DNA of 62,964 nucleotides, the filler included, from Reticulomyxa filosa (Eukaryota > Protista > Foraminifera), in NCBI GenBank assembly GCA_000512085.1. It is 22 parts of 22 records of this genome, joined end to end, with 100 filler letters (N's around TTAATTAATTAA, not from the genome) between each part and the next. Parts side by side here need not be neighbours in the genome. Positions count along the whole stretch, not along the records: positions 30,815 to 33,054 come from ASPP01024681.1; 21 more parts are not named here. One strand, written 5' to 3'. Both the position numbers and the translations under genes were made by a program. The notes beneath the pieces are model-generated. The model did no database searches, was not told where the DNA came from, and worked only from the letters and a program-made list of their open reading frames with translations. This document shows positions 1-62,964 of the stretch, piece after piece; positions within the stretch are counted from its first letter, which is position 1, and every line of letters begins with the position of its first letter.

Positions 1-1078
1 ATCATTATCATTATCATTATCATTACTATCATTAGTATTTAAATTTTCGTCACTATCCTCCTCATCACTCTCGTCATCGTCGCCGTCATCATTCACTTCG
101 TCTTCATCCTCCTCATTGCCATCATTGTGTTTACTTTGTGGAAGCGCATGATTTGTTTTCAAACGAGTTTTGACAAGATACTTCATGCGAGCACGAATTT
201 TGTTCAAGAGTTTTTGATTGAACCAACCCTGGCTGCTGCTGCATTTGTCTTTCACGTTTTCCTTATCGTTGATGAGACTGCGTATTTCGTCATCGTCGAT
301 GTAATTGAGCTGGTACAATCCGTGCAGCTGAGTGATCAGTCGAAAACTCATGACGTCCATGCTCGCATTGCTTTTGAACTTTTGAATTACCTTCTGTACA
401 CGAAGCAGCTTTGCGGGATTATCTTTTGCATTAATATATTCAATCACATTGCCATGTTCATTGTTGCCATTGACATTCGTATTGGTATTGGTATTGGTAT
501 TGGTATCGGCATTGATGTTGGCATCAGTATTGGTGTTATTTGTCTTTATATCGGAGGTATCATTTGTATTCGCACTAGCAAACAAATCAGCAGAGATATC
601 GGAAATAGGTTTGATGTTGTAATAGCGTATCGGTCGATAAGGCTTGCCGCGATAAGTGGTGCGATTGCTGGTTTTTTCCGCCTTTTGAACAACGCCCAAG
701 GTGAGCGCGTCGGCTTTGGATAGTCGAAACTCGACGGTTTGCAGAGGCGCGACAATGTACCTGGAGGACAGTGCCTGCGGATCTAAGCCGTGGCGGACCC
801 AGGATAGACGCCAAGGCCCGCGAGAAAAGCGATAGGCGATCAGAGGCAGCAGCAGCGACATGAGTCTGCAGTTGTCATAGCACAGTAAATAATGGTACTT
901 GTACTTCAGCTCGTAGATGATATGGGCTCGTTTCCAAATCGGCGTTTGCTCAAACATCTTGTGCAGCACATCCACAACGTCGTACCACACATGCAATACA
1001 CGCGTTTGGTTGATTATTGTTTCCACACGAGCAATCGATTCGTTTCCTTTTTCATTGTTATCCTTGTTGTTCATATCA

Positions 1079-1111
<33 letters not shown>

Positions 1112-2396
1112 CATTATTATTTGCATTGACAGTAATGTCGACTTGCAAATTATCATTTTGTTGCTGCTTTTTTTGCTGCAAATAATTCTGCATATCTTGC
1201 CACAGCAACTTGTGTTCGGAGGAGAGAGGCTCGGCTGGGATTTTATCCGGTGTGCAAGGGAAAGGAACGTCTGCGACGTGGTGCAGAGTTCGGAAAGGGA
1301 AGTCGCACAATAGGGTATACTGATTGTCGTACACTTCGACAAATGGTTTTTTGCGCTGTCTTTGTGACCCTATTACCGGCTTGGCATTTGTCTTTATTGC
1401 TCGCTTTGACGATTGCCTTCTCTTTTTGGGTTCGAGTTCATCATAAGATAACTATACCCATTTATTTATTATTATTATTTTTTTTTTGTTTGCATTGTGC
1501 TTTAAAAAAAAAAAAAAAAAGGAAAATTTCTGAAGAAAATTCCAAAAACAACACAACAAAACTAGACTTGATAGATCACACTGATTTGCACGGTGATAGA
1601 TCAGGGCTGAGTGATGTCGATCTCTACTATTGTAATGACACGGCTTTGGAATGGACAGGCGGATGGCATTGGGATGAGCAGATGCATTTTCGTCGTCGTA
1701 TATGCTCCACAGCATGTTGTTATGTCTATGCAACGTCTTGGAATGGCTTTCGCTCGGTGCAAATGTGGTCCTCTTGTCATTGTGTTCCAATGTTTGAAAG
1801 TCGGACAAGCAGTTATATTGGACCTGATAATTGATCGGTCCGATTAGTGTCATCTCTTTACTTTTATTTTTCTCTTGGCGTATTTTCGCCAATATTGGAA
1901 CTGTTATTGGTGTTGTTGCAATTGCCCTTTTTTTTTTTTTTTTGTTTTCTTCTTCTTCTTCTCCTCTACTTTGTTCTGCGTTTTTTTTCATTTTTTTTTT
2001 CACTTCTTTTTCATCATTATCACCTTTATCATTTTCATCATCTTCATTTGCTTGCTTCTTTTGCACGGAACAATTAATTATTTTTCCATAGATTGCGTGC
2101 TCGCTTCTTATCTCTTGTCGGTTGTATTCGGCCGATTTGTGAAAGTACATTTCTAGATATGGCTCATTCATAAAAGGCCCTTTGCGATTGTCGTTGTCAT
2201 TCTTCATCACCCAGTTATCTTTCGTCTCCCTCGAGCTCTCTTTCGTTCTTTCTATCGACTGGTAGTTACGCAATGAACGACCCACATTCTTCACTCCGCC
2301 CAACATGCAAAGCGCATTTGACACACTATTCACACGTCCTGGCACGCAAACACACAGCAAACATTTTTCTGGTGGATTCAAGACAGAATCACACAT
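1..2396 (-). CDS. GTF3C5: TFIIIC subunit 5 (tau95/TFC1), spliced, 3' end truncated by window
   Basis: N-terminal LLCVCVPGRVNSVSNALCMLGG..LEMYF and LIGPINYQVQYNCLSDFQ match the tau95 dimerisation region. Manual translation of about 980-720 gives KMFEQTPIWKR..LLLPLIAYRFSRGPWRLSWVRHGLDP..LQTVEFR, the tau95 DNA-binding domain. Exon borders approximate. Confidence 0.88.
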
Positions 2397-2612
2397 TGCT
2401 CAATTCAACACATTTTTTTTAAAAAAAAAAAAGGAAAGAAAATTCTTGTGAAATTTCCAAATCCTTGAGTTGCTTTTCTTTTTTTCTTGGGCACTGGTAT
2501 TTATTGCTGATGCTATTGCCTCCAATGAAATTTAATCGGCAATATCACTAACTTTTTTTCTCTCACATACTGAACTTTCTTTGTTGAAAAAGGTAAAAGT
2601 AGTGGCGGAAAA

Positions 2613-3260
2613 ATGACTACCGTACAAGAGACGGAAAATGAAAATGAAGCCAAGGAAAATAATTCAACCCAGTTAAGAAAAAAATCTGAAGATGAGAGTT
2701 CATGAAACTGACCAACTGTTAAAAAAAAAGGTCTTGTTTTCCACTTTTTCCAATTTGCTTTTGCAAATTTCCTCTCTTTTCTTTTGAATGTGAAGCAATG
2801 AGAAAGAACTGAAAGTATTACAACATTTGTATGGGGACATAATGAGTGAAGAGGAGTTGTACAAATCGTTGAAAATACATGGAGGGGACATAAAATTAGT
2901 GATTAATTCCATAGTAATGAAACAGTTGTCGAAAGCTGAGGAAATGAAAAGTGTCCAAGTAGACGAAATGTACCTTGAAAGAATTAAGCAAATTGACGCC
3001 ATTACCGATCGAGACACGAAATCAGTATGTGTTTTTTTCTCTTTTGTCCTCCCTTTTGGTTTTATTAAGACAAAGGTGTGACCTCCCCTGTTGTTTTGAT
3101 CCATCTTCGCAAAAACAAAAAAAAAAAAAAAAGGAGAAAATATTGTGGTATGCATGCGAATATGCGGAGATGAAAAATGAAGATCTGTTTGTAGAAATTT
3201 TGACAAAGTATGCGAAAGATGTTATCATTGATGAAGAATTCGAGTATCGTAAAATGAAAG
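2613..3260 (+). CDS. hypothetical spliced protein, partial, divergently oriented from GTF3C5
   Basis: ATG at 2613 (MTTVQETENE); exons LQHLYGDIMSEEELYKSLKIHGGDIKLVI and ILWYACEYAE separated by T/A-rich GT-AG introns. Confidence 0.5.
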
Positions 3261-3270
3261 TACAGACAAC

Positions 3271-3312
<42 letters not shown>

Positions 3313-3332
3313 GATCTCAAAGTAATACGTAA

Positions 3333-3432
3333 NNNNNNNNNNNNNNNNNNNNNNNNNNNNNNNNNNNNNNNNNNNNTTAATTAATTAANNNNNNNNNNNN
3401 NNNNNNNNNNNNNNNNNNNNNNNNNNNNNNNN
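3333..3432. other. artificial contig linker N44-TTAATTAATTAA-N44 (first of 21; others start at 5632, 7178, 9558, 12375, 13750, 16307, 25850, 27580, 29452, 30715, 33055, 35397, 40340, 41690, 43304, 45796, 47325, 49201, 51733, 53269)
   Basis: Identical 100-bp spacer with a palindromic core giving stops in all six frames; genes are cut off at each linker. Confidence 0.99.
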
Positions 3433-4218
3433 ATACGAAATAGTGTTACTCTCAATGAGAGTGACTTTCAGTAAATTAAAGAGTAAATCAAAGACAAAAG
3501 AAGTAAGATAGAAAACAAGTAAGAGGTAGTTTGTTGAGGAGGTTTAACCCAAAGGGAGCTCCTCAGTTCCATAAGCGTTCGGCCATGTGTGATAAGGGCT
3601 TGTCCTACAATGTTCTTTTAAATAAGGTGGACACTATGTTTGCAGTTTATCGCTAGTTTGTGCGTTGCATCTTTAAAAATAAAAATAAAAAAGTACAAAG
3701 TTGTTTTTTGTAATCAACAGTAATTAATATAAATACATTAAAAGACCAAAGTGAAACAAACATAGATAATTATATTTCTTTGAAAAAAGAAAATGAAAAG
3801 CTAAGTTCCAAACTAGAAAAATATTTTAGAAAATAGACTTAACCTGAAGTCGAAATGGAAAAATGTGACAAAAAGTGATTGCAAAAATGAAACTGAAAGT
3901 GTACAAAGTTGATCTACAACATTGGAGCAAGTCCCACATTGCATTTTAAATTTTTTTTATAATTTGTTTGTATTTTTATCTTAAAAAATTAAAATTTAAA
4001 TCTTTCAATTTTATTCATTTAACTTACATTACAATTTTCTTATTAGTCGGAAAATATTTGTTATAATATATGCAATTGTTAGCACTATTTGCAACTCGCG
4101 TCTTAGGGTGACCAATTTGCAATTGTTCAAAGGACAACAAAAGTACTGTTAGCAGCTGCCGAGAAACTCTAGTCGTAAAAAATTATTGCTTTGAAATACA
4201 CTTCAACTGTTTTCAACA

Positions 4219-4480
4219 ATGAGTAAAGTGACACATATCACCGCTCCAAACCTGATTGTAGTTGCAAGAGCATTTTGTTATGCTTTTTTCTGAAAGACAA
4301 CACACCAGAGCGATATGCACAAATGAATGCCGCTTATGTTGAGTTTTTCAAATCGCAAAAAGCGGATGTATGTGCCAGAATCACTGCCGGATGTGGAAAT
4401 TTGGCTTTAGGTAGTGATGTTGAGATAGATGGAGTGGCATTCTTACCAGGCAAATGTCCACATGCCAACTGTAAAATTTT
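4219..4480 (+). pseudogene. RidA/YjgF/UK114 family remnant with internal deletion and frameshift
   Basis: FLKD..YAQMNAAYVEFF..ARITAGCGNLALGSDVEIDGVA is the RidA C-terminal half. The upstream ATG (MSKVTHITAPNL) is out of frame and the YSQA/SGQ region is missing. Confidence 0.65.
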
Positions 4481-4818
4481 CATATTTTTGTCTCAAACAA
4501 AAAAACAAAATTTTCAGTTATTAAATAAGTTGCTTCGTTGCAATCACTTCCATCGCAAAGACGCAAATTTTTGTTGTGTTTCTCGCATTTTTTCTGATAA
4601 TATTTGTCGATATTTTTCTCTTAAAGGAATACACAACAGCTACTTTTTTTTTTTTGCAACGTATGATGTGGATTATCTTTAAAAAAAAATGGTCCATAAA
4701 ACTTTTTTGTTTAAAAGCACAACAATTTTAATCCTTAAAGTTAAGAATAAAATTTGGTTCGTAATTCAAACAAAAGGTTCTTTTGTAAATTGCGGATAAA
4801 AATTGACCCAAAATAATA

Positions 4819-5631
4819 ATGTCAGTTCGATTAGCTCAAGGCGATGCAGTGCTTGTGGAATTGCCCTCAAGTACTGCAGGAATTGGGTTGATCCGTTTCA
4901 TAGGAATGATATCCGGTGGAGGAATGACTCCATATGTGGGGTTAGAACTGGTTGAACCCGTGGCACATGGCCACGACGGAACCATTAACGGTTTTTCCTA
5001 TTTCAACGTTGACAAAGGGTACGGCGTGCATGTAGAATTGGCAAAAATTATAAAAAAGTTGGCAAGTGAAGAGATTATTACGAAGCTCAAGCAAGTCATT
5101 CAAATGTTTAAAGTTACATCAAAAAAAAAAAAAGGATAAAGGGGGGGGGGGACTAAATAAATCCAAAAAAAAAAAAAAAGAATAATAATAATTTGGGGGT
5201 AAAAAAAAAAGGCCAAATTAGAAGAATATGTACATGCAGTAGAAGAGCGCGATGCGTATATTGAAACATTACGAAATACGCATACAACATTAAAAAACCA
5301 TATGTTAACGCTGCAAGCGAGCACTCCAGTCACGCCAACGCCGACAGTCAATATACAACACGCATCCGACAACAACAACAACAACAACAACAAAGCCGAA
5401 AAAAGGAAGTGAATGCAATCGACACGAACGTGGTCCACGTCACAATGACAAACGTCCCTCAAATCCACCCGCCCGCGATCCACAGTTATCACAACGCAAC
5501 GACCGCCAATAATCTCCGAGAGCCTACCACCGCCACCAAAGATAACTCCCCTGTCCTCCTCCTCCTCCTCCTCCTTCTCTTCTTTCCGTTTCTCCACCAA
5601 CCACATCAGGTTTTTATTTATTTATTTATTT
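4819..5631 (+). CDS. CAP-Gly domain protein with coiled coil, partial
   Basis: GLIRFIG..YVGLELVEPVAHGHDGTINGFSYF..GYGVHV is a CAP-Gly signature; intron 5113-5211 keeps the frame (MFK/AKLEEY). Confidence 0.85.
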
Positions 5632-5759
5632 NNNNNNNNNNNNNNNNNNNNNNNNNNNNNNNNNNNNNNNNNNNNTTAATTAATTAANNNNNNNNNNNNN
5701 NNNNNNNNNNNNNNNNNNNNNNNNNNNNNNNTTGTATACGTACATATGTATGTATAAAT

Positions 5760-5797
<38 letters not shown>

Positions 5798-5819
5798 TAA
5801 ATGTACATATTTATATAAA

Positions 5820-6845
5820 TACAAACGAGTTGGCCAATTTCGCGAGCAAAGGTCTTTGAGAACCAGTAATAAGTTTTCCATTGAGCTCTCGAATAGCTTG
5901 CTGGGCATTTTCAGGCTGTCGGAAGCGAACAAATGCGACACCATTCTCACGCACGCGCGTGCATGTCAATTGTCCAAAAGGACTGCACAATTCATTCAAG
6001 TCTTTCTCCGTAAAGTTTTGTGGCAAACAACGCAAATATACGTTGTTCGTATTTTTGTTCATTATCATTTCCACGTCCTTTTCGCACAAGTCACACCCCC
6101 CCCACCCCCCACCCCCATTATGTATTATTTTTGTTTAATTGTTCATATATGCATATATATACATACATACATATACATATACATATACATATATATGTAT
6201 TACATGTCCTCACATAATACTAACCTCTTTGCCAACACGGATGATACGCTTGTTATTTCTTACTTTTCGATACGCATGTTTCACCAACAGTGTTTCATGG
6301 CTTCTTGAATCGATTCGTTTATTGTGCATTATTTCTATGGCCTAACCAATACAAACAAACCAAAAAAAAAAAAAAAAAAATAGATGTCCATCTTTGCATA
6401 CTAGATTTTTTTTAATTGTGAAAACGGAGAAAAGAAAAGTACATCTTATCTTACCATCTTTGCTGCATCTGCAGTCTCAAATCGTACAAAACCCACACCG
6501 TCTCCATATACTCTTGATTGTGTAATTACACCAAATTGTTTGAAGAGATCGTCTAACTCCACTTGCGTGCATTCTTTCCACAGCCCTTTCACATACAAAT
6601 TGTTTTCGTCCAATTCCATTGCTCCATTTTCGTCGTTTATGTCTATGTCTATTTCTATTTTATTTCATTTTTTTTTTCTTGTTTTTTCCTTCAGCTGTTT
6701 CTTATATACAAAAAAGATGTTTCCACGTACCATGAATTTGTTTGAACTGAGAAGCATCCTCCTTTGGAATTGATTTTGTATTGCTTAATGTGCCGTCGTC
6801 AGTTCGCAGATCTTCTGTTGAAACGTTTGTTTCGGGCACTGTCAT
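5820..6845 (-). CDS. multi-RRM RNA-binding protein (ELAV/RBMS-like), spliced, partial
   Basis: RRM1 NLYVKGLWKECTQVELDDLFKQFGVITQSRVYGDGVGFVRFE (about 6605-6470); RRM2 NVYLRCLPQNFTEKDL..GVAFVRF..AIRELNG..LLAKLA (6055-5830). Confidence 0.85.
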
Positions 6846-7359
6846 GGATAATACTTGTTGTTCCGATTTTATTTATATTAATTGATATAAAAGAGACTGG
6901 AATGCTTTTCTTTTATTATTGTCTACGTAACGAGCAGATTAGTATGAATACAATACCTTTTTTTGATGTTCCGCGTCTACTCTTTTTTTTTGTTATTATT
7001 TTAAGAACAATTAGATATTGTTAAGTCTTGCCCAGTATTCATGCTGAGGAGGTTTTGCAAATGAATGACAAAATTGAAAAGGTTAGTATACCCACTTCAT
7101 CAAAAAAATAAAAAACGTTCAGCAAACAACGAAACGAAAACAACGGAAAAAGTGACCTTTTTTTCTCTCTTCCCAAANNNNNNNNNNNNNNNNNNNNNNN
7201 NNNNNNNNNNNNNNNNNNNNNTTAATTAATTAANNNNNNNNNNNNNNNNNNNNNNNNNNNNNNNNNNNNNNNNNNNNTTGTTGATCTACATAATTTTTTT
7301 TTAGGAAACCATACGCATCAATAAACAACCGTGACCAATATATTTTTTTAAAAAAAAAG

Positions 7360-9192
7360 GGCACACGGACAGTCCTGCTTTTCGTGTGAAGCCACGCTCC
7401 AAATTAACGAAAGCAGGTTCTTTGATGGTTGCTGTTGAAGGTGAACTTTTTGCTTTTTTTTCTTTAATCGTTTTTTTTTTTTTTTTTAACCGTGTCCCCC
7501 CTTCCAAGAGAGTCCCATTTCTGTCTTCTAAGCAAAAACATACACAATACCAAAAAAGCTTACGGTGGTGGTTTATGGAGCACATGGTTTGACCGGGTAT
7601 GGATATTTTGAGTTTTTTTTTTTTTAATGTTGCTGACATATCTCAAACATGGACAAAGCCGAATAAATGTGTTGTTTGGAAACACATAGGACTTGTCTGT
7701 TGCTGGACGTGTGACAGTCACTGGTGACAAAGAAGAAAAAGAGTCGTTCCACTCACGACTGGCTCGAGTTGACCGTCCAATTTTGCGCATTTCCAATTTG
7801 GCCATCCATTTGAATCGTGGTGTCAATGAAACGGGTTTCCAATTCAACCAGGTTCGATATGTGTTGTGATACTATTCACAACATCTTTTTTTTTTTTTTG
7901 CCTTGCAAACATACATAAAAATTGGTATTGAATTGAAACTTTACTTTACACATAATAACTTGTACATGCGTATCAACACATACTCTAGGAAACACAAACG
8001 GTTCCAGTGTTGGCCACTGAATTTGCTGCGCAATCGAATAAAACTGTTACGTGTTTTTTTTTTATAAAAAAAAAAAAAAAAAATTTAAAGACAATGAACT
8101 CCTCAATTGTTAACATATTTGCTCATTTTCTGCATTGTGATGAAATCCAGTTTAATGAAAGCACCAAATCACCAATGAATGAGGATTGCCACCCAATGTT
8201 GTTGAAATTGCTGGCGAAAGAATTGAACGTGGATCCGGAACAAATCCACGACTTTGAATTGTACTTGTACGACACGCACAAGTCATGCCTCGGAGGTGCT
8301 TTGAACGAGTTCATTTACAGCGCTCGCTTGGACAACTTGATGAGCTGCTTTGTTTGCTTACGGGCATTGTTGCGAGCAAACTCCGCTGACAGCTTTGCCA
8401 GCGAAACAAACATCCGCGTATTGGCATGCTTTGACAATGAGGAAATTGGATCCAACTCCAACCGTGGTGCTGCTTCCAATTTGTTGTTGAGCAGTTGAGT
8501 AACCACTAATGTTTCATTTTGAAAAAGGGGAAGAGAGAGACTACAAACTATACCTTTTGCGACTCCAAGCTTTCAGCATATTAATATATTAATGTTTATT
8601 GTATGCTCATTTGTTCAACCAAAGCTATGAAAAGATTAAACGGAGAAAAGGGCTTTGAAAGTGCAATCCAAAAATCCTTTTTGATTTCTTCTGATATGGC
8701 CCATGCACTGCATCCCAACTATTCGGAAAAAGTATGCTTTGATTTAATTTGATTTGTGAGAAAGGAGGACAACAACTACTACTTTTCAAACACTTGGTAA
8801 GAAAACAAATTTCTGTATTGATGCGAAAACAATAACAGCATGAATCCTTACATGGACCTCTCATCCATAAAGGATTGGTTGTGAAATATAACTGCAACCA
8901 AAGATATGCCACCAGTATGGCCACAAGCTTTCATTTAACCGAATTAGCCAGAAAATTAAATATTCCTCTGCAGAAATTTGTTGTCAGAAATGATTCCCCT
9001 TGTGGCAGTACTATCGGGCCCATTTTAGCTACTGCCTGCGGCATTCGCGCTGTTGATGTTGGCATACCACAATTGAGTATGCACAGCATACGCGAAGTCT
9101 GTGGTGTTAAAGACGTTGTGTCTGCCACTAATTTGTTCACTGCTTTCTACGAAAACTTTGTCAAATTAGATGCAACTTTCAAAGTAGATTGA
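7360..9192 (+). CDS. DNPEP: aspartyl aminopeptidase (peptidase M18), multi-exon, 5' truncated
   Basis: M18 motifs [77 protein letters not shown]. Confidence 0.96.
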
Positions 9193-9657
9193 TTTGCACT
9201 CTGGTACTGGTGCTAATATTATGACTTGTCTGTTAGACTTTTTAAAAAATATTCAAAGTTAACAGGACAATTGTTCAGAAACAAATTATCCATCAGCTTT
9301 TACTAGTCTTATTTCAACTAAATTTCATATTTTGCTAGACGTATTACTATTCTATCATCTTGGGGAGCCCATGTGGTGAACTTTTTTAAAAAAAATGTTT
9401 TGTTGAGTAAACAAAACATTTTGACGTTTTCAGATACACTATTCTTCCCGCTTTTCAAACATATACTTTTTGTCTTGACAAGAGAAACTTATAATGACGA
9501 TTTTCAATATTTTTTAAAATCTTTATCTCGCTCATTACTGGCTCATTCTTCAATATTNNNNNNNNNNNNNNNNNNNNNNNNNNNNNNNNNNNNNNNNNNN
9601 NTTAATTAATTAANNNNNNNNNNNNNNNNNNNNNNNNNNNNNNNNNNNNNNNNNNNN

Positions 9658-9692
<35 letters not shown>

Positions 9693-9719
9693 TAATTTTT
9701 TTTTTTTTTTTTTTTTTGG

Positions 9720-10106
9720 TTAACCAAATCGGGTTTTGGCATTGGGGTTAAATTTCAAATTCAAGACTTCAACAGAGTAATAGATTTCTGCATTTGGGTC
9801 GGCTTGTTGGTATTGTTCATTGGAGGCTGATTTTTTGGAAATTTTTACTTCTGTTTCGTTGGACGTTGTCCCGTTTTGTGATTTTGAGGGCAAAGGCGGG
9901 GGTTTCTTTCCAGTGCTTCCTTTTGGTTTCTCGTACTTCTCCACATATGTCGCTGGAAAATAACCTCGCTCTCCATTGAGGGTCCCTACCCACCATCCAC
10001 TCTCATCTTCTTCCAAAACGTCAATTATGTCTCCTGCTTTGAATGATATCTGCCCTTGATCTTCGGCACTATACGTGTGCTGGGCAATCACTTGAAATAA
10101 AGCCAT
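9720..10106 (-). CDS. SH3 domain protein, N-terminal exon
   Basis: HTYSAEDQGQISFKAGDIIDVLEEDESGWWVG..RGYFPATYV, followed by a proline-rich KKPPPLP motif. Confidence 0.9.
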   Translation of the reverse strand: MALFQVIAQHTYSAEDQGQISFKAGDIIDVLEEDESGWWVGTLNGERGYFPATYVEKYEKPKGSTGKKPPPLPSKSQNGTTSNETEVKISKKSASNEQYQQADPNAEIYYSVEVLNLKFNPNAKTRFG

Positions 10107-10619
10107 GTTTTCGTCACTTCAACTCCAGACAAAAAACTTGTTACTTTAAGCTCTTTGTTTTTTCTTCTTTCTCTTTGATTGTCTCCAAAGCAGAAAGATG
10201 TGTTCACCAAACAGCTTACCACGAGATAAAACTGGGTAGATTAACTGAAAGGGGCCACACCAGACAGCTACGGACAAAACAAAAGAAGTACAGAGATGCA
10301 TAGTGTCGGTTTTTAATATATGCACTCAATTAAAATAAAAAAGGTCGAAAAGTTACAATTAGCAAGTGGTTTCTTGAGGACATAATAGTATTCATATTAC
10401 TTGAATCAAAACTCTACGTAACATCGTACTTTTTTTTATTATAAAGTTAAAGATTGTTTCATACGCCAAATATTTGCCTTTCAGGATGTTTTATTCGGTA
10501 ATTTGTAAGTGATTATTAACAGAAAAGAAAGATCAAAGCCATGATCAGAACTTATATCTCAGACAGTACGAGTTGGTAAAGTAAAAATTGAGTAACCTGC
10601 GTTCCATCAAAGATTAAAG

Positions 10620-12210
10620 ATGGCCAATGCAGATCGCAATAGCATTTCTGCAGATCAACGTCTAGGGCAGCCGCTACTCTCAAGTTGTATTTTTTTCCAT
10701 GTTTGTTTACTATGAAAAAAGAGTTTCAAAGGTTTGTTAACGGTTATGTTTTGGCACATTTATTGACAGACATCAGTAAAGGTGGAAGCATTGACAGCAA
10801 ACGAAGGACAGGTGGTACATTTGATGAATACCGAAGATGGGCATTGCGAAATGTATTGGCAACATCGTTGTGTCAATTTTCGATTTTGTTTGCTATATTG
10901 TGTAGTTCCATTGCCATTGCGGTTGATTCATTATTTGACCAGTTTTGTGTGAGCCACTCTTATTATTATTTTTTTTTTTTTCACTCCTTCAAAGTAATGA
11001 TCATTAAAATCAAACAAATAAAAAAAAAGAAAATTTTTTGTGGTTCATTTGGTATTCCTTGTATTGTTCACATTGGAGATGGCACTGAAAGTATTTAGTT
11101 TGGGTGTGTGGTACCCGATTGACGATCAATTTATTCCCTTTTTCAAGCATCCGTGGCACATACTTGATCTGCTCATCATTACGACATCGTGGGTTGCCTT
11201 CTTAATTAGTACCAATACTATTGTCTCCTTTCGCTTATTATTGGTTCTATATTTTTTGCCATTCACCGGTTATGTTTTGACTTGAGCAAAAAAAAAAAAA
11301 AACTATGTTGTACATCTTCCTCCGCCTAAACTCTCCCTTTTATTAAAAAAAAAAAAAAAAAAACTTGTGTATGTACATGCATTTATTGATGCTGTAATCA
11401 TATGTTGGAACGCAAGTGCACATAATGAAATAAAAATAAATTGTGTGTACATGCGCGTAGAATTACACACGCTGTTGATATCGTGCTTGCAATCATTGAA
11501 AAAACTGGCTGTAATTCTAGTGTTTTATCTGCTATTTTATTTGGTGTTTGCGACCTTTGGTGTGTACTTTTTGAATGGGATTTTACACAATCGTTGCTTT
11601 CGGGACGTTGATGATATCATTTTGACTCCGACTTCCAGTTCTGTATGTACACATACGTGCACACTCTTTCATAATTAAAAGAAGATAAAGTAGCAACTAC
11701 GTTATCAATAACAATAAATAATAATATAATAATATATATATATATATATATATGTATATACATTACACACACACACACACGTGTATAAAATAAAATAATA
11801 AAATGTAAAAAAAAAAAAAAACAATAAACAAATAAAATCGAAATAGCATGGACGGGAATAAGCGCCGCAGATCGCAATGAGATGCAAAGTGACATGTATT
11901 GTGAATATAGAGAAGGGCATTGGATGAATGACTCGTATTGTTTGAAAGGCAGTGAATACTACAATTTGACATTTGCATACGACAAATGTCTGCCCATTGC
12001 GTCGAATCCAGGACGAGGGTTGTATTCCTTTGACAACACCATCTCCGCGTTGCTGCAGGCCTTTACTATTTCGGTCGGGCATTGGAGCGTCTTGATGTCG
12101 TACATCGAATCCGCCTATGGCAACAAGAGCATCCGACTGTATTTTGTACTGCTCAATTTTCTGTTTAATTATATTTTGTTTCCTGCGTTTTTGGCATGTC
12201 AGAAAACTGT
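10620..12210 (+). CDS. Ca/Na channel-like ion-transport domain protein, atypical, spliced, partial
   Basis: S2 FTLEMALKV, S3 FFKHPWHILDLLII, S5 YLVFATFGVYFLNGILHNRCF, turret NPGRGLYSFDN, pore helix and S6 LYFVLLNFLFNYIL resemble domain I of four-domain channels. Confidence 0.8.
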
Positions 12211-12333
12211 TTTTTTTTTTTTTTTTTTTTTTTTTAAATGTATATGCATATGTATATAAGCATATATCTTTACAATTATTTTTGCAAAAGGGGAGAAAAA
12301 AAAAAATTTATTGAAGGATTACTTGTCCGACCT

Positions 12334-12374
<41 letters not shown>

Positions 12375-12474
12375 NNNNNNNNNNNNNNNNNNNNNNNNNN
12401 NNNNNNNNNNNNNNNNNNTTAATTAATTAANNNNNNNNNNNNNNNNNNNNNNNNNNNNNNNNNNNNNNNNNNNN

Positions 12475-12944
12475 CATTCGAATATGGGATATTGAAACAA
12501 CCAAACAATTCAATATATTCAAAGGACATGAAAGTGTAGTGATAAGTGTAAAATATGGATTAAATGAATTATCAAATACAATATTATCTGGATCAGATGA
12601 TAAAAGTGTTCGTATGTGGGATATTCGATCTGGTGAACAAATTCAATTATTTGCTGGACATGCAGATAGTGTGTACACTGCTGAGTATCCGCCATTTGTA
12701 ATAAAAAATAGTATTGGTAATTCAAATGTGATATGTTCTGGATCAATTGATAATACAATTCGTTTTTGGGATATTCGATCAAATAAGAATGAATTGTATA
12801 TCATCAAAGGAGATAATGAAGACGATGGAATATTGTGTCTTAAATTTATTGTGTTGAAAAAGAAAAACAAAAACAAAGAATGTTAAATATGATTTGAATT
12901 TGTGTTATGGTTCACGCAAAGGCCCCATTCGTGTTTGGGGATAA
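12475..12944 (+). pseudogene. WD40-repeat protein of an expanded family, partial, frameshift near 3' end
   Basis: GH..SGSDDKSVRMWD, GH..SGSIDNTIRFWD; the terminal GPIRVWG* lies in a shifted frame. Close paralogue at 43404-43931. Confidence 0.8.
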
Positions 12945-13355
12945 TTTACTGTTTTGTCGAATGATAAATGAAGTGGTTTTTTTGAAGAGTTTGATTAAAA
13001 GAAAAGTAAAGTGATATTAAACTTGTTGATTTGATTGAATGCAAGCATTGAAAGACATGTTTTATCTTACTTTGTTGTTTAAAAAATTAAAAAAGCTTTG
13101 TTCAATGTTTTTTGAAGAATTGAAAATCACAATAAATAAAAATTGTATCTAAATATCAAAATAAATTGCAAAAGATTTTAAGCATTGATATCATTGAAAA
13201 CAAAGACGTTGAAAAAATATTTTTCTAAAAATCCTTTATGTTTATGGTAACAAGATATTTTAATGGAGGAAAAAAGAATGACAAATCAAAAAGCTTTACA
13301 ATATGTTCATCCCCAAACATAAATTGGGCCTTTGATTGAACAATCTTTTTTTGAT

Positions 13356-13749
13356 TTAATTTTTTTTTTCATCTATTTTGACAAATGGTAGTCCGTTGTT
13401 AACAGTATATGTTGTTGCACGCTCAATACTTGTTAATCCTTTATATATCTCTGAGCGAAACATGCAAAATAAATTGACATTGTGATTGCAACAACGTTTT
13501 TCTAAAAACTTATTTATTCTTTTTTTGTATTTTTGTTCATTATTATCTTGGCGTTTCCATTGTTCAAATTCAAGCAATAATGCAATTGTATTATTGATGT
13601 CTCCGTTACAACAATAATTCAGCGCAATATAAACAAGATTAAAATCAATGAAATGATTCCACATTGCACTTATTTGCATAGTTTGTTGGATATACTGATC
13701 GTATAAAACCCATGTCAATAATATCATTTGTGTATATTCATCTTCACTC
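13356..13749 (-). CDS. hypothetical protein, probably lineage-specific family, partial
   Basis: Open frame to contig edge; YIALNYCCNGDINNTIALL resembles a UBA/CUE-like helix pair; no firm homology. Confidence 0.45.
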
Positions 13750-13849
13750 NNNNNNNNNNNNNNNNNNNNNNNNNNNNNNNNNNNNNNNNNNNNTTAATTA
13801 ATTAANNNNNNNNNNNNNNNNNNNNNNNNNNNNNNNNNNNNNNNNNNNN

Positions 13850-14222
13850 TTTTGCGATTTTACGAACATTGCAGTGATGGGGAGAATTATTATTGCATGG
13901 TGTTGGAATACTGTCCTTATGGGTCTCTGGCCAAGTTCATAGCGAAACGACATCAAATGGCGTATGAGACGCACCTGAAAGAGGTGCAATTTATGCGCAA
14001 CTTTGAAACGGATATGTCGATCAACGCCCTCAAGATTCAAGCTCTGCTGAAGAAGATCTCCACTCCACCGCCACCACCACCACCACCGGCGGCATCGGTG
14101 GTGCTAAGTCCCGGACCAGCGTTTGTAGGTCGCATTAATCAATCAGGCCAGTCTGTGTTGAGCACAGAAATGATGACAGTGCCACTTGCAACTGTAACAC
14201 CCACACCAGCAACAATCACCAC

Positions 14223-14259
<37 letters not shown>

Positions 14260-16248
14260 ATTCCCTCAGGAAATACCACAGCCGTGGAGGAACACTTGCC
14301 AGTCAGAGTCAGTATTAAGTCATCATCATACACGCTGCCGACGAATGTGCAGTTGTCAAATGAAGAGACGCAGTTGTTCCACGCGTATCAAAAGTACTTG
14401 AAGCTGCGCGACAGCCACGTGAAGCTGCAGCACAACTCCAAGATGGGCTGGAGTGGCGAGGAGACTGAGTACATGCAAATGGTGAGAAAGCTGTTTGCAG
14501 AGCTGGTGCACACCGTGCACGCAATGCACAAAAAAGGATACTTGCACTTGGACATTGCTTTGCAAAATGTGTTGATCGCCACCAAACATAAGAATAAGGA
14601 TGTGTACGAACATAATGATGGTTGTCAGAGGGATCATTCCACCAATAATCATCAGTCTTGTTCGAGTAATGCTGATCATACCAGTAATAATGGCAAGGTC
14701 AAACTGACCGTCAAATTATGCGATTTTGGACGCAGTGAGTGCTTCAAGCAACGGAACAAAGTGTTGCAATGGAACAAACGTCTGGAAAAAGTGGAAACCA
14801 ATTTCGACTTTCGCTATCACCGCATCATGGGAAGAAAGGAATACATGTCTCCGGAGTCGTACCAGTGCTACTTGCCCAGAGAAGGCGAACGCGACGCGCT
14901 CTTCGATTCTCATCACGACCTCCACTGCGCCAAAGGCATTGTCATCAAACCAGGAACACCAGCAACTCCAGGAACGTCGGGAACACTAGGAACACTGGGA
15001 ACACTGGGAACATTGGGAACAGTAGAAACAAGACCGACCATTGCTACTGCTACTGCTACTGCTACTGCTGCTGCTACTGCCAGCTGTGTCTCACCTCTTG
15101 GCAAACTCCAAAACAATGCCGTCTCTTCTTGCCACTCCAACAGTGTCGATATGTTGGTGTCACCTTTGCCTTCACGATGGACGGGAGTGAAGACAGACGA
15201 AGACCAGCTCGTCCACAGCACCACCACTACCGTTCGTTTGCACACTCTCACGCCTAATGTCAGCGCCGAAAGCGCGAGCACCGATGAGAGCGAGACCACA
15301 AGGAAAAAGCGGGTGACCTTTGAGGCCATTCAACCACTTTTGAAGAAATTGAATCGGAGGGCACAAAAGGAAGAGAACAAAAGGAAAACTGAAAGAGAAA
15401 AATAAGGACAACAACAAAGAGAAAGAGAAAGAAAATGAAAATGAAAAAGAAAAAGAAAAAGAAAAAGATAAGGACAAAGACAAAGAAAGCAACAATTGCA
15501 ACGTAAATGGCGATACCAAAACAATAGACGTGCAAACGGATAAAATGATTGGACAGGAGGACATTGGACTGGAGGAGATGGGGAGTGTGGTTAGCACTGC
15601 TACGAGCGTGAAAGAGAACATCAGCATGCTAGGGTCGTCGTCTGTTCGATCGGGGCCTCTCATGCGACAAGGCAGCGGCGGCTATGCCAACAGCTGCAAC
15701 AGTAGCAGCAATAGCTTAGGGGGCGCCTTGTGCAAGTACTATGACGCCCAAGCCGCCGAAGTCTGGAGTCTGGGCTGCGTACTCTGGGCCATGTTGACCG
15801 GACATTTGGTCGTTGACGAACCTTGCTTTCGCTCACAGAAATTTCGCGTCTTAATTACACGTGGCGTGCAAGAGTTGTTGCATAGACAACTACAATTGCA
15901 TTATGTCCCTACTTTGGCTCTTGGTTCGTTTCCCTTATTTTATGTATACGTATTATAATGTATACATCTTTTCTTATTTGTGATTTTGTATACGTCACAG
16001 ATTTATTGCAGAAAATCTTTTTGAAAGAAGACGAACGCATAACGATGCCTGAGCTGCTTAATCATCCTTATATCTCTTATTCCGCGGTACCTACGCCATT
16101 GACCCCGACTGTTGGTATGCTTTCACCGTTGTCGCCTGTTACTCGAACCAATGGCAAAATGACGCCCACTGGTTACATTACTCATCATGTCAACCCTGTC
16201 GCACCCAGAAACTTGCGAAATATCAATCCATCTACTCCTCTTGTATAA
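13850..16248 (+). CDS. Ser/Thr protein kinase with large low-complexity inserts, 5' truncated
   Basis: MVLEYCPYGSL, HLDIALQNVL, VKLCDFG, MGRKEYMSPE, YDAQAAEVWSLGCVLWAML, DLLQKIF..ERITMPELLNHPYI. One frameshift in the A-rich tract near 15400; intron about 15924-16000. Confidence 0.9.
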
Positions 16249-16500
16249 TACTGGTTTTGGATTGGTCTGTAGATAATAAATAAGATACAAAAAAAAAAAA
16301 AAAAAANNNNNNNNNNNNNNNNNNNNNNNNNNNNNNNNNNNNNNNNNNNNTTAATTAATTAANNNNNNNNNNNNNNNNNNNNNNNNNNNNNNNNNNNNNN
16401 NNNNNNTTTTTTTTATTCTTTTTTTTATTTATTTAAAAAAAAAAAATTAGTTTCCAAGAAAATTTACACCAGAAATTTCTTTGGAAAGGAAATTTCTTCG

Positions 16501-17178
16501 TCAGTTTATTGACTTAACTCTTGGATAAGGAGATGTCCAAACCGTGATAACGAGGACACCACTTTGTGATCTCATGGCTTTGGTGACCAAGAATTGCTCC
16601 AGTTCATCATTTTTTTCTTCAAGTATACCGTTAAGTCTCATCAAAATATACGTTTTTCGCAATGCTGGCTTTTTAGGGAAAAAGTTAAGTTTGTGTTCTT
16701 TGCACAAAATTTTGATCTTTTTATTCCAATCAAGTGCGGTTGTGACGTGGAAAGCACACAAATCTTTGACCAATTTGATGTAGTTTTCCCTATTGTTGTC
16801 GTCTTTGAACAGACCTTTGTCGACTTCATCGATCACCCCAATGCTTCGTTTTGTTATGCTCTCGACGTCATACATTGGTGCTGGTTGGATGTCTACAGCT
16901 GTGCGGCCACTTGATGCTAAGTCGATTATCGCCTGACGGCGGGATTGGGTAGATTCTGTAATCTTCACAATCCCTGTTTTGAAATTACTGCCGCTTCCTT
17001 CGTATTTTACTTGATCCTTTTTTTGAGTGCGCTTCTTTTTCACCTTGCCGTTTCGTTCAGGTTCTGCAGAACAACTTGCGACCTCTTGTGAACAATTTGT
17101 GGGTTCTTGTGCGGCTGGTGAAGGTTCAGATTCCATCATTTGTTCTGGAGCATCAACCAATTGAGACTCGTCGCTCAT
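16501..17178 (-). CDS. ELP3: ELP3-like radical SAM/KAT protein, N-terminal exon
   Basis: LVTKAMRSQSGVLVITVWTSPYP is the segment just before the radical SAM cysteine motif of Elp3; the rest is lost at the contig end. Confidence 0.8.
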   Translation of the reverse strand: MSDESQLVDAPEQMMESEPSPAAQEPTNCSQEVASCSAEPERNGKVKKKRTQKKDQVKYEGSGSNFKTGIVKITESTQSRRQAIIDLASSGRTAVDIQPAPMYDVESITKRSIGVIDEVDKGLFKDDNNRENYIKLVKDLCAFHVTTALDWNKKIKILCKEHKLNFFPKKPALRKTYILMRLNGILEEKNDELEQFLVTKAMRSQSGVLVITVWTSPYPRVKSIN

Positions 17179-19137
17179 TTGTCCAATAATAAGGAAATGT
17201 GATTATATTCCAACCACAAAAATGCTGATTTTGTAAAAAAAAAATTGAAGAGTTTTCAAAAGTTGACAAACACACAAAAAACAAATCAAAAGATAAAATT
17301 TTGCTTATGCATTATCACGATTTAATCTTGTTTGGTTCTAAATGCGTTTGTCATGATTGTAAAATTGATTATGTAATAAATTTTGAAATGTATCAAGAAT
17401 TATTAAAAGAAAATCGTCGAATAATGTACATTATTGTTTAGATTATGAAACTGACTTGTGGTTCCAACAAATAATGCATGACACAAGATTCAAAAAACAA
17501 TAAATTAGTTTGAAGAAAATAAGTTAAAATTAATAAAATGTACACTAAGTTCTACCAAAACATTTAGTGTAATAAAAATAAAATTTTAAAAGTAAAAAAA
17601 TAAATATATATTTGAAAGCTTGAAACAACATAGTAAAAAATTAATAGTAAGTTATGTCAAGAAATAGTGTATTCAACGCTAAAAAGAATTAAAGCATTAA
17701 TTAATTCAGAAGTAAAACATATACAAAAAAAATTCAAACATTTTAAATATGAAAATTTTCAATCTAAAATTCAAATTTTCACAAACTCGAAAAAAACAGT
17801 ACTAATTCTTTTTTTGAAAGTGCCCAAGTGACTTAAAATATAACTAAAAAAGAAACAAAAAGATTAAAATTTCATTGTATAAATACACGTTTTATTTACA
17901 TGTATTCATGCAATCAATTTCATATTTGAAAACTACAAGATTTGTATATATTTCTTTAAAAAATTATGTTTGCTTTTCATGGAATCGATCATCTTCATAA
18001 GGTGCCATTTATATTGCAGTTTTTTCTGCAACAAAAAATCAAAAATATTACTTGGTTAAGTAATTGAAGCAACAGTAATGTCATTCTTTAATCCATTGAG
18101 TCCCAATTTAGCTCTTTCAGTTGGCATATCTTGCAATTTACATATTTATAAGTTGTACAAGGACATCTCATACTCATACATAACAAGTTGATGTGAATAC
18201 GTAACGTGATCAAGCATTCTTCAAAATATGCATTAGATTCAAGCAAATGGAATTCGGTGATGCAAATGACATCACTTCATTTAATGTACAATAAACTATA
18301 TACGTATTAAATGATGCTCTTGTTGAAGAATTTTCGCAGTTATAATCACATATTGACATCGTATGTCCAAAGTAAAACATGCTTTTTCAACTTCATTTCG
18401 ATATACATAATGTATGCCATGTTTGCTTTTTTATGTACTGTAAAGAAGTACTGCTCAAAAAAGTAAATCAAACAAGTCAAAAATAACTTATTACAATCAC
18501 TCATTGAAGAATGTATCATTAAATCTTTGTTCATAATAAATGACAACCAAAAAACAAATTGATCGCAATATCATTGACAGCTGTTGTTTGGTTTTTCTAC
18601 ATACAGCTCTAGGCCTGATGTTTTGTCAATGATCTTAACAATAACGACGCAAAACAACACACATTATTTGTACTCAATTATTTACAAATGAAAAGAAACT
18701 TTAAAAAATTTAGCTAAGCAAGAACAGAGAATTTTTCGTAAGAGGACAGACAGCCCTTTTGTGTAAAACACAAACCGAATCCCTTTAAGCTGTAAGAAAA
18801 AATCGTTTGAAATTTGTGATATTAATACTTTTTTTATTTTGATCTTACATTACCTTGATAACAAGTGGTACTTGCACAAACAATTTTTTCAATATATATT
18901 GTGACACTCCTTCTGTAATGTTTGTTTTGCTTAATAAATGCCCAACAAACAATAAGAAAATATAAACAAATCAGGTGATGATTTACCTAAATAGTGCACA
19001 CAGTAAGAGCGTCCTTTATGGGGTTTAGTGTCGTTTTTTTTTTGTACTTTTGGAAGAAAGCTACGTTTTTTCGTTGTTCGTTGTTCGCTGGAGAGTTTGC
19101 TGAGGTCGGTCTAAGACTATTATTTATTTGTGTAGTA

Positions 19138-20126
19138 ATGGCTTGGTATAATCCTTCAATAAAAGCATTGTTTATACACGTACCAAAAGCGTACGGCAAC
19201 TCAGTTGAATATGCGTTGCGGAGTGTGGGATTTAAGAGAGCGGTTCCTCTATATGTGACTCAGTACGATTGTGGAACACTTTGTTTTCTCCAAACTAGCC
19301 CGGAAAAATTAAGACTAAAAATAGACTGGAACAACACATTTGTATTCACATTTATTCGAGAGCCCTACGCCCGGTTTTTGAGTGGATGTAACTTTAAAAA
19401 AATATCACCTGCTGAACTTTTCTTGCAGTACTACAAGGAAAGTCTAGTTCCGACGATTTGTGCCGAACAACAAAATATGGACGGGTCAAACAAAACTAGC
19501 ACAACTATTACAATCAACCACAAAGATTGTGTTCAAAAAGTGATGACGTGGGGTTTTAGACAGAAAAAGCAAAGCCTTGATTTAGTAAATATGTATTGGC
19601 ACACGGTGATGTCACAAATCCAGCATTTGATTTCCGTAGGCAGTGGCAAAATAGATCACGTCGACTTTATTGGGCTAGTGGAACATATGGACGTATACTG
19701 GCCATTGCTAAGCAGTATTTTGATGAGCCGAGGGCTAAAATTGCCGCTGCCAGAATTGAACCATCTCAACAATAGTACCAAATTATTTACATTGGACGAA
19801 CTAATGAACAACGAAATACAAAAAAAAAGATTGGAAACTTACTTATGCCAGACATTGAGTTGTACCAATTTAAACAAAAGCAACACAATGAATTTTTTGA
19901 GCAATTTTTGCAAATGGTCAAATCCCAACCCATTTATACTACAACCACTGTGCCACCTCAAAGCACTTTCTTCAACCAAACTCCACATGCCCTCTTGAAA
20001 TTGTCGTCGACCTACTCGGAAACGTTCCCTCTTGATGTCAGTGTATTGGTTATTGTCATTGGATTGATTGTTCTTACAATCTTGTTTAAACTGCTCAATT
20101 GCAGGAAAATAAGCACAAAAGGTTAG
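19138..20126 (+). CDS. sulfotransferase family 2 (CHST-like) protein; one homopolymer frameshift near 19825
   Basis: 5'PSB-like LFIHVPKAYGNS, 3'PB FTFIREPYARFLS, later DFIGLVEHM; the shifted frame continues to a hydrophobic C-terminal helix. Confidence 0.8.
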
Positions 20127-21066
20127 CTTTTTTTTTTTGACGTACGTAGCTTTTTATTCGAAAATTTTTTTTTGTTTTGTTTTTATATTACTAATACATG
20201 AGCTAACTGCTATTTGTGCACAGATATGCATGACCTGTCATCAACTTAAAAAATGTTTCACGACGACCTGCGTATCAATACCACAACAAAAGTAGAGACA
20301 AAAGAATAGTGTAATAAATCATGTTGATTCATTTATCGCATTCTTTTTTATGTTGTGTTATTACACGTGTTTGTTCTTTTTCAAAGCCTCTTTTTTCCTC
20401 GTAGGGTTTATGTGATTAAATTTTTCCATTTTATTTTCGCAAACCAATTAATTTCAACAACAATCTCTTTTTTGATAGATAGTGTTATGAGCCTATGCAT
20501 GAAAAAAGGCTTAAAATTCTTTTTTGAATTTTACTGCCTTTTTTCTGACTGCTGTAATTGTCTTTTACGTACTTATTTATGAAACACTGATTGCAGTTGA
20601 TGCCTAGAACTAGTTTTTTTACATTAGAAGAGCACCACGAAACCTGCGTTTGTGATTTGCAAAAAAAAAAAGTGAAGGTATAAAAATTGTTAGCGCAGTT
20701 ATGTTGATGTGGCCTTATAATATCGTTACTCAAATTGGTCATCTGTTGATACAAACAAAGAATATTCCATTTTGGTGTCCTTTCTTTCGAAAAGGTCTTC
20801 TTGGAAATTGGTCGTTGTTATCGTTGGCCAGTAAACACATAGACTTCACCTCGTACAGGTTCTGCAAACATGCAGAAAGCAAATAAGACGAATTAGCAAA
20901 TATAGAAATTTGTTTCTTTTCAACAAGGCTTGATTATTTAGAATTCAAAAAATATTATTTGAAAAAAGACAAATTTCAATCGTTGTAAATGTTAACTTTT
21001 CAAGAGCTGTTATCACTGCTCTATTATAAAAATATAAGTTGCGGAAGGATTTATGCGAGAATAGAC

Positions 21067-21702
21067 CTACAATTTGGATGTGTTTTTCAAGCCCATAGCG
21101 GTGAGTTTTTTGGCCAACCAATCTAACCTATCATTCCCAAAAAACAGTTCTCCATCACAAATGATGGATGGCACCCCAAAAATTCCATCTTTGGTGGCCA
21201 TTTCCTCTATTTCATGTAATCTCTTTTGCGCTTGAGGGATAAATGAATGTATGAAATCTTTTTCCACCAATGGAACATTACTGCACTGATGAATTACTTT
21301 AACGATTTCAGAAATGTTTTCAATGTCCAGTTTTCGCAAAAAAAACTGCTCAAAGACATAGTCGTGATACTTTTCAAAATGCTTTTGATCGTTTTGTTGC
21401 ATCCATAAACCCCCCATCAAAGCGTGCTTTGAATCATATGCTTTTTGTGGCGCCAGTATCTTTATCCCTTTCTCGTTCGCAAAGCGTCGAGCATCTAAAT
21501 ACAAGTACTTCACCTTGTTTTGTTGTATTGGTGTTCTCTTTTCCGGCATTCCGAATAATTCTCCTACAGAAAATTGCCAAGGAAGCCATTCAAGCTTTAC
21601 TCGGTAATTATTTTGAATTTGATACAAGCCATCTTTTGCCAAATATGTAAATGGACTTTTGTAATCAAAATACACTCGTAGAATTTTGTTGGTTTGTGCC
21701 AT
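21067..21702 (-). CDS. 2-hydroxychromene-2-carboxylate isomerase / DsbA / kappa-GST family protein
   Basis: YFDYKSPFTYLA, LDARRFA, GIFGVPSII..GELFFGNDRLDWL; intronless; likely start MAQTNK at 21702. Confidence 0.9.
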   Translation of the reverse strand: MAQTNKILRVYFDYKSPFTYLAKDGLYQIQNNYRVKLEWLPWQFSVGELFGMPEKRTPIQQNKVKYLYLDARRFANEKGIKILAPQKAYDSKHALMGGLWMQQNDQKHFEKYHDYVFEQFFLRKLDIENISEIVKVIHQCSNVPLVEKDFIHSFIPQAQKRLHEIEEMATKDGIFGVPSIICDGELFFGNDRLDWLAKKLTAMGLKNTSKL

Positions 21703-22194
21703 TATTATGCTTAGAAGGAGCTTCAAGAATTTTCTGCAATCAAGTTTTAGGTCGGTTGGCTTTGTACAGAACAAGGTACGATTTTATTACAATTAGCATT
21801 AATTGCTGATTGTCTGATTAACTAAATTGGATTTGGCATTTATTCGAGATGTATTGAAGATGAACAAAATGTATAAAATTAAGTAAAGCGCAAGTTAGTC
21901 ATACTTTTATGTTTGTGCCAAATTCGCTTTGTTGTTTTATATATAGTAATTTTTTTAAAACTCATTACCTCTTTTTATGGTTAATGTTCTATTTAAAAAT
22001 CTAATAAAATTACCTAATAAGAAAATATCAATGTATTCACTTTTTTAGGGCTTTTGTTCATATCACCCCAGTCTTCAGTATTTTCTATTTGCAGTTGGAA
22101 CAAAAGAGAAAGGTGTTAGCCAGTACCCAAAGTTCCATAACTTTTTTAGAAATTATTATTTGGAACTTTGATAGTAGCAACGGTGAATGAAGGA

Positions 22195-24066
22195 ATGAAA
22201 CAAAACACTAATAAAACATCAAATTGGCGGCAATTTTGTGAGATCAATGCTTTACGAAATACGTTAGTAACCTCGATTTCTTTTTTTTTAGTGTTTACAG
22301 CATTTGGTGCTGCCCAAAATTTTGCAACATCAGTAAATGCGAAAGTTGGGTCCATTTCTCTGGGAATTCTTTATGGAGTGTTCACAATTTCAAATATATT
22401 TGTTCCAAAGGCTTTACAATATATTTCCCCCAAGTCAGTGCACGTACATATCATATAATATTAATGTTATACATATGTATATCTGTCTATAAGTTTTGAG
22501 GACTAAAAAAAAAAAAGATTTGGGAGAAGAGATGGGATGAAACATGGTTTGCACATTATCTATAACATTTTTGCTTTCTCTGTCTATTATTCCAAAGGTA
22601 CGCAATGTTTCTAGGCTCGGCGACCTATTTTATGTTTGTGGCGTCGAATATTGTATTATATCCACCAATATTGTACACAACATCAGCAATTGAAGGAGTA
22701 GGAGCAGCAATGTTGTGGGTTGGTGAAGGCACCTTTATCACCTATTGTGCTAATGTGTATGAAAGGCATTTCCACTTTCCATTGAATTCAAAGCTGGGTT
22801 ACTTCAATGGTATATTTTGGCTGTTTTTCCAAGGTTGGTTCTCTTGTGTACTATGTGTGTGTGTATGTGTGCACTCATTTTTGATTGGTTGCCTTCGTTG
22901 ATTGATTGGGTGCGAACACATAAATGACGCAATTAGGCAACCAATTCATTGGAAATCTGCTGTGTGCATTGCTTTTTCAATTCAATTCTTCCAATCGCGT
23001 GGTGTACATTGTTTTGAGTGCGATATGTTTAATTGGGTGTTTATGTTTCTTATTTATTAGGCTATCTCCGAATAATGGCATGCATGAACAACAAAATGTT
23101 AATGATGACTTTGAGAATGAAGAGACAAAGGGATCAGAGAAAAAAAATAATTCGTACGATGAGCCATCGCTATCAGAGGGAGCGAAACAAACACCGACAA
23201 AAAGAGGAGACGAGCCAGTTTTTCACAATGCAAAGACAAAACAAAACTCAGCACAACAGACCAAAGAACCACTTTTGTTGAATAAGGGTGAGCAGTCCAT
23301 CACTGCCTCTGGCTCTACTGTCTCCTCTGCTATCACTTCTACTACTTCTACCACCGTCACAATTAACACTCCACCATCTGTAGATCCATTAGCTGCTGTT
23401 CGGATGTGGACTGATTCCAAATTGCAAGTGATTGCATTAATCACTATTTATAGTGGTTGAGTTTCTTTTTTATTTATTTTCATTTTTACTGTTGTATTTT
23501 TAACACAAATCGAAAATTAGCACATAATCACTTTTTTCTTAATATAAAAAGGACTCTCACAAGCTTTTGAGTATGGTGAGTTTCCAACGTATATCGACGA
23601 CAATTCTCGAAAGTTTTTTTCTATGGCAATATTCGGCTTTGTTGATTCCTTGTTTAGTTGGTGGTTTGGTAAAATCAGTGATAAAGTTGGTAGATTAGAA
23701 ATTTTAGCTGTTGCAATATTGTGTCATGGATTCGCATACGTATATTTATTTTGGTATGATCCAAAGCAATCAGAAATATACTTGTACTTTATTGTTGCTG
23801 TGTTCTTGGGAATTGGTGATGCTGGACTTAATACACAAATTAGTGCACTTTATCCAAGCCTGCTAAACGATAAAACAGAAACTTTTGCCAATTTCAAGTT
23901 TTTTCAATCCTTTGCAACTGCGTGGGGATTTATGTGGCATTCCTATGTCGGTCGTCACGTCAAACTTGTAACTTACTTTGGAGTTTTGGCTTTTGCTACT
24001 CTCGTCTTGTTTTCTTCAAGTGAAGTCAGAAAAGCATCTAAAGCAAAAACTACAATGAATTCATAA
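22195..24066 (+). CDS. UNC93-like MFS membrane protein, four exons
   Basis: FFLVFTAFGAAQN, GVGAAMLWVGEGTFI, GIFWLFFQ, YSGLSQAFEYGEF, LGIGDA, FANFKFFQS; intron 23456-23551 keeps the frame. Confidence 0.9.
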
Positions 24067-24565
24067 TGTACACATTGAAAAACAAGACAGAATGATTATT
24101 GCAGAAAAAGAAAATTTTTTCTGTATGATTTTGTGGAAATCATTTTATGATGAGTTTGTGGGACATTACTTTTGGGTTATGACACTTTTGTTTGTCCATA
24201 AAATCATCAATTACATGCATCAAAAATTCGACTTAAAAATGTAATTTTTCAGGGACATGAGAACTTTGACAGAAAAGCATCTCTCTTTTGTTGCACAATC
24301 ATACTTAAAACGTAGACTCAAAATTCAAATGTAAGATTGAAAAAAGATTTAGTTTTCATGCGATTGATTCTCAACAAAAAAAACAATCATAAATATCATC
24401 ATTTGTTGCAGACCCGCAACAAACTTCAAAGCGTTAACAAAAACTCTGATTTTTGTCTCCTTGACAAGGAGAGAATTGGCAACAGATTGAAATCAGCACA
24501 TAAAACAAAAAAAAAAACAAATGTGCACCAAAAAGAGTTGGAAAACGAGTCTAGAGAAATTATTC

Positions 24566-25800
24566 TTAGAGTTCCTCATCTGACGTGTCTCCCAAAACTA
24601 TAATTTCTGGTATTTCAGATTTTTCTTCGTTGTACGACGTTGTAATTTCGACATTCGTCGGTGTTATTTTCACCTCTTTGTCGATGTTTGTGATTTCAAG
24701 AGTGTTGTTCAACATTTGCTCTTTGTCGAAAACATTTGAATTTTGATTGTTGTTAGCAACATCAGACATTTTTGTGTCAATATTAGCCTCGGCCTCTAAC
24801 GGAGGCATTGTAAGATCATTTATTACTGTTTCAGAATGCAATGGTACTTTAATGACATTCATTCCATTGGGTACAGAAATGTGCTCGAAACTTCCAAGAG
24901 TAGGTGATGCTACGTTTGTATTGAGTCTGTGTAATGCCATAATATTTGGATCAAGTGTGGTAGGGACAGTTGATCCAATTGGAGTGCTTGTGTGTATTGC
25001 TGAAGCAATGATCGGAATTTGCCCAGCAAGTGTCGCTTGGGTTATATCTACTGGATGAGAACGTGAATTGTTGTTTTCTTGGACATTTGCGGTTTTCTCT
25101 TTGTCACAAAGTGCTATCACAGCTTGGAGTCGAGGATTAATAGGTATGTGTTGGTAGCACCACACTTCTGTTTTTAAAAATATTACATTAGAAGACAACG
25201 AATCGCATCCAGGCATTGTTCCATTAAACAAATAGGTCCCACTATTCATGAGTACTTCCAAAGGAACAAATTTCTCAATCCCTCGAGTATTTTTTTGAAA
25301 AGTAAATCGATGCGCAAATTCTGTTCGCAAATCATCAAACAAGTTTTTAAAAATGCAAACCAAAAAGAGACATCCAATACAAATAAATTTTATTTATTTA
25401 TTCTTATTATTTTTTTTTTTATACGTGCAACAATGTTATTGGATTCAGATTTGCATGAAAGGATGGAACATCGAAACTCTGCTTTCACCGCGTACTGATT
25501 GGTAGGACCCCAAGTGTAAATTTTTTTGTCTTGTTATTACGAGTATCTTTTTCCATTTTACCCAAACACTTCAAATGGACTGATAAATATATACTTCCGT
25601 CATTATTTTCTGTGAGAATGATTACCTTCCAGACCCATACCCCGACAGCAAAGTCTGCCGTTTGCAATTTTCCTTTTTGCAGTCGATGTCTATCAAGACT
25701 GATCATATTGACTTGATACAGTGCAGCTTCTTGGTACGTTGGCAAACAACCTTGAATTGGTCTTTCTAAAATAGCAACTATTATTGCGATCACACAAGAG
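24566..25800 (-). CDS. hypothetical protein, two or more exons, 5' truncated
   Basis: 265-codon open exon plus an upstream coding-like exon; low-complexity acidic C-terminus; no motif recognised. Confidence 0.5.
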
Positions 25801-25958
25801 TGTGTTTAGTTGTTGATTGCCTTTAGATTTATTTATTTGTTTTTTTTTTNNNNNNNNNNNNNNNNNNNNNNNNNNNNNNNNNNNNNNNNNNNNTTAATTA
25901 ATTAANNNNNNNNNNNNNNNNNNNNNNNNNNNNNNNNNNNNNNNNNNNNAATTGCCAG

Positions 25959-26679
25959 ATGTTGAATAACTTAAATTTAATTTCGAAAGTTATCTCCGCC
26001 ATGACTGAGTCTTTGCGATTTAGCGGTGAATTAAATGTAGATTTGAACGAGTTTCAAACGAACTTAGTCCCTTTCAATCGCTTACATTTTATGACTACCC
26101 GAATAAGTCCAATTATTCTGAAAGTTGATGTATCAACAGCGCCAAACGGTATCCAAAAAATAACAGATTACTGTTTTAAGCCAGCGAATTGGTTTGTGAA
26201 ATACACTAAATTTGATCCCGCTGAAGATAAATACATGATATTTCCTTGAACTATCGTGGTGACATAAAATCAAAAGAAGCAAATGCAACGGTCCAATGGT
26301 TGAAATCGAATAATAAAATAGCGTTAGTCGAATGGTGTCCAACAGGATTTAAAATTGGATTAAATGAATTACCAGAAGTAACATTAGAAGCTGATGATAT
26401 TGGAGCATTTAGTAAAAATACTGTGATGATAGCCAACACACTGGTATTTCGCGTGTATTTAGTAAACGCATTGCTCAAAAATATTATATTATGTACTACC
26501 AACGATCATTTGTACATTGGTACGTAGTATAAGGAATGTAAGAAGGAGAATTTGCTGAAGCTCGTGAAGACTTAGGCTTCCTAGAAAAAGGTTATTTGGA
26601 TGTGTTGATTGAACAACCAACTGACGATGTGGGAGGTGACAATGCTGGCGACAACGCAGGTGACAATGACAACTACTAA
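25959..26679 (+). pseudogene. divergent alpha-tubulin pseudogene (C-terminal half)
   Basis: SLRFSGELNVDLNEFQTNLVPF, YRGD, VEWCPTGFKIG, WYVV*GM*EGEFAEAREDL..Y*; several frameshifts and two TAA stops at Glu positions. Confidence 0.9.
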
Positions 26680-28799
26680 TACTTTTTTTGCGTGAAAGTG
26701 AAGTGTAGTGTAAATTAATTTGTACTGAATATTTGAAATCCATGTAACCAAAAGTTGTTTAATGGCTTTTTAAATTATTAAGTTTAATCTTTTCGAATTA
26801 CATATCTTTAATGAAATCTTTTCAAAATTTGTTTTTAGTTTCTTTAAAAAAAATTTTTAAATCTTTACATTGACTTTAAGTAGTTGATATGATAAGATAA
26901 ATACTGTCAAATTAATGTTGTATACGTTATCCTTTACAAAAACATAAACAGTACTTTAAAATCTTATACAAAAATACAATTATACGTAGATCGTTTATTA
27001 TTTCATTTTATACGTCTAAGCTATCCAAAAAATGTTCAACAATTGAGATAATGAAAAAAGAAAAAAGCAATTTGCGAAACAAAGTGTTATATAATTGCCT
27101 AAACAATCAAAACATATCCAAATATTCTTGAAAGTAGATTTCCTCTGTTACTTCTGATGTCTTGGATAACTGTGGATTTTCTTAGTTTTTGTGTCGTTTT
27201 CTTGGCTTTTATAACTTTTTTTCTCGGTTTAAACGGGTTTCAAGCCTGAACATCATTGAACTCACATGTTTTGCAGTTACAAACGTACATTCACTTACTT
27301 AAAACTAGATGTTTATTTTCTTTAATTTTGGTTTTATAATATACTTTTTTAGGAATTTTTTTATCAATATTCATTGTTTTATATGTTAAAAATGTAAGAG
27401 CTGTTGCTGCGGAAGAGACTGCGCTAAATGTAATACGAAAGGTGATAAACTCTTCCGAGCAGATTTTCAATAACTCAAAGTAATTTAAATAAATAAAGAA
27501 ATGACAAAACGATAACGAAAGAGTAAAAGGAAAACACAAGAAAGGTTGTGTGAAGAGTTGGGAAAGTTTAACCCACGGGNNNNNNNNNNNNNNNNNNNNN
27601 NNNNNNNNNNNNNNNNNNNNNNNTTAATTAATTAANNNNNNNNNNNNNNNNNNNNNNNNNNNNNNNNNNNNNNNNNNNNTTGGGGTTTTTTTTTTTGCAT
27701 GTTAATAAATGATTATGATTATTTTCTTTCTTTTTCGGTAACTGTTGCACTTTGAAGAGGAGAGTATTGGTGGAGGAAATCTCAAGAGCAAGTTCTATAT
27801 TGTAGAAGTTTGCTTTATTAGATTGTTTGAAAAGAATAGCCAAAACTACAGTTGCAAATTCTCCTTATCTATCGTTACCTCACGAGCCATTCCCAAATGT
27901 TCCTGGATACACTTCAGAGGGTGTTTGTTCTGGATCAAAGAGAGATACATAATTCCAAAAAGCTTTTGAAAACTGCTTCTTCTTCTTCTGGGGTTGGGAA
28001 ACTAAAAAATTGTATGGAGGACTGGATCTTATTTCTGACATTTTTCTTTTTCAAAGAAAAGGGGGCTTTTTGTTGGTCCTTAAGTACTGACAACAAAACA
28101 GTTTGCTACATTTTTGAATTTGGAAAATCTTAAATTGCTCATAGTCAATAGAACTTAATTTTATATGTTTTTCGGCTGATTTGAATACATAAATGAAATA
28201 AACATTCACATAATATTACCATATTATGTGAATCACACTTTTTTTATTGAAAAAATTATTTAGGTTTTTTATTGTCAAAGTATGATAATATGAAATATTC
28301 TAATTGTTTGTTGGATAAAAATATACAACATTTGATGATAATTTTGAGATACTTTATTGTTGTACATTTGCAGAGTTGTGGCGTAACGATACAATATCAA
28401 AACGACACCACGCCAAATGTGATCAAAGACATGGCAGTGTACATGACTCGATGTGATCTGACATTCAAACTTTGAAATGAGATTTGTGTGTTCAAATAGC
28501 GATTATCCAATTTGACAATGTTTTGTCCAACGCAAATAATAATGAAAATTCTTTGTCTTTGTATATTGTGCTGATCTCTTTCACATCTTGGCCATTCCTA
28601 AGCAAAACAAAAGATGTGTACGTTGTGATGACAAAAAAAAAAAAAAATAAATGAATGAAAAAACAATGCTATATTTTTGAGAAAGTATTTAACTCGTTGC
28701 TGTAAATATCTTCATAAGCATGTTATGAGAGATATTGCAAATAATTTGCAATGCCAGTTATAACTGATCAGTCATCATGATGAAATGAGTGTTTTTTTT

Positions 28800-29451
28800 T
28801 ATGTGGCGGTGTTTGGCTTCATTCTGTCGATATATGTTTCATATTTTATCAATGATAAATCGTCCCTTCTAGAGAAACGTAATCAGATACTTGTATTGTA
28901 GATCAGTGGCACCACATCCTCTAAAGGCGCTTGTTTTTGCATGTAATTGTTGATTTCTTTGTTTGTTATGTAACATGGTTGCACTCGAAATACATCAAAC
29001 AACAGGCAAGTGATATAACCACGTCTCCGCATACAATCAAAATAAGGAACCCATTGACACAGTTATCAGTCCATGCCCAATCCTAATCAGCACATCTCTT
29101 GAAAAGTTCAGTATTTCCATCAATTTCCGGCATCATCGACAACGATTCTGAGTAATCCCTTCTTCTCCCGAATGCAACAAAACGTGAGATCTTTCCCCTC
29201 TTCCTCATCTTCTTGCTTCTTCTTTTTCTTCTCCTTTGAACAATGACTCTGCGTCCGATTTGGACGACAGCGCTTGCAACACTGACTGTCATTGGCATTG
29301 GGATTTTACGTGTCCAACTCTCGCTCCAATAAGGGTTAGCCGGTCATCTGTGGCATTGGCCAACATAGCCATGTTTTGTCACAAAAACTTGCCTTTGCCA
29401 TCATGATCTTGAGCAAGTGGTTTATCTAACTCGATTCCAATGCTTCCATTG
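28800..29451 (-). pseudogene. degenerate CAP-Gly protein with two CAP-Gly-like remnants
   Basis: IGIELDKPLAQDHDGKGKF at the contig edge and a frameshifted GHG..VNG..YFDC..RGY near 29080-29010; many stops. Confidence 0.5.
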
Positions 29452-29580
29452 NNNNNNNNNNNNNNNNNNNNNNNNNNNNNNNNNNNNNNNNNNNNTTAAT
29501 TAATTAANNNNNNNNNNNNNNNNNNNNNNNNNNNNNNNNNNNNNNNNNNNNTATATATATATATAATTGTATATATTTAT

Positions 29581-30630
29581 TTAGTTTGCTATGACAATTA
29601 CCAGCTCTTGAAGGACTTCAGAAGAAATGGCATGACCCAACTCATTGGAGAGATTCAAATGTGCTTTGAGATCTTCGACTGCAGACTCCATTCGCGTATG
29701 CTTTTTGCGGACGTCATCGGCCAAGCCGTACAACTGATACAAGGACTCTTCATTCATAATTCCAATGTGTCCCAAATGGTTGACCGAAGGTCTTTGCGAC
29801 GGGTCCAGTTTTTTGTTGAGCTCTTCTTTGATCTTCGACTTCTCTTGCTCCTGTTGCTGCAAATTCGACTCGTAGTTTTCCTCGTAAAAATTGCCACGCA
29901 AAATGCGCTGGCTCTCCAAAGACTGCATCGAGGGTCGAAAATCTCGCGATAGTCGATGTGCCAATTTCGTCCTTGTCTCTCGTCGTCGCACCGGTGCCAT
30001 TGGCACAAATCCTTGAAATGGGTCCACTGTAAACTCGTACACTTGTCCCGAGTTGGGGTCGTGATACTTGAATACTGTGTAATCATCTCCATTCCCATTT
30101 GCTGTCTCTTCTTGGGATACCTCCTTTTTTTTTTTTGTAAAATGCATTACATATATGTAATGTGCATTTGTGTATGTGTTTATGTATGATAGGAGATAAA
30201 ACGTTGCATCCCCCCCTCCCTCCTCTCTTTTTCCATTGTATACATGAATATGTAGGAAGAGGAGAGGAGGACATTTGATCCCATCTCAATTACTTATTAT
30301 TATTATTATTTTTTTTTTTTTTGAAATAACTTGAGTTATGTCCGTGTGACCATTGTGATAAGTACCATTTGTGTCGTGATAGTCATTGTCATTGTCATTG
30401 TCGTTGTCGTTGTCATTGTTGTTATTGTCATTGTTGTTATTGTCATTGCCATTGCCATTGGAGTGATCAAAACCAAGTTGTGTCAAAATTGATTGCTGCT
30501 GTGGATCTGTATCTCCTCCATGCATAAACTCAATCAAATTCATGGCGACATTGTCAGGTATGTCCAACTCATGTTTTATGTAACTTGTTCTTGACTCTTT
30601 TCGTGAATGTTTTTGCAAACCATCATTCAA
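29581..30630 (-). CDS. RPEL-repeat (G-actin-binding) protein, internal exons
   Basis: KLAHRLSRDFRPSMQSLESQRIL and ELNKKLDPSQRPSVNHLGHIGIM fit the LxxKLxxRPxxxELxxxxIL pattern. Confidence 0.6.
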
Positions 30631-31577
30631 CTTTTATTGTTATTATTATTATTATTATGACAATAACAAAAATTAACAAGTATTTTAATGTATCCACATA
30701 TACATATACATATANNNNNNNNNNNNNNNNNNNNNNNNNNNNNNNNNNNNNNNNNNNNTTAATTAATTAANNNNNNNNNNNNNNNNNNNNNNNNNNNNNN
30801 NNNNNNNNNNNNNNAAAAATATAATTTTTTAATTATTAAGTTATTTTTTTCTTAAGCTCACTTTATAAAATAATGCAAATTATATATGAAAATTATTTAA
30901 AGTATTCTACAAATTATACAATATAAATAACTATTTTTCTAAATATTACTAAAATAAAAAAACTATATGTATACATTATCTGAATCCTATGTTTTTATTT
31001 ATAGTAAAATCTGTAACATAAAAGAATTTTTAAGGATCTGTATATAACTTGTTATAATGATATATACTTGGTTTTCTACGACAAAGACAAGAGAATGCTC
31101 GAATGCAACCGAAAGACATTTATTAATTGTATATTTTGAATAATGCCGAATGTGAAAGATATTTAAAGAGAATATTAACAAATTTTTTTTCTCTTGTGTC
31201 AAATTAGTATATATTCGCATTACAATTGTCACTATTATTAGTTCAATCTTGTTCCGTTTACACCATCCAATAAAATATAATTCAATATCATTTATATATC
31301 ATCATTGTCATGCATGTATTTGTATAATAAAAAATAAATCTTTTTTACTTTTTTTGTGATTTGCTCAATCTTAGTGATACTTCTGGAAAGGGAAGAATTA
31401 TTATAAACAAAGTATCGTACAAAGTGATTTACAAGCGACAAACAAGACGACGTACTAAGTGACATACAAAGCGACTAACAATGTAAATCACAAACGGACA
31501 AAATGATAAACAAATTGATTATCAACAAAATAAAAAAAACGAAATTTGAGTGTAATGAAACAAGAAGATCTTATCAA

Positions 31578-32597
31578 GTGACAATGAATATATTGACAAT
31601 GATGAAAGATATATACCAAGTGATGAAGAGTATGTTGACAATGATGAAAGTGGTAATGAACAGATTGACGAACAAATTGAAAAAGTTAAAAAATAAAATT
31701 TTCGACTGCAAGCAAAAAATTTGTTTTTAACATATCCACAATGTACGTTACAACATGAAGAAGCGATTGAAATATTGGAAAAAAAACTTCCAATCAATGA
31801 ATATTTGATCTGTATAAAATCATACAAAAAGGACGACACCTGCATTGCTATATTAATTGTAAAACGTTCAGCACATAGACTATGTTTGAATAGATTTCAA
31901 GTAAATTATCAAAGTTGCAGCAACTTATCAGCAGTTAAAAAATACTGTAGTAAGTAAAAAAACTACATAACAAACATAACTGATTTTGCTATAACGAAAC
32001 GATCAGAAAATTAGCTATATAATGATATGTAGATAGCGCAATTAATATAGTAATAAATGATCGGTATTAGCTATAGATTACTTAAGAGATAGCTTACGTA
32101 TATTGCAAAGTATAAAAAGACTGTCAAAAAGTAATAGTAAAATAACTAGAAATTATAAATTCAAACTGTAAATGGAATATCAAATTGTAACAGATCAAAA
32201 CATGTGTATGGTTACATTGAAAAACTAACAATGTCAAAACACAGTTTGCAATATCTCTTTTTGAAAAACCATTATTAGTACGTCATATCGATCAGTTAAA
32301 AAAATTGGATAGTTCATATGACGGCATTGTGTTTAACGATATGAATTTTTCAAAATGGACAATAGAAGAGCAAATTTATATAGTAGAAACTACAGCAATT
32401 AACGTAAAACATGGACACGTTGAAATAAAAAAGGACTTCCAAGAGTATTTACAAGCAATAATACTATTTTCAAAAATGACGCATCAATTAAAAAAAGAAG
32501 ATTAAGAGACATTAGTGAAAACGAATTAGAAAATAGCAACAGTTGTGAAGTTCCTGATTCAGTTTTTGAAAATGAAGACCAATATTTAATGCAATAA
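31578..32597 (+). mobile_element. rep: endogenous CRESS-DNA virus/plasmid-type Rep pseudogene (HUH endonuclease + SF3 helicase)
   Basis: Motif I FRLQAKNLFLTYPQC (31700-31744); motif II GRHLHCYI in a shifted frame (31831-31854); motif III YCSK (31943-31954); decayed Walker A WLH*KTNNVKT (from 32209); Walker B IVFND; motif C PRVFTSN (to 32459); Arg-finger-like SIKKRR. Confidence 0.9.
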
Positions 32598-32842
32598 AAG
32601 AAAAAACACAAACAACTTCAACTAATAACTATTTTTTTTTTAAGCTTTTGCATTAAGAGAATGTGAATATATCTGACTATTCATTGCTTTGTCATTTACT
32701 GACAATGACAAAAATAGGCTATTGCTTTTTCAACAACTTTAAATTTAGAAATTTGTCCAACAGTAATACACAAATTTTATTCGATCATATACAGCACAAT
32801 CCGCAACTTTATTCATAGAATTAAAGAAATTAATTGTAACTG

Positions 32843-33054
32843 CAGTATGTTGCAAAGAAAACTGAGTGCCTAAAACGATATCTTATGATGATAATTGATT
32901 TTCTACATGAAAAATCAACATTTAGACCTAATTTTTTTTATTTTAAAAAATATCTACAAATCTTGTAGTTTTTAAATATGATATTGGTTTTTTAATGACT
33001 TTTTTTTTTGTTGGGTGAAATCACCATTCTTTCAAATGATTTTTGAAAATTCTG
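32843..33054 (+). repeat. dispersed repeat, probable Tc1/mariner-type transposon or MITE terminus (copy 1)
   Basis: About 210 bp highly similar to 40114-40320; starts CAGTATGTTGCAAAGAAAACTG and runs to the contig end. Confidence 0.7.
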
Positions 33055-33154
33055 NNNNNNNNNNNNNNNNNNNNNNNNNNNNNNNNNNNNNNNNNNNNTT
33101 AATTAATTAANNNNNNNNNNNNNNNNNNNNNNNNNNNNNNNNNNNNNNNNNNNN

Positions 33155-35396
33155 ATGCCAAAGGAATGGGTCCATAAGAGTAGCGAAAACAAACAGGATG
33201 GGGGAGTTTCATCGCTTCGCGCCGCATTGAACCATAGCCGAAGTGTGATATACACGAACTTGGCCTCCATCGCTCTCATCGAACAAAACAGCTTTCAATG
33301 CCAATTGTACTGCCAGCAAGCCTTGCAATGCGACCCCACCTACACTCCCGCTCAGCGCTATCGACACGTTGCCTCTCTCGCGAACGACACAAACCAAGCC
33401 GATACAAGCAATGGCCATCACCACAAGTTATGTGTGTACCATGTTGTAATATGGCTCGAATATCTTTATCAAATGATATAGTATCGCCAATCATGGATAT
33501 GAGTATATCTGTGAGTGTGTATATATGCATATATGTATACATACATATATGTATGTGTATGTGTATGTGTATGATGCATTACATGGGACGAACATTAAAA
33601 ATAGACACTTGAGTGAAATCTATTCTATTGGTGGAACAGTTGACAATAAGAATAATAACAACACCCCACCACCACGAGTGTTACATTCCGTAACTCGTCT
33701 TAATGAACACTCATTGTTGTTGTATGGTGGTATCGCATATCCAAAATGGCAAATTAATCAAAGTCAAAGTTCCTCGAAAACATCCGACAGCGACCAGGCC
33801 GAAGATGTAAAGAAAGAGAAAGAAAACCACACAGATAATATATCCAGCTCTTCGAACCCGTCGATGCTCGCAGCGGAAAGTGTGCACGAACTGTGGAACG
33901 AGTTGCAAGAGCGTGTGGAAGGCCCACACACGACCAACGCAAAGGCAAAAAAAGAAGAAGTGATTGTGTATAACGACATGTGGATTTTGGATTTGAAAAA
34001 AAAGCAATGGGTCCCAAAAGAAAACCATTGGGAAACTATGGCTGGTAGGTACGATCACAGCAGCGTGCTAATGGCGGACGGGAAGTCGGTGATGATGATC
34101 GGTGGGAAACGCTTCCCTTGTGAAAACAATAAGAATCGCTATGATTCTTTCATCGACCACAACCATTGGGATTTGCAATATTCCCCGGATTACTCTGACA
34201 ACTTCAAACAGCTCAAAGATTTTTTGGGAAGCAATACTATTGCAGATGCAATAGAACATGTATCTTTGTTTTTTTTTTGTGTGTGCATGTGTTGTATTCT
34301 CTTTTACTTCAACAAAAAAAAAAAAAAAAATTAGCATGTTTGCGTATGTATGTGTGTAAACCATCTAGATAACATTATCAGACTTACTGCGCGATGAAGG
34401 GACTGGCGAAAGCAGTATAGTTCACGTGTATGATTTGGAACAAGATATGTGGTATACACCGACACACACAGGCCAAGTTCCTCCTTACGAATTCTTGATG
34501 AACCATTCTTGTGTGGTCTACGACAATCCGTCCAAGTCACAGAAACAGCATTACCAACAACGCTTGTTTTTATTTCCAGAACACACGAGCATCATGTATG
34601 TGCTGACGCCGCAGTCGTGCAAACATCCCTCACGTTCTACCATTTTGGCGAGGAATTATCAACTGCATTGGCAACGTGTCTCAATCACATTGCCCAACAC
34701 CCGTGTTTTGTGCAAACCTTTGGTCGGCTTTGTCAACAATCACCGACAATTGACCGTTTTGGCGCGAACCAATACTTTGCAGCAAATTGCACTGCTCATT
34801 GATCCACACACAATGCAATTGTTGCAAATCACAGTTAACAACAGCTTTTCATTTTTCTTTTTAAACAAACAAAAAATAAATACTTTTTTTTTTTTTTGAT
34901 GACGTGATTTCATTAAAAAAAAAAAAAAAAAAGAATTTGAATAATGGCATATTTGACCATTACAAACTTTCCCCTGGCCGAGTGTTGACGGAATACAAAT
35001 ACTTCCATTGCAATTTGAATGGAATCGAGAACCAGTCGCAACACAATTACGATGTTGTGCTGTATCATGGCGGCATTTGGCTGGACCAATTGGAATGGAT
35101 GCTTTTGCATGAGGGTGTGATGGACACCAACGGAGACACGCTCAAACAAATTCTAACCAATGTTAACTCACGCAGCATCATGCTCGCCATCACAACCCCG
35201 TTCGAATCCCAATCGCAACATCAACCCAGCAAACAAGATCTGACAAAGAAGCAGTGGTTTTGGCTGGGCAATGAAGTCAGATCTCCTGACCTAGGACTAC
35301 CTCCTTTGTTTGGACATTCCATTATCAATGTTGGCGATCAACTCGTCGTTACTGGAGGATTTTCATCTCAAGGCTTTTCAACTCAAACGTATACAT
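33155..35396 (+). CDS. TPR-like plus kelch-repeat protein, internal part
   Basis: IYTNLASIAL..CQQALQCDPTY (TPR-like); kelch blades PPPRVLHSV..LLYGG, YNDMWILDL..W, RYDHSSV..MIGG, PPLFGHS..VVTGG. Confidence 0.75.
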
Positions 35397-35496
35397 NNNN
35401 NNNNNNNNNNNNNNNNNNNNNNNNNNNNNNNNNNNNNNNNTTAATTAATTAANNNNNNNNNNNNNNNNNNNNNNNNNNNNNNNNNNNNNNNNNNNN

Positions 35497-37760
35497 CCGA
35501 TGTATTCGTATGCTCGATCGCCATCAATCGATATTTCATGACAACTTCTATGCTATTTTCTTCATCGCCTTCCACTTTTTCGTCAGTTTAGTCGCTGCAG
35601 CAATCACTACACCATAATGTCGACATCTTTTTCATCAGTCTTCTTTTACTTTCTTCTTGGCAAGCTTGCTTTTATGTTCTGGTGGCACCAAGGTCTAGAT
35701 TATTTGCTATTGATCTGGGATAATCTTGTCCCACTGTTCCAGTGTTACCATATAATGGACGTCTTCCAACTACGAAATTTGTCCAATCTCTTCGCCATTG
35801 TGATGACAGACACGCCTTGATCTTGGATAAAGCTTGCTATCAAAAATGCTCGCATCATCGCAACATATCCCATTTGACAATGTTTGAATTGGCGATCCAA
35901 TGGTTCTTTTCTTCGTTATGGACGTATTCTTTGTTGATATTCTTTCTTCCTTTCTTGCGTGCGATGGTTGAACGCGATTTTTGATTGCGCCAACGGTACC
36001 TATGACTTTACAATTCAAAACTGATTCTTTGAATCATACTCAAACAAACACAAATTAACGGCACACACTTTATTTTTCACCAAGTGCTAAGATAATGCGG
36101 CGAATACAAAGTATTGATTTTCATCCAACACGTTGCCTGTAGTCCATAGTCGAACAATCGCCAATTATCTTTACCAAATTGTCTCCTGGATCGATAAACA
36201 CAAGGAACATGACTCTCGCAGCGATAGAGTTAGAAAATGCAGCCAGCGCTCTCTCTATTCACATATCATCAATACAAATGCCCCGCAAGCTCAAGCTTCA
36301 AACCCCGAAATCGCAAATGTGGGCACGCATACGATTATCGCTTCTTGGTTCAAGTAGGACACGCCGAATACTATGGTGAGCACCCAAGCAATAGTTGGTT
36401 GGGCGACAACGTTTGGAAAAAAATTGTTACTGGAAACTTGGCATTGTTCAACGCATTTTGTGAAAAACCTGAAAGTGATGCAGCGCTATTACAACGCGTC
36501 AGTTTCACGTGAGTAATCGTTGCCTGGATGATGGGAAAAAAAATTGAACGCTTTCAAAATTTGATTGTGGTGATAGCGTCGTGTCCTGACAAAATGGACA
36601 TTGCTGCATTTGCTCAGCATTTTCTATTGGGTGGACAATACGGGAAGTTAGTCTACGCCCGTTAGTGGCGAATTTGCGCGTTTCTGATATCCACTAAATT
36701 GGACCAATCACACGATTATCCCATGTAATGGTTTGCTCGAGCGCATTGTGTATTAGTTTTTTTGACAACGTCCGTGCTCTGTTCTTCCTCGCCTTCCGCT
36801 TCTTCTGTTAATCCAGTCGCTGCTGCTGTTGTCACTTTGCGCGATTCACAATCTTCTTGTTTTTATATTCTATCGCAAGATCCAGATGCCCGCGATTGAT
36901 TTGAGAGAATCTGTCCAACCATTTCTCCATATCGCATGTTTTCAATATAAATTCCAGCTGTTATTGTCGCCCTTGTGATGATAGCACACTTTGGCCTTGT
37001 CGAATGGAAGTATTTTCAATACACCCAACGCCTGGATTGGTGATCTAAGTATGAATCAATATTTTATTTTTTCATGATTGGACGTATTCGTTGTTATTAT
37101 TCCCTTTCTTGTGTAGCTTGGTTCAACGTATGTTTGAGTATGCCAAAGGTCCTACGCGCTTCAAAATTCAAACTCACGTCGACTTGTGTGCAAACGATAC
37201 AAAGCGACCAACGTTTCTTCGGGTCTGGAATAATGCAACGAAAAAAGAGTACTGTGTGTCATCCAACGAGTCTCTAGCATGTTCATGATCGATCCCGAGA
37301 CAATTCACAAAGATAATCGTCGCTTATTTGACAAACGAAATGCAAGCGACTTTTGCAGCGATAATTACATCAATGCTAAGTGTCTATCTCGATCGCACGC
37401 TTCTTCACATCAGCACACTCAGACGAAATCCAAAGTTGCGCATACGCGCACGTATACTATAGTTTCGATAGGAGCGACCAGTCTACTCGATTGTTGTGCG
37501 TCCAAAAGTTTGATCATTTTTCCACAACAATTTAGCTCCACCTTTGTCAGCGCTCTTTGATGCTTTGACAATAATAATATCAATAGGACTCTTTTGCCCT
37601 AACTTAGGCATAAGTCTTTCAATGCTTCCGATTGTCACTACCACTCTAGTCCACCATTTCCACTTTGCACGTTTAAAGATATTTACTAACTTCACATAGC
37701 GCGCCAAAGTCTCCAATCGCATGAAGAGCAATTCCAAACAAACTCAACAAACTATTTTTT
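35497..37760 (-). pseudogene. decayed coding-like region of unknown family
   Basis: Exon-like GC content with protein-like stretches broken by many stops in all frames; strand inferred, family not recognised. Confidence 0.3.
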
Positions 37761-38269
37761 TAAAAAAATCAAACGTTGCGGCCTCCGGATCATTCTTTGC
37801 TATTGTTGCTGCTTCCTTTCTTTTTTCTTTTTTTTATCTTTTTCTCTTTTATCTTTTTCTCTTTTTTTTCCTTTTTCTTTTTAATTTTTTTCATTTTTCC
37901 ATTGCACTTTTTTTTTTTTCATTTTCCAATATTTTTTTCATTTTTTAATTTCTCATTTTTTATTTTTTCAATTTTCTCCCCCTATTTTTTCCATTCATTT
38001 TTCCACTTTTTTTCACATCCTTTTTTCAATCCTTTTTTTTCCTTACATTTTCTTTTCCCAATTATCGAATTAAAAGAATTTTTCATTTTTTTTAAGAAAA
38101 AAACAAAAACACACCTTGACCGCTGAGCTCAAAGCTCCATTTACAATCTACATATTTTTTTTTTTGAACAGACTGGGACAAGCTTTTTTTTTGATGGTAC
38201 GTGCCTATTCCAAACACAAACAAACATCTGATAAAAAAAACAAAAAAACAAAAATAAAAATAAACCTTT

Positions 38270-38460
38270 TTATTATTTTTTCAATGCGGGGTGGCTTCAA
38301 CACCTGTGTTTTTCTTTGGAGGGTGAGTACGTATAATTTTTTTTTTTGATAGACGGGCTGCAGCTGTTATTGACATCACACAAAGTTAATTATTTCAAAA
38401 AAAAAAAAACAAAAAATAACAAACCTTGTTTTTTCCTTGCGGAGACGGGGGGCCTTGCCC
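38270..38460. repeat. two degenerate copies of a ~155-160 bp hairpin-bearing repeat
   Basis: CGGGGTGGCTTCAAC at 38287 and TCCTTGCGGAGACGGGGGG at 38434-38452, spacing 159; matches the motif at 50770-50956. Confidence 0.55.
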
Positions 38461-39041
38461 ATATTTATTTTTTTTTCTTCTTTTGTTGAATGATGCAAAG
38501 CATCCAAATAAAAAACTATTTTTTTTATCAAAGCTGGAGGTCTGTTAAAAAAAACAAAACAACTTCTTTAAGTTGCAAAATAATTTAAAAAAAAAAGAAA
38601 AAGACGTACCAGTGTTGTTAAAGAGTGCGTATATCACCCTAATTACGAATTGGTGCGAGAATAGGTACAACCAAAGAAAAAAAAAGACCTTTTTTCTTGA
38701 CTAAGACACAAATGCACAGCTCATAAATATTAACAAAAAATAATTAAATTTGCAATTTTTTGTAATATTTTAACATTTTTTACAAAGCAACTTCAAAAAA
38801 ATAATTTTTCAAATTTTTGTATAAACACATTACAATGTTCGATAATTCTGGAGCGGATTTAATTTTTTGATACACTTTTAACAAGCTTCGATTTGAAAAA
38901 TTATTTAATTGGCTTTTTGCTCTTAAGTTATTAGCGAATTTTTCATTTTGAGATACTGAGCATTGAGTTGGTAAATAAATAAGAAAAAATTGACATTTTT
39001 CCCCTTTTCACAACTAAAAACAAGAGTGGAAGATAACATTT

Positions 39042-40011
39042 CTACTGCAAAGCGAACAATGATAGTTCTTTTTGTTCATCGACTGAAGTCGACGATTCAC
39101 ACAACGGATGTGTAGAATATTGTGGCATGATTACTTTGCGTATTTGTTTACTGAAATTACACAGACTCTGGTGCAAGGTGAATGAAGTAAAAACCACCAT
39201 ATCACCAATCTTTGGTGTCAATTTTTGCACTCAATCTTGTAATCCTGCAGTAGTTTCAATGTTGCTATATGCTTTACCACATTTTGGGTATAAATTATCA
39301 TGTTTCGACAAATTGTTTGGTACGTTCCTATCAAACGCTTTCCCATTTTCAAACGGCAACATGAACAAAGACCCATTCTCCTAAAGCACTTACGTCCAAA
39401 ACATATGAAATAAGTCTCTCTTCCATCTCACTACTTTATGGAGAGACAGAGCCACCTCTTCTTTTTTTTTAAGAAGGCGGTAAAAACAAAAATTAAAATA
39501 AAAACTTTAGTGATATGGTCCAATGGAATCCACACATTAATGTATAAAAAAGGTTCACTCAGGTATTCACTATCCTTTTGTCAAAGTTCGCCACCACAAT
39601 TATCCATAAATTGCGATTATTCTTGTGTTTAAGGGTTAGATACAAAACAAAAAAAAGATGCGATGACAATAAAAGTAACTTGATGCCATCAAAAAGCAGA
39701 GTCTGTTGAATTAGAGGGTTTCACAATATATTGTTCATTCAGCAAATACATTTTTTTTGCTTTGGTCAGTTGGCATAATATCGATTTCATCCATCCACCT
39801 GTTTCATATTGTTATCGGATATATTTGTAGCATGGCCTCATTGTGTTCTTAAGTGATAACAAACAGAGATATAAACAGTATCAAAAAATGTTACCGAGAA
39901 GGAAGTCTGAACAACAGGCTTTTCCGAAAGTTTGGAGGCAGGAAAATCTGATGTGATAAGTTGGGTCCTTGCAGTTGTGTACTCCGAACTTTTATACCAT
40001 CCACTTTTCAT
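39042..40011 (-). pseudogene. phytanoyl-CoA dioxygenase (PhyH) family, intron-containing, with stops and frameshifts
   Basis: LNEQYIVKP..WHQ, INVWIPLD, ENGSL, GDMVVFTSFTLHQS..N.SKQIRKV; in-frame TGA just before VQKL (about 39232). Confidence 0.75.
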
Positions 40012-40113
40012 GTGTTTTGCAGGTTTAATTATACATCCATGATTTGTGACTAAAAACTTGTTTTTTTAAAACTACTTTTTTTAAACGTTGTTTGACAACC
40101 TTAATCGCTTATA

Positions 40114-40339
40114 CAGTAGGTTGCAAAGAAAACTGAACGTCTAAAACATATCTTATGATGATAATTGATTTTCTCAATGAAAAATCAACATTTAGACCTA
40201 CTTTTTTTTTTAAAAATATCTACAAGTCTTGTAGTTTTTAAATATGATGTTGATTTTTTAATAACTTTTTTTTTTGTTGGATGAAATCAACATTATTTCA
40301 AATGATTTTTGAAATTTTGCGAGAATGCGTATCATTTGC
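40114..40339 (+). repeat. dispersed repeat, probable Tc1/mariner-type transposon or MITE terminus (copy 2)
   Basis: TA|CAGTAGGTTGCAAAGAAAACTG start; similar to 32843-33054; ends at a contig break. Confidence 0.7.
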
Positions 40340-40599
40340 NNNNNNNNNNNNNNNNNNNNNNNNNNNNNNNNNNNNNNNNNNNNTTAATTAATTAANNNNN
40401 NNNNNNNNNNNNNNNNNNNNNNNNNNNNNNNNNNNNNNNTCTGTCATGTCAAATGATCTTTGTTGTGACAATATACACCAAAAATTAATACTGAACAATG
40501 ATATCATAAAACTAAAATAAGGGTGCAGCCGTACAAAAATAAAATTTGATGTTCAAGTTTTCTTTTTTTTTTTTCCGACGGGGACTTATTGATCGTGAA

Positions 40600-41500
40600 A
40601 TGGGTGTAGTCTCGCTGAAAGTTTATTTTGTTGGGCTTTTGTTGTTTTGCGTATTGAATATAATATTTTTTCGAGATATCTTGCTTCAACTCTCCAAAGA
40701 AAGTGACATGTTCGCCTTTTACCAACTAGGAGCAGTGATTCCAGTAGAAGAGAAACCAGAGACTGTGTCTCCACTACAAATAATGCATCGGACAGGCGAT
40801 GATCAAAACATCACGAATAACGTCTCTTACACAAATAATGGCAAAGCACAATTATTCAAGTCTTATTTAAGTCAGAATGAGAGTCATAAATATGACACAA
40901 AAGAGATTGGCGAAGGGGCCGATAGCGAAGATGTGCAATCATTTGTAAAGTATTGGCAAACACGCACAATACCAGATCTCGTCTTGTTCGGACTGGGTCC
41001 AGCAAAGAGTGGTTCCACAACAATTGCAACCAAGTTGTGGTCTTCCAAAGAGTTCATTCGCACGATAGAAGGCGAGCCATGGACTTTGGCAGATTGTGGT
41101 TAGCATCTTACAAAAAAAAAAAGGGGAAGAATTTTTTTAAACGTATAAAAAAAATTTTCAAATACACAAAAAAAAAAAAGGTCAGTTAACAGAAACTCCG
41201 GAACAATTACTAAAAAGATTTGAAACGGCACATTTGAACGGTACATCGGAACTTGATTACCGCAGTTTTTTGCGATATCGATCGCAATTGAAGATATGCA
41301 GCAGAATAAGCTTTTTGATCGGCTTTCATCCATTTCCTCGTAGTAGTTCTCCACAACGTGGTGACTTGATGAACAATCACTTGGGAGATGGGTCTGAGAA
41401 TAATGAATATCTTCTTTATCAAAGACAAACATCCACAGGCTCAGATAGGCAATTACCATCAAATGACTCACAGTTATCAGGACAAATGTTACATTTTAAT
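40600..41500 (+). CDS. type II membrane sulfotransferase-like protein, partial
   Basis: N-terminal TM VYFVGLLLFCVLNIIFF, stem region, then a PAPS-binding-like loop LFGLGPAKSGSTT. Confidence 0.65.
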
Positions 41501-41829
41501 TTTAGGTACACTTTTATTTTTTTTTAAAAAAAAAAGGAGACATTTTTAATGAACGTGTTTTTCTTTTTAGGAGACTAAGGGAGAGGGAGGGGGATATTTT
41601 TTAGTAATTGATTGGTTGAAAAATAAAAAAAGGTCGGAAGGAAAATATTTGGATGATTTGCTGACTTGGAAATGCGGAAAAGCGGTGCCNNNNNNNNNNN
41701 NNNNNNNNNNNNNNNNNNNNNNNNNNNNNNNNNTTAATTAATTAANNNNNNNNNNNNNNNNNNNNNNNNNNNNNNNNNNNNNNNNNNNNAAAAAAAAAAG
41801 CCCTAAAAGTCGGCATTTGCATTAGTTAA

Positions 41830-42531
41830 TCAACCACCAACTTGTTCCACAAATAGCGCACCATCTAATACTCTTTTTTCAAGAGGAATATCATGTTTTA
41901 TCCAATCTTCAATTTGGGACATGAACTTATCTCTCAACATTTCGATACGATTTATGACTTTATCCTCAACAACCAGTCGTATGGTATGCTCGTAAATCAT
42001 AGGTGAATCCAATGTTTTTGCGATGCCGCGCATTATTTGATCGTAAGTGGTGTTGCCTTTGACAAGAAGTTTCAATGAACAGCTTCCACTGGAAATTGCA
42101 TTTTTTTCATTAAACATTTGAGTCATTGTATCACACGCAACTTTATCGCTAAATTTACGTCGGCCAACAGAATCTAATTGGGACTTGTGAATGCCAAGCA
42201 CATCAGCTGCTTTTATTTTTTGTAATTCCGTTTCGTCAAATCTTAAGTAAAATGGGAGTTGCATTGGATTAATATAGCTGATGCTTTCTTTTTTGATCGA
42301 AGTATTTGAAAGATCTTGATTATTTTCCAGTTGTTGTGGTTCTAATTTGCATTTTTTAGAGGGATGAAAAGCATCAAGGGAGTTGTTTGGTACAGTTTGT
42401 TGCTTTTGCTGCAACAAAATCTTTCGGCTCATCACGTTTGCTGGTTTAACTGATACTCGGTCATTTTCTATATCCGGAGGTATTTCAATATCTATTGGAC
42501 GTCCTCTTTTTCTCTTTGTTTGTTCGGTCAT
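41830..42531 (-). CDS. SUMO/ubiquitin-like protein with long N-terminal extension, ending EQVGG
   Basis: Intronless ORF; LKLLVKGNTTYDQIM..IRLVVEDKVI..LFVEQVGG* follows the SUMO pattern; N-terminal KRKRGRP. Confidence 0.6.
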   Translation of the reverse strand: MTEQTKRKRGRPIDIEIPPDIENDRVSVKPANVMSRKILLQQKQQTVPNNSLDAFHPSKKCKLEPQQLENNQDLSNTSIKKESISYINPMQLPFYLRFDETELQKIKAADVLGIHKSQLDSVGRRKFSDKVACDTMTQMFNEKNAISSGSCSLKLLVKGNTTYDQIMRGIAKTLDSPMIYEHTIRLVVEDKVINRIEMLRDKFMSQIEDWIKHDIPLEKRVLDGALFVEQVGG

Positions 42532-43403
42532 GTCCAAGCGAGGGCTAGTTTTTTTTAATTCTTCTACTTTCGGGCTGCTTGCGTAGTAAAGCAAAAACTG
42601 AAACGACGTATAATGCTTTTTCTTTAAATTTCCTCTGAGCGTTGCACAAAAAATCGCACTATATTTTTGGTAAAAAAAAATCATTGTTTATTTTAAAACA
42701 TGATAAAAATAAGAAAAACCATTAACGCTCAGGAACCTTGTCAATTGTGGCGTATTTTAGATTTCAAGAAAGCAAGTACAATTTTAAAAACCCTAACATA
42801 CCACGTTGTTTAATCAACATCAACTTTTTCAACAATTTGGTTTTAAAAGGTCAAATATCTTTTAAAAAACAAAAAGGAAGCAAACAAACAAAAAAACAAC
42901 AACAAAAAAAAAACAAAGAAAAAATTTCAAATTTTTCGACAACCAAAGAGTCAGAACCCCAAAATTCAGAGGGTACAATCATAAAAACAATACAACAAGA
43001 CACGAACGAACAAAAAAAAATTATTCAAAATAGTTTTTATTTATTTTGTTTTAACTTATTTTATTTTATTATCACACCATTGAAATTTGTGTTAAAAAAA
43101 AACAAAACAAATAAGTAAACAAAAAGTCAAATGCAAAATAACAGCTATTCACCATCTAACAAGTCGTCTTCTTCTTCAGTTAATATACTTGGATTGATGG
43201 ACGACATTGAGTCCCTATGTCTATGTCCAGGCTGTTTGGTCGAAGATTGAATTTACCCAAAATTTAAAAAAAAGGGTTCAGAGAGAATACGTACACACAA
43301 GCCNNNNNNNNNNNNNNNNNNNNNNNNNNNNNNNNNNNNNNNNNNNNTTAATTAATTAANNNNNNNNNNNNNNNNNNNNNNNNNNNNNNNNNNNNNNNNN
43401 NNN

Positions 43404-43931
43404 AACAATGATAATAAAATAAATAATATTGGTGTGATTGGTGGAAATGGATATACAATTTGTTCTGGATCATATCATTCGAATATGGGGTATTGAAACA
43501 ACCAAACAATTCAATGTATTCAAAGGACATAAACATTGGATTGTGAGTATAAAACATGGATCAAATGAATTGTTAAATACAGTATTATCTGGATCATTTG
43601 ATAAAAGTGTTCGTTTGTGAGATATTCGATCTGGTCAACAAATTCAAGTGTTCAATGGACATAAGAAAGGAGTATGGTCTGTTGAATATTCACCATTTGT
43701 AATAAAGAATAGTATTTGTAATTCAAATGTGATATGTTCTGGAGCATATGATAATACAATTCGTTTTTGGGATATTCGATCAAATAAGAATGAATTGTGT
43801 ATGATCAAAGGAGATGATGGAATACCATGTCTTAGATTTATTGTATTGAAAAAGAAAAGGAGACAAAGAATGTCAACAATTGGAATTTGTGTTATGGTTC
43901 ATGGAAAGGTCACGTTCGTATTTGGGGATAA
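43404..43931 (+). pseudogene. WD40-repeat family pseudogene
   Basis: Paralogue of 12475-12944; TGA replaces the Trp of a WD at 43618; 3' frameshift. Confidence 0.85.
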
Positions 43932-46900
43932 TTACTTTTTTGTTGAACAAAAAATGAAAGTGTTTTTGTTTGAAAATTTGATTAAAAGAAAATTAAGATG
44001 ATAGTAAACTTGTTTGATTTGACTGAGCACACACTAAAAGATGTGTTTTATCTCACTTTGAAAAAACTGCGTTGAATGTTTTTTAAAGAATTGAAAAGCA
44101 TAATAAATGAAACTGCGCTTTGAAAAGAATTAGATTGTATTTTTGTGATCTTATAAAACTTTATTCAAATCAATAGTGAATCATTACAGATGGAACATCA
44201 ACAATATAAGAATATTATTAAAAGATGATAAATTTATGACTTTGATGAAATGATTTCTGAAAATATTAAGCTATTTAACTATAATATTCAACTTAGACTA
44301 AAGCATTTAAAGAAATGGAAATTCTATATAAATATTCTAATTACATAATGACAGAGTTGATAAGCTTTCATTTGGCATTGCATGAACACACTTTTGATAT
44401 CAAGTACTTATTCAAAATTGAATTTGATAAGATTATGACGGATCAATAGTTTAGATATGTGTTAAGCAAAACAATTTACAAAATTCATTTAACACTGCAC
44501 ATTCAATTTTTTAATTTAAATAAATATGTTATTTCATTGAATGATTGGAAGTGTTTCTTTTTTTTACATAAACATAAATGAGCTTAGCTTTTGTTGTGAG
44601 CCAAATAAAGAGTAAATCAGTTGGCTAATGAAGAGAGTAATTTGTTTTGAGAATATATTGAAAATTATCAAACTATGAACAAATATTTGTAAATGTTTCT
44701 ACTTTTCTATGTTCAACCCTTTTTTGTCACTTGTTTTGTTTCCACAATGACATAATAAGCAAAGTGTGAATTGTGCAAAACATTAAATAAACTTTCAAAT
44801 ATTTTAAATCTACATCCTGTTGTAATTTAATCAATTGAATTAGCGAAATAATGCAAAGCAGATATATTCTTCCAGATATCATATTTTACAATATGCTTTT
44901 ACATTATTTGGATATGTTGAATAAATTTGCTTTATAAAAAGTGTTTAATGAGTTTTAAGTTCAGTGAGAGTTTTTTAATTCTCACTTGCAAACTTAAAGC
45001 GCTTTTTCGTAAAGTGAAAAAAATAGTAATGAGAACAATTGTAATGTTGTACCAATCTAAAAGAAAAAGATTGAACTTGTAAAGTCAATATTTGAAGAAT
45101 TTTTTTGCTGATAAAGAAAACTTGGTTTCCAATTTTTGTAGTTAATGTGATTTGGAATAAGAATAAGTTTTAGTTGAAAATCAAATCACTAATTTTTTTT
45201 ATTGACACAACCTGGTGGAAAAATTTGATTTTTGAAAATGATCGTGTTTTTTATTGGCCTTTATCCCAAGTTTTTCTGAGAATATAAGAAGGTGGACTTT
45301 ATCAGTTACCACAAAAAGAAAAAAAAAACTGGTCAAGCTAATTTGCAATATTTAATCTAAGCCTTGGTCCAACGTTTGGTAAGAAAAAAAAACGCAAAAT
45401 AGTGTTTATTATAAAAAGTAAAATATTTTATTAACAAATTCATTTTTATAGGTAAATACTATGACATAAGTATTAGTCAAGAACGCAATAACTATATATG
45501 GAGTAATTGCAGCCCAATTAGTTAAATACGTCCAAGTGACAAAGTAAATCTAGAAATCGTTTTGGTTTTTTATTATATTTACGAATTGTTTAAAAAATTT
45601 GAATATTTTATTGATTTTTGAAAATTTTAGAGAAAAAGTTGACAATAGTGACTGTGTAGTACCATGAAATTTGACAACATTTTTTAAAGCATTTTCAGAA
45701 AGTGATAGATGAGTATATATTTTTAAAAAATAAAAAAAATTATATATGATATTTTATTTTGTATTACTGTAATGAGCAATGACTCAAGAATTAAGNNNNN
45801 NNNNNNNNNNNNNNNNNNNNNNNNNNNNNNNNNNNNNNNTTAATTAATTAANNNNNNNNNNNNNNNNNNNNNNNNNNNNNNNNNNNNNNNNNNNNAATAA
45901 AATTATAAAACTCTTTTTGTCTGAGTGAAATTTTCTTTTGTGTCTATTGGATCGATTAACTATTCAAGTCTTTCCAAAAAAAAAATAGATAAATAAAATT
46001 TGGATGAACAGATTATTTTGATAAAATTGTTATGAAATAAATTTTGAATAAAACAATTAAAATATCTGTTAAATATGATTTTGTTTTTATAAATGGGGAA
46101 TATAGTTTTCTTTTTTTAAACACAAAAAGTCAATTATTATTACTGTTTAACATGTTTACATTTGCAAGAGGGAAATTCTCACTCTAAACTATTTCTGGAC
46201 CTTAAACTCTTTAACTCCTTTTTATCTAAAATTTCAATTACAATGTGCTTCTTCCTCTTCTAAGAAAAGAGAGTTCCCATTAATAGCAGAAAGTCAAAAA
46301 CAAAGATTATATATCTAAGCAAGAAAAAGAAAAAACGTTTGAATCATTTGTTTATAATCAAATTATTGTCATTGAACAACATACAATAACAAAGCAATTT
46401 AAGTATAAAGAAAGTAATAACAATTCTCTTTTTGAGAAAATATAGACAATCTTGGCTAAGTAAAATCATTTATATCATCTTCCAAATTTAAAAGATCACT
46501 TAAAGAATATCAGAAGAAAAATAAGAATACAAAAAATTAATCAAACTGTAATTCAAAAGATCAATGCAATTATAAAAAAAAAAAATTAAAACAAAATCAT
46601 CTTTTACTGAAATTACATATTAATTCAAAGAAAACTTTTTATTCCAAAAAAAAAAATGATAATTTAATTAATCATTACAGCTATTTATTGATTAGCAGTT
46701 GATATAATTACAAACTTGTTGAAAATTATATTATGTTTATTTTTCATTATGTGTCAGATATCTGTTAATCGAATTATGTAATCATATCTACTGTGAGAAA
46801 CTTGCAAACATCGAATCCTCTGTTGATGTAGTAATGTAGATATCCCTTTTGTTCTTATGTTTACTGATAAATCAAAAAGTTACTGAATATTGAAAGACTA

Positions 46901-46984
46901 TGATTAAATAATTTATATCAATCATTTCATAAAAACACAATAATTATTTTATTATGTTTTTTCATCAAAAAATAATTTAACGTT

Positions 46985-47324
46985 ATTTCATAATAATTTT
47001 ATTAAATCCAAATTTTATTTGTAAAATTCGAATCCAACATTCAATAAAACATTTCATTTCATTTTTTGACTGTTCATAATTTATTATTTGCTAATAACAT
47101 TTATTTGTGTTTAATCAAAAAAGTAAATAAATAAATCATTACTAACTATGAAGGATCCCATACACACACTTTAGTCTTTATATGAATCGATAATATGTTA
47201 TATTTGTCATTTCTTCCTCCAATAATGTATATATTATTCAATTGATTTGGTCAAGCATTTTCAAATATCATCCATTTGTTTTCTCAAATTGAATATTTGT
47301 AAACTAATGTTGAAATAATCAATT
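46985..47324 (-). pseudogene. kelch-motif family C-terminal remnant
   Basis: Manual translation IYIIGGRNDKYNILSIHIKTKVCVWDPS*L, intron, KNEMKCFIECWIRILQIKFGF; contains stops. Confidence 0.55.
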
Positions 47325-47424
47325 NNNNNNNNNNNNNNNNNNNNNNNNNNNNNNNNNNNNNNNNNNNNTTAATTAATTAANNNNNNNNNNNNNNNNNNNN
47401 NNNNNNNNNNNNNNNNNNNNNNNN

Positions 47425-48298
47425 CGTCACAACTTGTGCCAGCAGTTGCAGCTGGTCGAACAATGTGTCGAAATTTCCATCTCCGTTTGTCCATATTTCA
47501 CTTAGTACGACACCATACCATTGCCATCTGTGTTATCGTATGATACAAACAATTTTTTGTTTGTTTTTAAAAAAAGGACGAAAAAAAACAACTTAACATT
47601 GCAGACTTGGCCAACACTTGCGACATATCCGGCGAAGTTGTGTACGTCAATGATAAGCATTTGGACGGCGATACGTTGTGACAGTTGATCTCTAAGTCAG
47701 CTTTAATGTTGTACCAGTAACAGTTGGCCGCGAACAATGTTTCGAGTCTCACACTTGTTACTGGTTGACACTGCTTGCATATTTCATTCGATGGTGGTAT
47801 CATCATCACTTCTACTTCGCCATTCGCAAACGTACTATTTATTTTTTTTGAAAATTTTTTTTTAAATCAAATACATCATATATGTAATCCCTTCTCACAC
47901 TTACTATCTCTTGCTACAAGTAAATATACACTTTTTTTTTATGAACACATTTTTTTTTTAATGAACATTTTTTTTCAATTTGATCTTTATATCACTGTTA
48001 TTTACCTGTATGAGATTGTTTTGAATGCCAATTTGAAAAAATTCACTTGTGGATATTGTGCAAGTCTCCATGTTATCAATTCCACACATAGTTGATTAAC
48101 GTATTCCATGACGATTTCAATATATTTATATTGTAGTGATGGTCCAAGTGTGTTTGTCCGTTCGTTAAGTTCACCACCGAATTGAGTAGATTCATTGTTT
48201 GCACTTGACCCCACCATGAGCGCATTTAATACATGTATTGCCACAAATACTAACGACAATTTCATGCTGCTGTGAGTAACCAAGAGTTTTCCATTCAT
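47425..48298 (-). CDS. hypothetical, possibly secreted protein, spliced, partial
   Basis: Signal-peptide-like MKLSLVFVAIHVLNALMVG; three exon-like blocks separated by A/T-rich introns; Cys-rich second exon. Confidence 0.4.
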
Positions 48299-48647
48299 AT
48301 TTTCTCCTCTGTTTGCCCCCACACTCCTATTGGACACAACGAAACGGAACGACATCAAATAAGCAATAAACCCACTTTAAGATAAAAAAAAAATTTTGTG
48401 GGAAACCATTTGTGGAAATACTGAGTTTATTGGAAACATTTAACTTGCAGTTTGTTTTATGTGCATTCAAGACAGACAAAAAAGTTGATGTTTCTCCCGT
48501 TTAAAAATTTTTTTCAAGTTAATCGCAGCCTGCTCACATAAAAAGGCTGAAACAATTTGGTGTAACAGAGATGAACTTGTCATCAGTTTTGCAAACTATT
48601 TTTTTTAAAAAGAATTCTAATAACATAATATATAAAAAACCAAGGCG

Positions 48648-49200
48648 TTGCAACATTTACTATTGCGCAAATGGAAATCAGAATATTTAAAAAATAATGA
48701 AGACATTGCCATATCTGTGGAACAATGGCCCTCCTGGAAGTGGTTTGAGGTAATCTCGTGTATCTTCAATCAATTTCATTATGAATTGCCTGCAATTATT
48801 CGTGACATATTGATCAATGATATAAGATCATATCTCAATAGCAAGCTCTCCAAATGGTATCTCTTTTTTTTTCATTCCATTTTGAATTATTTGTCATTAT
48901 TCATCATATGTGACATCTTTGGCATTAATTTTTCGCAACATTTTAAACACAGTGAATGTTCAGAATGGAAAGACAATAATTTGGATTAAAAAATTCATTT
49001 CTGTATTGGATATGGATTTACATGTACGAAAGTTCAATGTAATTGGTCCCAAGTATAGTGAAGAATATGCTCTCAATTTACTGATTGTCCAAAAGGATAG
49101 AACATTATCTCAATCCATTTTGGAATTTTTATTCCTGCAAGATAAAAATGCGTGGTATCATGTCTGTTCAATTGATAATGCCGATAAATGTTGGGAAGTT
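48648..49200 (+). CDS. hypothetical protein fragment
   Basis: Two coding-like blocks separated by a probable intron (GT near 48857); no motif recognised. Confidence 0.35.
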
Positions 49201-49300
49201 NNNNNNNNNNNNNNNNNNNNNNNNNNNNNNNNNNNNNNNNNNNNTTAATTAATTAANNNNNNNNNNNNNNNNNNNNNNNNNNNNNNNNNNNNNNNNNNNN

Positions 49301-51732
49301 CAATGTGGCTCACAAACAGTGCAATATCATCTACTATCAATGATAAGACGTTAAATGCTTCCAATTCAGCCAAGACATTATCAACAATGGAATACGTGTT
49401 ATATACCGACTTTGCTTTGGACATGCATTTAATAATCTCTAACATTCACTGCAACAATATTTTTTGTTTCAAATCTATATACAGAAATAATACATTGATT
49501 GGAAATTATTGGAAAAAAAAGAAAAATAGCTATTTGCTCCAAATCAATTCAACTGATCGGCTGTTTTTTTCTTTCGACGGAGGACTAGGACATGCATAAT
49601 TCAGTTTGACATGAAATCTTGGAGGCAATGTTAAATTCGTATGTACGTAAATACCAATTATGCAGAACACTTCTTCTACTTCACAGTACAATCTTTTTTT
49701 GGTAAGCAAATGCACAGCCGAATTTTTGGACCAATGGTATTGGATAGTGGTTGTTACACTGTTAATCCATTGGTATTTTTGGGCAATGAAACAGCAGCTG
49801 AATTGAATATATATAATAAAAATAGTGATATTGTTGGTTGTGTCATGCCTATTGAATCCATTGCATTATCAATTTCAATAACTTCACCAAATCAAACAGC
49901 AAATAAAAGATGAATCCCGAATTGAAATGATAGATTGTGGTGCTTGAGTTTTTTGCCAAAGAATTTACATTCAACGTTGTTCGTCTGCAATTGTTTCTCC
50001 CATTCTCGTGTTATTGTTGTTGTATTGTGCCATTATTAAAATTGCCACTGATATTGCTTTTCATCTATATAACGTTATATTTAGTTTTCACAGTGTTTTT
50101 TTAAACAAACAAAAAAAAATACACTTAACTAATGTTGTTATCCCATACGGGATATAATCAATTTTCCAATAAAAAAAATTAAAAATTCAAACAAATTTTT
50201 TTCCATTATTCTTTTATTTTTTCTTTCATTTATTTTTCCTTATAATAATATCCTTTTTTTTCTTTTTTTTCCATACTTTTTTTCTTTTTTTTTTTCTTTT
50301 TTTCTTTTGTCATTACTTTTTTTTTTCTTATTTATTATTCCATCTTTTTTTTTATTTCTCCTTTTTTTTTTCCTTTACACCCTTTTTTTTTAATTGTTTT
50401 ATTTTTTTTTTCTCTTCCCCCCCCCTTAGCACTATTACTTCCCACTTTATCCAAATCCCTGAAAAGATACATACACTCTGCTGTCTTTTGCTGCACCGAA
50501 CATCTATATACACAAGCAAAGTTATATTTTATAATTTTTTACAACAAAAAAATATACTTTAACTTTGATAAATTGATCATTTCCATTCTTTGTTTTCTGT
50601 TTGAACCACTTCACAAATTTTTTTTAGGTATGGGGGGCAAATAAAAAAATAAACATATAACATATATAATTTTTTTTCTTTGAAGGGGGAATTCCTATTG
50701 CTTCACAAACACAACCACATTATAATAAAAGAATATATATTTAAATATAAACATACACAAACCTTTTTTCCTCCTTTCGGAGGCGGGGTGGATTTCAACC
50801 CCGATTTTTCTTTTTTTTTGTGTGGAATATATTGTAACAATCTTTGGCAGGAGGGGGAACCTATATTGCAAAACACAACACTTAAACACATTAATAAAAA
50901 AATAAATAGAACAAACTGCTGTTTCTCCTTTCGGAGACGGGGTGGTTTCTACCCCGTATTCTATTTTCTATCACGTGGTGGGAAGATTCTATTGTAAACA
51001 ATACACATTATATAGTTATAAGTTAAATACGAATAAAAAACGATAGACTTTACCTTCTATTTGCGTTTCGCAATCGCAATGAACAGCTCGCATTCTGTGA
51101 CCACAGCCGCAAGTAGTGGTATTATCCATTTATTCTTTGTGGTTGCTCCAATTGCTACAATCATTTGCATCACTTTGTTTCAATGCATTCATTTTACTAT
51201 ACAAAATCAACAATCAAAAAATAATTTTTAGTATTACAACAATAAAAAAAAAAAGTAAAAATAACTTGGCAGCACAACAATAGATAGCCGGCGTTTTGTA
51301 TTGATATATCCACATTGAACTGTTTGTAATTATTATTGGAGCATTCAATGATCATTATTGCACGAATAATTTGTGCAGTGCATATATAACTTGTTGGATA
51401 TTAGTAGAAAGACAATGTGTTGATGTGAGAGAGGTCTAGAATGCGAGACTGTTTTTGTCCATATCGTGCGATACATTGTGTTGGTGACTAAGTGTCTTTG
51501 GATATCATGCTTTTGGAAAAAGGAACGCTGATTTGCACAAACGAACATGGGCATTACGACTGACTTGCAAATTCAATTGCTTGTCTTGTGCGTTTCGCCC
51601 AATATCGTCATTTGCATCAACAGCGCTTCTATTGCCTGAAAGGCATGCACTTATCCATTGGAAAATGACAACAGACTTTAAGTCCCAATTTGTACCAGCA
51701 ATCGTAACTGGTCCGACCATATGTCAAAGTCA
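49301..51732 (-). pseudogene. decayed spliced gene, paralogous in part to 47425-48298
   Basis: 51681-51730 is 36/50 identical to 47425-47474; exon-like blocks with stops. Confidence 0.35.
50680..51010. repeat. tandem ~154-bp repeat with double hairpin
   Basis: CCTCC-TTTC-GGAGG-CGGGGT..ACCCCG (50770-50803) and TCTCC-TTTC-GGAGA-CGGGGT..ACCCCG (50924-50956). Confidence 0.7.
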
Positions 51733-52091
51733 NNNNNNNNNNNNNNNNNNNNNNNNNNNNNNNNNNNNNNNNNNNNTTAATTAATTAANNNNNNNNNNNN
51801 NNNNNNNNNNNNNNNNNNNNNNNNNNNNNNNNATTTTGCAGATTATTTATTTTCATTTGCTGTCGATTTTTTTTTTCATTTTGTCTTTTTTTCTTCTGCA
51901 CTTGTAATTTTTTTTCATTTGGAAACATAGCATATTTTTTATTCTTGACACACAACCCTTTATGCTTTCTTCATTTGTCCTGTCATTTGTGTTTTTTTCC
52001 CAATTTTCACGTTGCATCGTGCACAGAAAGCAAAATCAATAACAAATTGTGTGAGAACATCACAAAACAGTTGACGATTTTTGCAACGTTC

Positions 52092-52896
52092 TTAGTAGTT
52101 CTTAATCTCACGTTGTTGACCCCTTTGCATTGCTACCACCATAAAAAGAAGGCCACTGCTTCTCAAAAAATTCATACTGGGCCGGACAAATTGTAAACGT
52201 CTTTTGTTTGCCTGGAAACAATGCATATGATGGAAGGTTTTAACTGCATATTTTTGTGGGTTCACCAGTTTGTATCGAAATAAGACCTGGCCAATGTTTA
52301 TTCGGCCCATTGGTCTACCGAAAGGGTAGTTCATTCTAGTTTGTAATCTAAATTTTATTTCACAAACAAAAACTCTTTCTATTTTTTTTTTTAAAGAGGG
52401 CATGACGGGGAGGGGGAAGTGAGGAAAAAATAGAACCGATATACTAAAAAAATTATCAAAAACTACTTATACGCAATTGCGTATTTTTTTAAATTATCGT
52501 CATCTTACCTATTTATTCCAGCGCATGATAACATTTCGTTAATTCTCAGGGCGTAGTAAAGATAAACATGGATACGACGATGGAAATATATTTTCCAAAT
52601 ATTTTGGTCAAGCGTCACCTTGCTGTAGCATTCGCAGCTTCTAAAACTTCACTAGAAATCTGCGTTTTTTCCATCAATACTAAGTGAACCATCCATGAAA
52701 GCTCGTCAACTGGTGCTTTCTTTGGCCAATGTTAAATTCTGGTCTTTGGACCAGAGACACCTCGACAAAAGCGAGATTTTATCCGTTGTTCCCCTTTTGC
52801 TGACGACAACGTTTCCAAAGTCCTCGTGGTCCTTGTTTCAATATTTTAGTTTTGCTTTGATGTAGCACTAGTCGCACTTTTGTCTTGATTGCTCAT
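52092..52896 (-). pseudogene. RPL10: ribosomal protein uL16 (RPL10/QM) non-processed pseudogene
   Basis: Across frames: KSRFCRGV, KKAPVDE..VHLV..EKTQISSEVLEAA, LRINEMLSCAGINR, intron, LQTRMNYPFGRPMGRINIGQVL; multiple stops and frameshifts. Confidence 0.85.
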
Positions 52897-53404
52897 CTTT
52901 TCTATTGGAAATTATTGGTAATTAGTTTTTTTTCAAAAAGACTTGGTATAGTTTTACTTCCTCAAACGAAAAGAACAAACACCATTGTTAAAAAATAAAG
53001 TTATTTATGAATTAGTAGGAGTTGTGAAGTATTGAAAGATGATAGCACTTTTATAACTTTTATTCAATTATAAAAATCCACATATAAAATTGTAAATTTA
53101 CATACTTGCTTTTCCTTGTTTCACTACGACAATATTTCTTATATAATTATCAGCTACTACAAAATACTTAAAATTCAAGGAGGAGATACATTCAAAATAT
53201 TGCTTATGTAATAATCAAAACTGAACAAGGGTCCAAAAGAGAGTGAGCGAAAGATGAGACAAAGGAAANNNNNNNNNNNNNNNNNNNNNNNNNNNNNNNN
53301 NNNNNNNNNNNNTTAATTAATTAANNNNNNNNNNNNNNNNNNNNNNNNNNNNNNNNNNNNNNNNNNNNATATATATATATATATATGTATATATATTTGA
53401 TTAG

Positions 53405-56400
53405 ATGTATACGGTATTGTTTAGAGGGACTGGATGAAAAAGAAGCACCAGTAAGTGAAGGAAAGGTGAGATTGACACTCCCTTTGTGCGAATTAAACCT
53501 TGTTCGGCAAACATGCACCGTGTTTCAGTCGGTAATTTTAATGCACGGTAACAAATCGACCGTAGAAGACGTCGACGTGATGGAGTCTCTTTTTGTGTTT
53601 GCGCTAATTTGGTCGGTTGGTGCTTCTATTATTGATGGAGACCGTCCTCGCTTTGATCAATTTGTCAAACAACTTTCACAAAAAACACTAGTCAATGTCG
53701 CCGGAAAAAACAAATTACCAAAAGATGAAACACTCTTTGATTACTATTTCGATCTGATCAAACGTATGCCGAGTTTTTTTTTTAAAATTAGAAAAGTCTA
53801 ATCCATTATTTAAAAAAAAAAAATCTCTTTCTTTATTTTACTCTTGCAAACAGTGCAATGGACTCCTTGGTCTAAACAAGTAACCGAGTATGTTCCCCCT
53901 CAACCATTTGAATTTTCCAAAGTAATAGTGTCCACAATTGACACAGTCAGAAATCGGTACTTCTTGCACCATTTGACTCAGAGTGGGAACAATATTTTGT
54001 TCGTTGGAGAGAGTGGCACTGCCAAGACAAACACTATCCAAAACTATTTGTTGCACATTGACAGAGAGAAATATTCTGCTGTCAATATCAACTTCTCTTC
54101 TCGCACTACAAGTTTAAACGTGCAAAAAACATTAATGGACAATATTGAGAAAAGAGGCCCTGTCTGGAGTCCATTGAATGGTAAGAAACTGTTGGTATTT
54201 GTGGACGACTTGAACATGCCCCAAGTCGATACCTATGGCACACAACAACCAATTGCCTTGCTAAAGTTTTTGACGGAAAGAAATATGATGTACGAGAGAG
54301 AAGGAGACCTAGAAGCAATTCATACTAAGTCACTCTTTTGGATTGCTGCAATGTTGCCACCTGGCAGAGGTCGAAATTATGTCGACCCAAGATTTGTGTC
54401 GTTATTTGCAACATTTAATGTCATTTTCCCGTCTAAAGACTCATTATTAAGAATTTATTCATCGATATTGAAATGTCACACAGAGCAGTTTAACGGAGAA
54501 GTTCAGATGGCAGCGTCCCAGTTAACACCAATGACAATGAGTTTTTATCAGTCAATCACTGAGCGTTTGCCTCCAACTCCATCCAAATTTCATTATGTTT
54601 TTAACTTAAGAGATTTGTCAAGAGTTTACGAAGGTAAGCACTAGCCCTCTTTTGCAAGTGCAATGAAGCGGCGAGTTTATTAACACATAAACAAAAAAAA
54701 AAAGGTTTGTGCCAGTCATTACCGTCAAAGTACACTACCAGTAGCAGCTTTGTTCGCCTGTGGAGAAATGAAATTTTGAGAGTGTTTGGAGACAGAATGA
54801 ACGTGCAAGAAGACAAAGATTTACTAGAAAAGAATTTGTTACCGGCACTTTTACAACAATTTTTCAATACTGACCCAACGCTACAAACAAGTGTTTTAAA
54901 AACCCCTATTTTGTTTGGCAGCTTTGAGCAAAACAACAGTGATACCATAGCAATGTATCAAGACTTGAAAGACTACTCCAACGTGAAAATGGTATTTGAA
55001 GAGGTCCTTCGGAAGTATAATTTAGAAAATAATGGCAATAAAATCCGCTTGGTGTTATTTGAAGACGCTTTGGAACACATAGTTCGAATTCATCGAATAC
55101 TGAAGCTGCCCAGAGGAAATGCATTACTTGTAGGCGTTGGTGGGAGTGGCAAACAATCATTAACCAAACTGGCCACATTTTGTTGTAACTACGACTTGTT
55201 TGAGATTAAATTAACCAGGAATTACTGTGAACATGATTTTCGTGAAGACTTGAAAAAACTTTATCAAAAACTGGGCACCGGAAAAGATTGCACATTTCTA
55301 TTCACAGACGCCCAAGTAGCGACGAGTCGTTTTTGGAATTAATCAATAACATGCTCACTAGCGGCATGATACCCGCATTATTTTCGGAGGATGAAAAAGT
55401 TCAATTGATTGATATCGTTCGAAGTGAAGTGGAAAGCTTAGGTAAATGTTGTCACAATCACAGCCCTTTTTTTTTTTTGAGATTAAAAAAGGGGTGACAA
55501 AAAAACAACGTAATAATAGGGCTAGCATCGACCAAGGAAATTGTTGGAATCATTTTATAAATCGTTGCAGGGACCATTTGCACATTGTTTTGACAATGTC
55601 TCCAGCTGGAGAAACACTACGCGATCGTTGTCGTAATTTTCCAGGATTGATATCGAATTGCGTAATCGATTGGTTTTCCCTTGGCCTAAAGATGCACTTT
55701 ATGCGGTGGCAGAACAGTGGTTAATAGACGAACAACCTGATGGAGATACTGCAGACAAGGTTACTGACGAGTACAATTCAGTTAACGTCCGCGCGGTGTT
55801 GTTAAGCTTTGAAAAAAGTACACAGGTGGAAATTCTCAATCACATGGTCAAGGTGCATTTGAGTGTGAAAGATCAATACAGTCCAGCATTTGAATTGGAG
55901 TTCCGACGAAAAAACCATGTGACTCCAAAGAATTATTTGGACTTTTTGCACAATTACAAAAAGCAACTGGGGAAATTTCGACTTGAAAATATAACGAGAA
56001 TTGAAAAATTGGAGGCTGGGCTAAACCAACTCACAAAAGCATCGCAAAATGTTAACTCGCTTCGCAGTGAATTAACCAAACAAAACGAAGTCGTGACAAA
56101 GAAATCGGAGGAGTGTCACGTTATGATTGAGCAAATTAAAGAGCGAACCAATGCCGTCAATGAAAAGAAGATAATTGCCGGAAAAAAAAATGAAGATTTG
56201 CAAGCTGACGCCAAAGAAATTATCATTGAAAAAAAGCTTGCAGAAGATGCCTTGGAAGAGGCTTTGCCAACTTTGGAGTTGGCACGAGAAGCATTAAAAA
56301 ACTTGCGAAAAGAGGACATTGCTGAAATTAAAGTACTAAATAATCCGAAAGAGGCTGTCAAAAATGTATGCTTGTGTGTTTTAAACTTGAGGCCTTCAGG

Positions 56401-59400
56401 TACTGAAGATGTCAATGAAGGTTGGACTGCCGCACGAGCAATGATGGGAGATGCGAATTTTTTGCAAAGACTCCAAAAGTTCAATTTTTGTTTGTTTGTT
56501 TGAGGTGATTGAGATGTGTGAGCAAGAAAGATGGGGTTTATCTAGAAAGACATAATGTTGAAAAAATGTCACAGATATCCGAGAGATGAGATTACGGAAG
56601 CAATGTACAAAAAAGTGAAAAAGCTTATGACGACAAAGCCTAAAGATAAAACCCAAACTCTGACAATGGAGAACTTGCAACGAGTATCGAAGGCAGGAGC
56701 AGGACTATTACAATGGGTGAATGCAATGGTTCGATATTACGAAGTTGCAAAAGATGTTGCACCACGTCGTCAAAAAGTGCAAGAAATGGAAAAAAAATGG
56801 TGCAATCACAAATAGATTTGCAACAGACGCAAAAAGAATTGACAGAATTGGAGGCGCAGATCAAAGAGTTGTCCGACAACTTTGCTGTGAAAGATCAGGA
56901 GTTGAAACAGCTCCAAAACGAAGCTGAGGTATGTGACATTTTCCTCCAAAAAAAGATAAATGGATGGAGAATCAAACCAAAAAAAAAAAAAAAAAAAATA
57001 TAATAGCAAATGAGGTCTTATTTAGACAGTGCAGCGAAATTGATTGAAGGGCTGCAGAGTGAAAAAGAAAGATGGACGATCGACAAAGAACAGTTAAAAA
57101 AGAGAACAGACTTATTAATCGGGGATTGCCTTTTGGCAAGTTCATTTTTGTCCTATGCTGGTGTATTCAACTTTCAATTTCGCAAACAAATGATTTACGA
57201 AGATTGGTCGAAGGACATTGTGATGCGCAAGATCCCAATGACCGAATCCTTGCGCATCGAGCAGCTGCTGAGCAATGAAGTCGAGAGGTCTCAATGGACA
57301 AGTGAAGGGCTGCCATCGGATGAATTGAGTGTTCAAAATGGGATTTTAACGTGTCGAGCATCGAGGTATCCTCTGTGCATTGATCCACAAATGCAAGCAA
57401 TCACATGGATCAAAAACCGAGAAGCCTTGCACAAGTGCAACGTCCGAACTTTTCATGACACCGACTTTGTAAAGATTTTGGAGCTAGCTATACAGTTTGG
57501 AACGCCATTTATTTTCGAGGGAGTGGATGAAGAAATTGATCCGATCATCAACAATGTTCTGGAACAAAAATTCATTTTCTCCGGTGGTAATAAGCAAGTC
57601 ATGTTGGGGGATTCACTGCTGGATTGGGACGATAATTTTCGACTATACTTAGTTACTAAATTGTCCAATCCACAATATTCGCCTGATATTACCGGCAAAA
57701 CGATGATCATTAATTTCTGGTTTGTTTTATTTGTGCTTTTTATGTACTTTCCCTTTTGCACTCACAAGACCGTGTTTGTTGTGGAAAAATGTTTGCACAT
57801 TAAAGTGTAACCCAACAGGGATTGGAGGATCAGTTATTGGACGTAGTTGTCGGTTTTGAACGTCCTGACTTGCAAAAACAAAGAGAAGAGTTAATTCAAA
57901 CAATGTCAAAAAATAACATCATGTTAGATAAGTTGGAGAATTTGTTGCTGAAAGAACTAACCGAAGCAACGGGCAACATTTTGGAAAATAAACTATTAAT
58001 TCAAACCCTGCAAGACGCAAAATCAAAGTCAACGTCGATCATTGAGTCTCAAGTTGAATCGAAAAAGACTGCAGCAGAGTTAAACCAGGTTGCAAGTGAA
58101 TATCGCCTTGCTGCAAAAAGGGGATCTGTACTATTCTTCAGCATGAACGGTTTGTCAGCGATCAACAGAATGTACGAATACTCATTGAGAAATTATTTGG
58201 AGTTGTTTTTGAAAAGTTTGAGAATATCAAAAAAAGATGCCGTCGTCGTCAATCGCCTCCGCTATATAGTGGACACTCTAACAAAGACGATATACGATTA
58301 TACGTGTACCGGTATATTCGAAAAGCACAAATTGATGTACTCTTTCCAAATGGTCACCTTAATACTTGCCGCAGATGGGAGATTGAACCACGAAGAGTTG
58401 GAATTCTTTTTAAAAGGCAACACGTCATTACAAGTTTTGTTTCAAAAAAGAAGAGAAGAAAAACAGAGGATGAAAAGAAAAGTATGTGTACGTGCGTGCA
58501 CGTACACATGCTTTTGAGGGAGTGTTGTACATCAGTAATTTGTGTGTTTGTCCATTTTGGAACAAGGTGCCTGAAAAAAAGAAGCCAGCATCATGGATCA
58601 CCGACAATGGATGGAAAGATTTGGAGCGTCTCGGACATTTAGGCAGTTCTGTATCCGAAGAGAGTGAGAAACCTTTCACAACATTGATAGCCGACATTTG
58701 TGACAATTTGCAAAAATGGAAAGAATGGTATGATTTTGAAAAACCAGAAGAAAAAGAACTACCATTGAACTACTCGAAAAAATTGACAAAATTACAAGAG
58801 CTGCTAGTTTTGAGATGCTTTCGAAGAGATCGCGTATACAATGGAGTCCGTAATTTCATTGTGCACATAATGAAGGATGATTACTTTATCCAGCCTCCAG
58901 TCACGCAATTTTCCAAAGTATATGAACAATCTTCGCCACATGTGCCGGTAGTATTCATCCTAAGCAAAGGAGGAGATCCTATGGGTGATCTGGAAAAATT
59001 GGCACAAGTGCAAGGAGTGTATCAAGAAAACCGATTCAAATACTTGGCACTGGGGCAAGGACAATCCAAATTGGCTGAAGCCATGCTCGAAAGTGGTATT
59101 TCTCGTGGACATTGGGTAATCCTGCAAAACTGTCATTTGATGCCATCCTGGCTCAAAAAACTAGAGAAAATTATTCACAGTCAATTGCATCAATCGTCTG
59201 TTAATCCTGGCTTTCGTTTGTGGTTGACCACGGATCCAACAAATGATTTTCCTATTGGTAAAAAAAAAAAAAAAAAAAAAAAATGTATTTATCTTATTCA
59301 ATAAACAAATAATAAAACATATTAAATAAATATAATGCAGGCATTTTACAGTCTTCATTGAAAGTGGTCACAGAGCCTCCGGATGGACTCAAGTTGAATA

Positions 59401-60997
59401 TGAAGGCATCTTATAGTCGTGTCAAACTGGAGACATTACAACAGTGCACTCACTCCAAATTTGCACCTCTCGTGTACGTACTATCCTTTTTTCATGCCGT
59501 GGTTCAAGTTCGACGCAAATATGGGAAGCTTGGGTGGAATATTAGCTATGATTTTAACGAAAGTGATTACGATACGTCTTTGAAACTGCTTTCCATGTAT
59601 TTGAACAAAAGTGTCATCTATGGCAATGAGAAAATCCCATGGGAGTCTTTGCGGTATTTGATTGGCGAAGTTATGTACGGTGGGCGAGTGACAGATCCAT
59701 TCGATCGAAGAGTGTTAATCACGTACTTGGAGGAATACATGGGAGAATTTTTATTTGACGATTTTCAGCCTTTTTGCTTTAGTAACGCCAATAATTTTCA
59801 ATATATCATTCCCAAAAACGACAACGACCACCTGAATGAGTTTGAGAATACGTTGGATATGTACAAACAAGAAATTGACAGATTGCCCATTGATAATCCC
59901 CCTCAAGTGTTTGGTCTTCATTCCAACGCGGAAATTGGTTATTATACCACTGCAGCTGATGAAATGTGGAATGGGCTAATTTCTTTGCAGCCTAGAGCGA
60001 CCTCTCTTATTGAAGGAGGGATTCGTCGAGAGGACTACATTTCCAATATTGCCAAAAATGTATTGGAAAAAGTGCCGGAACCATTTGACGTATCGCTCAT
60101 CAAGGTCTTTTATCTCTAAGTTTTTGTATTGTGCGTACCTTTTTTTTTTTTTTTTTTTTTTTTAAGCGGACGCCAAAGGGGGTTTTTTTTTTTGTTTGTA
60201 AAAATCTTTCAACAAAAAAATAGAAATCTTTTGAAGATCACGCTCATCCGAACCCAATTCAGCCAACAACGGTTGTTTTAGTTCAAGAAATAGAAAGATG
60301 GAATGTTTTGGTAAAAAAAATGGATATCACACTAAACGACTTGTTGAAGGCTTTGAAAGGGGAAATCAGTATGAATAGTGAATTGGACAGACTAAGTAAT
60401 GACCTATTTAATGGATATTTACCACACGTGTGGAAGAACTACATTCCGGACAGCGACAAAAAGCTAGGATCGTGGGTGGATCATTTTACACGACGCTGGG
60501 CTCAGTATCAACAATGGATACAAACAAAACAAGACCCACCAGTAATTTGGCTGAGTGGCTTGCACATTCCAGAAACATATTTAGCGGCCACTTTGCAAAC
60601 TACATGTCGCAAAAATAAGTGGCCCTTAGATAAGTCCACACTCTTTACCATGGTAACAGAATATACTGACCCAATGCAAATAACACAAAATTTGGAAGAT
60701 GGATGCTATGTGCAAGGTTTATACTTGGAAGGAGCAGCGTGGGACGAAAAGGACATGTGCTTATGCAAACAAAAACCAAAGCAATTGGTTTATGAATTAC
60801 CCATCCTAAAAATTGTACCGGTTGAAATTAACAAACTTCAAAGACAAAACACTTTCCGAACACCAGTTTACATGACACAAAAAAGATCCAATGCCATGGG
60901 TGAAGGGCTCGTGTTTCAAGCTGATCTATCTTCGACATTTCATCCCAGTCATTGGATTTTGCAAGGCTGTGCATTGGTCATGAATATTTCTGATTAA
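53405..60997 (+). CDS. DNAH10: axonemal dynein heavy chain, DNAH10 / inner-arm I1-alpha-like, 5' truncated, multi-exon
   Basis: AAA3 [19 protein letters not shown]4 GVGGSGKQS, stalk/MTBD, AAA5 IDPQMQA, AAA6 [20 protein letters not shown]-terminal [13 protein letters not shown]. Single-base frameshifts near 55320, 55680 and 56795 are probably sequencing errors. Confidence 0.9.
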
Positions 60998-61510
60998 GAG
61001 TTTTCAAATAAAATGTAAGAAATGGGTTGGAAATTTTTTCTTTGCGGAATTGTGTCAAATGCAGATGAAATAATTTATTGCTTAATATTTTAATATTTAT
61101 ACAACAAACTCAAACAACAATCAACTTTTAAAATATTCATAAATACTCTTCAAAAAAAAAAAAAAAAAAAAAGGCGAAGCCACAAAATTTAAAAGAACAG
61201 TCTTGCTATTTGTAAGTTATTTCTCTTAGACAAACTAATAAAAATTTTGTTGGACTGTTCCGTAGCAAAACAACTAAAAAAGGGGGATTTTTTTTTTTGA
61301 GAAACCGAATCAACAGAGGGCATAAGTCGTCCTTATCAAAAGTCGTTGCTTGGTATTTTTCTTTTTAGGTTACTAGTTAATCCCGTAATACTATACTCTT
61401 TTTAAAATTCAACATTTATCCTTGGAAAGTAGTAAAATTGCAAACTGAAAAGGGACAGCTCAATCACTGCAGAAAATGTGTTGTGTTATGTGTAAAAAAG
61501 ACAAAGAAGA

Positions 61511-62964
61511 ATGGAAATAACAAATACTTGCGCTTACGAGCAACTGCCATCATCATATGATCCAGCGGAAAAAGCAAAAGACATTGAATTGCAATCGAGA
61601 TGGCAATGGGGCAAAAAAAATGAAGCGACAGAAACGGATCAAAAATATGAAAACGAAAATTCGAAACAAAAGAATTATTGGACACAAGTGTTGAATTCTT
61701 CGATGAACAATCTGATTAATGCAGTACCTTCTTTGGCCATACCTTTTACCCGACGTAAACTCCAACTCTCGGATAACGCAAGAGATAACTTAGTTAAGAT
61801 ATTGTTTGTTATGTCACGCTAAGACGCGCGCGCGTACATGTATTGAACATCCACAGGCAGTGGCATGGCGTAAGAATGAGACATTCCAAGAAATTATTGA
61901 CGAATTAATCCATGAGTCGACATGGAAAACAAATTTGCGGGCCTTTGTGGCCATTTATTCCTCGGTGTTGTTGTGGATTGGCGGTTGGAATCTCATAACA
62001 AATTGCTATCAGTACTTTCCGCCGCGAGTCGATATGTACCTTGCACACGACCCCATGCAAAATTTAGTGTATAGTGCCATTGGACTCGTTATAGTGTGGT
62101 ATATTGGCACCTTGTATCAAAACGCAGGGTTTCAAGGGTCCAATCGTCCCTCTGAGTTTTTTTCGTACAATTATTCTGATTTCCAACAAAAGTATCACCA
62201 ACGTATTCGAGTGATTAAATCATCAATGTCAGCTACATATGGTCGACAAATGGCGCACACAGCTCAGAAAAACATGACATCCGCTCATTGGAACGCTAAC
62301 ACTGATGGCAGCAACAGCAACAACAACAACAACAACGGCAACGACAATTTTGCTGACAATGCAAATTCGCAATCCGCAAAAGTACACATAATCAATTTGC
62401 AAGCAATAGCAACGATGTGAGTGCAATTAATCAAAGCAGCGCGATGACGACAAGAAGACGAAGCGCAAGTGACAACGCCAATGCGAAGAGAACCGAACAG
62501 CAAGAACAGGTTTTGAGTATCAACGAGAATGAAGAGAATTTAGAAAAGTATAAAAAAAAAGATCCATCATGTTGGAGATTGTATCATGTTCGTTTTTGGT
62601 TTTTAACGGGCATAAGTTTGTTGGGACAATTCATTTTGTTCATTGGCTTGTTCAATGCTGGAGATATGTTGTATCGCCAAACTCTGAAGGTTATGCCACT
62701 CCCACTCGCCACTTGCTTGTGGCTGTTTTTATCCATTGCAATGATGGCAAACAAATACGTCAATACACTTTGGGCCGTTTCATGTGTGTTTCCGCCCTGG
62801 TACCAAACTCGACGTTGCGAATATCACGAGTCTTGGCAAAAGCATTTGGAAATGTGCTGCTTGAGTATTATTTCATTGTTTGGAATGAATATGATTGCCG
62901 TTGTCATTCAAGACAGTTTGCAAGATTCGAAACCAGTTATATACGACCCTTTTTTTTTTTTTTT
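61511..62964 (+). CDS. multi-pass membrane protein of unknown family, partial, with frame breaks
   Basis: Hydrophobic helices RAFVAIYSSVLLWIGGWNLI, LVYSAIGLVIVWYIG, FWFLTGISLLGQFILFIGLF; Asn-rich loop. Confidence 0.5.

Follow-up and report, generated by a model that had tools for sequence, protein, structure and literature searches.

The window analyzed here, a stretch of 62,964 nt made up of joined pieces of the Reticulomyxa filosa genome assembly, carries a Rep pseudogene at positions 31408 to 32579 (plus strand, as for all features below unless stated) that is homologous to residues 48 to 516 of an intact paralog from the same species, ETO15557.1 (P0001). A frameshift-tolerant alignment to this paralog, in which 280 of 370 aligned codons are identical, revealed 6 in-frame stops (31476, 31694, 31955, 32020, 32023, and 32218) and 11 frameshifts (near 31433, 31536, 31615, 31817, 31824, 31861, 32007, 32066, 32167, 32208, and 32426), 3 of them in the N-terminal low-complexity stretch, which is aligned with less certainty. 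Several in-frame deletions are present as well. The preliminary description of this locus had placed the fossil at 31578 to 32597; Rep sequence does occupy that interval, but its borders need to be redrawn, since homology runs from about 31408 to 32579.

All Rep motifs quoted in that description were confirmed in the right order, distributed over three plus-strand frames. RCR motif I (31724 to 31744) has kept 7 of 7 residues of the intact paralog, RCR motif II, the HUH motif (31837 to 31854), 6 of 6 in a frame that differs from that of motifs I and III, and RCR motif III, with the catalytic Tyr (YxxK; 31943 to 31954), 3 of 4. The GRS-like stretch at 31877 to 31912 (7 of 12 residues) is assigned by its position between motifs II and III, with supplementary material of PMC6668415 as a guide. 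In the helicase, Walker A (32218 to 32241) is broken by one stop and two substitutions, Walker B (32326 to 32340) has lost one acidic residue, and 8 codons have been deleted after the stretch of SF3 motif C and the arginine finger (32445 to 32498; 5 of 5 and 3 of 4 residues). The damage thus falls on Walker A, Walker B, and the region of the arginine finger and spares motifs I, II, and C. Set against the intact paralog, Walker A differs at 3 of its 8 positions, where the preliminary description had counted two single changes.

At the N terminus, a degenerate array with a 12-nt period (31408 to 31499) matches the four-residue repeats of the disordered N-terminal extension of the intact paralog, so that this repeat-rich extension is partly present in the window copy too; the array may be a coding repeat or an iteron-like array. 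A 42-nt duplication with a 21-nt period (31572 to 31650) is an insertion relative to the intact paralog.

A profile of 25 relatives, with no Reticulomyxa row, gave significant matches in the six frames of the window only at 31679 to 32525 (independent E values 2e-30, 4e-26, and 2e-5), the next-best match having an E value of 0.96. In Pfam, Gemini_AL1 matched the first Rep piece above its cut-off (E 2.5e-8). The other four pieces had no relevant match in Pfam, those of the helicase having none at all; the assignment to SF3 rests on the motifs and on the predicted fold of the intact paralog. The window copy is a real fossil of an HUH and SF3 Rep.

The intact paralog and its relatives

ETO15557.1 (UniProt X6MQ48, 'rep [Reticulomyxa filosa]') is an intact protein of 516 aa, and the helicase piece of the fossil found it as one protein among 36 candidates, at 79% identity. 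Its predicted structure is confident for residues 201 to 490 and disordered before them. Structures matched by the model are a full CRESS Rep, the nuclease domains of geminiviruses, and three SF3 helicases, those of AAV Rep, papillomavirus E1, and SV40 T, with TYLCV and WDV Rep as the closest structural matches of the nuclease; in Pfam the intact paralog has neither a Gemini_AL1_M nor a helicase match. The two copies are alike in the aligned codons, in part of the N-terminal extension, and in their clade, whereas ETO15557.1 is intact on another contig and the window copy is broken and unannotated in the databases searched. A partial paralog, ETO05831.1 (RFI_31564), is frameshifted and lies on a contig of 6,928 nt. 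All three R. filosa copies fall into a single clade (FastTree 1.0, UFBoot 100), and a short-fragment search of low sensitivity gave no further named R. filosa match among 12. A 170-aa fragment of this Rep type (P0241) is labeled Shewanella sp. and is possibly a contaminant of that Shewanella assembly.

With ETO15557.1 as the query, one search returned 89 proteins and a wider one 3,664 at E 0.001. Its closest relatives are environmental Reps, 45 to 53% identical, on contigs of 1.56 to 2.16 kb; among the 21 top proteins, those with a named cellular source were two from R. filosa and the genomic Reps of Smittium. Seven divergent Smittium Reps (P0024, P0091, P0097, P0123, P0133, P0150, and P0232) come from three species, on contigs of 3.5 to 33 kb, and are good material for probing a transposon lifestyle. 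Two members of the P0004 cluster lie on contigs of equal length, 1,556 nt, a size compatible with a closed circle that has no room for a capsid gene beside the Rep. Viral contigs scanned singly with P0001, P0003, and P0009 yielded no relative, and scans of viral contigs aimed at the close group yielded no member of it, the nearest being 36 to 39% identical. Among 542 candidate stretches from a scan of 185,579 prokaryote genomes there was likewise no relative. A Walker A pattern scan gave one match (L134:1-1554), in an RNA-virus polymerase, which we attribute to chance. From our own reading, we take this locus to encode a mitovirus-like RNA polymerase, with one in-frame TGA.

The supplement of PMC6668415 (Kazlauskas et al. 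2019) lists ETO15557.1 in its 'P. pulchra-like' cluster of 12 Reps, together with three red-algal plasmid Reps and eight other cellular accessions. In the main text and supplementary files 6, 7, and 9 of that study, the P. pulchra plasmids are nested inside CRESSV6, with the GRS motif and arginine finger retained; the main text treats the group as plasmids and names Reticulomyxa 0 times. In a figure legend, the Replitron preprint (10.1101/2022.12.15.520654) names R. filosa and Smittium mucronatum in the same group. The intact twin has kept the GRS-like stretch and the arginine finger of this cluster, whereas both are decayed in the window copy, which belongs to one clade with the listed member at a support of 100. 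The group has been described as plasmids; the window copy is a decayed genomic fossil, incapable of replication. Since the intact twin was already in the published cluster, the host link is not new.

In our trees, which hold neither a P. pulchra Rep nor a named reference of CRESSV6 (presumably the Geplanaviridae), the R. filosa copies, the close environmental Reps, the Smittium Reps, and P0026/L046 group together with an SH-like support of 0.993 in 120 rows. The R. filosa/Smittium/L046 grouping has a UFBoot of 47 in 54 rows and an SH-aLRT of 88.6 with a UFBoot of 82 in a 32-row tree made up without the geminivirus outgroup, the frameshifted RFI_31564, P0134, and other rows; a nuclease-only tree did not recover it. 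Because the supports range from 47 to 99 and the nuclease-only tree fails, these sequences make the group plausible, not firm, and the Smittium members on the published list, OLY79389.1 and OLY79699.1, likewise join the R. filosa Reps with supports of only 47 to 99.

As had been proposed, this Rep of a foraminiferan belongs on the geminivirus-like, GRS-bearing side and is kin to algal plasmid Reps. The likeness to Geminiviridae and Genomoviridae lies in the Gemini_AL1 nuclease domain and the structural matches to TYLCV and WDV Rep. However, identity to the first row of the geminivirus profile is about 25%, the branch is long, and two geminivirus traits, Gemini_AL1_M and an Asn replacing the arginine finger, are absent, the arginine finger being kept in the intact twin. 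Phytoplasma pCRESS9 plasmids are 30 to 34% identical, over the nuclease only (6 records). The suggested kinship to geminiviruses and phytoplasma plasmids is thus not a close one.

Decay and genomic setting

With conserved sites defined strictly, as the same residue in at least 80% of the 25 relatives, the window copy is changed at 11 of 54 conserved and 35 of 120 variable sites (p 0.27). In three functional relatives, 0 to 5 of 58 conserved sites are changed against 106 to 113 of 130 to 133 variable ones, a contrast that is somewhat inflated because the same three helped to define conservation. The copy has decayed without purifying selection, with a slight sparing at a looser threshold of 60% (15 of 91 conserved against 35 of 120 variable sites changed, p 0.03), which suggests that part of the divergence arose under selection. 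Base changes were inferred for 62 assignable cases among 90, with 38 from GC to AT against 15 from AT to GC, and the GC content of the decayed copy is 0.279, against 0.35 to 0.48 in six related environmental loci. Homopolymer sequencing error was rejected as the main cause, since only 1 of the 11 frameshifts lies beside a run of at least five identical bases and 90 residue changes accompany them. This pattern points to slow decay in a cellular genome and to neither an active replicon nor sequencing noise.

The fossil lies alone on an assembly piece of 2,240 nt (30815 to 33054; GC 0.253) that is bounded by N-linkers on both sides, so its neighbors in the window are not its genomic neighbors. 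No host gene was recognized on this piece, Rfam gave nothing inside it, and its dinucleotide distance is the second highest among the 22 segments. Just 260 nt beyond the end of the Rep, a dispersed noncoding repeat of 209 nt (32843 to 33051) is 90% identical to 40114 to 40317 (plus strand; E 1e-76), close to the end of a Rep-free 4.8-kb segment with a composition typical of the window; from sequence, the repeat may be a host repeat or an end of the element. The same 4.8-kb segment holds a broken PhyH-like (phytanoyl-CoA dioxygenase) fragment (39045 to 39377, minus strand; Atlas score 0.95, mostly bacterial clusters) with no match in Pfam.

The nonanucleotide origin in a stem-loop that is typical of CRESS viruses was not found on the segment, nor were terminal repeats. 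Two candidate origins were discarded: a hairpin 3' of the Rep (32688 to 32712, a perfect 9-bp stem) has no nonanucleotide, and such a stem occurs in 7 of 40 resampled sequences, while a nonanucleotide match at 30941 has no stable stem (z 0.35).

Other pieces of the window carry dynein, tubulin, WD40, kelch, and peptidase genes, which makes the assembly eukaryotic, and WD40 or tubulin genes also lie on other low-GC segments. Two low-GC WD40 gene pieces (12475 to 13141 and 43476 to 44112), 81% identical over 672 nt, appear from their sequences to belong to an expanded, partly decayed family. The 2.3 kb from 35497 to 37760 lack a long ORF, and Pfam matched nothing in the three minus frames there; the interval resembles decayed DNA, either coding or repetitive. 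Three microsatellite-driven miRNA matches of Rfam on the segment next to that of the fossil are below cut-off.

The near-even decay, together with the recurrence of the 209-nt repeat on another segment, favors true integration. It is very probable that the fossil is host-borne. Integration is likely, though it is not flanking host genes that demonstrate it. Against it weigh the lack of a host gene on the short piece, the atypical dinucleotide profile, and the practice of the EVE screen described in PMC10193959, which drops contigs shorter than 4 kb.

Origin of the element

The reading that we favor, with a probability of about 0.5, is that the window copy is the fossil of a small capsid-less circular replicon of the 'P. 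pulchra-like' group, likely residing in the R. filosa nuclear genome. CRESS Reps in general nick a hairpin origin, unwind the DNA as a ring helicase, and re-join unit circles. The ancestral Rep would have acted in this way on its own circle, and a copy may have entered the chromosome through the nicking-joining activity of the Rep or through host repair. The three R. filosa copies would go back to a single invading lineage, which either integrated several times or was duplicated afterwards; the window copy would then have lost function and decayed with an AT bias, and is probably inert now, while its intact twin could have been inserted recently or could still replicate as an episome. The three origins named in the preliminary description, virus, plasmid, or transposon, are all still live.

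The segment carrying the fossil was compared with 217 non-Rep ORFs, taken from 119 of the first 130 loci, and with 15 profiles made of these ORFs. No capsid was detected beyond what shuffled sequences gave, so the earlier statement that no capsid gene is visible stands for these 2,240 nt and does not extend past so short a segment, in which a capsid both divergent and decayed would be missed. The best tblastn match for a capsid remnant (E 0.044 over 18 residues) was rejected, and the single profile of the 15 that beat all 30 shuffles did so at 1.8 bits and was taken as noise. The element could nevertheless derive from a capsid-bearing CRESS virus, CRESSV6-like, of which only the Rep was integrated or has survived, or whose capsid is too divergent to be seen, an origin that we regard as rather unlikely. 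Circles of 2.0 to 2.7 kb, ambisense and with related Reps, were indeed found; a second ORF of at least 200 aa is present in 47 of the 48 circular loci that match the Rep well, a count that includes redundant loci, although some of these ORFs may be shadows, and 4 of 14 second ORFs tested match coat families weakly (E 0.003 to 0.03). The nearest virus with a second ORF (L001) is 41% identical to the intact twin and thus closer to it than the Rep-only circle L046 described below, at 31%. In the EVE sets given in PMC10193959, Rep-like elements outnumber Cap-like ones 145 to 38, and the Atlas look-alikes of the Rep are Cressdnaviricota clusters. Yet CRESSV6 viruses encode a capsid, and no trace of one was found on either flank of the window copy, where the shared repeat follows so closely; on the 2,232-nt contig of the intact twin, only about 680 nt are left over for anything else; and the scans of viral contigs turned up no member of the close group. 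The only circular locus of the 48 with no second 200-aa ORF, L046, is a 1,978-nt circle with a Rep alone, and it alone among the loci compared, a set that leaves out the nine closest environmental relatives, groups with the Reps of R. filosa and Smittium. At about 464 it has a TAGTATTAC hairpin; tandem repeats of 59 nt and an 11-nt iteron-like array (652 to 725) are present as well. L046 (1-2077) looks like an undescribed relative of red-algal plasmids, although it is a single distant example, 31% identical to ETO15557.1. Three contigs of the closest environmental relatives (2.06 to 2.16 kb) are long enough to hold a capsid gene.

The Rep could also belong to a transposon family of foraminiferans and gut fungi that keeps an SF3 helicase and moves by peel-and-paste or rolling-circle transposition, which seems to us quite improbable. 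Like Replitrons and Helitrons, it is an HUH Rep with several copies in a eukaryotic genome; the three R. filosa copies are of very different ages, the seven Smittium proteins lie on contigs of up to 33 kb, long N-terminal extensions are shared by R. filosa and two Smittium copies, and the flank repeat, being found also apart from a Rep, could be a non-autonomous end. However, only three R. filosa copies are visible, with none added by the short-fragment search, and the segment has neither terminal repeats nor a significant hairpin. Replitron transposases, moreover, are defined by a Rep with no fused helicase and Helitrons have a Y2 Rep with an SF1 helicase, whereas the R. filosa Rep is Y1 with SF3 and no termini were found; its close environmental relatives, on 1.56- to 2.16-kb contigs, resemble small circles. 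In a version that is similarly doubtful, 'P. pulchra-like' Reps would be capsid-less replicons that shuttle between circle and chromosome and multiply there, a further class of Rep transposons, distinct from Replitrons in keeping SF3. It is no more probable that such shuttling left copies, some live and some dead, in a foraminiferan and in the gut fungi of insects, with the 209-nt repeat as a non-autonomous end. Finally, the piece might not be foraminiferan nuclear DNA at all, coming instead from an organelle or from an organism that was co-cultured or served as food, with the species label on all three copies accidental. It is a short AT-rich piece of aberrant dinucleotide composition with no host gene, and a related CRESS lineage is reported to replicate in oomycete mitochondria (10.64898/2026.04.22.720165). 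This origin is very unlikely, given 17 disabling breaks that would not be expected in a free replicon, a flank repeat that recurs on a segment of window-typical composition, WD40 or tubulin genes on other low-GC segments, a partial copy on a 6.9-kb contig, and no relative among the prokaryote genomes scanned.

Host range and lifestyle of the Rep group

Broad surveys of endogenous CRESS elements have reportedly been made (Liu 2011; Zhao, Lavington and Duffy 2021) and may include this copy. In the literature searched, with subscription papers outside it, there was no description of the decayed copy or of a foraminiferan CRESS fossil, and only PMC6668415 and the Replitron preprint, in the sections cited above, were found to name the R. 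filosa Rep; the portions of PMC11945456, PMC8780604, PMC6186406, and PMC13689118 covered by the search contain nothing on this element. CRESS Rep fossils in protists are established as host evidence, according to the relevant sections of PMC7493932 and PMC10193959. The endogenous elements of Entamoeba, Giardia, Polymyxa, Chromera, and oomycetes are likewise Rep fossils in protist genomes, but they belong to other Rep lineages and several include capsid genes.

Taken by itself, an intact Rep on a contig of 2.2 kb could be a contaminant. Its near-neutrally decayed twin is therefore good evidence that the Rep lineage really entered a foraminiferan genome. The proposed link of an environmental CRESS lineage to a host is supported, though not as a novelty, because the intact paralog had been published before; what is new is the decayed copy, its near-even decay, and the shared flank repeat, and the host link already in print is now firmer. 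Environmental Reps that have no known host and are about 50% identical may thereby be tied, as a testable guess, to rhizarian-type hosts. The finding also raises the question of whether the 'P. pulchra-like' group is capsid-less across algae, fungi, and protists, and whether it may be transposing in their genomes.
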